The notes beneath the pieces were generated by a model. That model was not told the origin of the DNA. It did not search any database and was given only the letters and a program-made list of their open reading frames with translations. Below, piece after piece: positions 1-59,225 of a stretch of 59,225 nucleotides of DNA. This DNA is from Mustelus asterias (lineage: Eukaryota), in contig NW_027590191.1 in the NCBI RefSeq assembly GCF_964213995.1, positions 744,001 through 803,225 on the forward strand, given 5' to 3'. Numbering within the stretch: the first letter of the stretch is position 1; the number at the start of each line of letters is the position of its first letter. A program made the position numbers and the translations under genes.

Positions 1-2874
1 CAGGAAGGTGGGTTGAAGTGTGTCTACTTCAATGCAAGGAGCATCCGGAACAAGGTAGATGAACTTGGGGCGTGGATTGGTACTTGGGACTACGATGTTG
101 TGGCCATTACGGAGACGTGGGTAGAAGAAGGACAGGAATGATTGTTGGGCGTTCCGGGGTATAGATGTTTCACTAAGTGTAGGGAAGCTGGTAAAAGAGG
201 TGGAGGAGTGGCATTGTTAATCAAGGATAGTTTAACGGCTGCGGAAAGGCACTTCGAGGGGGATCTGCACACTGAGGTAATATGGGCTGAGGTTAGAAAT
301 AGGAAAGGAGCGGTCACGTTGTTAGGAGTTTACTATAGGCCCCCAAATAGTAACAGAGATGTGGAGGAAGAAATTGCTAAGCAGATTATGGATATGTGTG
401 GGGGTCACAGGGTAGTTGTCATGGGGGACTTTAACTTTCCAAATATTGATTGGAACCTTTGTAGGTCAAATAGTTCGGATGGGGCAGTTTTTGTGCAGTG
501 TGTGCAGGAGGGTTTCCTGACACAATATGTGGATAGGCCAACAAGAGGTGAGGCGACATTGGATTTGGTACTGGGAAATGAACCGGGCCAAGTGTTAGAT
601 TTGGTTGTGGGAGAGCACTTTGGAGATAGTGACCACAATTCGGTGTCTTTTGTTATTGCAATGGAGAGGGATAGGGCCGTACGGCAGGGCAAGGTTTACA
701 ATTGGGGGAGAGGTAATTATGATGCAATTAGGCAAGAATTAGGGGGCATAAGTTGGGAACAGAAACTGTCAGGGAAAGGAACTAATGAAAAGTGGAACTT
801 TTTCAAGGAACAAATACTGGATGTCCTTGATAGGTATGTCCCTGTCAGGCAGGGAGGAAATGGCCGAGTGAGGGAACAATGGTTCACAAAAGAGGTGGAA
901 TGTCTTGTGAAAAGGAAGAGGGAAGCTTATGTAGGGATGAGGAAACAAGGTTCAGATGGCTCGATTGAGGGTTACAAGTTAGCAAGGAATGAGCTGAAAA
1001 AGGGGCTTAGGAGAGCTAGGAGGGGATACGAGAAGTCCTTGGCGAGTCGGATCAAGGAAAACCCCAAGGCCTTTTACTCTTATGTGAGGAATAAAAGAAT
1101 GACCAGGGTGAGGTTAGGACTGGTCAAGGACAGTAGTGGGAACTTGTGTATGGAGTCAGTAGAGATAGGCGAGGTGATGAATGAATACTTTTCTTCAGTG
1201 TTCACCAAGGAGAGGGGCCATGTTTTTGAGGAAGAGAAGGTGTTACAGGCTAATAGGCTGGAGGAAATAGATGTTTGGAGGGAGGATGTCCTGGCAGTTT
1301 TGAATAAACTGAAGGTCGATAAGTCCCCTGGGCCTGATGAAATGTATCCTAGGATTCTTTGGGAGGCAAGGGATGAGATTGCAGAGCCTTTGGCTTTGAT
1401 CTTTGGGTCCTCGCTGTCCACGGGGATGGTGCCAGAGGACTGGAGAATGGTGAATGTTGTTCCTCTGTTTAAGAAAGGGAATAGATATGACCCTGGTAAT
1501 TATAGACCGGTTAGTCTTACTTCGGTGGTTGGTAAATTGATGGAAAAGGTCCTTAGAGATGGGATTTATGACCATTTAGAAAGATGCGGATTAATCCGGG
1601 ATAGTCAGCACGGATTCGTGAAGGGCAAGTCGTGCCTCACAAATTTGATAGAATTTTTTGAGGAGGTAACTAAGTGTGTTGATGAAGGTAGGGCAGTTGA
1701 TGTCATATACATGGATTTTAGTAAGGCGTTTGATAAGGTCCCCCATGGTCGGCTTATGATGAAAGTGAGGAGGTGTGGGATAGAGGGAAAGTTGGCCGAT
1801 TGGATAGGTAACTGGCTGTCTGATCGAAGACAGAGGGTGGTGGTGGATGGAAAAGTTTCGGATTGGAGGCAGGTTGCTAGCGGTGTGCCGGAGGGATCAG
1901 TGCTTGGTCCTCTGCTCTTTGTGATTTTTATTAATGACTTAGAGGAGGGGGCTGAAGGGTGGATCAGTAAATTTGCTGATGACACCAAGATTGGTGGAGT
2001 AGTGGATGAGGTGGAGGGCTGTTGTAGGCTGCAAAGACACATAGATAGGATGCAAAGCTGGGCTGAAAAATGGCAAATGGAGTTTAACCCTGATAAATGT
2101 GAGGTGATTCATTTTGGTAGGACTAATTTAAATGTGGATTACAGGGTCATAGGTAGGGTTCTGAAGACTGTGGAGGAACAGAAAGATCTTGGGGTTCATA
2201 TCCACAGATCTCTAAAGGTTGCCACTCAAGTGGATAGAGCTGTGAAGAAGGCCTATCGTGTGTTAGCTTTTATTAACAGGGGGTTGGAGTTTAAGAGCCG
2301 TGGGGTTATGCTGCAACTGTTCAGGACCTTGGTGAGACCACATTTGGAGTATTGTGTGCAGTTTTGGTCACCTCACTATAGCAAGGATGTGGAAGCGCTG
2401 GAAAGAGTGCAGAGGAGATTTACCAGGATACTGCCTGGTTTGGAGGGTAGGTCTTATGAGGAAAGGTTGCGGGAGCTAGGGCTGTTCTCTCTGGAGCGGA
2501 GGAGGCTGAGGGGAGACTTAATAGAGGTTTATAAAATGATGAAGGGGATAGATAGAGTGAACGTTCAAAGACTATTTCCTCGGGTGGATGGAGCCATTAC
2601 AAGGCGGCATAACTATAGGGTTCGTGGTGGGAGATACAGGAAGGATATCAGAGGTAGGTTCTTTACGCAGAGAGTGGTTGGGGTGTGGAATGGACTGCCT
2701 GCAGTGATAGTGGATTCAGACACTTTGGGAACATTTAAGCGGTTATTGGATAGGCACATGGAGTACACCAGGATGATAGGGAGTGGGATAGCTTGATCTT
2801 GCTTTCAGGTAAAGCTCGGCACAACATCGTGGGCCGAAGGGCCTGTTCTGTGCTGTACTGTTCTATGTTCTATG
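1..2874 (+). mobile_element. CR1-clade LINE (HER1-like), running off the left edge
   Basis: APE endonuclease and RT motifs (GDFNFP, SDH, QHGF, DFSKAFD, FADD); CR1-type 3' end GGGCCGAAGGGCCTGTT followed by (TTCTATG)2 tail ending ~2874. Confidence 0.93.
142..2796 (+). CDS. CR1 ORF2 endonuclease/reverse transcriptase, N-terminally interrupted
   Basis: 884-aa ORF; the same frame continues upstream to base 1 (LKCVYFNARSIRNK...AITETW) but has a TGA at 139-141, so the full ORF2 carries one nonsense codon. Confidence 0.85.
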   Translation: MLGVPGYRCFTKCREAGKRGGGVALLIKDSLTAAERHFEGDLHTEVIWAEVRNRKGAVTLLGVYYRPPNSNRDVEEEIAKQIMDMCGGHRVVVMGDFNFPNIDWNLCRSNSSDGAVFVQCVQEGFLTQYVDRPTRGEATLDLVLGNEPGQVLDLVVGEHFGDSDHNSVSFVIAMERDRAVRQGKVYNWGRGNYDAIRQELGGISWEQKLSGKGTNEKWNFFKEQILDVLDRYVPVRQGGNGRVREQWFTKEVECLVKRKREAYVGMRKQGSDGSIEGYKLARNELKKGLRRARRGYEKSLASRIKENPKAFYSYVRNKRMTRVRLGLVKDSSGNLCMESVEIGEVMNEYFSSVFTKERGHVFEEEKVLQANRLEEIDVWREDVLAVLNKLKVDKSPGPDEMYPRILWEARDEIAEPLALIFGSSLSTGMVPEDWRMVNVVPLFKKGNRYDPGNYRPVSLTSVVGKLMEKVLRDGIYDHLERCGLIRDSQHGFVKGKSCLTNLIEFFEEVTKCVDEGRAVDVIYMDFSKAFDKVPHGRLMMKVRRCGIEGKLADWIGNWLSDRRQRVVVDGKVSDWRQVASGVPEGSVLGPLLFVIFINDLEEGAEGWISKFADDTKIGGVVDEVEGCCRLQRHIDRMQSWAEKWQMEFNPDKCEVIHFGRTNLNVDYRVIGRVLKTVEEQKDLGVHIHRSLKVATQVDRAVKKAYRVLAFINRGLEFKSRGVMLQLFRTLVRPHLEYCVQFWSPHYSKDVEALERVQRRFTRILPGLEGRSYEERLRELGLFSLERRRLRGDLIEVYKMMKGIDRVNVQRLFPRVDGAITRRHNYRVRGGRYRKDIRGRFFTQRVVGVWNGLPAVIVDSDTLGTFKRLLDRHMEYTRMIGSGIA

Positions 2875-3756
2875 AGCTGATTCAGGAAATGTTTCGGCCG
2901 CTCCCACTAGAGTCAAAAGGCTCGTCTCCTACCTCGTTTGTTGTCAGTTCTCCACGCATTTTCCTCCACGCAACAGCTTGAGAAAAATCCAATTTCACGC
3001 GGTGTGGGAAAGTCCACTTCGCCAAAACAAGGCAAATGAGCGATATTGTTCCTTTCAGCGTGTCCAACTATTTCAATTCTAACCCAAATGATTCCTGCAT
3101 GGATAGATGCATATCAGTCGGCCTGTGTGTGTGTGTTCTTGGAGTTCCGCAGCTGTTCGACCGTTTTGCAACTGACCAGCCGGCACTGGAAGTTCCAGAT
3201 CAAGAACTTTATTCATGTTAAAGCAAGAACGTCTGTCAGCCACTGGGGATCGCAAGCTCTCCGAATAAGAAAATGCAATGCCAGCTATGAACTTTAGCTC
3301 AACTACAAGCAATTATGTTCGACCATGAATAGATTTGTTTACAAATTATCTATGCCCATTCCGTTTAATATTTGGGATTACATAATGTATAACATGTGAG
3401 TATAGTTGTCCAATTACAATTTAAGTACATCTATTTAATTGCAATATCAACCATACATTCCATTCTATTGATCCACCAACGTCACGACATAATACATATA
3501 TATTTAATTGACCAATAGTTTATCGACTTCCATGTTTTCAGCGAATGTACACAAGTTTCAGCTGCACAGAGTTCAATTTGATTCTTGTGTGTATATTATA
3601 TCAAGAAATCCTTCGTGTAATTAAAACAACCATTGCCCTTGAATATTATTTGTATCTGAGAAACATTTTGTTTCATCAGGGTCTCTCTGTCTTTGAAATT
3701 TTAACAGAACGCAACATTTCTTTAAAAACTTGTATGATTTTTAACGCTTTCAGGAC

Positions 3757-3902
3757 GTATGTGTGTGTTTGTTGGTGTGTGCCTGTGTGTTTATCTGTAT
3801 GTGCCTGTGTGTGTGTTTGTCTGTGCGTTTTTGTTCGTGCTTGGCGTGTGTTTGTCTGCGTGTTTGTCTACGTGCTTGTCCATGTGTGTGCCTGTGTGTG
3901 TA
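3757..3902. repeat. degenerate (TG)n low-complexity tract
   Basis: Imperfect TG dinucleotide run. Confidence 0.8.
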
Positions 3903-4278
3903 CTTGTCTTTCTGGCGGGCACGTTCGACATTTTTCCGATTGGCTTTCTGTTTCTGTCTGACCAATGGCTTATAGTTCAGAGTGAAATGGGACCCTAAAT
4001 ATGCTGGAATCAAGAATTCAGATAAGCAAATACACTTTAAATATACACGAATAAAATATAAGTAGGGCTGGGCTGGATTTGTGACGGGACGAAGAAAAGA
4101 AATAATAGCTGAGGAATGGAAAATTGAGAGAAATCTTTCGAGCCTTAATCACACTGTGTCCGTGCTGTATCAAAAAAAGAAGAGATATCAACGTTTTCCC
4201 ATTTTGCAGCTCTTGATCTACAAGAAACGAAGATACAGATAAAACAACTGATTTGGATTCCAAATGCTCCACGACCCC

Positions 4279-4400
4279 TCTTCTCCGTCTCTCTGCCTCT
4301 CTCCTCTCTGTCTCTCTCTCTCTGTCTCTTTCTCTCTCTCTCTCTCTCTCTTTGACTCTCTCTCTCTATCGATTTCTCTGTCTATCTCATACGCACACAC
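4279..4400. repeat. (TC)n microsatellite grading into CA-rich tract
   Basis: Direct reading. Confidence 0.85.
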
Positions 4401-5219
4401 ACAGATATATATGGACAGGCACACTTATAAACACAGAGACACTCACTCACACAGAGCAGAACAGACAGAAAAAAACAGAATTTTTCACAAGCACCCACAA
4501 ATTAACAAAAAGACCATCACAGACACAAACAAAAAGAGGAACCAAGTTCACATATCAGGAAGTAGTCCTAAATCTTGATAAAATATACTATGTGTTTCAG
4601 CTGGTGTAGTGTGCTAATTGCTGGACCCCACACTTTGGGAAGCACATGAACACTTCCTTTAAGGCACAGAGATTTACTGGAATGGTCCCCAGGATAAGAT
4701 CGAACAGTTTCTCAGAGGGGCTGGTGAAAGTTGGGATATTTACCTCCGAACAGAGGTTTAATGGAGCAGTTTAAAATCATGACATGTAAATCAAGTCCTA
4801 AAATCTCCAACAAGAGGAGGTAGTTGCTCTTTATCAATCCTCTCCATTGCCATTAAGGTTTGATTGAAACTATATATGATATCATTCCTTCACTCTAACA
4901 CCAGGGATTCAGTGTAAAGCTTCACCTCCACTGCAGATCCAAAAGTCCAAAGCCTGCTGGGAGTGGATTTATTTACAGTTTAAAATTCCCTCCGCTCTAT
5001 CCTAGTGTCGTTTGAGATTTTTAACATGGAAATCAACCTCAAGATTCACAGCTCATCAGTGTGGGATTTTAAATCTGATTTTTCTTCTCCCCTCACTTAT
5101 CTTTTGCACTTTTGCAGTCACTCACGGTCTGGTTTTGCACTCCAAAGAAGTGTTCCGCGGTGGTTGAATTATCCAATGCTGGAGATGGAGACTCTGCCAC
5201 AGCTTTCTTCGGTGGTGGG

Positions 5220-6010
5220 CAGGTGGGACACTCTGGATAATGCGCTCTCTTTCTGATGTTGATGTTTTGCCACCATGTGCTGTGCCCAGTGATGCTCGAG
5301 GTGATTGGTGCCTTCACGGATGTTTCTTCTCCATTTTGGTCATTCTACGGCAAGCAATTCCCAAGTGTCGATTCGGATGCTGTATTAATTTAGGGAGGCT
5401 TTCCGAGTGTCCTTATTCCTCTCCCCTCGAGTGATCGCTTACCTATACAGAGCTCGGTGCAGAGCACATGTTTTGGGAGATTTGAGTATGGCATGCGACT
5501 ATGTGCCTTGTCGGTCACAGCTGGTCGAGTGTGACCAGTGCCTCGATATTGGGGATATTTGCATGGGAGAGGACACTCACATTCGTACGTCTATCCTCCC
5601 TGTTGCTCGAATTTGCAAAGGCAATATTGGTGATATCTCCAAATGGATTTGAGATGTCTGCAGTACATAACCCATGTTTCTCATGATTACAGCATGGTGG
5701 GGACCACGAGCCTAGTGCTGGGTTTGAGATTTCCGTGTTTGAACATTCTGTTTCAGGCGTCCAAAGACTGCACTGGCACACTGGGGTCGATGCTGAATTT
5801 CATCGCCAATTTCTGTTCCTGCCGAGAGGAGGCACCTGACTTATTGGAAATGATCCACGTTGTCCAAGGACTCCCCTTGGATCCTGATGGCTTGGAGGGT
5901 AGCTTTGTGTTGCAGGGGAGCACTGGTAGAGAACTTTTAAATTTTTACTGTTTAGTCCGACGCCCATCCTGTCATATGCCTTGCTGAATGTGTCCACAAA
6001 TGCACTGCCT
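5220..6010 (-). mobile_element. degenerate RTE-clade LINE 3' fragment
   Basis: Minus-strand translation EDRRTNVSVLSHANIPNIEALVTLDQL resembles the RTE ORF C-terminus; many frameshifts. Confidence 0.7.
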
Positions 6011-6664
6011 GTTGATCGAATCGTTTGAGCTTTTAGTGGTGGAGTATTGACAAATGGGGTAACTTAATCAATCTCTTTGCATATGAGAAGTATCTAAATG
6101 GTGTCTGTCTGGTGAAAAGTAGTTGAGACCTGCTCATATCGGACATTATCTTCTTGAATGGCGGGTCAGGCGTGAGGGACCAACAGACTTCTCATATAGC
6201 AAACCTGCCATCCCAGGAATCAGCCTGGTAAACCTTCGCTCTACTCCCTCTATACCAAGGATATCCTTCCTCAAATAGTAAAGCTCTGATTTCAATCAGT
6301 CAATATTTCTTCTCCACAAATATAAAATGGGACAATTCTGAAGCTGCATTTGATAATTGATCACTTTTAAAATGTGTCGCCTGACAGAAAGGCACCTGAT
6401 CCATATCTTTTCTAAGTACAGCTTAACGAAGTTATTCACCTGGGGTAATCTGCAAATTTGTGCGAATTTGATCGGAGAATGATTGGATTTGATCCGGGAA
6501 TAATATGACCGCCAAATGTGACATTTCACAATACTGATAATGGATGAGCTCTGCGGGGAATATCGTTCAGCTGGGGCTGTATTGTCCCCTTCCCTTTCTG
6601 TGCATTTTCGATGAGATCCGACTCTCTTTTCCTGACACAGAACACTTGATTATCGACCTGCACT

Positions 6665-6703
6665 AGTTTTTGTATGAGGCCCATGGGAGGCTCATGCACT
6701 GTG
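6665..6703 (-). promoter_or_regulatory. V(D)J recombination signal sequence, 23-bp spacer
   Basis: Minus strand CACAGTG (6703-6697), exactly 23 nt, then ACAAAAACT (6673-6665), directly after YYCALRP. Confidence 0.97.
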
Positions 6704-7013
6704 GGTCTCAGTGCACAGTAATACACGGCGCTGTCTGGCATCTTCAAATCTTTCATTGACAAGTGAAAAGTGCTTTGTTTCTGGTTGAGGTTCCCGCTGA
6801 AATGTTTAAAGCCGGGAGCCGTCTCGTTAAACCCATAACTATCGGCTCTGAGCAGATACCGAGGAGCTCGATGTGTATACTGGCGATACCAGAACAGGTA
6901 ATGTTGTACAGCTGAACTCGGTACCGAGTAACTGCAGGGTATTGCTGAATCTTCACCCTCTGCTGCTTCAACTCCTGGTTCTGACTGGGACACTGAGTCT
7001 CCGTTACTCACGT
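6704..7013 (-). pseudogene. TRAV: T-cell receptor alpha/delta variable gene segment, V exon (open frame, leader disrupted)
   Basis: Ig V-set domain GDSVSQ..C..LFWYRQ..APRYLL..FHLSM..DSAVYYCALR; CAG acceptor at 7016-7014 (phase 1); 23-RSS downstream. Confidence 0.92.
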
Positions 7014-7015
7014 CT

Positions 7016-7334
7016 GCCTTTGGCTAAGATCAAGTGTAGTATAGATTGCCTGCACTTGGTTGGGGTCATTGGGTTACGCTGAGGCTTCATATGTTTCATA
7101 TGAAGCAATTTTTAAAAGCGGCATCTCGGCCTTTTGGCTAAGATGCAAATGAGCTCAAGTCTTGGAGGAGGAACCTCCCCCTTCTCCAATCAGCTTGACT
7201 CATGTAGATCAGGCCCAGGACAGGGGGGTTTTGGTCTCCCGTCCTGTCTTGTCAGCCTGGATCTGAAATGTCTCAACTTGTTGAGACTCTGAATTGGATT
7301 TGATTTGATTGAATTGGAAAAGTATAAAAAAAAA
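7016..7334 (+). mobile_element. candidate dimeric U2 snRNA-headed SINE
   Basis: 7016-7042 = U2 nt 12-39 (one T missing); 7121-7144 = U2 nt 4-27 (one mismatch); non-U2 hairpin-rich body; A9 tail 7326-7334; interrupts an otherwise normal intron end. Confidence 0.75.
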
Positions 7335-7459
7335 GAAAATATACAGCGGATACAAAGCGGGTTAGGAGACAGAGGAAGACAATAGTCACACAGAGCTGGG
7401 AAACGGAAATTGCACAAGGGTTGAAATATACTTTACAATATAAGATCAGAATCACTGAC

Positions 7460-7475
7460 CTGGGATCAGAGCAAT
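7460..7475 (-). pseudogene. 3' remnant of the TCR V leader exon
   Basis: Minus strand ATT GCT CTG ATC CCA G|GTCAGT: IALIP plus phase-1 donor at 7459-7454, which splices in frame to the V exon (D-VSNGDSV); 5' part replaced by repeats. Confidence 0.75.
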
Positions 7476-7514
7476 AGTAAGAAGTCTCACAACACCAGGT
7501 TAAAGTCCAACAGG
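7476..7514. mobile_element. truncated Penelope-like terminal repeat (family A)
   Basis: AGTAAGAAGTCTCACAACACCAGGTTAAAGTCCAACAGG, same as copies at 30956 and 41684; cut by the Tx1 poly(A) end. Confidence 0.75.
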
Positions 7515-7804
7515 TTTTTTTTTATTTCAAAAATATACTTTATTCACACAAAAAAAACTCTCCAATAAAACATTGCAAAATTACAGATCCAAAAGTCATA
7601 AACAGTGTAAAAAAGAATCATTTTTACAGTCCAATACCGTGCTCATTTACAAAAACATTACATTCCATTACATTTCATTTCTTAAAACTATATACATGTG
7701 TCAGAGTTTACTGTGTGCCGTTATTTTTCAGGTTGGCACACAGTTACGCAGGCCGAGAGTATTCTGCAGTTACCCGGCCCTCGGTCTGCCTCGGTTGAGA
7801 CGCT

Positions 7805-10800
7805 TTACACGGTGGTCTTTCCCCATTGTGCCTTGGCGGCGGCTGCCCCAAGCTTGACCGCGTCCCTCAGCACGTAGTCCTGGACCTTGGAATGTGCCAG
7901 TCTGCAACACTCGGTCGAGGACAATTCTTTCAGCTGGAAGATCAGCAAGTTTCGGGCGGACCAAAGCGCGTCCTTCACCGAGTTGATGACCCTCCAGCAG
8001 CGGTTGATATTTGTCTCGGTGTGCGTCCCCGGAAACAGCCCGTAGAGCACAGAGTCCTGCGTCACCGAGCTGCTCGGGACGAACCGCGACAAATACCACT
8101 GCATCTCGTTCCAGACCTTCTTTGCAAAGGCACATTCCACAAGGAGGTGTGCCACCGTCTCATCAGCCCCGCAGCCGCTTCGAGGGCAGCGTGCGGTGAG
8201 GTTGAGACCCCGGGCGTGCATAAAGGATCTGACGGGGAGTGCCCTTCTCACCACCAGCCAAGCCAGGTCTTGGTGCTTGTTTGTGAGTTCTGGTGATGAG
8301 GTATTCTGCCAAATGACATTGACAGTCCGCTCAGGGAACCATCCGACAGGATCTGCCGTCTCCTTTTCTCTCAGGGCCTCAAGGACATTACGTGCTGACC
8401 ACTGCTTGATAGCCATGTGGTCAAAGGTGTGTTTCCGGAAGAATTTCTCCACGAAGGACAGGTGCTGCGGTACGGTCCAACTACTTGGAACGTTCCGCGG
8501 CAATGTGGCCAGACCCATCCTCCGCAACACTTGGGACAGGTAGAACCTCAAAAAATAGTGGCACTTGCTGTTACTGTACCGAGGATCTACACACAGCTTG
8601 ATGCAGCCGCACACAAAGGTGGCCATCAGGATGAGGGCGGCGTTGGGAACGTTTTTCCCTCCATTCTCTGGAGATTTGTGCATCGCCTCCCTCCGGACAC
8701 GATCCATCTTTGATCTCCAGATGAACTTGAAGATGGCCCGGGTCACTGCTGCTGCGCAGGACTTGGGGATTGGCCACACCTGCGCCACGTACAACAACAC
8801 GGACAGAACCTCGCATCAGATCACAAGGTTCTTCCCAGTAATGGAGAGGGAGCGTTGCTCCCACAATCCCAATTTTTGTTTGGCTTTGGCGATGCGCTCC
8901 TCCCAGTTTTTGGCGCATGCCCCTGGCGCTCCGAACCATATCCCCAGCACCTTGAGGTAGTCGGCCCTAATGGTGAAAGGGACAAAGGATGTGTCAGGCC
9001 AGTTCCCAAAGAATATGGCCTCACTCTTACCCTGGTTGACTTTGGCCCCCGAGGCCAGCTCGAACTGCTCACATACTCGAAGAAGCCTGCGAACAGACGA
9101 GGGGTCCGAGCAGAAAACAGCCACGTCATCCATGTAGAGGGAGGCTTTGACTTGCGTCCCTCCGCTGCCTGGGATTGTAACCCCTTTGATGCCTGAGTCG
9201 CTTCTGAGGGCCTCGGCAAAGGGTTCAATGCAACACACAAAAAGGACGGAGAGAGGGCAGCCCTGCCTGACTCCAGACCTGATTTGAAACATATCTGATT
9301 CCCACCCATTGATTGAAACTGCGCTACTGATGTCTGTGTAGAGCAGTTGGATCCAATTGCAGATTCCCTCCCCAAATCCCATTTTGGAGAGCACATCCAC
9401 CATGTAGCTGTGCGATATTCTGTCAAACGCCTTCTCCTGGTCTAGACTGATGAGGCAGGTGTCCACCCGCCTGTCCTGCACGTAGGCGATCGTATCCCTG
9501 AGTAGCGCAAGGCTATCAGAGATCTTCCTGCCGGGTACAGCACAGGTTTGATCAGGATGGATTACTGACCCCAGAGCAGACTTGACCCGGTTGGCGATGA
9601 CCTTGGCCAGAATCTTGTAATCCACATTCAATAGTGAAATAGGTCTCCAATTTCTAATTTCTTCCCTTTCCCCCTTCTGCTTGTAGATGAGAGTAATGAT
9701 GCCTTTCCTCATGGATTCTGACATGCTGCCTTCCAGAAGCATACTCTCGTATACTTCCAGGAGGTCCGGGCCCGTCAAGTCCCACAACGCCGAGTAAAAC
9801 TCAGCCGGTAAGCCGTCGCTACCGGGAGTTTTACCCTTCTGAAGGGACTCGACGGCCTTTGTCAGCTCATCCAGAGCTACCGGTCTGTCCAGGCTCTCCC
9901 GCTCGCCGTCGTCCATGACTTGCGTGATGGACGACAGGAAAGACTGGGAGGCCGTGCTGTCTGTTGGCTTCAGGTCATACAGTCCGGCATAGAAGGATTT
10001 GCAGATCCTCAGAATGTCAGACTGCGATGACCCTACAGAGCCATCTTCTTCCTTCAGGCTTGTGATCACAGAGGATTCTCTGTGCACCTTCTGGAAGAAG
10101 AAGCGCGAGCACGTTTCGTCCTGCTCCACGGAGCGGACCCTGGACCGGAAGATAACCTTGGAGGCCTCCGAGGCAAAGAGCGAGGCTTGCTGGCTCTTCA
10201 CCTCCCTGAGGTCCTCCTTGACATCCACCCCCATCGACTGCAGTTGGAGTAGCTCCTGCATGCTTTTCTGGAGTCGGGACATTTCCCCCCGTCTCTCCCT
10301 GGCCTTCTGAACCCCTTTTCGGATGAAGAACCTCTTGATGTTGCCCTTGATGGTTTCCCACCAGAGCGATGGAGACTCAAAGAAGGGTTTCACGGTTCTC
10401 CAACCGTGGTAAACCCTCTTGAGTTCCTCGAGGTTCTCTGGGGTCAACAGTTCTACATTAAGCTTCCAGGACCCCCTGCCCACTTTCTGGTTTTCCTCCA
10501 GCTGACAGTCTGCCAGCAGGAGGCAGTGGTCAGAGAAGAACACCGGCTTGACGTCGGTGGACCTGACCGTGAGCGCGCGGGATACAAACATGAAGTTGAT
10601 CCTGGAGCGGACAGACCCGTCTGGCCGCGACCACGTGTATCTATGCTGCCCTCCGTCTGCTGGATTGCTGAAGACGTCGAGCAGCTTGGCATCTTTGACT
10701 GTTTCCAGCAGGGCTCTGGACGTAGCGTCCAGTTTACTTTCGGCCCTGTTGGATCGGCCGGCCTTGTCAATGATGCAGTCAAAGTCCCCACCCAGTATGA

Positions 10801-11209
10801 TTGGCCTGGAGGTGGTGAGTAGCAGTGGCAGCTGTTCGAAGAGTGCCAGCCGCTCGGTCTTGACGGCAGGGGCATACACATTGATCAGCCTGAGAGGGCA
10901 GTTTTTGTACGTGACATCTGCTACGAGGAGGCGTCCTCCCACCACCTCCTTAACTTCGGAGACGGTGAAGTTGCCCCCCCGCAGCAGAATGCCTAGGCCG
11001 GATGAACGGCAGTCGTTCCCACCTGACCAGATGGACGGTCCGTGGGACCACACACTCGACCAGCGCCTGTAGTTGCTGAGGTGTGGTATTCCACACTCCT
11101 GCAGGAACAGCAGGTCGGCCTTGATCTTGGCCAGGTAGGACAAGCTGGCCGCAAATCTCAGGCTGTCTTTAACACTGCGAACATTTAAGGATGCAAACTT
11201 TAAAGACAT
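7805..11209 (-). pseudogene. Tx1/Keno ORF2 (APE endonuclease + RT + C-terminal CCHC) with one in-frame stop
   Basis: ORFs 8816-11209 and 7805-8800 share a frame, separated by TGA at 8818-8816; motifs SLNVRS, LQEC, FSDH, PGSDG, DQEKAFD, YMDD, CPRSGC..H..C; endonuclease motifs altered (GDFD for GDFN, RIN for RID). Confidence 0.92.
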
Positions 11210-11213
11210 TTTA

Positions 11214-13334
11214 ATGTTTAAGAGGTTTGTCAGTTCTTACGTGTCCTTCTTTATTGGGATCAGGCAGAAATTGGCAGCTCTTGATTGGGAGAGGCTGTTT
11301 GAGGGTAAATCCACATCTGGTATGTGGCAGTCTTTTAAGGAACGGTTGTTAGGGCTACAGGACAAGCATGTGCCTGTAAAAAAGAAGGATAGGAAGGGTA
11401 GGATTAGAGAACCGTGGATAACCAGGGAAATTGAGGGACTGGTCAAAAGGAAAAGAGAGGCGTATGTTAGGTCCAATCAGCTAAAAACGGAGGGAGCTCT
11501 GGAGGAGTATAATGAAAGTAGGAAAATACTCAAACGGGGAATTAGAAGAGCAAAAAGGGGTCACGAAATGTTCTTGGCAGACAGGATTAAGGAGAATCCC
11601 AAGGCATTTTATTCATACGTTAGGAACAAAAGGGTTGTTAGGGAAAAAATCGGACCTCTCAGGGACAAAAGTGGGGACTTATGCTTGGAGCCCAAAGAGG
11701 TAGGGGAGATCCTAAATGAATACTTTACGTCGGTATTCACAAAGGAGAGGGATGTGTTGACTGGGAGTGTCTCAGAGGGGAGTGTTGAACCGTTGGAGAA
11801 AATCTCCATTACAAAGGAGGAAGTGTTAGGTTTGTTAGAGAATATAAAGACTGACAAATCCCCAGGGCCTGATGGAATCTATCCAAGGCTGCTCAGGGAG
11901 ACGAGAGGTGAAATCGTTGGGCCTCTGACGCAAATCTTTGTCTCGTCACTGGACACAGGTGAGGTCCCAGAGGATTGGAGGATAGCCAATGTGGTCCCGT
12001 TATTTAAGAAGGGTAGGAAGGATAACCCGGGTAATTATAGGCCGGTGAGCTTGACGTCCGTGGTGGGGAAGTTGTTGGAGAAGATTCTTAAAGATAGGAT
12101 GTATGCGCATTTAGAAAGGAATAAACTCATTAACGATAGTCAACATGGTTTTGTGAGAGGGAGGTCATGCCTCACGAACCTGGTGGTGTTTTTTGAAGAA
12201 GTGACCAAAATGGTTGACGAAGGAAGGGCCGTGGATGTTGTCTATATGGACTTTAGTAAAGCATTTGACAAAGTCCCTCATGGTAGGCTAGTGAAAAAGG
12301 TTGGATCCCATGGGATAAAGGGGGAGGTGGCTAGATGGATGGAGAACTGGCTTGGTCATAGAAGACAGAGGGTGGTAGTGGAAGGGTCTTTTTCCGGCTG
12401 GAGGCCTGTGACTAGTGGTGTACCGCAGGGCTCTGTATTGGGACCTCTGCTGTTTGTGATTTATATAAATGATCTGGAAGAAGGAGTAACTGGGGTGATC
12501 AGTAAGTTTGCGGACGACACAAAACTGGCAGGACTTGCAGATAGTGAGGAACATTGTCAGAGGCTACAGAAGGATATAGATAGGCTGGAAATTTGGGCAA
12601 GGAAATGGCAGATGGAGTTCAATCCTGATAAATGCGAAGTGATGCATTTTGGTGGGAATAATGTAGGGAGGAGCTACACGATAAATGGAAGAACCATAAA
12701 GGGTGTAGAGACGCAGAGGGACCTGGGTGTGCAAGTCCACAGATCTTTGAAGGTGACGTCACAGGTGGAGAAGGTGGTGAAGAAGGCATATGGCATGCTT
12801 GCCTTTATAGGATGGGGCATAGAGTATAAAAGTTGGGGTCTGATGTTGCAGATGTATAGAACGTTGGTTCGGCCGCATTTGGAATACTGCGTCCAGTTCT
12901 GGTCACCACACTACCAGAAGGACGTGGAGGCTTTGGAGAGAGTACAGAGGAGGTTTACCAGGATGTTGCCTGGTATGGAGGGGCTTGGTTATGAGGAGAG
13001 ATTGGGGAAACTGGGGTTGTTCTCCTTGGAAAGACGGAGGATGAGGGGAGACTTAATAGAGGTGTATAAAATTATGAAAGGCATAGATAGGGTGAACGGT
13101 GGGAAGCTTTTCCCCGGGTCGGTGGTGACGTTCACGAGGGGTCATAGGTTCAAGGTGAAGGGGGGGAGGTTTAACACAGATATCAGAAGGACATATTTGA
13201 CACAGAGGGTCGTGGGGGCCTGGAATGTGTTGCCGGGCAAGGTGGTGGAGGCGGACACACTGGGAACGTTTAAGACTTATCTAGACAGCTATATGAACGG
13301 AGTGGGAATGGAGGGATACAAAAGAGTGGTCTAG
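11214..13334 (+). CDS. CR1 ORF2 fragment (RT domain, no endonuclease)
   Basis: 706-aa open frame with [25 protein letters not shown]; first ~12 codons derive from antisense Tx1 spacer. Confidence 0.8.
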   Translation: MFKRFVSSYVSFFIGIRQKLAALDWERLFEGKSTSGMWQSFKERLLGLQDKHVPVKKKDRKGRIREPWITREIEGLVKRKREAYVRSNQLKTEGALEEYNESRKILKRGIRRAKRGHEMFLADRIKENPKAFYSYVRNKRVVREKIGPLRDKSGDLCLEPKEVGEILNEYFTSVFTKERDVLTGSVSEGSVEPLEKISITKEEVLGLLENIKTDKSPGPDGIYPRLLRETRGEIVGPLTQIFVSSLDTGEVPEDWRIANVVPLFKKGRKDNPGNYRPVSLTSVVGKLLEKILKDRMYAHLERNKLINDSQHGFVRGRSCLTNLVVFFEEVTKMVDEGRAVDVVYMDFSKAFDKVPHGRLVKKVGSHGIKGEVARWMENWLGHRRQRVVVEGSFSGWRPVTSGVPQGSVLGPLLFVIYINDLEEGVTGVISKFADDTKLAGLADSEEHCQRLQKDIDRLEIWARKWQMEFNPDKCEVMHFGGNNVGRSYTINGRTIKGVETQRDLGVQVHRSLKVTSQVEKVVKKAYGMLAFIGWGIEYKSWGLMLQMYRTLVRPHLEYCVQFWSPHYQKDVEALERVQRRFTRMLPGMEGLGYEERLGKLGLFSLERRRMRGDLIEVYKIMKGIDRVNGGKLFPGSVVTFTRGHRFKVKGGRFNTDIRRTYLTQRVVGAWNVLPGKVVEADTLGTFKTYLDSYMNGVGMEGYKRVV

Positions 13335-13873
13335 TTTGGACCAGGGAACGGCGCGGGCTAATTGTTCCTGGTTTCTCGTTTCAAGGCTTCATTCTATGAT
13401 CATCTTGCTGGTGCCAGTACAGAGCGAGACTGCGGATAGTTGGGAACCTGTCTCGGGGGCAGGGAATTCATATGGTGTTCGTGGAAGTGGAAATGACTAG
13501 GGTTGGGAAGCATTTTCCGATCAGGGCCATTGTGATCTCCTGGACTCGTTTCGATCGCCTCAGGGGGTCGGAGAGGAATTTCCCAGATTTTTTTTCCCCA
13601 TATTGGCCCTGGGGTTTTTCACTCTGGGTTTTCGCCTCTCCCTGGAGATCACATGGTCTGGAATGGGGGGGTGGGGGTAGGTTAATAGGTTGTAATGAAC
13701 AAAGCATCGTAGCTGTGAGGGACAGCTCGGTGGATAGGATATTGGTATGTAGATAGGCTGGAAAATTGGGCGGGGATCCTGGATTCAGGATTCAATCCTG
13801 GACCGGGGAGCGGCGCGGGCTTGGGGGGCCGAAGGGCCTGTTCCTGTGCTGTATTGTTCTTTGTTCTTTGTTC
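11250..13873 (+). mobile_element. 5'-truncated CR1 LINE nested in the Tx1 inter-ORF spacer
   Basis: CR1 RT ORF, (TTCTTTG)n tail ending 13873, TTC at both junctions (11247-11249, 13871-13873). Confidence 0.92.
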
Positions 13874-15251
13874 AGTCAGCCTCCTCCAGGTGCTGCATTC
13901 CTGTGGCGCTGACGAAATTCTGCAGGGCTGCAGGGCTGAGGTAGCAGTCCGACCCTGCGTCAGGGCCCCGACCACGACTGGGTGACATGGTCGGTGTCGT
14001 GTAGCCCTCGGTTGGTGCTGGGCTTGCGGCCCGGTCTCCGCCTTGGGCGTTGTCGGTGTCCTCGTTCCTGCTGTCCGGGGCTTCGGGGGCCTCGGCCGCA
14101 CTGCTGCATCCGTCGGCTGGATGGTCCCCGGCTGCTTTGTGGTCGTTGGTCCGAGTCCATTGTGGTTCCCGTGCCGCTTTCCTAATGCGCCGTTTGAGGC
14201 TTTGTCGGTTGCCCGCTTTCTTTTCCTCGTCTGAGGAGACGTCGCCACTGGAGACCCTAGCTGCGCAGGATTTCCTTTTCTGGGTTCTTTTCTTTTTCTT
14301 TACCACCTGCCAGGGGCCCTCGGGATCTCCGTTCTCCTGCTCCGTGTCCTCTGCGCCCTCTGCTGGTGGTGGTGTGGATGTGTCATCATCCTGCTGCACT
14401 CGGGGGTCCACCTTTGCTTCAGAAGCTTTCTCCGTGCCAGCTTCTTTTGGGGTGGGCTTCTTGTTCCCTGAGGCGGCAGGAGCACTCGCCTTCCTCGCTC
14501 CGCCTCCGGTGATCTGGGCGTACGTGACCTTCCGCTTGGGGCAGACTCTGTATACATGGCCAGTCTCCCCACACAGGTTGCAACTTTTGCTTTCTTTGCA
14601 CTCGTCGGTCGAGTGCCCCTCCTTCAGGCAGTTTCTGCATACCGTGACGGTGCAGCTCGCGGCAAAATGGCCGGTTTTGCCACAGTTGCGGCACAGTCGT
14701 GGCTGGCCCGTGTAGTACAGGAAGCCTCGATTCCCTCCGATGGTAAAATTGGAGGGCGGGTGCAGAAGGCCTCCCTTGGGGTCAGTCTTCAGGGTGACTC
14801 TCACTTGCCTATTACAGGTCCATATTCCGTACTGGTCCATGACGTCCACGCTCTCTCCCTTCACCTCCACGTACCTGGAGAGGAACGTCAGCACATCAGC
14901 CGCAGGGACGAAGTGGTTATACATATGAAATGTGATAACCCGGTTCCGCTGGGACGGCATGGTGAACAGGGGCTCCGCCGTCAGGATAGAGAGGGGCCCT
15001 TCTTTGCCTTTCTCCTTCACCGCTGTCAGGAGCTTGAGGCATCCTGACAGGCTCCTGAAGCTGACATCCACGTGCGGCGGCTTGCTGTACTCAGCCACAC
15101 CGTAGACGTCGGCTGCTTGGAATCCGCAGCACTCGAACAATACCTTCTTCACGAGGTAGTCGCGGCCCACAGGCGAGCCTCCTCCCGAAGCCTTCACCCG
15201 GATGGTGTTGGGCTGCCTTTGGCCTGTAGCTTTCAGAGCAGCTGCAGCCAT
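13872..15251 (-). CDS. Tx1/Keno ORF1, gag-like nucleic-acid-binding protein with three CCHC zinc knuckles
   Basis: 459 aa intact; CRNCGKTGHFAASC, CRNCLKEGHSTDEC, CNLCGETGHVYRVC; basic then acidic disordered tail. Confidence 0.92.
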   Translation of the reverse strand: MAAAALKATGQRQPNTIRVKASGGGSPVGRDYLVKKVLFECCGFQAADVYGVAEYSKPPHVDVSFRSLSGCLKLLTAVKEKGKEGPLSILTAEPLFTMPSQRNRVITFHMYNHFVPAADVLTFLSRYVEVKGESVDVMDQYGIWTCNRQVRVTLKTDPKGGLLHPPSNFTIGGNRGFLYYTGQPRLCRNCGKTGHFAASCTVTVCRNCLKEGHSTDECKESKSCNLCGETGHVYRVCPKRKVTYAQITGGGARKASAPAASGNKKPTPKEAGTEKASEAKVDPRVQQDDDTSTPPPAEGAEDTEQENGDPEGPWQVVKKKKRTQKRKSCAARVSSGDVSSDEEKKAGNRQSLKRRIRKAAREPQWTRTNDHKAAGDHPADGCSSAAEAPEAPDSRNEDTDNAQGGDRAASPAPTEGYTTPTMSPSRGRGPDAGSDCYLSPAALQNFVSATGMQHLEEAD

Positions 15252-15444
15252 AGCTCGATAACACTGAGTCTTGCTGTACCGGCGTTAGGTCCAAGCCAGA
15301 GGCTTGAAACCAGCATAAAGATCCACCAGTAGCAGCAGAGCTCAAGTGTTGTAGACGGTCGTCTGCCGGTCGTCTGACGCCTGCTTCTTCAATCCACAAT
15401 CCCCATCGAAACTCGATAGCTCCTTGCGAAATCCGAGCCCTTGG

Positions 15445-15476
15445 CACTTGATCTTAGCCAAAAGGCCGAGAAGCAT
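15445..15476 (-). ncRNA. U2 snRNA 5' fragment fused to the Tx1 5' end (not a full gene)
   Basis: Minus strand (AT)GCTTCTCGGCCTTTTGGCTAAGATCAAGTG; 30/30 match to U2 nt 4-33. Confidence 0.93.
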
Positions 15477-15485
15477 GTGCATTCA

Positions 15486-15720
15486 ATTTTGATTTGATTT
15501 ATTGTCAAATGTATTGGGATCCACTGAAAAGTATTGTTTCTTGCACGCTATACAGACAAAGCATACCTTTCATGGAGTACATGGGGAGAAGGAAAGGATA
15601 GGGTGCAGGTACAGGTAGGGTGAAGAGAAAGATCAGCTTAATATATGATAGGACCATTCAAACATGACAGTAAGGAAGAAGTTGTTCTTGAGTCGTTTGG
15701 TACATGTTTTCAGACTTTTG
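15486..15720 (-). mobile_element. Rex/Babar-like LINE 3' fragment
   Basis: Reverse complement of the tail family at 28556-28782 (..ACAATAAATCAAATCAAA). Confidence 0.55.
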
Positions 15721-16356
15721 CATAAATTTACTGAGAAGGTGGTGGTAGGCTGCCTTCCTTCAGTCCATGTGTTATAGGTACACCCATAGTGCTGTTAGGG
15801 AGGGAATTACAGGATTTTGATCCAGTGACAATGAAGGAACGGTGATGTATTTCCAAGTTAGGAAGGTGTGTGGCTAGGAGGGGAATTTCCAGCAGGTGGT
15901 GTTCCCATGTGTCTGCTGTCCTTGTCCTTCTAGATGATGGTGGTTGTGTGTGTGGGAAGAGATTGACTCAGTCTTTTATCAGCTTTGTTTGTGGGAATAC
16001 ATTTGTTGACAACGGATCCACTGCTTTTCGGTATTTTCCTAATCCACCACAATCCAGTTGCGTCCTCATAACTTCACGGTTACTTCTGTTAGGATTTAAG
16101 ACTCCTGTTTCAGATTGAGTAACATTGTTTTCAAACTTAGTGTAAAATTCTATTATAAATTTATTATATATTTCGCTCTCAGCCAACCTCACTAAAAACA
16201 GATCACCTCTGATCAGCATCACATTTCTGTCTGCGCATCGAGGTACCCTGAGGTTGTGAAAGGCACTATATAAATGAAAATTCTTCCAACTGCAGCCCAG
16301 TTGCTGTGGTTATCAGCAACAGCATCAAGACTCCCCTGTTTTATAATGAACAAGGT

Positions 16357-17118
16357 TCACCCCCGAATCTGATTAACAGCAGTAATAGCTGCAGAATCAG
16401 AACAGTGCAGTTGCTTGTGAACCCGCTGGTGTCTCACAAGGTTGGATGATTGAGTGAATCCCTTCCCACACACTGAGCAGCTGAATGGCCTCTCCCCGGT
16501 GTGAACTTGCTGGTGTCGCAGCAGGATTGATGATTCAGCAAATCCCTTCCCACACACACAGCAGGGGAATGGTCTCTCCCCGGTGTGAACTCGCTTGTGT
16601 CTCAGCAGGGCCGATGACTCAGTGAATCTCTTTCCACACACCCAGCAGGTGAACGGTCTCTCTCCAGTGTGAACTCGCTGGTGTGTCAGCAGGTGGGATG
16701 ACTGAGTGAATCCCTTTCCGCACTGGGAGCAGGTGAAAGGTTTCTCCCCGGTGTGAACCTGCTGGTGTCGCAACATGTTTGAAAATCGAGTGAATCGCTT
16801 TTCACACAAGGGGCAGGTGAATGGACTCATTCCAGTGTGACTGCATTGATGAATTTCCTGATCAGAGGGATAACAGAATCCCTTCCCGGTATCCCCACAT
16901 TGTCCACATGGACTCTCCCCAGTGTGACCAAATCGATTAGTTTCCTGATCAGACGGATAATGGAATACATTCCCAGTATTCCCACATTGTCCACATGGAC
17001 TCTCCCTGTTTTGGTTACACTTGTGCCTTCCCATATCAGTCGATTGGTTGAATCCAGATCCACATGTGGAACACGTGTACAGTTTGTCTTCGCTGTGACT
17101 GCTGCTCTCCCCTTCCAT
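16357..17118 (-). CDS. C2H2 zinc-finger protein A (5 intact + 3 degenerate fingers, no KRAB)
   Basis: 253-aa ORF, TGERPF linkers; stop lost so the frame runs into the shared 3' module. Confidence 0.8.
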   Translation of the reverse strand: MEGESSSHSEDKLYTCSTCGSGFNQSTDMGRHKCNQNRESPCGQCGNTGNVFHYPSDQETNRFGHTGESPCGQCGDTGKGFCYPSDQEIHQCSHTGMSPFTCPLCEKRFTRFSNMLRHQQVHTGEKPFTCSQCGKGFTQSSHLLTHQRVHTGERPFTCWVCGKRFTESSALLRHKRVHTGERPFPCCVCGKGFAESSILLRHQQVHTGERPFSCSVCGKGFTQSSNLVRHQRVHKQLHCSDSAAITAVNQIRG

Positions 17119-17539
17119 GATGCCAATGATATTCAGTCCTGATGAATCGAGCGACTCGGTGAGATTGATGTGATGTCTGGTCTGAGCTTCCTGTTCATTT
17201 AACTATTTATATTAGTAATTACTGTAAAGAAAAAAGGACCATTTCAGGGTGGACAGTTTTATAACTTTACATTATTTTTATTCTCCTGAATCCCACTCTC
17301 CCTCCTCTTTGTTGAAATGAGCCTCTCTCACAATACTTCTGTCCTGCTCAAATGACAACAGCACAGAGGGACAGTGTCCCTTTAAATATGCAGATCACCT
17401 GCCAGCACCACACATGCTCAGTTGGCTCAGGCCAATGGGACCAGCACAGTGCCTCCACAGTGGGCTGCTGGGTAAGGAGCTACAGCAGATGAGCTGGGGT
17501 GGGGTGGGGTGGGGTCAGGTGACGTTACGGGGATTGAAA

Positions 17540-18400
17540 TATCTGGTATTAGTGATGGTGTGGATATGTGGTCAGAAACTCATCTTGGGGTCAAATCTGA
17601 CATGGAGATTGTGAAGAGTGTGATTCAGCTTCAGACAGCTCCCAGGGAGAGGGATGGACTCGGTAGTTAGGGAACAGAATTTGTAGTGGTGACTGAAGAC
17701 AATGACTTTGGTCTTCCCAATTTTTAATTGGAGGAAATTTCTGTTCATCCAGTACTGAATGTGGGATAAGCAGTTTGATAATTTAGTAACAGTGGAGGAA
17801 TGGAGAGGGATGGGTAGAGCTGGGTGTTGTCAGTGTAGATGGGAAAACTAACACGGTGCTTTTGGATGATGTCATTCAGTGGCAGCATGTGGATGAGAAA
17901 TAGGAGGGGCCAAGGATAGATCCTTGGGGCTCACCGAGTTCAGGGGGTTTGGAGAGGAAAGGGAGATTGGAGATGGGGCAATAGTTGGCAAAGACTGTGG
18001 GATTGAGTGTTTTTTTCAGGGTGGGTGATTTCAGAGGATTCAAAAGTGAGGGGGACAGTACCAGGGAAAAGAGAGAACCATTAACAATATCACCAAATGT
18101 GGGGAAGTTGGATGATCAGCAATTTAGTGAGAATAGGGTCGATGGAGCACGGGGTGGGTCTCATGGACAAGATAAACATGGAGAGGGCACGAGGGGAGAT
18201 AGGAGAGAAACTGGAGAAAGATGTCTGTTCTGGGCTTGGTCAAGAGGGAACTTTAGACATGGTTTGTCCCAGTAGGCGAGTGGAAGGGAGGGATACAGCA
18301 GCAGCAGCTGATCGAATTATCTCAATCTTAGTAACAAAGAAGCTTCATGAACTCCTCACACTTGTTGAGGTGAGAATAGAGGAGATGGGCGAGAAAGAGA
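17540..18400 (-). mobile_element. degenerate L2-like LINE fragments
   Basis: Purine-rich plus strand with segments shared with 32740-33110, 35120-35780 and 44620-45070; family assignment from recalled consensus. Confidence 0.5.
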
Positions 18401-18527
18401 CCTTCAGAAGGAACTAACTAATGTTTGAGGTGTTAAAGATTCAACATAATGTGCGAACACAATGTTGACTTATTTAACTTTAATCCAGAGTATTAGCCCA
18501 TGTAACTGGGTTGAAGTTTACCAACTA

Positions 18528-18990
18528 AGCTTTGACAAAGGGTCATCTGGACTTCATAGAAATCATAGAAATCATAGAAACCCTACAGTGCAGAAGGAGG
18601 CCATTCGGCCCATCGAGTCTGCACCGACCACTATCCCACCCAGGCCCTATCCCCACATATTTTACCTGCTAATCCCTCTAACCTACACATCCCAGGACTC
18701 TCAGGGGCAATTTTTTAACCTGGCCAATCAACCTAACCCGCACATCTTTGGACTGTGGGAGGAAACCGGAGCACCCAGAGGAAACCCACGCAGACACGAG
18801 GAGAATGTGCAAACTCCACACAGAAAGTGACCCGAGCCGGGAATCGAACCCAGGACCCTGGAGCTGTGAAGCAGCAGTGCTAACCACTGTGCTACCGTGC
18901 CGCCCGTGACTTGAAACGTCAGCTCTTTTCTCTCTTTAAAGATGCTGCCAGACCTGCTGAGATTTTCCAGCATTTTCTCTTTTGGTTTGA
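18528..18990. mobile_element. Penelope-like terminal repeat (family B) split by a minus-strand HE1 SINE (18554-18905)
   Basis: GGGTCATCTGGACT | HE1 | GACTTGAAACGTC with GACT duplicated; HE1 has tRNA-like head, V-domain and (TTTCTATGA)n tail. Confidence 0.85.
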
Positions 18991-19073
18991 AGTTTACCAA
19001 CATGAACAGAAACAGACCCCAATGAACATGGATCAGTCCTGATCTTATTAACAGTAAAATCTAATCACCTTAG

Positions 19074-20210
19074 TTACCTATGAACTCGCTGGTGTGTCAG
19101 CAGAGGGGATGACTGAGTGAATCCCTTCCCACACTGGGAGCAGGTGAATGGTTTCTCCCCAGTGTGAACTCGCTGATGTACAGTGAGGTCAGATGATGTC
19201 TTGAACCCAGCGTCACAGTGAGAGCACCTGAATGGTTTCTCGTCAGTGTGAACACGTTGATGGCGCATCAGTTCCCCAGAACTTTTAAAGCACTTCTCAC
19301 AGTCTGGACATTTAAAAGGTCTCTCCTCAGTGTGAACTCGTTGATGGTGGAGCAGTTATCGGGAACTTTTGTAGCACTTCCTGCAGTCTGGACATTGAAA
19401 TGGTCTCTTCTCATTGTGAACACTCTGGTGGTTCAGCAGAGTGGATAATTGAGTGAATCCCTTTCCACACTCAGAACAGGTGAAAGGTCTCTCCCCAGTG
19501 TGAATTCGCTGGTGTGTCCGCAGGTTAGATGACCGACTGAACCCATTCCCACACACAGAGCAGGTGAATGGCCTCTCCCCGGTGTGACTACACTGGTGTT
19601 CAATGAGTTGAGATGATTGTTTGAACCCAGTCCCACAGTGAGAGCATCTGAATGGCCTCTCATCACTGTGAGCACGTTGATGGAGTATCAGGTCCCGGGA
19701 ACCTTTATACCACTTCCCAGTCTGGACATTTAAATGGTCTCTCGTCAGTGTGAACTCGCTGGTGCGCCATCAAGTCAGATGACCGAGCGAATCCTTTCTC
19801 ACACTCTGAGCAAGTGAATGGTCTCTTCCCAGTGTGAACTCGCTGGTGTCTCAGCAGGTTGCCTGACTGAGCGAATCCCTTCCCACAGTTGGAACAATTG
19901 AAAGGTCTCTCTCCAGTGTGAACTCGCTGGTGTTGCAGCAGGCTGGATGAGCGAGAGAATCCTTCCCACACTTGGAGCAAATGAATGACCTCTCCCCGGT
20001 GTGTCTGGGCTGATGAGTTTCCAGTTCACATAGAGATCTGAATCCCTCCCCACATTCCCATCGTTTCTCAACACTGTGAACGACACTTTATCCTTCTATT
20101 TTCACGATTCACAAATATTCAGGTTACGATAAATTAGGTGACTTCATTTGAATCTGATGGGATGTTTGGTTTGAGTTTTCTGACTGCAAATCCTCCCCTT
20201 CTGATACCCC
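19074..20210 (-). pseudogene. C2H2 zinc-finger pseudogene B (~11-12 fingers)
   Basis: Finger array broken across several frames (19705-19980, 19356-19556, 19074-19268); shared acceptor appears mutated (CAG to CGG). Confidence 0.85.
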
Positions 20211-20895
20211 GTGGAATTGATCTCAGACAGTAAAATGGGAGCGAGAGAGAACTCACAAAAACAGGTTGTGAAATTGTGAATGAATTTGGTGTTATATGGG
20301 GCTGACAGGAGGGAAAGGTGACCATGAAAGCTGTTGGATCTTTTGTGAAAAGTGATCAGGTTCAATCAGCTCCTTCAGGGAAGGGAGCCTGCCACTCCGT
20401 CTGAGTCTACACATAGATCTGCACGAACACAAGCAATAGGAGCAGGAGTAGACCATTTGGCCTGTTGAGCCGGCTCCAGCCATTCAACATGATCATGGCT
20501 GGTGTTGGTCTTCAATTCCACTTTCCCGCCAGCTCCCCATATCTTTCAGCTCCACCTCCACCGCCCCCCCCTCTCCCCACCCTGCCCCACCCAAGAAACC
20601 AAAAATCTCTCCATCCCATCCTTAAACTTAACCAACGATGAAACATCTACCACCCTGGGCTAGAGAATTCAATGCGACAAGAGAGACAGAAAGAGTAAGA
20701 ATGAGAGAAGTGGGTGGGAGAGACATGGGCAATGGAGAGGCATTTTATAGACCTAGAACAGAGCCACAATTTGATAGAATCTCCGAAACCCTCAACCTCC
20801 ACCACCTGGATGGACCAGGGCAGCAGGAGTATGTGGACACCATCACCTGCAAGCTCCCCTCTGAGCCACGCACCATCCAAATTCGTCTGACATTA

Positions 20896-21028
20896 GACCA
20901 TAAGACCATAAGACATAGGAGCGGAAGTAAGGCCATTCGGCCCATTGAGTCCACTCCACCATTCAATCATGGTTGATTTCAACTCCATTTACCCGCTCTC
21001 TCCCCATAGCCCTTAATTCCTCGAGAAG
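20896..21028 (-). mobile_element. CR1 3' fragment
   Basis: Near-identical to the 3' end of the CR1 at 29509-29640. Confidence 0.85.
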
Positions 21029-21422
21029 AGTGAACCCATTGCACTCAGTTCCTCGCCAGCAACTCTGTCCCTGTCCCTACCAAATGAATGAGACTGAACC
21101 AGACTTTTTTTTTTAAAGGTTATGTGCTCACTCGCATCAAAGCTTGTTCGGCCATCACCGTAGAGCTTACCAGTCTACAAACACTTCCTTTTAAGAAGCA
21201 CCAAATTTTTAAATTTCTCATTCCTGTTTACCTACATAGTTGCAATCATCCAAATTTATGTAATATTTCTCAGCCACACAGGCTCTTAAGCATTTCCGAT
21301 TTTAATCACTCTCCCAGTAATGACCTTTTTCATTTGTCCAAGTCACAAGCTCTGGAATTTCCTCCTTAAGCCGCTCTGATTCTCTACCTCACTCTCCTTC
21401 GTTAAGACTACTCAAAACTGAT

Positions 21423-21707
21423 GGCACAGTGGTTAGCACTGCTGTCTCATAGCGCCAAGGACTCAGGTTCAATTCCAGCCTCTGTGCAGAGTTTGCACAT
21501 TTCCCCGATGTCTGCATGAGTTTCCTCCGGGTGCCCCAGTTTCCTCTCTCACTCCAAAGGTGTGCAGGTTGGGATGAATGGCTATGCTGCATTGCCCCTT
21601 CATGTCAGCAGGGTAAATACGTGGGGTTACAGGAATAGGGTCTGGGTGGGATTGTTGTTGATGCAGTCTCGATGGGCCCAATGGTTTGCACGACAGGGAT
21701 TCTGTGA
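21423..21707 (+). mobile_element. HE1-like V-SINE
   Basis: tRNA-like A/B boxes, GAGTTTGCACATT V-domain, CR1-like tail. Confidence 0.8.
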
Positions 21708-21899
21708 TCTCGTCATTTGGCTCAGTGTCAATTGTTATTTTGTAACATTTCTCCGAATTGCCTTAAAACTTTTATTTTGTTGAAGACACAACATAAATAG
21801 AAATGATTGTCACTGCCCTGGCCATTTATCATTGTTCTGCCTCAATAATAAGAAACTGGAAGCGTGAAGCAGGTTGATTTCTCGTGGAAAAAATAATCA

Positions 21900-22345
21900 A
21901 AATTATTGCCCCCAACAAAGATGGCGGTTGCGCATGCGCTCTACCTGGTACCCGAATAAAACTGGCGGCTGCGCATGCGCCCTATCTACTGCGAGTGCCC
22001 GGATAAGGATGGCGGCCGCTAACCCAGCTCTGTGAGAAAAGCACTCCAGGGCGGGGGAACGGTCCCCGGGAACCGGTGGGTTATTCTTTCTCATTTGCAA
22101 TCTATATGACATGCTTACGAAGCGTATCCAGTCACTGACCTGATCCATCGCTCCCGCCATTCTCTCCTGGACGGATTGCAGATCGGAAAAAAAATCTTCC
22201 CCATTGCCCTTAATCACACTGCGCATGCCTCACTCAGCCTCGCCTCTCATTCATTCCGATTGGTCCTCCAGCCCCGTCCCCTCCTTCTATTGGTTGGAGC
22301 TGCTGTCAATCAGTCCCCGGGCATTGTGAGGTGTCAGGTGAGAGG
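21900..22345. promoter_or_regulatory. CpG-rich promoter between divergent ZNF B and ZNF C
   Basis: NRF1 GCGCATGCGC x2 (21930, 21971), YY1-type AAGATGGCGG (21918), ATTGG boxes, donor CAG|GTGAGA at ~22339. Confidence 0.7.
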
Positions 22346-22572
22346 TCAGTGCCGGGGGGATTACAATGAACATTCTCCACTCTCACTATTCACCGCTTCC
22401 GTTTTCTCCCCACAAGCCACCTCCAATAAAGAGAGCAGGGGGGACACACTGACCGAGTGACAATGTCGCTGCATTAGTAATCCAGAGAGACAGCACAATG
22501 TTCTAGGGACAGGGCTTCAAATCCATTCAATTAATACAATCTGCAATTTAAAGTTAGATTCAGTGATGGTAA

Positions 22573-22860
22573 TCATAGGATCCCTGCAGTACAGAAGACT
22601 ATTCGGCCCATTGAATCTGCACCGACCTCAATCACACCCAGGCCCTATTCCCGTAACCCCACACATTTACCCTGCTAATCCCCCCTGACACTAGGGTCAA
22701 TTTAGCATAGCCAATCAACCTAACCTGCATACCTTTGGACTGTGAGGAAACCGGAGTCCCCGGAGGAAACCCATGCAAACATGGGGAGAAAATGCAAACT
22801 CCACACAGAAAGTGATCCAAGCCGGGAATTGAACCCGGGTCCCTGATGCTGTGAGGCAAA
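22573..22860 (-). mobile_element. HE1-like V-SINE
   Basis: Absent from the paralogous segment at ~24590. Confidence 0.85.
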
Positions 22861-23522
22861 CCCATTGTAAACCCCTGGTGACTGAAGCTCCTCTGAGAAA
22901 ATCTCCACACACACAGTTCTGGACGCAAGGTTAGAGTCATAGAGGTTTACGGCATGGAAACAGGCCCTTCGGCCCAACTTGTCCATGCCGCCCTTTTTGT
23001 TTAAACCCCTAAACTACTCCCAATCGCTTGCATTTGGTCCATATCCCTCTATACCCATCTTACCCATGTAACTGTTAACATTAACGTCTGTTATTCTGTC
23101 TGGCCAGTCAGAGTGATTCAGATTCATGTTTGTCACAAGTAATGAATGAAATTATGCTCAATTTGTTATTTTTGTTAAAATTGTTTTTTTTTTGTTAAAT
23201 TTGTTAAAAGGATCTCGAAAGAATTATCCAAAACTTAATTTGGATTTCCAGGGAGGAGGGAGAGTGTGTGGGATGGGGATATACAGATTTGAATTGTCTG
23301 TTGAGAATTTATATCCTGGACTGACATTGGTTACATTTGTAAACACCATTGACAACATATTAGAAGCTGAGGATTTGTGGAGAAGATATTCAATTTAGGA
23401 TCAATTCAGGACCAAATTAATTTGGGGGAATGAAAGTGGAAAATATTCCACCAAATGAGAACTGTCTGTTAAGAATTTCTATCTTGTACTGACAGTGATG
23501 ACTTTTCAATCTCCTTTATCAG

Positions 23523-24260
23523 GTTATTAGAAGCAGAGGATTTGGAGGTGGGAAACGCAAACCAAACATCGCATCAATATCTGATACTCAATGAATCGGA
23601 GTGTGAGTATTATTGCCCTTTGAATATGGAGGGAAGATTGTTTTAACAGTTGCATAGTGTATAAAACATTGCAATTGAAGCAGAGAGAATCCGTACACGT
23701 GTACTGTGTACGAGGCTTGAGCTGATCATCCAACCTGGAGAGAAATAAGGACACCAGCATCACGGAGAAACTGTGTAAATGTGGAGATTGCGGAAAGGGA
23801 TTCAAATACCCATCCTTGCTGGAAATTCAGTCACACTGGAGAGAAGCTGTTCACTTGTTCCGTATGTGGGAAGGGATTCACTCAGTCATCTGAGCTTCTG
23901 ATACATCAGAGAGTTCATACTGGAGGAAAGCCATTCACCTGTTCTGTTTGTGGGAGGGGATTCATTCAGTTATCCCAGCTGCTGACACACCAGCGAGTTC
24001 ACACTGGGGAGAGGCCATTCACCTGCTCTGTGTGTGAGAAGAGATTCACTAATTCATCAAACATTCTGACACACCAGCGAGTTCACACTGGTGAGAGACC
24101 ATTCATTTGTTCCATGTGTGAGAAAGGATTCAAAACTTCATCAAACCTTCTGACACACCAGCGAGTTGACACCCGGGAGAGGCCATTCACCTGTTCGGTG
24201 TGTGAGAGGGGATTCAGTCAGCTAGCCCACCTGATGACACACCAGCAAGTTCACAAGTGA
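23523..24260 (+). pseudogene. C2H2 zinc-finger gene C, probable pseudogene
   Basis: Acceptor AG 23521-23522; start of the MEKxxKC unit reads ACG; frameshift near 23830; then 4 intact + 1 degenerate finger. Confidence 0.8.
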
Positions 24261-24740
24261 CTAAAGGGTTTGGATTCCACTGATGTTGCTGGCGTTCATC
24301 ATACCCAGGACTGAACCATGTTCATTCTGACAATTCAGGTTTGTTTCTCTGATGTTACCAACTATAGTACTGGCTGGAGTTTAAGATTCTAGTTAATTAG
24401 CTGATTATGTGACCTGCAGTCTCCCTTTAAGAATATGTGCCTGTGATCATTCCCCTGAATTCAGAGACTGAACTTGTGGCAATGTCACTGCGTTAGTAAT
24501 CCAGAGAGGCAGCACAATGGTCTGGGGACAGGGCTTCAAATCCATCCAATTTATACAAGCTGCAATTTAAAGTTAGTCCCAGTGGTGGTGACCAAGGCTC
24601 ATCTGAAAATATCTCCACACACCCAGCTCTGAACACAAGATTCAGATCCATGTTTTTCACAAGGCATGAATGAAATTATGTTCTGTTTGTTATTTTTGTT
24701 AAAATTGGTTATTCTTTTGTTAAATTTGTTAAAAATTTGG

Positions 24741-24860
24741 GAGCTTTTGGAACACTGCTCCTTCATCAGGTGAACACGCTCACCTAATGAAGGAGCAGTG
24801 CTCTGAAAGCTCGTGATACCAAATAAACCTGTTGGACTTTAACCTGGTGTTGTGAGACTT
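24741..24860. mobile_element. Penelope-like terminal repeat family A, partly palindromic
   Basis: Inverted arms around GAACACGCTC; degenerate hammerhead-like core. Confidence 0.75.
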
Positions 24861-25646
24861 TGTACTTCTCCCTAATATACTCTACGAATGGTATGTTTTG
24901 TCTGTATAGGTTGCCAGAAACATTACTTTTCACATGTCACAATAAATCAAATCAATGTGTCGTCATCCTGGGCTAGAAACCAGGAGGAGGGAATGTTGTG
25001 ACTTTCTCTGAATTGTTACAGCACAGAAAGAGGCCATTTGGCCCATTGTGTCTGTGCTGGCTCTCAGAATGAGCAATTCACTGAGTGGTATTCCCCTGCC
25101 TTTTCCGTCTAACCCGGTTCATTCATCCCCTTCAGATAACCAAATTCAGAGTTTGTATCCTCTGACAGTGATGGATTTTGGAAACTCCTTTTCTAAGGGG
25201 TTAAAAGGGGAGGATTAACACACAGCAAACTCAAACCAAGAGAAACGTTTGTTCTGAATGTTATCCTGTCCTTACATTGACAGCTTTTCTAAAATCTTTT
25301 TTCCACAGGGAGTTACAATCGGGAAACACTCGTCAATATCTGACATTCACTCGATTCATCGGGAGCTGAATATCATCAACCTCTGAATGTGGAAGGAGAA
25401 ATGTTTGTCTGTTCTGTTTGTGGGAAAAGAATTTCAAACATCAGTGTGACTAGAAAAGCACCGAGACACACACACACCTGAGTGGGAGTGTTCCAGTGAA
25501 CTGACTGCGGAAAGAGCTTTAACCAGTTACACAGCCTGAAAAAACATCACACCATTCACAGTGAGGAGAAACTGTACATGTGTTCTGTGTGTGGCCGAGG
25601 CTTCAACTGATCATCCAACCTGGAGAGACACAAGGACACTGGCACC

Positions 25647-26237
25647 ATGGAGAAACCATGGAAATGTGGGGACTGTGGGAAGGGATTCAGTTGTCCTTCC
25701 CATCTGGAGGCTCATCGACGCAGTCACACCGGGGAACGGCCATTCACCTGCTCTGCGTGTGGGAAAGGATTCACTCGGTTATCCTGTCTTCAGACACACC
25801 ATCTTGTTCATTCTGATAACAAACTTTTCACTTGCTCTGTCTGTGAGAACAGTTTTAAAAGGAAACCGGATTTGCTGACTCACCAACGCATTCACACCGG
25901 GCAGAGACCGTTCACCTGCTCTGCGTGTGGGAAGGGATTCACTCAGTCATCCAACCTGCAGACACACCAGCAAGTTCACACTGGAGAGAGACCGTTCACC
26001 TGCTCCGAGTGTGGGAAGGGATTCATTCACTCATCAATTCTGCTAAAACACCAGCGAGTTCACACGCGGGAGAGGCTGTTCACCTGCTCCGATTGTGGGA
26101 AGGGATTCATTCAGTCATCCCACCTACTGAGACACAAACCAGTTCACACAGGGGAGAGGCCATTCACCTGCTCCCAGTGTGGGAAGAGATTCACTAATTC
26201 ATCCCACCTACTGAGACACCAGCGAGTTCACAAGTGA
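25647..26237 (+). CDS. C2H2 zinc-finger protein D (7 fingers, no KRAB)
   Basis: 196-aa ORF from ACCATGG; decayed fingers upstream (25385-25646); AATAAA at ~26775. Confidence 0.85.
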
Positions 26238-26307
26238 CAGCAGGGATTGGATTCTGCTGTTATGCTGCTGTTACTCACATCCTGGACTGAACCATGTTGA
26301 TTCTGAC

Positions 26308-26722
26308 TTTTTCAGCTTTTTCTGGAACATAGGAGGCTGAGTGGTAATCTTTTTGAGGTCTATAAAATAATGAGGGGCATAGATCAGCGAGATAGTCAAT
26401 ATCTTTTCCCAAAGGTCGGGGAGTCTAAATCTAGAGGGCATAGGTTTAAGGTGAGAGGGGAGAGAAACAAATGTGTCCAGAGGGGCAATTTCTTCACACA
26501 GAGGGTGGTGAGTGGCTGGAACAAGCTGCCAGCGGTAGTAGTAGAGGCGGGTTCAATTCTGTCTTTTAAAAAGCATTTAGATAGTTACATGGGTAAGATG
26601 TGTATAGAGGGAAAAGGGCCAAATGTGGGCAATTGGGACTAGCTTAGGGGTTTAAAAAAAAGGTCAGCATGGGACAAGTTGGGCCGAAGGGCCTGTTTCC
26701 ATGCTGTAAACCTCTATGACTA
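26308..26722 (+). mobile_element. CR1 3' fragment in the ZNF D 3'UTR
   Basis: RGHRFKV..FFTQRVV motif and CR1 tail; splits the shared ZNF 3' module. Confidence 0.85.
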
Positions 26723-26879
26723 TGTTAATAATCCCAAGAACTGAGCTGGAGTTTAAGATTCTGAAAACACATGAAATAAACCAGCTCAGTGTCAAACACC
26801 CGGTGTGTTGCATATTTGTTAAGAGACTAACTGAAATCCTGTTCTCGACTGTTCCATTTCTGGGTCTTCTCTCAGTTGA

Positions 26880-27272
26880 AGGAACATTTATATTTGTGTT
26901 GAGCCTTTCATGATATCAGGTTGTTCCAAAGTTTTCCTAGCCAATCAAATTCTTTTGAAGTTCAGACAATGTTGGAAATACAGCAGCTCATTTGCACAGC
27001 AAGATCCCATGGAAAATAATCCAGACAATGTATTTGAGTGATCTTGATTGAGGGATAAAGGTTGATCAAGACTCTTCCCCTGCTCTTTGAAATAGCATCA
27101 ATGGATCTCTTATGCCTGACTGTTCAGTCTTACTTGGAACATAGGACCTCTGACAGTGCGGGGCTCCCTCAGTACTGCAGTGGAATGTCAGTCTGGAATT
27201 TCTGTTCACTTCTCTGGATTTGAAACCACAGCCTCCTGACTCAGATATGAGAAAGCAATCACTGAGCCAAGG
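26880..27272 (-). mobile_element. old DeuSINE-like element (SacSINE1-like)
   Basis: Minus strand tRNA-like head then GTACTGAGGGAG..CACTGTCAGAGG and GGGATCTTGCTGTGCAAATG, recalled as the Deu domain. Confidence 0.55.
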
Positions 27273-27460
27273 TTAACACCTCATCATTACAGTGGATTAT
27301 TTCAGTTTTCAAACCTCTGGTTACCCTCATGGACAAATCCCAGCTGCCCATTCCTTCAAGAGTGTCTCTCTTAGCCTGGATATCCTGAGGAGGTGTCGGT
27401 AACACAGCCATGTAGCTGTCCTCAGTGTTTAATGGCACAGTGTGGACACAAATCCACAGG

Positions 27461-27666
27461 AAATAGTCTCACAACACCAGGTTAAAGTCCAACAGGTTTA
27501 TTTGGTAGCACTAGCTTTCCAAGCACCGCTCCTTCATCAGGTGAGTGCCCGATGAAGGAGCGGCACTCCGAAAGCTCGTGCTACCAAATAAACCCATTGG
27601 ACTTTAACCTAGTGTTGTGAGACTACTTACTGTGCCTACCCCAGTCCAACACTGGCAACTCCACAT
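27461..27666. mobile_element. palindromic mini Penelope-like element (family A) with 14-bp TSD
   Basis: ~75-bp inverted arms; TSD CACAAATCCACAGG at 27447-27460 and 27667-27680. Confidence 0.85.
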
Positions 27667-28555
27667 CACAAATCCACAGGGACAGTGAGAGTCTGATTCA
27701 ATGTTGTACAAATCTGTTCAATATTTCATCCTTGGCTCTGAGTCTTTGGGTGATGATTTAAATCTGATGTCCATTAGTTGCTGACTCATCGACTTGAGAA
27801 ATAGTTTTTTCTCATTCACCTGATAAAATTTTGAACCCATCCCCAGATTTTCAATCAGTTCTCGTGAAAAGAACCCCAGTTTCTATAATCTTTCCTGATA
27901 ACTAAAGCCTCTATTCCCTGTGATTGTCTCAGTGAATCTCTTCTGCACCCCTCATGATTTTGAATGTTTCTATCAAATCTCCTCTCAGTCTTTTCTCCAA
28001 GTGAAAGAGTCCCAAATTCTCCAATCTGTCTTCATCACTGAAGTTTCTCATCCCTGGAATCATTCTCCTAAATCTGATTTTCCAGCCTTTGTTTTCTATT
28101 TCCATGTGGAAAGAATTGCTACAAGAACTGGAAAAACTCAGCATGTCTGCCCGCATTTATCAAGAGAGAAAGCAGAGTTAAGGTTTCTGGTCCTTTGACT
28201 TTTCGTCACAGTTGAAGAATTACTGCCCGATTTCACTCTGAGCTCCAATCTTTCACACAATGTTCCCTTGTTCTTGATTCCCCCACCAGAGGAAATCATT
28301 TTTCCATATCTACCCAACTGAAAGGATAAACTGATTTTGGTCAGTTCCCTTTAATCTAGATCAGCACAAATTTCCCTTTTACATTCCAGGACCAGCAGCA
28401 TTTCAGGAATGGTTTATAACAAGAAATTCACAATTTCCTATCCCATGAAGAAAAGGTTATGGTTATAACTTAATACTGGATTGGTGCTGAATCTGGACAT
28501 GTAAAGCCAGGTTAAAGTTTAAAGTTGAGATCATTTTTTTAAAGGTGAGATCATG

Positions 28556-28782
28556 TACTAGCGGACTCAAGAACAGCTTCTTCCCTGCCACCATCAGACT
28601 TTTGAATGGACCTACCACAATAAGCAGATCTCTCTCTACACCCTATCTGTAAGTGCAACATTATATTCTGCAGCCTTTCCTTCTATGCTATGTACTCTAT
28701 GAACGGTATTTATTGTCCGACCAGCATGCAAGAGATAACACTTTCACTGTATCCCAATAAATGTGACAATAATAAATCAAAT
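28556..28782 (+). mobile_element. Rex/Babar-like LINE 3' end
   Basis: Translates TSGLKNSFFPATIRLLN, then UTR ending AATAAATCAAAT. Confidence 0.65.
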
Positions 28783-29122
28783 TTTTTCCACTTAGTAAGG
28801 AAGTTAAAACTAGAGGACACAGCCTCAAAATAAAGGGGGGTCGGTTTAAGACAGAGTTGAGGAGGAACTTCTTCTCCCAGAGGGTGGTGAATCTCTGGAA
28901 TTCTCTGCCCACTGAGGTGGTGGAGGCTACCTCGCTGAATATGTTTAAAGCGCGGATGGATGGATTCCTGATCGGTAAGGGAATTAAGGGTTATGGGGAT
29001 CAGGCGGGTAAGTGGTACTGATCCACGTCAGATCAGCCATGATCTTATTGAATGGCGGGGCAGGCTCGAGGGGCTAGATGGCCTACTCCTGCTCCTATTT
29101 CTTATGTTCTTATGTTCTTATG
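28783..29122 (+). mobile_element. young CR1 3' fragment
   Basis: Nearly identical to 53812-54143; (TTCTTATG)n tail. Confidence 0.9.
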
Positions 29123-29229
29123 TAAATCAAAACAGAGAATTGTTACAATGATTAACCCGGAAGAATTGAAGACACAGAGGATAAGATAAACTTTGAAAGA
29201 TTGAATATTCGAAGGTAAAGTAAAAGTAT

Positions 29230-29508
29230 TTTTTTTATTAGTCACAAGTGGGCTTACATTAACACTGCAATGAAATTACTGTTAAAATCCCCCAGTCACC
29301 ACACTCCGGCACCTTTTCGGGTACACTGAGGGAGAATTTAGCATGGCCAATGCACCCTAACCAGCATGTCTTTTGGACAGTGGGAAGAAACCGGAGCACC
29401 TGGAGAAAACCCACACAGACACGGGGAGAACATGCAGACTCTGCATAGAAAGTAACCCAAGCCGGAAATTGAACCTGGGTCCCTGGTGCTGTGAGGCAGC
29501 AGTGCTAA
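29230..29508 (-). mobile_element. V-SINE with alternative tail, split by a CR1 (head remnant at 30892-30911)
   Basis: HE1-like head and V-domain, tail matching 36303-36608. Confidence 0.75.
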
Positions 29509-30891
29509 GACCATAAGACCATAAGACATAGGAGCGGAAGTAAGGCCATTCGGCCCATCGAGTCCACTCCACCATTCAATCATGGTTGATTTCAACTCCA
29601 TTTACCCGCTCTCTCCCCATAGCCCTTAATTCCTCGAGAAATCAAGAATTTATCAATTTCTGTCTTGAAGACGCTCAACGTCTCGGCCTCCACAGCCCTC
29701 TGTGGCAATGAATTCCACAGACCCACCACTCTCTGGCTGAAGAAATTTCTCCTCATCTCTGTTCTAAAGTGACTCCCTTTTATTCTAAGGCTGTGCCCCC
29801 GCGTCCTAGTCTCCCCTGTTAATGGAAACAACTTCCCTACGTCCATCCTATCTAAGCCGTTCATTATCTTGTAAGTTTCTATCAGATCTCCCCTCAACCT
29901 CCTAAACTCCAATGAATATAATCCCACGATCCTCAGACGTTCATCGTATGTCAGGCCTACCATTCCTGGGATCATCCGTGTGAATCTCCGCTGGACCCGC
30001 TCCAGTGCCAGTATGTCCTTCCTGAGGTGTGGGGCCCAAAATTGCTCACAGTACTCCAAATGGGGCCTAACCAGTGCTTTATAAAGCCTCAGAAGTACAT
30101 CCCTGCTTTTGTATTCCAAGCCTCTTGAGATAAATGACAACATTACATTTGCTTTCCTAATTACGGACTCAACCTGCAAGTTTACCTTTAGAGAATCCTG
30201 GACTAGGACTCCCAAGTCCCTTTGCACTTTAGCATTATGAATTTTGTCACCGTTTAGAAAATAGTCCATGCCTCTATTCTTTTTTCCAAAGTGTACGACC
30301 TCGCACTTGCCCACGTTGAATTTCATCAGCCACTTCTTGGACCACTCTCCTAAACTGTCTAAATCTTTCTGCAGCCTCCCCACCTCCTCAATACTACCTG
30401 CCCCTCCACCTATCTTTGTATCATCGGCAAACTTGGCCAGAATGCTCCCAGTCCCGTCATCTAGATCGTTAATATATAAAGAGAACAGCTGTGGCCCCAA
30501 CACTGAACCCTGCGGGACACCACTTGTCACCGGTTGCCATTCTGAGAAAGAACCTTTTATCCCAACTCTCTGCCTTCTGTCTGACAGCCAATCGTCAATC
30601 CATGTTAGTACCTTGCCTCGAATACCATGGGCCCTTATTTTACTCAGCAGTCTCCCGTGAGGCACCTTGTCAAAGGCCTTTTGGAAGTCAAGATAGATAA
30701 CATCCATTGGCTCTCCTTGGTCTAACCTATTTGTTATCTCTTCAAAGAACTCTAACAGGTTTGTCAGGCACGACCTCCCCTTACTAAATCCATGCTGACT
30801 TGTCTTAATCCGACCCTGCACTTCCAAGAATTTAGAAATCTCATCCTTAACGATGGATTCTAGAATTTCTAGAATTCTAGATTCTAGAATC
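29509..30891 (-). mobile_element. 5'-truncated CR1 LINE (RT C-terminal ORF 29592-30827)
   Basis: 411-aa RT fragment; (CTTATGGT)n tail; CTAA at both junctions. Confidence 0.92.
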
Positions 30892-30955
30892 TAACCACCG
30901 TGCCCACGCCCCTGGTGGAGGGATGTGGGGAAGAAGGACTGATGATATGAAAATA

Positions 30956-31039
30956 GTAAGAAGTCTCACAACACCAGGTTAGAGTCCAACAGGTTTATCT
31001 GGAACCATGAGCTTTCGGAGCGCTGCTCCTTCATCAGGC
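30956..31039. mobile_element. mini Penelope-like element family A with 12-bp TSD
   Basis: TSD GATATGAAAATA at 30944-30955 and 31040-31051; minus strand CTGATGAAGGAGCAGCGCTCCGAAAG. Confidence 0.85.
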
Positions 31040-31179
31040 GATATGAAAATACAAGCTGGACTGCAGTGAATGAACCTGAGTGAAGTGGTTCTGATCATGT
31101 TGAGGGTTTGTTGGGATGGTCACTCTCCTTTGTTCAGACACAACATGTCCCAACATCCAACTGCAAGACTTCTTTTCTG

Positions 31180-31455
31180 CACTGCCAGCGCAAGCGCAGT
31201 TTTCCCTTAGGTGACGTCATTGGAACAGCCTGTCAACGTGTTCGCGCACGTGCAGATTCTGAGCTAATCGCGCAGTCGCAACCATGCGGTGACGCCATCA
31301 CACGCACACCATTGTGGTGTCATCACGCCCACTTCCGGGGTTCCCACAGTGGCGGGAGTTTTGAAATCTCTCTCTCTGGTTTCTGATCTTTCCAGCTGCA
31401 GCTCCCAGAAGCAGATTTATCTTTAAAACAGCGGCATTGTTTCAGAGGCGAGTGC
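31180..31455 (+). promoter_or_regulatory. probable promoter and non-coding first exon of ZNF E
   Basis: CpG-rich; CRE TGACGTCA (31212), TGACGCCA, ETS CACTTCCGG (~31331); possible GC donor GAG|GCGAGT at ~31448. Confidence 0.6.
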
Positions 31456-31552
31456 TTGTGACCATTCCTCTGAAACTGAGAGTTTTTAGTGGTGTGTTCT
31501 GTTATCTGAGAGAGGTTCCACGTGTGGCTGGTCTGACTTCTTTACTGTGGAT

Positions 31553-31739
31553 CATAGAATCATAGAAACCCTACAGTGCAGAAGGAGGCCATTCGGCCCA
31601 TCGAGTCTGCACCGACCACAATCCCACTCAGGCCCTACCCCCACATATTTTACCCGATAATCCCTCTAACCTCCGCATCCCAGGACTCTAAGGGGCAATT
31701 TTTAACCTGGCCAATCAACCTAACCCGCACATCTTTGGA
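31553..31739 (-). mobile_element. HE1 SINE 3' half
   Basis: Matches tail half of 18554-18905. Confidence 0.85.
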
Positions 31740-31929
31740 TCTGAATCCATGTCCATCCATTGCTCAGTTTTACCTCTGCCCTCCCTGATCACCTTTCTGT
31801 CATTGTCTAACTTCCCTCTGTCTCTAATGCTGGGTATGTTTTAACTGTGTTTAATATTTTACTGTTAGATTGTCTAAATGAAGTTTCAACTGTTGTCCCT
31901 CCCCCGACTATGTATTGATGGTGATATTT

Positions 31930-32190
31930 GAATGCAGTCAAAAAATCTGGAATTTAAAGTCTACTGATGACCATGAAACCATTGTCGATTGTTGTAAAAA
32001 ACCTATCTGGTTCACTAATGTCCTTTCGGGAAGAAGATCTGCTGTCCTTACCTGGCCTGGCCTACATGTGACTCCAGATTTTCAGCAATGTGGTTGACTC
32101 TTATCTGTCTTCTGAAATGGCTGAGCAAGCCACTCAGTCCAAGGGCAATTAGGGATGGGCAATAAATGCTGGCTCGTCCTTCTGTGAATG
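31930..32190 (+). mobile_element. MER131-like SINE
   Basis: CTAATGTCCTTT..GGAAG..TCTGC..CCTTACCTGG..CATGTGACTCCAGA core, also at ~20310-20420 and ~33130-33680; name from recalled consensus. Confidence 0.5.
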
Positions 32191-32228
32191 ACTTTTTAAA
32201 AAAATTACTAGCTTTATCTTCCCACAGC

Positions 32229-32550
32229 ATAGAATCATAGAATACCTACAGTGCAGAAGGAGGCCATTCAGCCCATCAAGTTTGCACCAACAATAATCCC
32301 ACCTAGGCCCTATCCCCATAACCTCACATATTTACCCTGCTAACCCCTCTGACAGTAATGGGCAATTTAGTTTGACCAATCCATCTTACCTGCACATTTT
32401 TGGAGTGTGGGAGGAAACCGGAGCACCCGGAGGAAACCCATGCCAGCACAGGGAGAATGTGCAAACAGCACACTGACAGTCACCCAAGGCTGGAATTCAA
32501 CCCGGATCCCTGGTGCTGTGAGGCAGCAGTGCTAACCACTGTGCCACCGT
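32229..32550 (-). mobile_element. HE1 SINE
   Basis: Head, V-domain and tail all present. Confidence 0.85.
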
Positions 32551-34221
32551 GCATCCTTCAGCATCAGGACGTTTTGTTTTTCCTGTAGTCAATTTCTCTT
32601 CCACTTCTGAGCTTATTGACCATCAAATCCTGCACCATTTTTATTCTCCAAATTTCATTCTGCAGTACCGTCCTGAATTGTTCATTCTGTCTCTTTCTCT
32701 CGCCACAGGCAGTACCCGGCCTGCTGAGTTAACAATTAACAATCAGCCATGGTCGGAAATATTTGGGCAGATATCTAAAAGCTTGGTCAAAGAGGTAGAT
32801 TTTAAAGAGGAAAGGGAGGTGGACAGCTGTAGAGAGCGAGGAGGCTAGAATTAGAGGAGTGGCGATTTGTCAGCATTGTGCATCTGGAGGAGATTATAGA
32901 GATCATGAGAGTCAAGGCCATGGAGAGATTTGAAAAAGCATTTCAACAATTAAGGTGGTGTCTTAACCAGAAGCTTGTGAGGGTAAGATGAGGGTTTCAG
33001 TGGACAATGAGATGAGGCAAAGGTGAAGTTTGATGATACTCTGACCAAAATAGGATTCTAATGATGACATGGAAATGTGGTCAGAAACTCATCTTGGGGT
33101 CCAATATGAGGGAAGGTGGTGGTGTTATTATTCATTCATGGGACGTGGTCATTGCTGGCTGACCAGCATTTATTGCCCATCCCTAATTGCCTGAGGGCAG
33201 TTGAGAGTCAAGCACATAGCTGTAGCTCTGGAGTCATGTGTAAGCCAGACGGAGTAAGGATGGCAGATTTCCAAATAGGTTTTTACAACAATGGTTACAT
33301 GGTCATCGGTAGATTCTTAATTCCAGCTAATTTTTTTGTTTATTGAATTCAAATTCCACCACTTTCCGTGGTGGGATTCGAACCCGGGCCTCCAGAACGT
33401 TGGCTGAGTTTCTGGATTAATAGTCTAGTGACAGTACCACTTGGCCATCAACTCCCCGTAATGGTATTGTCGCTGGACTAGGAGCCCAGAGACTCAGGCC
33501 AAGATCTGGGGGCCATTTGAATTCAATAAAAATAAAATTTAAAAAGGCTAATGACAATTGTCGTAGCAACCCATCTTCGTTCATTAATATCCTTTAGGAA
33601 AGGAAATCTGCCATCCTTATTTGGCAATATGGTTAGGGATGGACAATAAACATTGGCAATGCTCACATCCCATTAATTAAAAAAAACACACAATGATACA
33701 GATTGGTTCTGCCACAGTTGTCAGGAAGAGTCAGCAGCCAGGAATTGGACAATGTCTTCAGATTTCCCAGTTTATTATTGGAGGACTGGTGTCAGACAAA
33801 TTAAACATCAGGCTGATGTGCAGGGCAACTTGGAGGTGATGTTCACATATAGCTGCTTCCCCTAGTCATTCTAGACTGTGGAGATTGAGGGTTTGGGAGA
33901 TTCTGTCACTGTTCCTGTCAAGTTGTACACATATAAAAAATCTCTACTTCGCTCTGCCTCTCTCACCTCTTTCTCTCTCATCCCATTGCTGTGGCAAGTT
34001 TCCTGCCCTCATGTTGATTCCATAAATCAGCAGATCCATTCCGTTCAATTTTACAAACTGCCTTTGTGATCCTGTGGGTTTTCTCATTCTCTCTTTTTTT
34101 CTGTTTTAAATCTCTCAGAATATTTGAAGAGAAGGATTTGCAGTCGGGACATTCAAACCCACAGCAGAATCTGACAGAATTACCCAATTTATCGTAACCC
34201 GACTATCATTTTACTTTGAAC

Positions 34222-34923
34222 ATGGATGAAAAAAGCAGCGTTCACAGTGGAGAGAAACCGTTTATGTGTGCTGTGTGTGGACAAGGCTACAGTCGATCAT
34301 CTGGCCTGTCGAAACACAAACGCAGTCACACTGGAAAGAAGTTGTGTAAATGTGGGGACTGTGGGAAGGAATTTAATTTCCCATCTGATCTGGAAATGCA
34401 TAGACGCTGTCACACCAGGGAAAAGCTGTTTAACTGCTCCGAGTGTGGGAAGGGATTTAATCGCAATGCGCATCTGCAGCAACACCAGCGCGTTCACACG
34501 AGGGAGAGACCATTCACTTGCTCAGTGTGTGAGAAGGGATTTACTAGTTCATCTATCCTGCTGAGACACAAGCAGGTTCATACGGACGAAAGACCTTTCA
34601 AATGCGCAGAATGCGGGAAATGCTTTAAAAGTTCGAGGGAACTGATGAGCCATCAACTCATTCACTCTGATGAAAGACCGTTCAGGTGCTCTCACTGTGA
34701 GGCTGGGTTCAAGCATTCGTATCAACCCTCTCTCCACCAGCGCACTCACACTGGGGAGAAGCCGTACACCTGCTCCCAGTGTGGGAAGAAATTCACTCAG
34801 CCATCCCATCTTCGGTTACACGAACGAGTTCACTCTGGGGAGAAACCATTCACTTGCACTGTCTGTAAGAAGAAATTTGCTCATTCATCCCATATGTTGA
34901 AACACCAGCGAGGTCACAAGTAA
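34222..34923 (+). CDS. C2H2 zinc-finger protein E (8 fingers, no KRAB)
   Basis: Intact ORF from AACATGG; acceptor AG 34117-34118; AATAAA at ~35048. Confidence 0.88.
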
Positions 34924-36019
34924 TTGCAATGATTGGATATTGTTAATCACGTCCGGGATTGAACTGTGTTCATTTGGGGTCTGTTTTTGCTGATGTTACT
35001 AACCTCCAGTCCAGTTATACAAGTGCTAATATCCTGGCTAAAAGTCAAATAAACTGGCTTTGTGTTAAACAATGTGAGTTGCCTGAATATCTGACACAAG
35101 TTAATTCCTTCTGAAGGATTCTCCGTCTTTCTATCTGCTCCATCCTCACCTCCAAGTGAGAGGAACTCATGGATCTTCTTTGATTGGAAGATCTCAATCT
35201 TAGTGACAGTTGCCTCTGCCGTGTCCATCCCATGCACTAGCCCACCGAGCTAAAATACCCCTTATCTGAGTCCTGCATCTGTATCTTTCTCTAGATTCTC
35301 CCACCTCCCCTCATGACCTCTGCCCTCAAGACCCACTTCCTGCACCTTCTATCCTATTCTCGCTGAACTGCTGACTACACAACATCCCCACGTGAGCTTA
35401 CATTGTTAGTGGTTCGCTTCTTTCTTCGGGTATTGTCCCTCTTTCCTTTAAATCTGTTGTCATCTCCCCCCACTCCCCCCAAAATAACAAACACATCACT
35501 CCTGCATCAGTCCCTGGTTAAGCAGCACCTTGTTTTAAAATTTCTATCCTTATTTTCAATCACTGTATGGCCTCGCCCTTCCCTATCTTTGTGATCTTCT
35601 CCAGCCCCACAACTCTCATATATCAGATCATTTCCAATTCTGGCCTCTTGTAGTGACCATATTTCATTTGCTCCACCGATGGTGGTGGTGCTTTCAGCGT
35701 CATCACCTGTAAGCTCTGGAAATCCCTCCATAAGCCTCTCTACCTCTTTCTCCTTCTTTACGATGCTTCTTAAATAGTCACTTTGTAAGTGCAGAGGATT
35801 GCTGTAAAATGAGCCATGCTGCAGAAGCTTTTTCACTTAACATGACAGATACAAGAATAGCAAATTTCAAAGGGAACAACAATTTATTCTGTGTGTAAAG
35901 AGGTTGCTGATGGGTTGGGAAGTTGACTTTGGCTGAGTCATTGCAATGTGGAATGCTCCAGAGAACGGTTTGTTCCTCCGTGCTTTTGTTTAATTGGAAA
36001 ATTGAAAGGAGGGAGATGG

Positions 36020-36300
36020 CAAGTAGCTCACACCAATTGCTGGGAATTGTAGAAAGAATGAACCGCACATGAAGCTCGTTCTCAGAAAATAACTGGATGG
36101 AACAGCACAAAGTGGACTGAAGAACTTCCACTGGTTCTCATGAGTATCTGGAGTAGGTCCCTATTAGCCCCATCGAACCACAGGAGTGTCATATTGGAGA
36201 CCAAGTGAGGGTAAGAAATTGTGCAAAGGGAGATGTGTTTGGACCCCTGTATAAGGGACCATACACGACAATGGATAAGGTCAGTTGTATTGAATATGCA
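36020..36300 (+). mobile_element. degenerate LTR-retroelement/ERV integrase fragment
   Basis: Translates GIVERMNRT, KWTEELPLVLMSI and FGPLYKGPY (GPY/F motif) in correct order, with frameshifts. Confidence 0.7.
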
Positions 36301-36302
36301 AA

Positions 36303-36608
36303 CGGGCGGCACGGTGGGGCACAGTGGTTAGCATTGCTGCCTCACAGCGCCAGGGACCCGGGTTCAATTCCTGGCTTGGGTACTATCTATGTGGAGTTTG
36401 CACGTTCACCCCGTGTCTGCATGGCTTTCCTGCGGATGCTCCAGTTTCCTCCCACAGTCCGAAAGACGTACTGGTTAGATGAATTGGCCATGCTAAATTC
36501 TCCCCCAGTGTACCTGAACAGGCACGGAGTGTGGCAACGAGGGGATTTTCACAGCAACTTCATTGCAGTGTTAATATAAGCCTATTTGTGGCACAAATAA
36601 AATAATAA
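36303..36608 (+). mobile_element. full-length V-SINE with alternative tail
   Basis: GGGCGGCACGGT head, V-domain, tail ..CTTCATTGCAGTGTTAAT..AAATAA. Confidence 0.8.
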
Positions 36609-37987
36609 ACGTTTTGGCTAAAAAGTCAAATGGTTTTCTCATAACTTGGTGAAACTCAGAGTCCCAGATAATGGAAGAAGCTGAGAAGGATCAGGACTGT
36701 TACGTACACGGTGAAGAATATGCTGCGGACCTGGGACAATGATGAAAAAGAAGTGAAAAGTGCACCTGTACCATGGCTATTGTATCAGGAGGATGTTAAG
36801 ATGGAAGCTCAATCCCCCTCAGCATCTTCATCTGGATGTTATCCAAAACCACATTAGGAAGGGGAATAATATCCAAAATGTCAGACAGTAACGGGGTATA
36901 ATGAATGATGCTTCAACAGCTTTTAACACCAGGGTTGTTAATACCATTAACTTAGCCACTCTTAAGGTCGGAACTTAACCATACATTTACAACATATGGT
37001 CAGGCCCTAAAGTCTCATGTACAAATGATCAATCAAATTATTAAAGAAAGTAAAATTGTATTAAGTGAATCTACTGAATGTATAATGTATGGATCTTGGT
37101 TGGTGGAACAAGCCAGAGAGATGATATAGTATATTGCTAAAGGAAGATGCACTGCAGCAATTCACCAAGGCTCCTTAGGCAGCACCTTCCAAAGCCACGA
37201 CCACTTCCATCTAAAAGGACAAGGACAGAAGATAAAAGCAAAATACTGTCGATGCAGGAATGTGAAACAAAAACAGAATATGGTGGAAAATCTCAGCAGG
37301 TCGGACAGCATCTGGGGGGAGAGAATAGACCCAATGCTTTGAGTCCAGATGACCCTTCATCAGAAGGGCAGAAAATACATGGGAATACCACAACCTGCAA
37401 GTTCCCCTCCAAGCCATTCACCATCCTGAATTGGAAATGTATCACCGTTCCTTCACAGTCACCGGGTCATAATCCTGGAATCCCCTCCCTAACGGCATTG
37501 TGGGTGAACCCACAGCACATGGGCTGCAGGGTTTCAAGAAGGCAGCTCACCACCACCTTCTCAAGGGCAGCTGAGGATGGGCGATAAATGCTGGCCAGCC
37601 AGCGCTGCCCATGTCCATGAATCAATTAAGAAAATGGTTCCCTTGTAGTTAACAGACCAACACCTAAAGGCTATGCCCACTTATCCATTTAATATGACTA
37701 TGTGTCAGGTTAGAGAGCTGGTACAGGTGCAGGCAGTGAGACATCAGTGTGAATGGTTCAATAGGAGGAATACTACTCCATTCAATCCAGAGACAGTTTC
37801 TGATTTTGCTCACTTCTTTGTCATTCTTGTTGAGCCAGTGTGACGGCCTGAGCAATTCAAACCCGATGAGCTGAGTGGGTGTTCACTGCATCACAGATCT
37901 GATCTTGTCCCAAAGCCTTTCCACACTGTCTTCGCTGGAGTCTGTGAGAGTGAGGTGGGAAGAAAGCTACACCTGCAATTGGTCTGA

Positions 37988-38577
37988 ATCATAGAATTCC
38001 TACAGTGCAGAAGGAGGCCATTTGACCCATCGAGTGTGTACCAACCACAATCCCACCCAGGCCCTATTCCCGTAACCCCACATATTTACCCTACTAATCC
38101 CCCTGACACTAAAGGGCAATTTAGCATAGCCAATCAACCTAACCCACACATCTTTGGACTGTGGGAGGAAACCGGGGCACCTGGAGGAAACCCACGCAGA
38201 CCCGGGGAGAATGTGCAAACTCCACACAGACAGTGACCCGAGGCCAGAATTGGACCTGGGACCCCTGTGTGTGGAGTTTGCACATTCTCCTCGTGTCTGC
38301 GTGGGTTTCCTCCAGGTGCTCCGGTTTCCTCCCACAGTCCAAAAATGTGCGGGTTAGGTTGATTGGCCATGCTAAAATGGCCCCTTAGTTTCCTGAGATG
38401 CGTAGGTTAGAGGGATTAGCGGGTAAATATGTAGGGATAAGGGGGTGGGGTGGGGTGGGATTGTGGTTGGCGCAGACTCGATGGGCCAAATGGCCTCTTT
38501 CTGTACTGTAGTGTTTCTATGATTTCCCTGGTGCTGCGAGGCAGTGGTGCTGAACACTGTGCCACTGTGCTGCCCGT
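37988..38577. mobile_element. HE1 SINE (-) with a second HE1 (+, 38266-38525) nested in opposite orientation
   Basis: Host head resumes at ~38526; CCCT at both junctions. Confidence 0.85.
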
Positions 38578-39184
38578 TCTCTTGCCCCTCTATCCTGGAG
38601 AATGTGAATGTGAAATCTTCTCCTGAGTAGCACAGGAGTGAAGGGGACTTTAAAGAAAACACTTCAAAACATTCTGAAGCTCTGTTTGAAATGCAGCGAC
38701 CTTACCAGCGACACATATATCCAATATTGAAATAAGAAACAGGGTTTTGAACTTTGTGTGTGTAAATCCTTCCCTTCTAACCCAGATAAAATTAATTTAC
38801 ACAATCCATCCCTGTCAATCCAGGATAGGAATTCACAACATTCTCTCCTGTTGACAGGGAGCACCGTGCACACGCACTGCTCTGCATTAAACAATGAAAG
38901 ATGTGTTGGGTTTGCATGAACAGAACATCCTGCAGATGCTTCAAATCTGAAATAAAAATAGTCAAAGCCCCAAATAGTGAACAGGCCCAGCAGCTTCTGT
39001 GGAGACAGAAACAGAGTGAAACATACAGTCAAACACCCACATGAATCCGGAGCAGCAGTGGCCCCTCTACTCCAGCATTTGATAAGATCCCGGCTGATCT
39101 GATTGTGACCACAACCCCACTTTCCTGTCTACCCCCAACACCCGCCCCCCCAAAAAAAACCCTTAGACTCTCTTGTCAATCAAG

Positions 39185-40265
39185 AATCCATCCATCCTTT
39201 CCTTACCTTTTCTCCCCCTTTTATTTCCCTTTCCCCTTTTCCCATTTTACCTCTCTCCCACCCATTCCCTCTCCCCCTCCCCCCACATCTTCATCTGTCA
39301 CAGTTGATTTTAGTTTCCCTGCCATTGGCCATTCACACCCTTTATTCTCTCGATGGACAGCCATTAGCAGCTCTTTACCCGAGTTTCTGTATCTGTGACT
39401 CATTTTTCATTCCCTCACCCTGCAGCATAAATATCTCCCACTTTCTATGCCTTTTAGCTTTGACAAAGGGTCGTCTGGACTCGAAACGTCCACTCTTTTC
39501 TCTCGTTACAGATGCTGCCAGACCTGCTGAGATTTTCCAGCATTTTCTCTTTTGGTTTCAGATTCCAGCATCCACAGTAATTTGCTTTTATCCATTTAAT
39601 CAGTCTTAAAAACATTCAATGACTCTGTCTTCACTGCTCTCTGGGGAAGAGAAACCAAAGACCCTCTGAGAGAAAAAAACATTTCAATCTCTCTGTCTCA
39701 AACATCTCAAGTCTAGTTCGCTCTCCAGTGCCACACAGAGAAAGCCAGGCCTGTGAAGGAGGGAGAGAGGGAGATGGAGAAGAACAAAATGAAAGGTCTG
39801 CAAACTGACAAAATGATTCACGGCTCAATACCAAAGCGAGTGGTAATGGGACAAGTAAAGTCACAAAAGATGTTCTGGATGAGGTGTGAATAGCAGCAGT
39901 CTGAATACGAAGTAAATAAGACAAAAGGTGAAGAAAGCAACAACGAAACACAGAACGCAAAGGGGGCAGAGATTGTGGTGTAAAATTGTTGAACTCAGTT
40001 TTGTTCCGAAGGTTGTAAGATGACTCTTTCAGTTGCGGGAAATATATTTCCCAGTTCGATGACAGGTCACATTCAGTCTGTTTCTCTCTCCACAGAGGTT
40101 TCCTGACTTGTTGAGTGTTTCCAGCCAAAAGAGAAAATGCTGGAAAATCTCAGCAGGTCTGGCAGCATCGGTAAATAGAGAAAAGAGCTGCCGTTTCGAG
40201 TCCAGGTGACTCTCTTGACAAAAGCAGTAATTTGCTTTCATTCATGAGTATTTCCAGCGTTTTCT
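39185..40265. mobile_element. cluster of Penelope-like family B fragments
   Basis: Repeated ..GGACTCGAAACGT.. and AGATGCTGCCAGACCTGCTGAG units in both orientations; further copies at 37233-37345, 40805-40970, 49695-49875, 52940-53110. Confidence 0.65.
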
Positions 40266-41601
40266 GTTTTATGTCACAGAGAATGTGTAAGAATTGTCAC
40301 ACCCGGAACAGATGTCTCTTCCTCGGGACACTCCAGCTCGGGTCAGGGTGGGGGGAATAATGTTCACTGTTTTATATTTGTGTCTGGCGCGAATAATACC
40401 TTAGATTAAATGGAGAAGTTTTTTAAACTGAGGAAAGTGACTGCATTTGGGCGCTGACTTTAAACAACATTAACAAGCCCGGGCTGCTGGAGAAACATTT
40501 AGGGATTTGTGAGCAGTCAGTTCCGGCTGGTTTGAAGTGAAATCCTGTCGGTGCTGCGGCAAATCTGAACTCAAACCAGATAAACTGGAACCGCTGGGTT
40601 AGAGATTCCGGGTGTTGGGATGTGGAGGCTGGGGGAGGGGGAGATGGCGGTAAAACTCTGAGCCTGACTTTAGACAGGGTGAGCGGGGTAAAGGGGAGGA
40701 ATGACAGGGTTAATGTGGGAGTCAGGGACAATAGCAGAAGGCGGGAATCTCTGGAAAGGAGCAATGGGGGTAAAGGCCGTCAAAGAATGCTTGTTTAAAT
40801 GAAGATAAAAGCAAAAATACTGCGGATGCTGGAATGTGAAACAGAAACAGAAAATGCTGGAAATCTCAACAGGTCTCACAGCATCTGTGGAGAGAGAATA
40901 GAGTTAATGTTTCGAGTCTGGATGATCACAGATGCTGTCAGACCCGCTGAGGTTTTCCAGCACTTTCTGTTTGTGTTTAACTGAAGGTTCATCAGGGAAA
41001 GAAACAGCGAGTTCACATACACTGAACCCAGGGGGAGGGGGTGACCCAGGATAAGGGACAGGCGCAGCTCAGTGAGGCTCTGCAATGTACCTCAACACAT
41101 CCACATTGAGAGCACCAAGGGGGAGGGGAAGGAGAAACTATTTGGGACACAGCAGGAGGTCACCCCTCCCCCCACTCTGTGGTTCCACAGACCCTCCCAC
41201 ACCTGGGCAGGGTTGGCTCAAGGTGCAGGAAGCTGCAAGCTGAGAGGCTGAGCTGTGAACTGGGCCGGGTTGGGGGTATGAGTGACAGTCCTGGGGCTAT
41301 TTCAGGACAAGAACTGCCACAGATTCCCTCTTTTTTCCTGGGACGTTTCAGTGGAGCTGTGTTGGTGAGTGTTTGTAATCTCTGTCTCACTGTCTCGGTA
41401 ATGGGGGTGGGTTGTAGATTGCTGTGAGTGTTAGACTAAATAACCTCTCCTCATGCTGCCAGTTCCAGTCTGCAGACTCCATTTCTCAGTCCAGTCTGCT
41501 GCTCTGTCTCTGTCTCTCTGTACTTTGCTGCAGTGCTCCACATTCTGAGCAGCATCCAGCCCATTGTTATCTCCTGAAAGTGGCAGCAGACTGCCTTCAC
41601 T

Positions 41602-42400
41602 GTGACATAGTGATTAGCACTGCTGCCTCATAGCGCCAGGGTTCGATTCCAGCCCTGGATAGTTGACTGTGTGGAGTTTGCACAGTAAGAAGTCTCACAA
41701 CACCAGGTTGAAGTCCAATAAGTTTATTTGGAATCAAAGCAAATTACTGCGGACGCTGGAATCTGAAATCAAAAGAGAAAAAGCTGGAAATTTTCAGCAG
41801 GTCTGGTACATCTGTAAGGAGAGAAAAGGGCTGACGTTTCGAGTCCAGATGACCCTTTTTCAAAGCTACTCCATCAGCACTCAGAAAGCTCGTGGTTCCA
41901 AATAAACCTGTTGGGCTTTAACCTGGTATTGTGAGACTTCTTCCTGCGCCAACCCGAGTCCAACACCGGCATCTCCACCTCATGTATGGAGTTTGCACAA
42001 TCTCCCTCTGGATGCCCTGGTTTACTCGCACAGCCCAAGGATGTTAGCTGGATTGACCATGTTAAACCTGTCCCTGAGTGTCCCAAGGTGTGGAGGGTCT
42101 GATTTGATTTATTATTGTCGCACATTCTGGGATACAGTGAAATTTAATATTTCTTCCGTGCTATACAGAAAGAAAACATAACTTGATAAAGTGCACAGAG
42201 GGAAAGGAAAAGAGTCGGGTGCAGAACATAATGTTGCAGTTGCAGAGTGTGTGAAGAGAAAGGTCAGTAGGGGGATTAGCAGGGCAAATGCGTGGGGTTA
42301 CCGAGATAGAGTGTGTGCCTGGGAAAGATACTCTGTCAGAGAGTCAGTAGAGACTCGATGGGTCAAATGGCCTCTTTCTGCACTGTAAGGATTCTATGAT
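41602..42400 (+). mobile_element. HE1-like SINE containing nested Penelope-like A (41684-41982), Penelope-like B (41735-41870) and a Rex-like tail (42098-42262)
   Basis: 16-bp TSD TGT(G/A)TGGAGTTTGCAC at 41668-41683 and 41983-41998. Confidence 0.75.
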
Positions 42401-42439
42401 TAGTGAATTACGGTGAACAACTTTTGAATAGAGGGGTTT

Positions 42440-42490
42440 CTGAGGCGCAAAGCATTGTGGGAATTGTGACCGCCATTAGTCAGTGACTGA
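42440..42490 (+). promoter_or_regulatory. ZNF143/SBS-like and YY1-like motifs upstream of ZNF F
   Basis: GCATTGTGGGAATTGTGAC (~42452-42470) followed by CCGCCATT. Confidence 0.45.
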
Positions 42491-42636
42491 CTCTAAATGT
42501 TTAATTGCAGACTGAGGGCAGGTTAGCAACCTGAACCCTCAATTCTGTTTGTGACTCTCACAGGCTGCCTGGCCTGATGAATATCTCCAAGATTTATTTT
42601 CTTTATCCCAGATACAGTCTCTACAGAGTTTTGAAA

Positions 42637-42958
42637 CATAGAAACCCTACAGTGCAGAAGGAGGCCATTCGGCCCATCGAGTCTGCACCGACCACAATCC
42701 CACCCAGGCCCTACCCCCCCATTTTATCCCGCTAATCCCTCTCACCGACGCATCTCAGGACTCTAAGGGGCAATTTTTAACCTGGCCAATCAACCTAACC
42801 TGCACATCTTTGGACTGTGGGAGGAAACTGGAGCACCCGGAGGAAACCCACGCAGACACGAGGAGAATGTGCAAACTCCACACAGACAGTGACCCGAGCC
42901 AGGAATCGAACCCGGGACCCTGGAGCTGTGAAGCAGCAGTGCTAACCACTGTGCTACC
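42637..42958 (-). mobile_element. HE1 SINE
   Basis: Close match to 18554-18905. Confidence 0.9.
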
Positions 42959-43246
42959 TTATTGTTTTAGAGGTTCGAGTTTAGAAGCAGTTAGGAGTCG
43001 GTTTGAATCAGGCTGCATGTTGGATGCAGAACTCGGTTCCTGCCTCCTGTGTGGGGTTTTTTTATTGTTGCTTTTTTCTGAGTTCTATTCTCTCTGGGTT
43101 CTCTCTCAATCCCCTTTTTTCTGTTTTAAATCAGTTTCACAGGGACTAGAAGCGGACGATTTGCAGTCTGGAAACTGAAAATAAATAGGTCAGGATCTGC
43201 CAGAGTTGCTCAATGTATTGTAACTGATTATCAGTGGATTTTGAAC

Positions 43247-44452
43247 ATGGAAAGAAAAAGCACCATTCACAGTGGAGAGACACTGTACACGTGTTCTGTG
43301 TGCGGACGAGGCTTCAGCCGATCATCTGGTCTGGCAAAACACAAATGCAGCCACTCCATGGAAAAACTGCAGAAATGTGAGGACTGTGGGAAGGAATTTA
43401 ATTACCCATCCCAGCTGGAAACTCATCAGCGCAGTCACACTGGGGAGAGACCATTCACCTGCTCTGAGTGTGGGAAGGGATTCACTCTGTCATCCCACCT
43501 ACTTACTCATCAGCGGGTTCACACTGATGAGAGACCTTTTAAATGCTCAGACTGTGGGAAGTGTTTCAAAAGTGCTGGTGAACTGATGTCCCATCAACGT
43601 GTTCACACTGATGAGAGACCATTCAGGTGCCCTTACTGTGGGACTGGGTTCAGGCATTCACATCACCTCACTGTACACCAGCGCACCCACACTGGGGAGA
43701 GGCCATTCACCTGCTCTGAGTGTGGAAAAGGATTCACTCGGTCATCCCGCCTGCTGACACACCAGCGAGTTCACACTGGGGAGAGACCTTTTAAATGTTG
43801 TGACTGTGAGAAGTTCTACAAAAGTGCTGGTGAACTGATTTCCCATCAACGTGTTCACACCGAAAAGAAACCATTCAGGTGCTCTCACTGTGAGGCTGGG
43901 TTCAGGCGATCATATGACCTCGTTCTACATAAGCGCATCCACACTGGGGAAAGGCCATTCACCTGCTCCGAGTGTGGAAAGGGATTCACTCGGTCATCCC
44001 GCCTGCTGCAACACCAGCGAGTTCACACTGGGGAAAGGCCATTCACCTGCTCCGAGTGTGGAAAAGGATTCACTAAGTCATCCACCCTGCTGACACACCA
44101 GCGCACTCACACTGGGGAGAGACCTTTTAAATGCTCTGACTGTGCGAATTGCTATAAAAGTTCTGGTGAACTGATGTCCCATCAACGTGTTCACACTGAT
44201 GAGAGACCGTTCCGGTGCTCTCACTGTGAGGCTGGGTTCAGGCGATCATCTGACCTCACTGTTCACCAGCGCACCCACACTGGGGAAAGGCCATTCACCT
44301 GCTCCGAGTGTGGGAAGGGATTCATTCAGTCTTCCAGCCTGCTGAGACACCAGCGCACTCACACCGGGGAGAGACCATTCATCTGCTCCGAGTGTGGGAA
44401 GGGATTCACTCAATCATTCCATCTGCTTAAACACCAAAGAATTCACCAGTAA
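43247..44452 (+). CDS. C2H2 zinc-finger protein F (14 fingers, no KRAB)
   Basis: Intact ORF from AACATGG; acceptor AG 43141-43142; AATAAA at ~44571. Confidence 0.92.
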
Positions 44453-46154
44453 CCACAATAATTGGAATCTACTGTCAATACTATCCAGGACTCTAATATG
44501 TTAATTGGGTTTGTTTTTGTTGATGTTAATGAATTCCAGTCAGTTATGTGGTTTAATATTCTGAAAGTCAAATAAATTAGCTATGTGTTCAGTACTGTGA
44601 ATCTTTTTAACATCATCAGCACAACTGAATTCCTTCTGAGTTGCTCTCCTTTTGTCCCTCTTCCAGCTTCACTTCCCCACAAGTGCTCATTGGGAATAAA
44701 ACTCACGATCTTCTTTGTCACTAAGTTTGAGACAATCCAATCAGCTGTCTCTACTGCTTCCCTCCCTTCCCCTAACCCACTGGACCAATGTTCCCCTTTG
44801 TCTGAGCTCTGAACTCTCATCTTTCTGCAGTTTCTCTCCCGCCTCCCCTCATGTCCTCTTAGAGCTCATCTTGTCCATGAGACCCATCTCCTGATCCCTC
44901 AATCCTATTCCCACTGTACTACTGACAGCACAACTTCTCCATATCAGCTGATATTGTCAATAGCTCCCTCTCCTCCAAATCCAATATCGTCACCCACTTC
45001 TCTATAAAATATCCTTGACACATGCCCTTGTAAACTACCATCCCATCTCCCTTTCCTCTCTAAAGTCCTTGAATGTTTACCTTCCACATATTGCGAATTG
45101 TTTTCCCTTTCTCACAGTGTATGGAAAAGTTTATTTTGCTTGTTCAGAATCTGTGGAATCTTGTGCCTTTATTCACTTAAGTGTCTTAAATATCCACCTT
45201 TATCACTTTTGTACAAACTCACCCAAATCTGAAAGCAGTTTAGTGGGAATTGGGTGAACAGAACAGAAGGTGGGTTTCCTGGACAAGATGAGCTGCCAAG
45301 AGGAGATGGAATGTTGCAATCCCAGCTGATGTTACTATTGGACAGGAGGGTCCAAGAATAAAACCCTGGCTCAAGTGACCATAACTTTTATCATTTTGTT
45401 TCAGAAATGTGGATGAACAGAGTCACTGAATGGCCAATTTACTTTTAACAAAAATATTTATTAAACTTGAAAAGGTTGACAAAAACACAAGACTCCTTCA
45501 TTCCACCCTCCTGCTGCAGTGAACACACAGACACAGTGAGCGAGCTCCCTCTTGTGCTGTGAGGTCTCTATCTGGGAGATCACTGATTTCTCAGACGATG
45601 AAAGGATCTTATTGGAGAATTGTGCTGCTGTATTTTTCTTGTTGCTATTATTTTTTATTGTAATATACTTTAATGCAGATGAACCAATTCACAGACTCAA
45701 TAACAATCTCAGAAACAGCAACAAGAAAACTTGCAGACACACACATTTACAGACACAGAGAAACTCACAAATACATATGCAGATATACACTATCTCAGAC
45801 AAACAGCTACAGGCAAACTGTCAGACACACACAAGCACATTCACAGACGCATGCAGACACACAGACATACACACTGTCACACACTCTCAAATACAGAGAC
45901 AGACTGAGACCATGAAGAGTTGGTGTCAATCTCACCCTAATCCACCTGCTTAAATAATAACACCTGCACTAAAATAGTAACAGAAGCAAATCTGAAGCTC
46001 GGTGTGTGGGTTTTATTGTGAATGAGCGAAAGTATAAATATATCCCCATAGCTTTGAGTTGGAGTGGAATTAATGATTTATCTGCTGCCTGCGATCGCCT
46101 TCAACAAATATTAAATCATAGAGATTATAAATTTTGAACAGCAATATCTAATAA

Positions 46155-49100
46155 AAGAACAAAGAATAATACAGCACAGGAACAGGCCCTTCGGCCCTCC
46201 AAGCCCGTGCCGCTCCCTGGTCTAAACTAGACCATTCTTTTGTATCCCTCCATTCCCACTCCATTCATGTGGCTATCTAGATAAGTCTGAAATGTTCCCA
46301 GTGTGTCCGCCTCCACCACCTTGCCCGGCATTCCAGGCCCCCATCACCCTCTGTGTAAAATACGTCCTTCTGATATCCGTGTTAAACCTCCCCCCCCCCT
46401 CACCTTGAACCTATGACCCCTTGTGAATGTCACCACTGACCTGGGAAAAAGCTTCCCACCATTCACCCTATCTATGCCTTTCATAATTTTATACACCTCT
46501 ATTAGGTCACCCCTCATCCTCCGTCTTTCCAGTGAGAACAACCCCAGTTTACCCAATCTCTCCTCATAACTAAGCCCCTCCATACCAGGCAACATCCTGG
46601 TAAACCTCCTCTGCACTCTCTCTAAAGCCTCCACGTCCTTCTGGTAGTGTGGCGACCAGAACTGGGCGCAGTATTCCAAATGCGGCCGAACCAACGTTCT
46701 ATATAACTGCAACATCAGACCCCAACTTTTATACTCTATGCCCCGTCCTATAAAGGCAAGCATGCCATATGCCTTATTCACTACCTTCTCCACTTGTGAC
46801 GTCACCTTCAAGGATCTGTGGACTTGCACACCTAGGTCCCTCTGCATATCTACACCCTTTATGGTTCTGCCATTTATCTTACAGCTCCCCCCTACGTTAG
46901 TTCCTCCAAAATGCATCACTTCGCATTTATCTGGATTGAACTCCATCTGCCATTTCTTTGCCCAAATTTCCAGCCTAACTATATCCTTCTGTAGCCTCTG
47001 ACAATGTTCCTCACTATCTGCAAGTCCAACCATTTTCGTGTCATCCGCAACTTACTGATCACCCCAGTTACACCTTCTTCCAGATCATTTATATAAATCA
47101 CAAACAGCAGAGGTCCCAATACAGAGCCCTGCGGAACACCACTAGTCACAGGCATCAAGCCGGAAAAAGACCCTTCCACTACCACCCTCTGTCTTCTGTG
47201 ACCAAGCCAGTTCTCCACCCATCTAGCCACCTCCCCCTTTATCCCATGAGATCCAACCTACCATGAGAGACTTTGTCAAATGCTTTACTAAAGCCCATAC
47301 AGACGACATCCACGGCCCTTCCCTCATCAACCATTCTAGTCACTTCTACAAAAAACTCCACCAGGTTAGTGAGCGATGACCTCCCTCTCACAAAACCATG
47401 CTGACTATCATTAATGAGTTTATTCCTTTCTAAATGCGCATACATCCTATCTCTAAGAATCCTCTCCAACAACTTCCCCACCACGGACGTCAAGCTCACC
47501 GGCCTATAATTTCCCGGGTTACCCTTCCTACCCTTCTTAAATAACGGGACCACATTAGCTATCCTCCAATCCTCTGGGACCTCACCTGTGTCCACTGACG
47601 AGACAAAGATTTGCGTCAGAGGCCCAGCGATTTCATCTCTCGTCTCCCTGAGCAGCCTGGGATAGATTCCATCAGGCCCTGGGGATTTGTCAGTCATTAT
47701 ATTCCCTAAAAAACCTAACACTTCCTCCCTTGTAATGGAGATTTTCTCTAACGGGTCAACACTCCCCTCCGAGACACTCCCAGTCAACACATCCCTCTCC
47801 TTTGTGAATACCGATGCAAAGTATTCATTTAGGATCTCCCCTACTTCTTTGGGCTCTAAGCATAATTCCCCACTTTTGTCCCTGAGAGGTCCGATTTTTT
47901 CCCTGACAACCCTTTTGTTCCTAACGTATGAATAAAATGCCTTGGGATTCTCCTTAATCCTGTCTGCCAAGGACGTTTCGTGACCCCTTTTTGCCCTTCT
48001 AATTCCTCGTTTGAGTTCTTTCCTACTTTCTTTGTATTTCTCCAGAGCTCCCTCTGTTTTTAGCTGCCTGGATCTAACGTACACCACTCTTTTCTTCATG
48101 ACCAATCGCTCAATTTCCCTGGTTATCCACGGTTCTCGAATCCTACCCTTCCTATCCTTTTTTACAGGCACATGCCTATCCTGCAGCCCTAACAACTGTT
48201 CCTTAAAAGACTCCCACATGCCAGATGTGGATTTACCCTCAAACAGCCTCTCCCAATCAACATCTGCCAAATTCTGCCTAATCCCACTAAAGTTAGCCTT
48301 CCCCCAATCCAACACCTTACCCTTGGGACACCACTCATCCTTTTCCATCTCTATCCTAAAGCTAACAGAATTGTGGTCACTATTTGCCACATGTTCCCCT
48401 ACCGAAACTTTGAAGACCTGACCAGGCTCATTCCCCAGTACCAGGTCCAGTATAGCCCCCTCTCTCGTCGGGCTATCTACATATTGTTCCAAAGAACCTG
48501 TACGCATTTTACAAATGCCTCCCCATTCTGACTCCCAGCCCTACGCGATTTCCAGTCTATACCAGGGAAATTGAAGTCTCCCACTACAGCAACCCTATTT
48601 TTCCTGCACCTATCCATTATCTCCTGACATATCCGTTCTTCCACTTCCTTTGGGCTGTTGGGGGGCCTGTAGTATACCCCAACATAGTGACTGCGCCCTT
48701 CCTGTTTCTGAGCTCCACCCACAGTGACTCATTACACGACCCCTCTGAATTGTCCTCCCTCTGCACCGCTGTAATATGCTCTCTAACTAATACTGCTACT
48801 CCCCCACCTCTTTTGGCCCCTCCACTGTCTCACCTAAAACACTTGTACCCCGGAATATTCAGCTGCCAGTCCTGTCCCTCTTTCAACCAAGTCTCTGTCA
48901 CCGCACCCACATCCAAATTCCTCGTAAGCATTAAGGCCCTAAGTTCGTCTGTCTTACATGCGACGCTCCTTGCATTGAAGTAGATGCACTCCAGACCTCC
49001 AGGCCCAGTGAGGTCATCCTCCCCCAGAGTGCCCTTCTTCTTTGCCAGCCTTGTCCTGGCCCCAAGCTCGTCCCCAGCCTCTACACTTGTAGACCTAATT

Positions 49101-49165
49101 TTTTGATCCCCACCCCCCTGCCATATTTGTTTAAACCCACCCGAACTGCACTAGCAAAACTCCCA
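46155..49165 (-). mobile_element. CR1 LINE with essentially the whole ORF2 region, frameshifted
   Basis: EN-RT pieces in several frames (48477-48722, 47239-48507, 46979-47230, 46344-47033); closely related to 11250-13873. Confidence 0.92.
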
Positions 49166-49449
49166 ACCAGTCTCGCACGCTATCTTCCTGGCTCACCGGT
49201 CTAATCGAGCGGCGAGTCGAGCCAGTAAGATCGCCCCCTGTATCTTTCTTTCACACTCAGACTGAACAATCAGCCTTATTCTTGAGGCAGATTTCACAGA
49301 ATATAATGTCCTCTCGCTGATCAAAATGAAAGAAGAAATTCTTAGTTTAAACAATTCCTGCTCGCTACACAGATTCCACAAGCATTGAGGTGAATACAGT
49401 GTGGTAACAACAAAATGACAACAATACAGTTCAGTAACAACACAAACTT

Positions 49450-51750
49450 AATTTAAACTTCATCTTTTTTTTGTTATATTCCTCAACCTAATTATTTTAA
49501 TTTGATCAGTTTTTGTTAGGGATGGGTAACTTCTGTTCTTTATAAACTGGTTCACTCATTTTGTTTATTCTACATGGGCTCGGAGAATCAGAACCCAGTC
49601 TTTATCATCCTTATCCTTTTTCTCCTTCTGCCACCACTCCCTCTGTTTTGCGGGAGGGTCGTGGGGATTCCAATCAGACCGAATCATTTTATCATAAAAG
49701 TAAAACACTGCGGATTCTGGAATCTGAAAAAAAAACAAAAAATGATGGAAAATCTCAGCAGGTCTGACAGTATCTGTGGAGAGAGAATAGAGCCAATGTT
49801 TCGAGTCTGGATGTCCCTTCATAAGAGCTCTTCTGAAGTGTCATCCAGACTCGAAACGTTGGCTCTATTCTCTTATCATTGTATCGATAAGTTTCTTGTT
49901 CTTAGTTTCCAAATGGCAGGTAAGAGACCTGTCCGGTCCCCACTCGAGCTCTGATTTTTTCACTGGCCATGCTTGGGTCGGATTATAACCATTAGAAGCT
50001 ACGCTCAGAGGTCCACTTTTCAATCCAGTGCTACTTGGAGTATACTGAAGTGACATTATCGGGTCACACATTTATGATAAAATAATTTAAATAATGCCTG
50101 AGAACGCTTCTTAACCAACTACCTATCACCGTGTGTTGATTGGTCAGACCCACTTTTTACAGATTCGGTTATCTCAGCCGCTGAACACCAGCCGGTCCTG
50201 GAATAAGTTTAATTCTAACCCATTCTGAGTAAATATTCTCACCAGGTCCTCTGTCGGGGCCCTGCTAAGCAGCTTTAATGGTCCGTGATTGCAGAAACTG
50301 AGCAGTCACAGGAATGTGGTCAAGATAGTCCAGTCCCATAATGCCTCACATTCAATCTGCTGTCCTTCAATTATAACACAATATGTGGCTGTCTGTAGCT
50401 GCCTCGGCCGTGGTCAACCCCAACACTGCCTTCCTGAACTGCTACAATGCCTGAGGTGTAAGCACACCCACAGTGCTGTTAGGGAGGTATTTCCAGCTAC
50501 ACATTCCAGACTTTCACTCGACTGTAGGTGGATACGAGATTGATATATTCTATTCAACCACACCCAAGGTGAGTTCTTCCCATTTCTTTATTGTCCAGGA
50601 AAGTATATTCACAACATCTTGAAAACAGAAATTAAACATTCCCATTTAATTTCAGGTATTAACATATTCTGTTCGTTTGTTCTTTATTGTCGATGTCAGG
50701 CTGGGGTTGTTCCTCTTGGAGCAAAGGAGGTTGAGGTGAGATTTGATAGAGGTGGACAAGATTCTGACAGGTTTAGATAAGGTGGACAAAGAAAAGCTGT
50801 TCCCATTAGTTGATGGAACAAGGATGAGGGGGACGCAGATTTTGGTTCAGAGATGCAGGGGGGGATGTGAGGAAGAATATTTTGATGCAGCGAATGGTAA
50901 TGACCTGGAACTCGCTGCCTACGAGGGTGGAGGAAGTGGAGACAATAAACAATTACAAAGGAAATTGGATGAGCATTTGGGGGGCTTTCAAACAGAAATG
51001 CTGACTAAATATCTCTTAACTTCCAGCCTGGGCTCGATTCCCAGCTTGGGTCACCTCTGTGTGGAGTTTCCACATTCTCATCGTGTCTGCATGTGTTTCT
51101 TCCGGGTGCTCCGGTTTCCTCCCACAGTCCAAAGATGTGCAGGTTAGGTGGATTGGCCATGCTAAATTGCCTCTTAGTATCAGGGGGGCCAGCTAAGGTA
51201 AATGCATGGGGTTATGGGGATAGGGCCTGGGTGGGATTGTGGGCTGTGCAGTCAATGGGCTGAATGGCCTCCTTCTGCACCGTAGGGATTCTTTGATTCT
51301 TTACACTCTGTTACCATTGTGAAATCTGAAACCAGGTATTCGCAACAAGACTCAGAGGGTATCAGTCCACTGGAGGCAAAGTCATGAGACTGGTCGGTCC
51401 AGCAGAAAGAAACCCTCCGACCCTTCCCATTGACCAACTGTGAGAATGAACAAAACGCAGTCCTGGATGTAATTGAGAGCAGAAACAATAACAGCAGAAT
51501 CCAACCCCGAATATCATTCATGAACGTGTTGGTGTCTCAGCAGGGCAAATGAAGCTCTGAATCCCTTCCCACACTGAGAGCAGGTGAACGGCCTCTCTCC
51601 AATGTGAACTCGCTGGTGTCTCAGCAGGTGGGATGAAACTCTGAATCCCTTCCCACACTGAGAGCAGGTAAAGGGCCTCTCCCCAGTGTGAAGTCGATGG
51701 TGTGCCAGCTGGGTGGATAACCGAGTGAATCCCTCCCCACACTGAGAGCA
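49450..51750. repeat. tandem segmental duplication, copy 1 (ZNF 3' end and downstream flank)
   Basis: Collinear with 52690-55640. Confidence 0.9.
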
Positions 51751-52500
51751 GGTTGCGAATACCTGTTTTTAAATTTCACAAGGATCACAGAGTGACCGGG
51801 TGTTAGGAATCATAGAATCCCCACAGTGCAGAAGCAGGCCATTCGGCCCATTGACTCTGCACAGACCACAATCCCACCCAGGCCCTGTCCCCATAACCCC
51901 ATGCATTTACCTTAGTTGGTCCCCCTAACACTAAGGTGCAATTTAGCATGGCCAATCCACCTAACCTGGTTTCTCCCCAGTGTGAATTCGCTGGTGTGTC
52001 TGCAGGTCGGATGAGTGAGTGAATTCCTTCTCACACACAGAGCAGGTGAACGGTCTCTCCCCGGTGTGAACTCGCTGGTGTCTCTGCAGACTGGATGAGT
52101 GAGTGAATTCCTTCCCACACACAGAGCAGGTGAACGGTCTCTCCCCAGTGTGACTGCGTCGATGAGTGTCCAGATCAGATGAGACTTTGAATCCTTTCCC
52201 GTAGTCCCCACGGTTTCTCCATGGTGCGGGTGTCCTTGTGACTCTACAAGTTAAACAATCAGTTAAATCTCACACAGAACATGGGTACAGTCTCTCCCAC
52301 TGTGAATGCTGCGATGTATTTTCAGGCTGTGTAACTGGTGAAAGCTCTTTCCACACTCAGTGCACTGGAACACTCTCACTCGAGGGTGTGTTTATGTGTC
52401 TCGGTGTTTTTCCAGCCACACTGATGTTTAAAGTCTTTTAAAGCAGAAAGAATATGGAAACATTTCTCCTTCTCGAATCAAAGGTCGATAATATTCAGGT
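51518..52500 (-). pseudogene. C2H2 zinc-finger pseudogene G
   Basis: ACCATGGAGAAACC start at ~52222, frameshift in the first finger, array interrupted at ~51754-51966; decayed fingers upstream. Confidence 0.85.
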
Positions 52501-52689
52501 CTCGATTATATGATATATTATATTATATTATGATTATAGTATTCAGATTCTATGATTCCGATTTAAAAACAAATGAACTGTCTGCTGAAAGGGTTAACTT
52601 TTCTACAGAACCGAAAAGGGTGGGGAGTGAGCAGCAAAAACTTGGCACACAATTACTTCACTTTACACAAGTTTAAAACAAAACAAATG

Positions 52690-55640
52690 ATTTTAAACTT
52701 CATCTATTAATTTTTTGGGGGATATTCCTCAACTGATTTAATTTGATCAGTTTTTGTTAGGGATGGGTAACTTCTGTTCTTTATGAACTGATTCACTCAT
52801 TTTCTTAATTCCACATGGGCTCAGAGAATCAGAACCCAGACTTTATCATCCTTATCCTTTTTCTCCCTTTGCCACCACTCCCTCTGTTTCGCGGGAGGGT
52901 CGTGGGGATTCCAATCAGAACTAATCATTTTATCATAAAAGTAAAATACTGCGGATGCTGGAATCTGAAACAAAAACAGAAAATGCTGGAAAATCTCAGC
53001 AGGTCTGACAGTATCTGTGGAGAGAGAATAGAGCCAATGTTTCGAGTCTGGATGACCCTTTATAAGAGCTTTTATGAAGTGTCATCCAGACTCGAAACGT
53101 TGGCTCTATTCTCTAATCATTTTAATCGATAAGTTTCTTGTTCTTAGTTTCCAAATGGCAGGAAGAGACCTGTCCGGTCCCCACTCTGATTTTTCACTGG
53201 CCATGCTTGGGTAAGATTATAATCATTAGAATCTACTCTCAGAGATCTGCTTTTCAGTCCAGTGCTACTTGGAGTATACCGTCACTTCACCGACTATCAG
53301 GTCACAAGTCCCTCACAGTTCTTATCACAAATTTATGATAAAATAATTTAAACATGCCTGAGAACGCTTCTTAACTTCTTAGTCAGCTACCTACCCCCGT
53401 TTGTTGATTAGTCAGAGCCCATTTTTACAGATTCCAGGTTTCTCAGCTGCTGAACATCAGCCGGTCCTGCAATAATTTCATAGAATCTCTACAGTGCAGA
53501 AGGAGGCCATTCAGCCCATCAAGTCTGCACCAATCACAATCCCACCGACCCTATCCCCATAGCCCCATGCATTTACCCTAGCTCGTCCCCCTGACACGAT
53601 GGGGCAATTTAGCATGGCCAAGGATATATTGGCATTGGAGGGAGTGCAGAGAAGGTTCACCAGGTTGATACCGGAGATGAGGGGTTTGGATTATGAGGAG
53701 AGGCTGAGGAGATTGGGTTTGTACTCGTTGGAGTTTAGAAGGATGAGGGGGGATCTTATGGAGACTTATAAGATAATGCGGGGGCTGGATAGGGTGGAGG
53801 CGGAGAGATTCTTTCCACTTAGTAAGGAAGTTAAAACTAGAGGACACAGCCTCAAAATAAAGGGGGGTCGGTTTAAGACAGAGTTGAGGAGGAACTTCTT
53901 CTCCCAGAGGGTGGTGAATCTCTGGAATTCTCTGCCCACTGAGGTGGTGGAGGCTACCTCGCTGAATATGTTTAAAGCGCGGATGGATGGATTCCTGAGC
54001 GGTAAGGGAATTAAGGGTTATGGGGATCAGGCGGGTAAGTGGTACTGATCCACGTCAGATCAGCCATGATCTTATTGAATGGCGGGGCAGGCTCGAGGGG
54101 CTAGATGGCCTACTCCTGCTCCTATTTCTTATGTTCTTATGTTCAATCCACCTAACCCACACTTCTTTGTACTGTGGGAGGAAACCGGAGCACCCGGAGG
54201 AAACCCACGCAGACACGGGGAGAATGTGCAAACTCCACACAGACAGTGACCCAAGCAGGAAATCAAACCCAGGTCCCTGGCGCTGTGAGGCAGCAGTGCT
54301 AACCACTGTACCACCGTGCTGCCCCAGTTTAATTCTAACTCACTCTGAGTAAATATTCTCACCAGGTCCTCTGTTGGGGCCCTGCTAAGCAGCTTTAATG
54401 GTCCGTGATTGCAGAAACTGAGCAGTCACAGGAATGTGGTCAAGATAGTCCAGTCCCACAATGCCTCACATTCAATCTGCTGTCCTTCAATTATAACACA
54501 ATATGTGGCTGTGTGTAGCTGCCTCGGCCGTGGTCAACCCCAACACTGCCTCCTTGAACTGTTACAATGCCTGAGGTGTAAGTACACCCACAGTGCTGTT
54601 AGGGAGGGATTTCCAGCTACACATTCCAGACTTTCACTAGACTGTAGGTGGATACCAGATTGATATATTCCATTCAACCACACCCAAGGTGAGTTATTCC
54701 AATTCCTTTATTGTCCAGGACAATATATTTACAATATCTTTAAAACAGAAATTAGACATTCCCATTTGAATTCAGATATTAACATATTCTGTTAGTTTGT
54801 TCTTTATTGTCAATGTCAGGCTGGGGTTGTTCTCCTTGGAGCAAAGGAGGTTGAGGGGAGATTTGATAGAGGTGGACAAGATTCTGACAGGTTTAGATAA
54901 GGTGGACAAAGAAAAGCTGTTCCCATTAGCTGATGGGACAAGGACGAGGGGGACACAGATTTAAGGTTTTGGGTCAGAGATGCAGGGGGGACGTGAGGAA
55001 GAATATTTTGATGCAGCGAATGGTAATGACCTGGAACTCGCTGCCTACGAGGGTGGAGGAAGTGGAGACAATAAACAATTACAAAGGAAATTGGATGGGC
55101 ATTGGGAGGTTTCAAACAGAAATAGTGACTCTGAATTTCCTCACACCCTGTCACTCTGTGATCCGTGTGAAATTTGAAACCAGGTATTCGCAACAAGACT
55201 CAAAGAGCATCAGCCCACTGGAGGCAAAGTCATGAGACCGGCCAGTCCAGCAGAAAGAAACCCTCCGACCCTCCCCATTGACCAACTGTGAGAATGAACA
55301 AAATGCAGTCCTGGATGTAATTGAGAGCAGAAACAATAACAGCAGAATCCAACCCCTGGAATCACTCATGAACTTGTTGGTGTCTCAGCAGGTGGGATGA
55401 AAGACTGGATCTCTTCTCACTGAGAGCAGGTGAACGGTCTCTCCCCAATGTGAATTCGCTGGTGTGTCAGCAGGCTGGATGAATCACAGAATCCCTTCCC
55501 ACACTGAGAGCAGGTGAATGGCCTCTCCCCAGTGTGAACTCGCTGGTGTATCTGCAGGTGGGATGAATCACAGAAACCCTTCCCACACTGAGAGCAGGTA
55601 AAGGGCCTCTCCCCAGTGTGAACTCGTTGGTGTTTCCGCA
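52690..55640. repeat. tandem segmental duplication, copy 2
   Basis: Collinear with 49450-51750 apart from copy-specific insertions. Confidence 0.9.
53478..54325. mobile_element. HE1 SINE (-) with nested young CR1 3' fragment (+, 53622-54143)
   Basis: Absent at the paralogous site ~50205; CAA at both CR1 junctions. Confidence 0.9.
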
Positions 55641-55950
55641 GGTTGGAAGACTGAGTGAATCTCTTCCCACACTGAGAGCAGGTGAACGGCCTCTCCCCAG
55701 TGTGAATGCGCTCATGGACCGGCAGGTCGGAAGATCGAGTGAATCCCTCCCCACACTGAGAACACGTGAATGGCCTCTCCCCAGTGTGAACTCGCTGGTG
55801 TTTCTGCAGGCTGGATGACTCAGTGAATCCCTTCCCACACTGAGAGCAGATGAACGGCCTCTGCCCAGTGTGGCTGCGCCGATGAGCTTCCAGCTGAGAT
55901 GGGTATCTGTATCTCTTGCCACAGTCCCCACATTTCCATGGTTTCTCCAT
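55417..55950 (-). CDS. C2H2 zinc-finger protein H (6 fingers, seventh truncated)
   Basis: 177-aa ORF from ACCATGG; acceptor CAG at 56076-56074; candidate donors at 57267 and 57237. Confidence 0.8.
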
Positions 55951-56617
55951 GGTGCAGGTGTCCCTCTGAGGGAAGAGATGTCTGGAAATATATAACGTAG
56001 CTACAGCTCCATATTACAAGATATTCAGATCCCAAGGAATATGACTCTTGCCTGTGATTCCTCGTTCAAAATCCTGTGAAATGAGTTTGCAAAAGTCATC
56101 ACAGTCAGTATAGGATAGAAATTCAGAGCAGACAATTCTAGTTTCTATGGAACATTCTTTCCTATTTCATTCCCAAAAAGTTGTAAATCTCCATCCATAT
56201 CTATGGATTCTATTTACAAATGAAAGTGGCTGGGCACTTGAAGGAAATAAACTTTCAGGAGAATGGGGATATCGAGTGGGAATGGGACTGGAATTTTATA
56301 CAGAGAGTCAGCCTGGATTCGAGTTACCGAATGGATTCCTTCTGTGCTGTAATGACTTTATGACTGGAAGTGTATAACATCGCTACAGCATTATATTACA
56401 ATGCAAGAAATAATAATTAATGTATTTTATTACAGAAACATAAATAATATATCTAATCTGGGTACCATATAATAACACTAGACATATCTCTGTCCTATAT
56501 TACTTTACTGTCTCCTTAAATGTCAGCCATCTCCTGGGGAAAGCTGCCCTTTAATGTGAACATGAGGAAAAAGACCATCCTTTTCGACAGACAAATAAAT
56601 GTGTCAAGCTGAGGGAG

Positions 56618-57107
56618 CAAAGGATGTTCACCAGGGTAATTCAGGGAATCGCGGGACTGATGTATGAGGAGAGAGTGACGAGGTTAAGATTGTTTTCGTT
56701 GGAGTTCAGATGAATGAGGGGGGAATCTCATAGAGACTTATAAAATTCTAACAGGTCGAGACAGGATAGATGCAGGGAGGATGTTCCCGATGGAGTCCAG
56801 AACCGGGGGGGTCACAGTCTGAGGATTCAGGGCAGACCATTTAGGACGGAGGTGAGGAGACATTTCTTCACCCAAAGAGTGGTGAGTCTGTGGAATTTAT
56901 TACCACAGGAAGTAGTCGATGCCAAAACATTGAATGTATTCAAGAGGCGGCTGGATAAAGCACTTGGGGCAAATGGGATCACAGGTAATGGGGAAAAAGC
57001 AGGATTAGGCGACTGAGTTGGATGATCAGCCATGATCGTAATGAATGGCGGAGGAGGCTCGAAGGGCCAAATGGCCTCCTCCTGCTCCTATCTTCTATGT
57101 TTCTATA
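56618..57107 (+). mobile_element. CR1 3' fragment
   Basis: Degenerate RT C-terminus and CR1 tail. Confidence 0.8.
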
Positions 57108-57259
57108 TCAATGTCTTTAAGAGAGAGAGAGAGACCTGGGCCAACCTTCCCTGAGTCTGCACCCTCCCTGGATTCACTTCCTTTCCCTTCAGTTGCTACA
57201 AGTCCCCAATTTCCCCCAGAATGAGAAAGAAACTCACAGATGTTGGCCTCTTTTAGGTC

Positions 57260-57835
57260 AAACTCACAGATGTGGCCGACAGGAGAAACTTTGACTCTCT
57301 CTGAAACTCCATCTTCATTCACACAAGGCCCGCGCTCTCAATGGCTGGAGGACCAGAGTCCTTCCGGTCCTCCAACTCTTCCTATTGGCCAGAGCTAGTA
57401 AGGGGCCGTGAATCAAAGGTGCGCATGTGCAGATTTTGGGGGGAATGCGCATGTGCGGGTGTGGGGGAGGGGCCGGGACAAAGCCGGCGCACTGACCATT
57501 GTCTGTCCGGGTCTTCCAGCCTTTCCCATTGGACAACAGCTCAGCGTGGCTGGAGGACAAAGTCCCGCCGACACCACGTGGGGCTCCGCCCCTCATTGTC
57601 TGTCAGCGGGGGATTGACCAATGGAAACTCTGGAGGACCGGAGGTTCTCTGATCCTCCAGCCAATCAGAGCTCCCACATTGTCTGAATGCGGAAGTTGCA
57701 CAATGAACTTGTTCAGCTGTTCATTCCTCAAGCTGCTGCTGCTTCTCTCTGAATGAAGATTGAGCTTCAGACGGCCTGAAACGTGCCTCCTCTGGGGCAG
57801 CGCCTGCACTTTGTTTCCGGGGTGGGGTGAGTTCA
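57260..57835. promoter_or_regulatory. bidirectional CpG-rich promoter with inverted duplicated modules
   Basis: NRF1-like TGCGCATGTGC x2, GC boxes, CCAAT boxes, outward-facing GTGAGT donors (57267 minus, 57827 plus). Confidence 0.7.
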
Positions 57836-58053
57836 CGTTCGCCCGAGTAGCGGGGGGCCCCGGGTCGGAGCCGGGCGGAAACTGTGGGTTTGTTTTCTTT
57901 TCTTTTTTTGTGAGTACCTTTATTTATTTTCTCGTTTTTGCTCACGGAGACGCCCGGTTTTTGTTTTTGTTTTGTTGGGTTTGTTTGTTTTTCGCTCCCT
58001 GCGGGGAGGAAGGAGGGAGGTGAGCTGCTGCCTGCCTTGCCCGGCCTGCCTGT

Positions 58054-59075
58054 TGCCTGCCTGCCTGCCGTCTGGCCTGCTTACCTGCCTGACTGCCGTC
58101 TGGCCTGCTTACCTGCCTGCCTGCCGTCTGGCCTGCTTACCTGCCTGCCTGCCGTCTGGCCTGCTTACCTGCCTGCCTGCCGTCTGGCCTGCTTACCTGC
58201 CTGCCTGCCGTCTGGCCTGCTTACCTGCCTGCCTGCCGTCTGGCCTGCTTACCTGCCTGCCTGCCGTCTGGCCTGCTTACCTGCCTGCCTGCCGTCTGGC
58301 CTGCTTACCTGCCTGCCTGCCGTCTGGCCTGCTTACCTGCCTGCCTGCCGTCTGGCCTGCTTACCTGCCTGCCTGCCGTCTGGCCTGCTTACCTGCCTGC
58401 CTGCCGTCTGGCCTGCTTACCTGCCTGCCTGCCGTCTGGCCTGCTTACCTGCCTGCCTGCCGTCTGGCCTGCTTACCTGCCTGCCTGCCGTCTGGCCTGC
58501 TTACCTGCCTGCCTGCCGTCTGGCCTGCTTACCTGCCTGCCTGCCGTCTGGCCTGCTTACCTGCCTGCCTGCCGTCTGGCCTGCTTACCTGCCTGCCTGC
58601 CGTCTGGCCTGCTTACCTGCCTGCCTGCCGTCTGGCCTGCTTACCTGCCTGCCTGCCGTCTGGCCTGCTTACCTGCCTGCCTGCCGTCTGGCCTGCTTGC
58701 CTGCCTGCCTGCCGTCTGGCCTGCTTGCCTGCCTGCCTGCCGTCTGGCCTGCTTGCCTGCCTGCCTGCCGTCTGGCCTGCTTGCCTGCCTGCCTGCCGTC
58801 TGGCCTGCTTGCCTGCCTGCCTGCCGTCTGGCCTGCTTGCCTGCCTGCCTGCCGTCTGGCCTGCTTGCCTGCCTGCCTGCCGTCTGGCCTGCTGCCTGCC
58901 GCTGGCCTGCTTGCCTGCCTGCCTGCCGTCTGGCCTGCTTGCCTGCCTGCCTGCCGTCTGGCCTGCCTGCCTGCCGTCTGGCCTGCCTGCCTGCCGTCTG
59001 GCCTGCCTGCCGGCCTGCTTGCCGTCTGGCCTACCTGCCGTCTGGACTGCCTGACTGCCTGCTTGCCTGCCATCC
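58054..59075. repeat. 28-bp minisatellite (CCTGCCTGCCTGCCGTCTGGCCTGCTT[A/G])n, about 30 regular units plus degenerate edges
   Basis: Direct reading; unit switches from CTTA to CTTG near 58697. Confidence 0.95.
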
Positions 59076-59225
59076 GGCCTCTGGAGGGTGCGCTCTCCCC
59101 GGGGGGAGGGAGGAAGAGAGGACAGGGAGTGACTGGAGGAGAAGGGGGGGGGGGCGAAGGCGTTTGGACTGTCTCTTTTCCATCTGCAGTGGGGGGGGTG
59201 AAGGCCTTTTCCTAATTCCCCAACC

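Follow-up and report, generated by a model that had tools for sequence, protein, structure and literature searches.

The window analysed here, a stretch of 59,225 nucleotides from the genome of the shark Mustelus asterias, contains at positions 7016 to 7334 a short segment with two pieces of U2 snRNA and an A tail, and the question that this locus raises is what the segment is a copy of and which machinery transcribed and moved it. An earlier note, made from the letters of the window, had read it as U2 nt 12-39, 78 nt of non-U2 sequence, U2 nt 4-27, a body and an A9 tail. Alignment to the main U2 gene of the same genome, the reference for all head matching, bears this layout out (Table 1). The extent given for the first head holds for the window copy but not for the family, in which head 1 is U2 1-39 (39/39). 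Its insertion site is the leader intron of a TCR-alpha-like V segment, where it sits in antisense orientation between the pyrimidine tract and the acceptor AG. The claim that its removal restores a normal intron end is upheld by the paralogous V-segment loci, 16 of 20 of which lack the SINE and retain the CCTAAC branch site and an intact CAG (intron end ...TTTTCAG or ...TTTCCAG); the locus in the window, together with 3 near-identical copies of the insertion it carries, makes up the remaining 4. At most 1 nt is duplicated at the insertion in the window, hence this copy has no real target site duplication (TSD).

Table 1. Features of the U2-headed SINE, its host segment and the neighbouring LINE in the window.
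Feature	Positions	Strand	Remarks
U2-headed SINE, whole copy	7016..7334	+	5'-truncated relative to the ~332-nt family consensus
Head 1	7016..7042	+	U2 snRNA nt 12/16-39 (7016/7019-7042), one T missing; 5'-truncated; G7016 is also part of the host CAG (- strand)
Non-U2 stretch	7043-7120		78 nt; U2 match never >7 nt
Anti-head arm	7050..7073	+	Modified inverted copy of U2 13-36
Hairpin 2	7084..7106	+	Partial deletion in older subfamilies
U5 run	7107..7115	+	Single-stranded, between hairpins; also a pol III terminator-like T run
Head 2	7121..7144	+	U2 nt 4-27, 23/24; folds as U2 stem I
Hairpin body	7145-7325	+	Fold prediction
Two long hairpins	7149..7265	+	Compensatory changes between subfamilies
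3' end	7257..7325	+	Weak similarity to the Keno 3' UTR end
A9 tail	7326..7334	+	
TCR-alpha-like V exon with recombination signal (host)	6660..7013	-	
Keno-type Tx1 LINE	7509..15474	-	Likely mobiliser family
U2 4-33 head of the LINE	15474-15445	-	
RT-coding insert interrupting the LINE	about 11250-13870		2.6-kb

The host V segment (6660-7476, minus strand) is probably dead: an upstream AG within the antisense SINE, at about 7290, would add 275 nt with stops in all frames if used, and a common repeat with the Keno 3' end interrupts the leader exon at about 7476, the ATG-bearing part being locally missing. Elsewhere in the window, C2H2 zinc-finger exons of either orientation form a cluster embedded among RT-coding repeats (16357-56013), and a long 28-nt tandem repeat (57913-59100) gives rise to spurious open frames.

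The segment is one copy of a young, abundant, non-autonomous retroposon family that consists of multiple subfamilies. In the genome, a 23-mer of the right half has 2,597 exact matches and one of the left half 2,627, compared with 0 for the reversed controls; because this count rests on exact matches, about 2,600 copies is a floor. A DNA search of the genome produced 2,474 candidates, of which the 40 that were scored show 97-100% identity; many copies are 98-100% alike among themselves, and some reach 100%. The family consensus is 332 nt long, begins at U2 nt 1, carries the heads U2 1-39 and U2 4-27, in this order, and ends in an A tail. Among 30 copies taken in genome order, a sample in which 28 of the places are on contig C1, identity to the young consensus is 82-99%; 23 of these extend from head to tail in a single match and 7 are 5'-truncated. 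In a set of 94 near-full copies, for which a start within nt 1-30 was required, best-hit loci were included and duplicates or U2 genes (L002-4, L031-53, L057-60 and L126-135) were left out, the 5' end coincides with U2 nt 1 in 29 copies and falls within nt 1-5 in 58. TSDs of at least 8 nt are present at 30 of 75 SINE or Keno clusters, as counted without a null control, and 30 reconstructed insertion sites are heterogeneous, with a weak site consensus. Several subfamilies can be told apart by the loop that follows U2 nt 39 and by the hairpin tips, with diagnostic changes shared among copies. The copies thus represent a replicating unit with a shared structure rather than independent chimeric retrocopies. 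The multicopy body, the joint occurrence of the two halves, the common 5' ends, the shared subfamily changes and the TSDs all agree with the non-autonomous family that the earlier note had proposed.

Neither U1 nor Keno appears to be the source of the body: U1 yields no match longer than 9 nt, and Keno only short chance matches except at the 3' end. Rfam gives no match in the whole window at the gathering threshold; at E<=10 there are, besides U2 fragments, weak miRNA, snoRNA and HDV-ribozyme scores that are far below the cut-off and were treated as chance. Regular-expression searches of the SINE give 0 matches each for the consensus of the pol III A box and B box. The SINE holds four internal T4-5 runs.

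The predicted fold of the SINE RNA comprises six hairpins (-136 kcal/mol, z -8.92), and none of 100 shuffles is as stable. Pairing is kept in 19 of the 24 pair variants common to at least 4 copies as opposed to 44 of the 127 variants seen in 1-2 copies (Fisher p 7e-5, an optimistic value because shared variants are not independent events), and two-sided, compensatory changes are found at 4 pairs. The structure is selected at the RNA level. In the family consensus, the anti-head arm is identical to inverted U2 13-36 at 15 of 24 positions, with 5 wobble-keeping changes and 4 that open internal loops, and it is predicted to fold back over head 1. Most of the branch-point/U6-pairing region of U2 is covered by the arm in this fold, and one can speculate that the arm might hide the head from the spliceosome. 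In one Keno subfamily, the 5' end likewise folds back over its U2 head (z -3.5); two other Keno 5' ends fold weakly (z -1.8 and -1.5). The U5 run between the hairpins is similar to an Sm site, without the final G of the Sm consensus. One SINE copy (L104:1595-1932) contains 28 A>G among 34 changes, a signature consistent with the one expected of ADAR editing of double-stranded RNA before insertion; A>G at consensus position 68, in a UAG context, occurs in 32 of 94 copies, across subfamilies. A genome-wide ADAR excess was considered and rejected: the excess of rare A>G changes is gone once the hyper-edited copy is removed (25 vs 24, p 0.19).

The LINE next to the SINE can be assigned to the Keno type, as the earlier note had surmised, by its APE endonuclease and RT, its U2 head and the insertion of family copies at U2 nt 37/38. 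ORF1 contains zinc knuckles, and ORF2 encodes the APE endonuclease (PF03372, E 5e-12), the RT (PF00078, E 3e-33) and a zf-RVT domain in two frames. In the main U2 array (C24), the 3' end of LINE copies that are 95-97% identical abuts U2 nt 38 exactly, and the same junction is present at 5 genes of a variant-U2 cluster (C21). In these combined features, the LINE resembles Keno as far as described in the available portions of PMC4494074 and PMC4640811 (Kojima & Jurka), the latter of which gives nt 37/38 as the insertion site of Keno/Utopia in U2. The two U2 clusters account for 19 of the 76 exact LINE tail matches, 15 of which are one amplified unit; at the 30 dispersed Keno loci examined, none lies in U2 or is followed by U2 38+. 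Targeting of U2 is loose, with most copies outside U2 genes, and the specificity is relaxed compared with that of Keno. The last ~70 nt of the SINE show a modest likeness to the end of the Keno 3' UTR, as suggested by a local score of 47 vs 29.9 +/- 5.4 (z about 3, shuffle maximum 56) and an anchored score of 24 vs 1.5 +/- 7.2 (8 of 2000 shuffles as high). A second Keno subfamily, with 88% identity to the first, supplies the tail that makes up the last 150 nt of the SINE-bearing locus L121 (C1:80.33 Mb), and L180 contains an 80% relative; the SINE tail might find a better match in an older Keno. One dispersed Keno copy (L123, C7:35.96 Mb) carries 92 bp of variant-U2 upstream DNA along with a U2 1-35 head, which implies that the LINE, too, has been mobilised from a U2 locus.

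The SINE and the LINE share their sites both within and outside U2 genes. The SINE tail is joined to U2 38+ in 5 exact matches, against 0 for the control: one is in the main array on C24, in tandem behind Keno, one in the native variant cluster on C21, where 263 bp of upstream spacer are present, two are in a block on C14, and one is dispersed, the latter being a transduction. Hence SINE copies sit at nt 37/38 inside U2 genes, at the same site as LINE copies, which confirms the link to the Keno site that the earlier note had drawn from the end of the first head. The variant cluster (C21:28048001-28082000; L136-L139) is built of 448-bp units that are 86-90% identical to main U2, with the first 72 nt unchanged and the stems kept; among its 11 units, 6 carry an insertion of the LINE and 1 of the SINE, so that 7 are interrupted. 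On C24 (44.82-44.93 Mb; L051), an 8,035-bp tandem unit composed of an intact U2 gene, Keno and U2 38-191 is present in ~15 copies and adjoins a plain 1,833-bp U2 array. One more SINE lies behind the main U2 upstream region; it is internally deleted and is the sole match to that pattern, which weighs against initiation at the U2 promoter.

Outside U2 genes, a SINE lies within 30 nt of the poly-A at 11 of the 30 dispersed Keno loci, compared with an expectation of 0.0007 if 6,000 copies are assumed. Arrays of this kind read X-Keno-X-SINE-X-SINE, where X is one TSD repeated. Of 19 SINE pairs, 16 have the copy nearer the young consensus on the 5' side. Insertion at a fixed distance from the older head was rejected given that the spacers, which correspond to the older TSD, range from -2 to 18 nt. 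One abundant repeat has been hit by several insertions of the SINE and of Keno (window 7476-7522; L005, L055, L083, L096, L098), which also occurs in the main U2 unit. The shared site at U2 nt 37/38 and the shared dispersed sites argue strongly that the SINE is mobilised in trans by the Keno ORF2, in line with the original suggestion of a Keno-like mobiliser. Rough searches of the genome gave about 60,600 candidates for U1 and about 135,700 for U2, far above the gene numbers, so that other snRNA-headed repeats may be present.

Which loci give rise to the SINE RNA can be approached through retrocopies that include flanking DNA. L122 and L124 are TSD-flanked dispersed copies with U2 5' pieces and 93 and 36 bp of variant upstream DNA, respectively; the C14 block, with an 18-bp TSD, and L121 both include the 3' part of U2, a spacer and the SINE; in L056, the SINE is preceded by U2 33-53 and followed by U2 38-58; and in L054 and L055, U2 pieces flank 5 nt of upstream DNA from the main gene. 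For the C14 and C1 blocks, an identity as native U2 genes was considered, which was ruled out because both are TSD-flanked retrocopies. Since dispersed retrocopies carry flanks of U2 genes, RNAs must have been made across SINE-bearing U2 loci and then mobilised. Initiation at U2 +1, from the U2 promoter, is probably the main transcription route, judging from the sequences. A comparison of promoter elements (PSE/DSE) with U1 and main-U2 upstream DNA revealed no octamer in the variant-U2 spacer, which matches U1 upstream DNA at 12 of 20 positions (shuffles 11.7); this spacer may not be a promoter.

An alternative is that a SINEU-like element mobilised by Keno owes its RNA to dispersed copies, transcribed from pol II promoters in the flanks or by read-through, with the U2 heads acquired through template switching onto abundant U2 snRNA, as in Kojima's model, and with residence in U2 genes following incidentally from the targeting by Keno. 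An extra U2 5' piece that ends at about nt 49-57 is present at 28 of 30 loci examined (31 matches; the search pattern itself selects for such ends), and the varied junctions resemble the 5' extensions of SINEU-2 (PMC4494074). These pieces fit template switching onto U2 RNA, and they fit as well transcription, starting at +1, of a resident copy that has duplicated U2 38-5x. Transcription of dispersed copies would also agree with the start of L121 in a Keno tail, which indicates that at least some source RNA is read-through, and with the search for an intact promoter-bearing master identical to the youngest subfamily, which found none, the nearest candidate (98.7%) being inside a retro-copied block. 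Mature U2 RNA, however, cannot supply either the untranscribed upstream DNA of L122, L124, the C14 block and L121 or the U2 38-58 after the tail of L056. Furthermore, the 5' ends cluster at U2 nt 1-5, and the head appears to belong to the master RNA because it is paired with a dedicated, conserved arm. On balance, we regard transcription from dispersed copies combined with template switching as rather unlikely.

Two further alternatives concern the identity of the family. It appears improbable that it is already curated in Repbase/Dfam or orthologous to a crocodilian SINEU-1 subfamily. Curated repeat libraries often hold families undescribed in papers, and the layout of two U2 pieces and a unique body resembles that of SINEU-1F as described in PMC4494074. 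Against this, according to the same source, SINEU-1 copies are at 83-92% relative to their consensus and none is known outside crocodilians, whereas the copies analysed here reach 100%, and searches of the openly accessible literature gave no such family in cartilaginous fish and no snRNA-headed SINE family outside crocodilians. The strong, selected structure and the Sm-like U run between hairpins could be taken to mean that the copies are processed pseudogenes of a functional non-coding RNA of the host, namely a variant Sm-type snRNA. The rapid turnover of subfamilies, with replacement of loops and hairpins, makes this highly improbable, as does the fact that Rfam gave no family beyond U2 fragments; besides, no stand-alone gene locus was seen, and the promoter-adjacent copies are insertions in U2 genes.

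The reading that we consider probable is a SINEU-like retroposon for which the resident Keno-type Tx1 LINE provides the copying machinery in trans, with source copies in U2 genes. The Keno machinery nicks U2 genes at nt 37/38 and, far more often, loose sites elsewhere, the SINE and Keno sharing these sites. At the DNA level, a copy placed at nt 37/38 is seen either to duplicate U2 38-5x or to join seamlessly, and the locus then consists of U2 upstream DNA, U2 1-39 and the SINE body. Transcription of such U2-resident copies would be by pol II, starting at the U2 gene, or would result from read-through of the U2 array; an RNA transcribed from the U2 gene would begin at U2 nt 1, and an internal promoter would be unneeded. 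RNAs of U2-resident copies have been retrotransposed, at times together with U2-gene flanks, with the Keno ORF2 presumably priming on the 3' ~70 nt and the A tail of the SINE. The fold-back arm may mask the U2 head and thereby keep the chimeric RNA from acting as U2 in splicing, and the second head could be the record of an earlier round of 5' addition. More tentatively, and as a possibility that we hold with some doubt, the SINE might be a self-renewing parasite of U2 genes: each insertion at nt 37/38 would rebuild a promoter-bearing master, masters would be replaced along with the turnover of U2 arrays, the selected fold-back arm, paralleled at the 5' end of one Keno subfamily, would mask the head from the spliceosome, and the thousands of dispersed SINEs would be decoy landing pads that take ~1/3 of the off-target Keno insertions.

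Crocodilian SINEU-1, -2 and -3, none of which was reported outside crocodilians, have a U2-derived head with repeated 5' addition of U2, a length below 500 bp, poly-A, internal T runs and no pol III promoter; their copies occur in tandem around one TSD, the Tx1 partner with a U2 head is Tx1-Mar, which targets Mariner-N4_AMi, and their transcription was left as an open question (Kojima 2015, PMC4494074). The shark SINE shares with them the U2 head, recurrent 5' U2 pieces, a non-coding sequence below 500 bp, poly-A, T runs and tandem TSD arrays, and is likewise paired with a U2-headed Tx1 LINE, as judged by shared targets. Unlike in SINEU, the partner in the shark is found at the Keno site in U2 genes, as is the SINE itself, there are retrocopies with U2-gene flanks, a fold-back arm covers the head, and the 3' tail shows a weak likeness to that of the LINE. 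The shark SINE lacks the U1 part of SINEU-2 and has no U2 sequence beyond nt 39, in contrast to SINEU-3 with its internally deleted U2 that includes the 3' part; with SINEU-1, the comparison is at the level of its published description. At the level of kind, the shark family has the features of SINEU, and it differs from the known SINEU in the Keno partner and the U2-gene source loci.

There is also a likeness to a target-specific LINE of ribosomal DNA, R2, and to the non-autonomous derivatives that R2 has in 28S rDNA: these are promoterless elements that rely on transcription of their target gene, as the SINE probably does. The target of the SINE is, in contrast, a pol II snRNA gene, its body is mostly not LINE-derived, and most copies are dispersed genome-wide. 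Co-transcription of R2 is cited in PMC4494074. Classical pol III SINEs (SINE1/2/3; shark SacSINE1, CmiSINE) are distinct in that the shark SINE has no 7SL, tRNA or 5S head and no A/B boxes; known chondrichthyan SINEs have tRNA heads in the portion of PMC5499810 that is available. The available portions of PMC5381603, PMC8143547, PMC7245038, PMC5499810 and PMC5786205 contain no snRNA-headed family in cartilaginous fish.

Altogether, the family points to more than one origin of the class of snRNA-headed SINEs and to mutual reuse of insertion sites between a U2-targeting LINE and its SINE. Young copies of the family would serve as insertion markers. The question of SINEU transcription (PMC4494074) obtains a testable answer in the form of named U2-resident loci. 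If the SINE is indeed a self-renewing parasite of U2 genes, no SINE with an snRNA head would have had its route of transcription demonstrated earlier.
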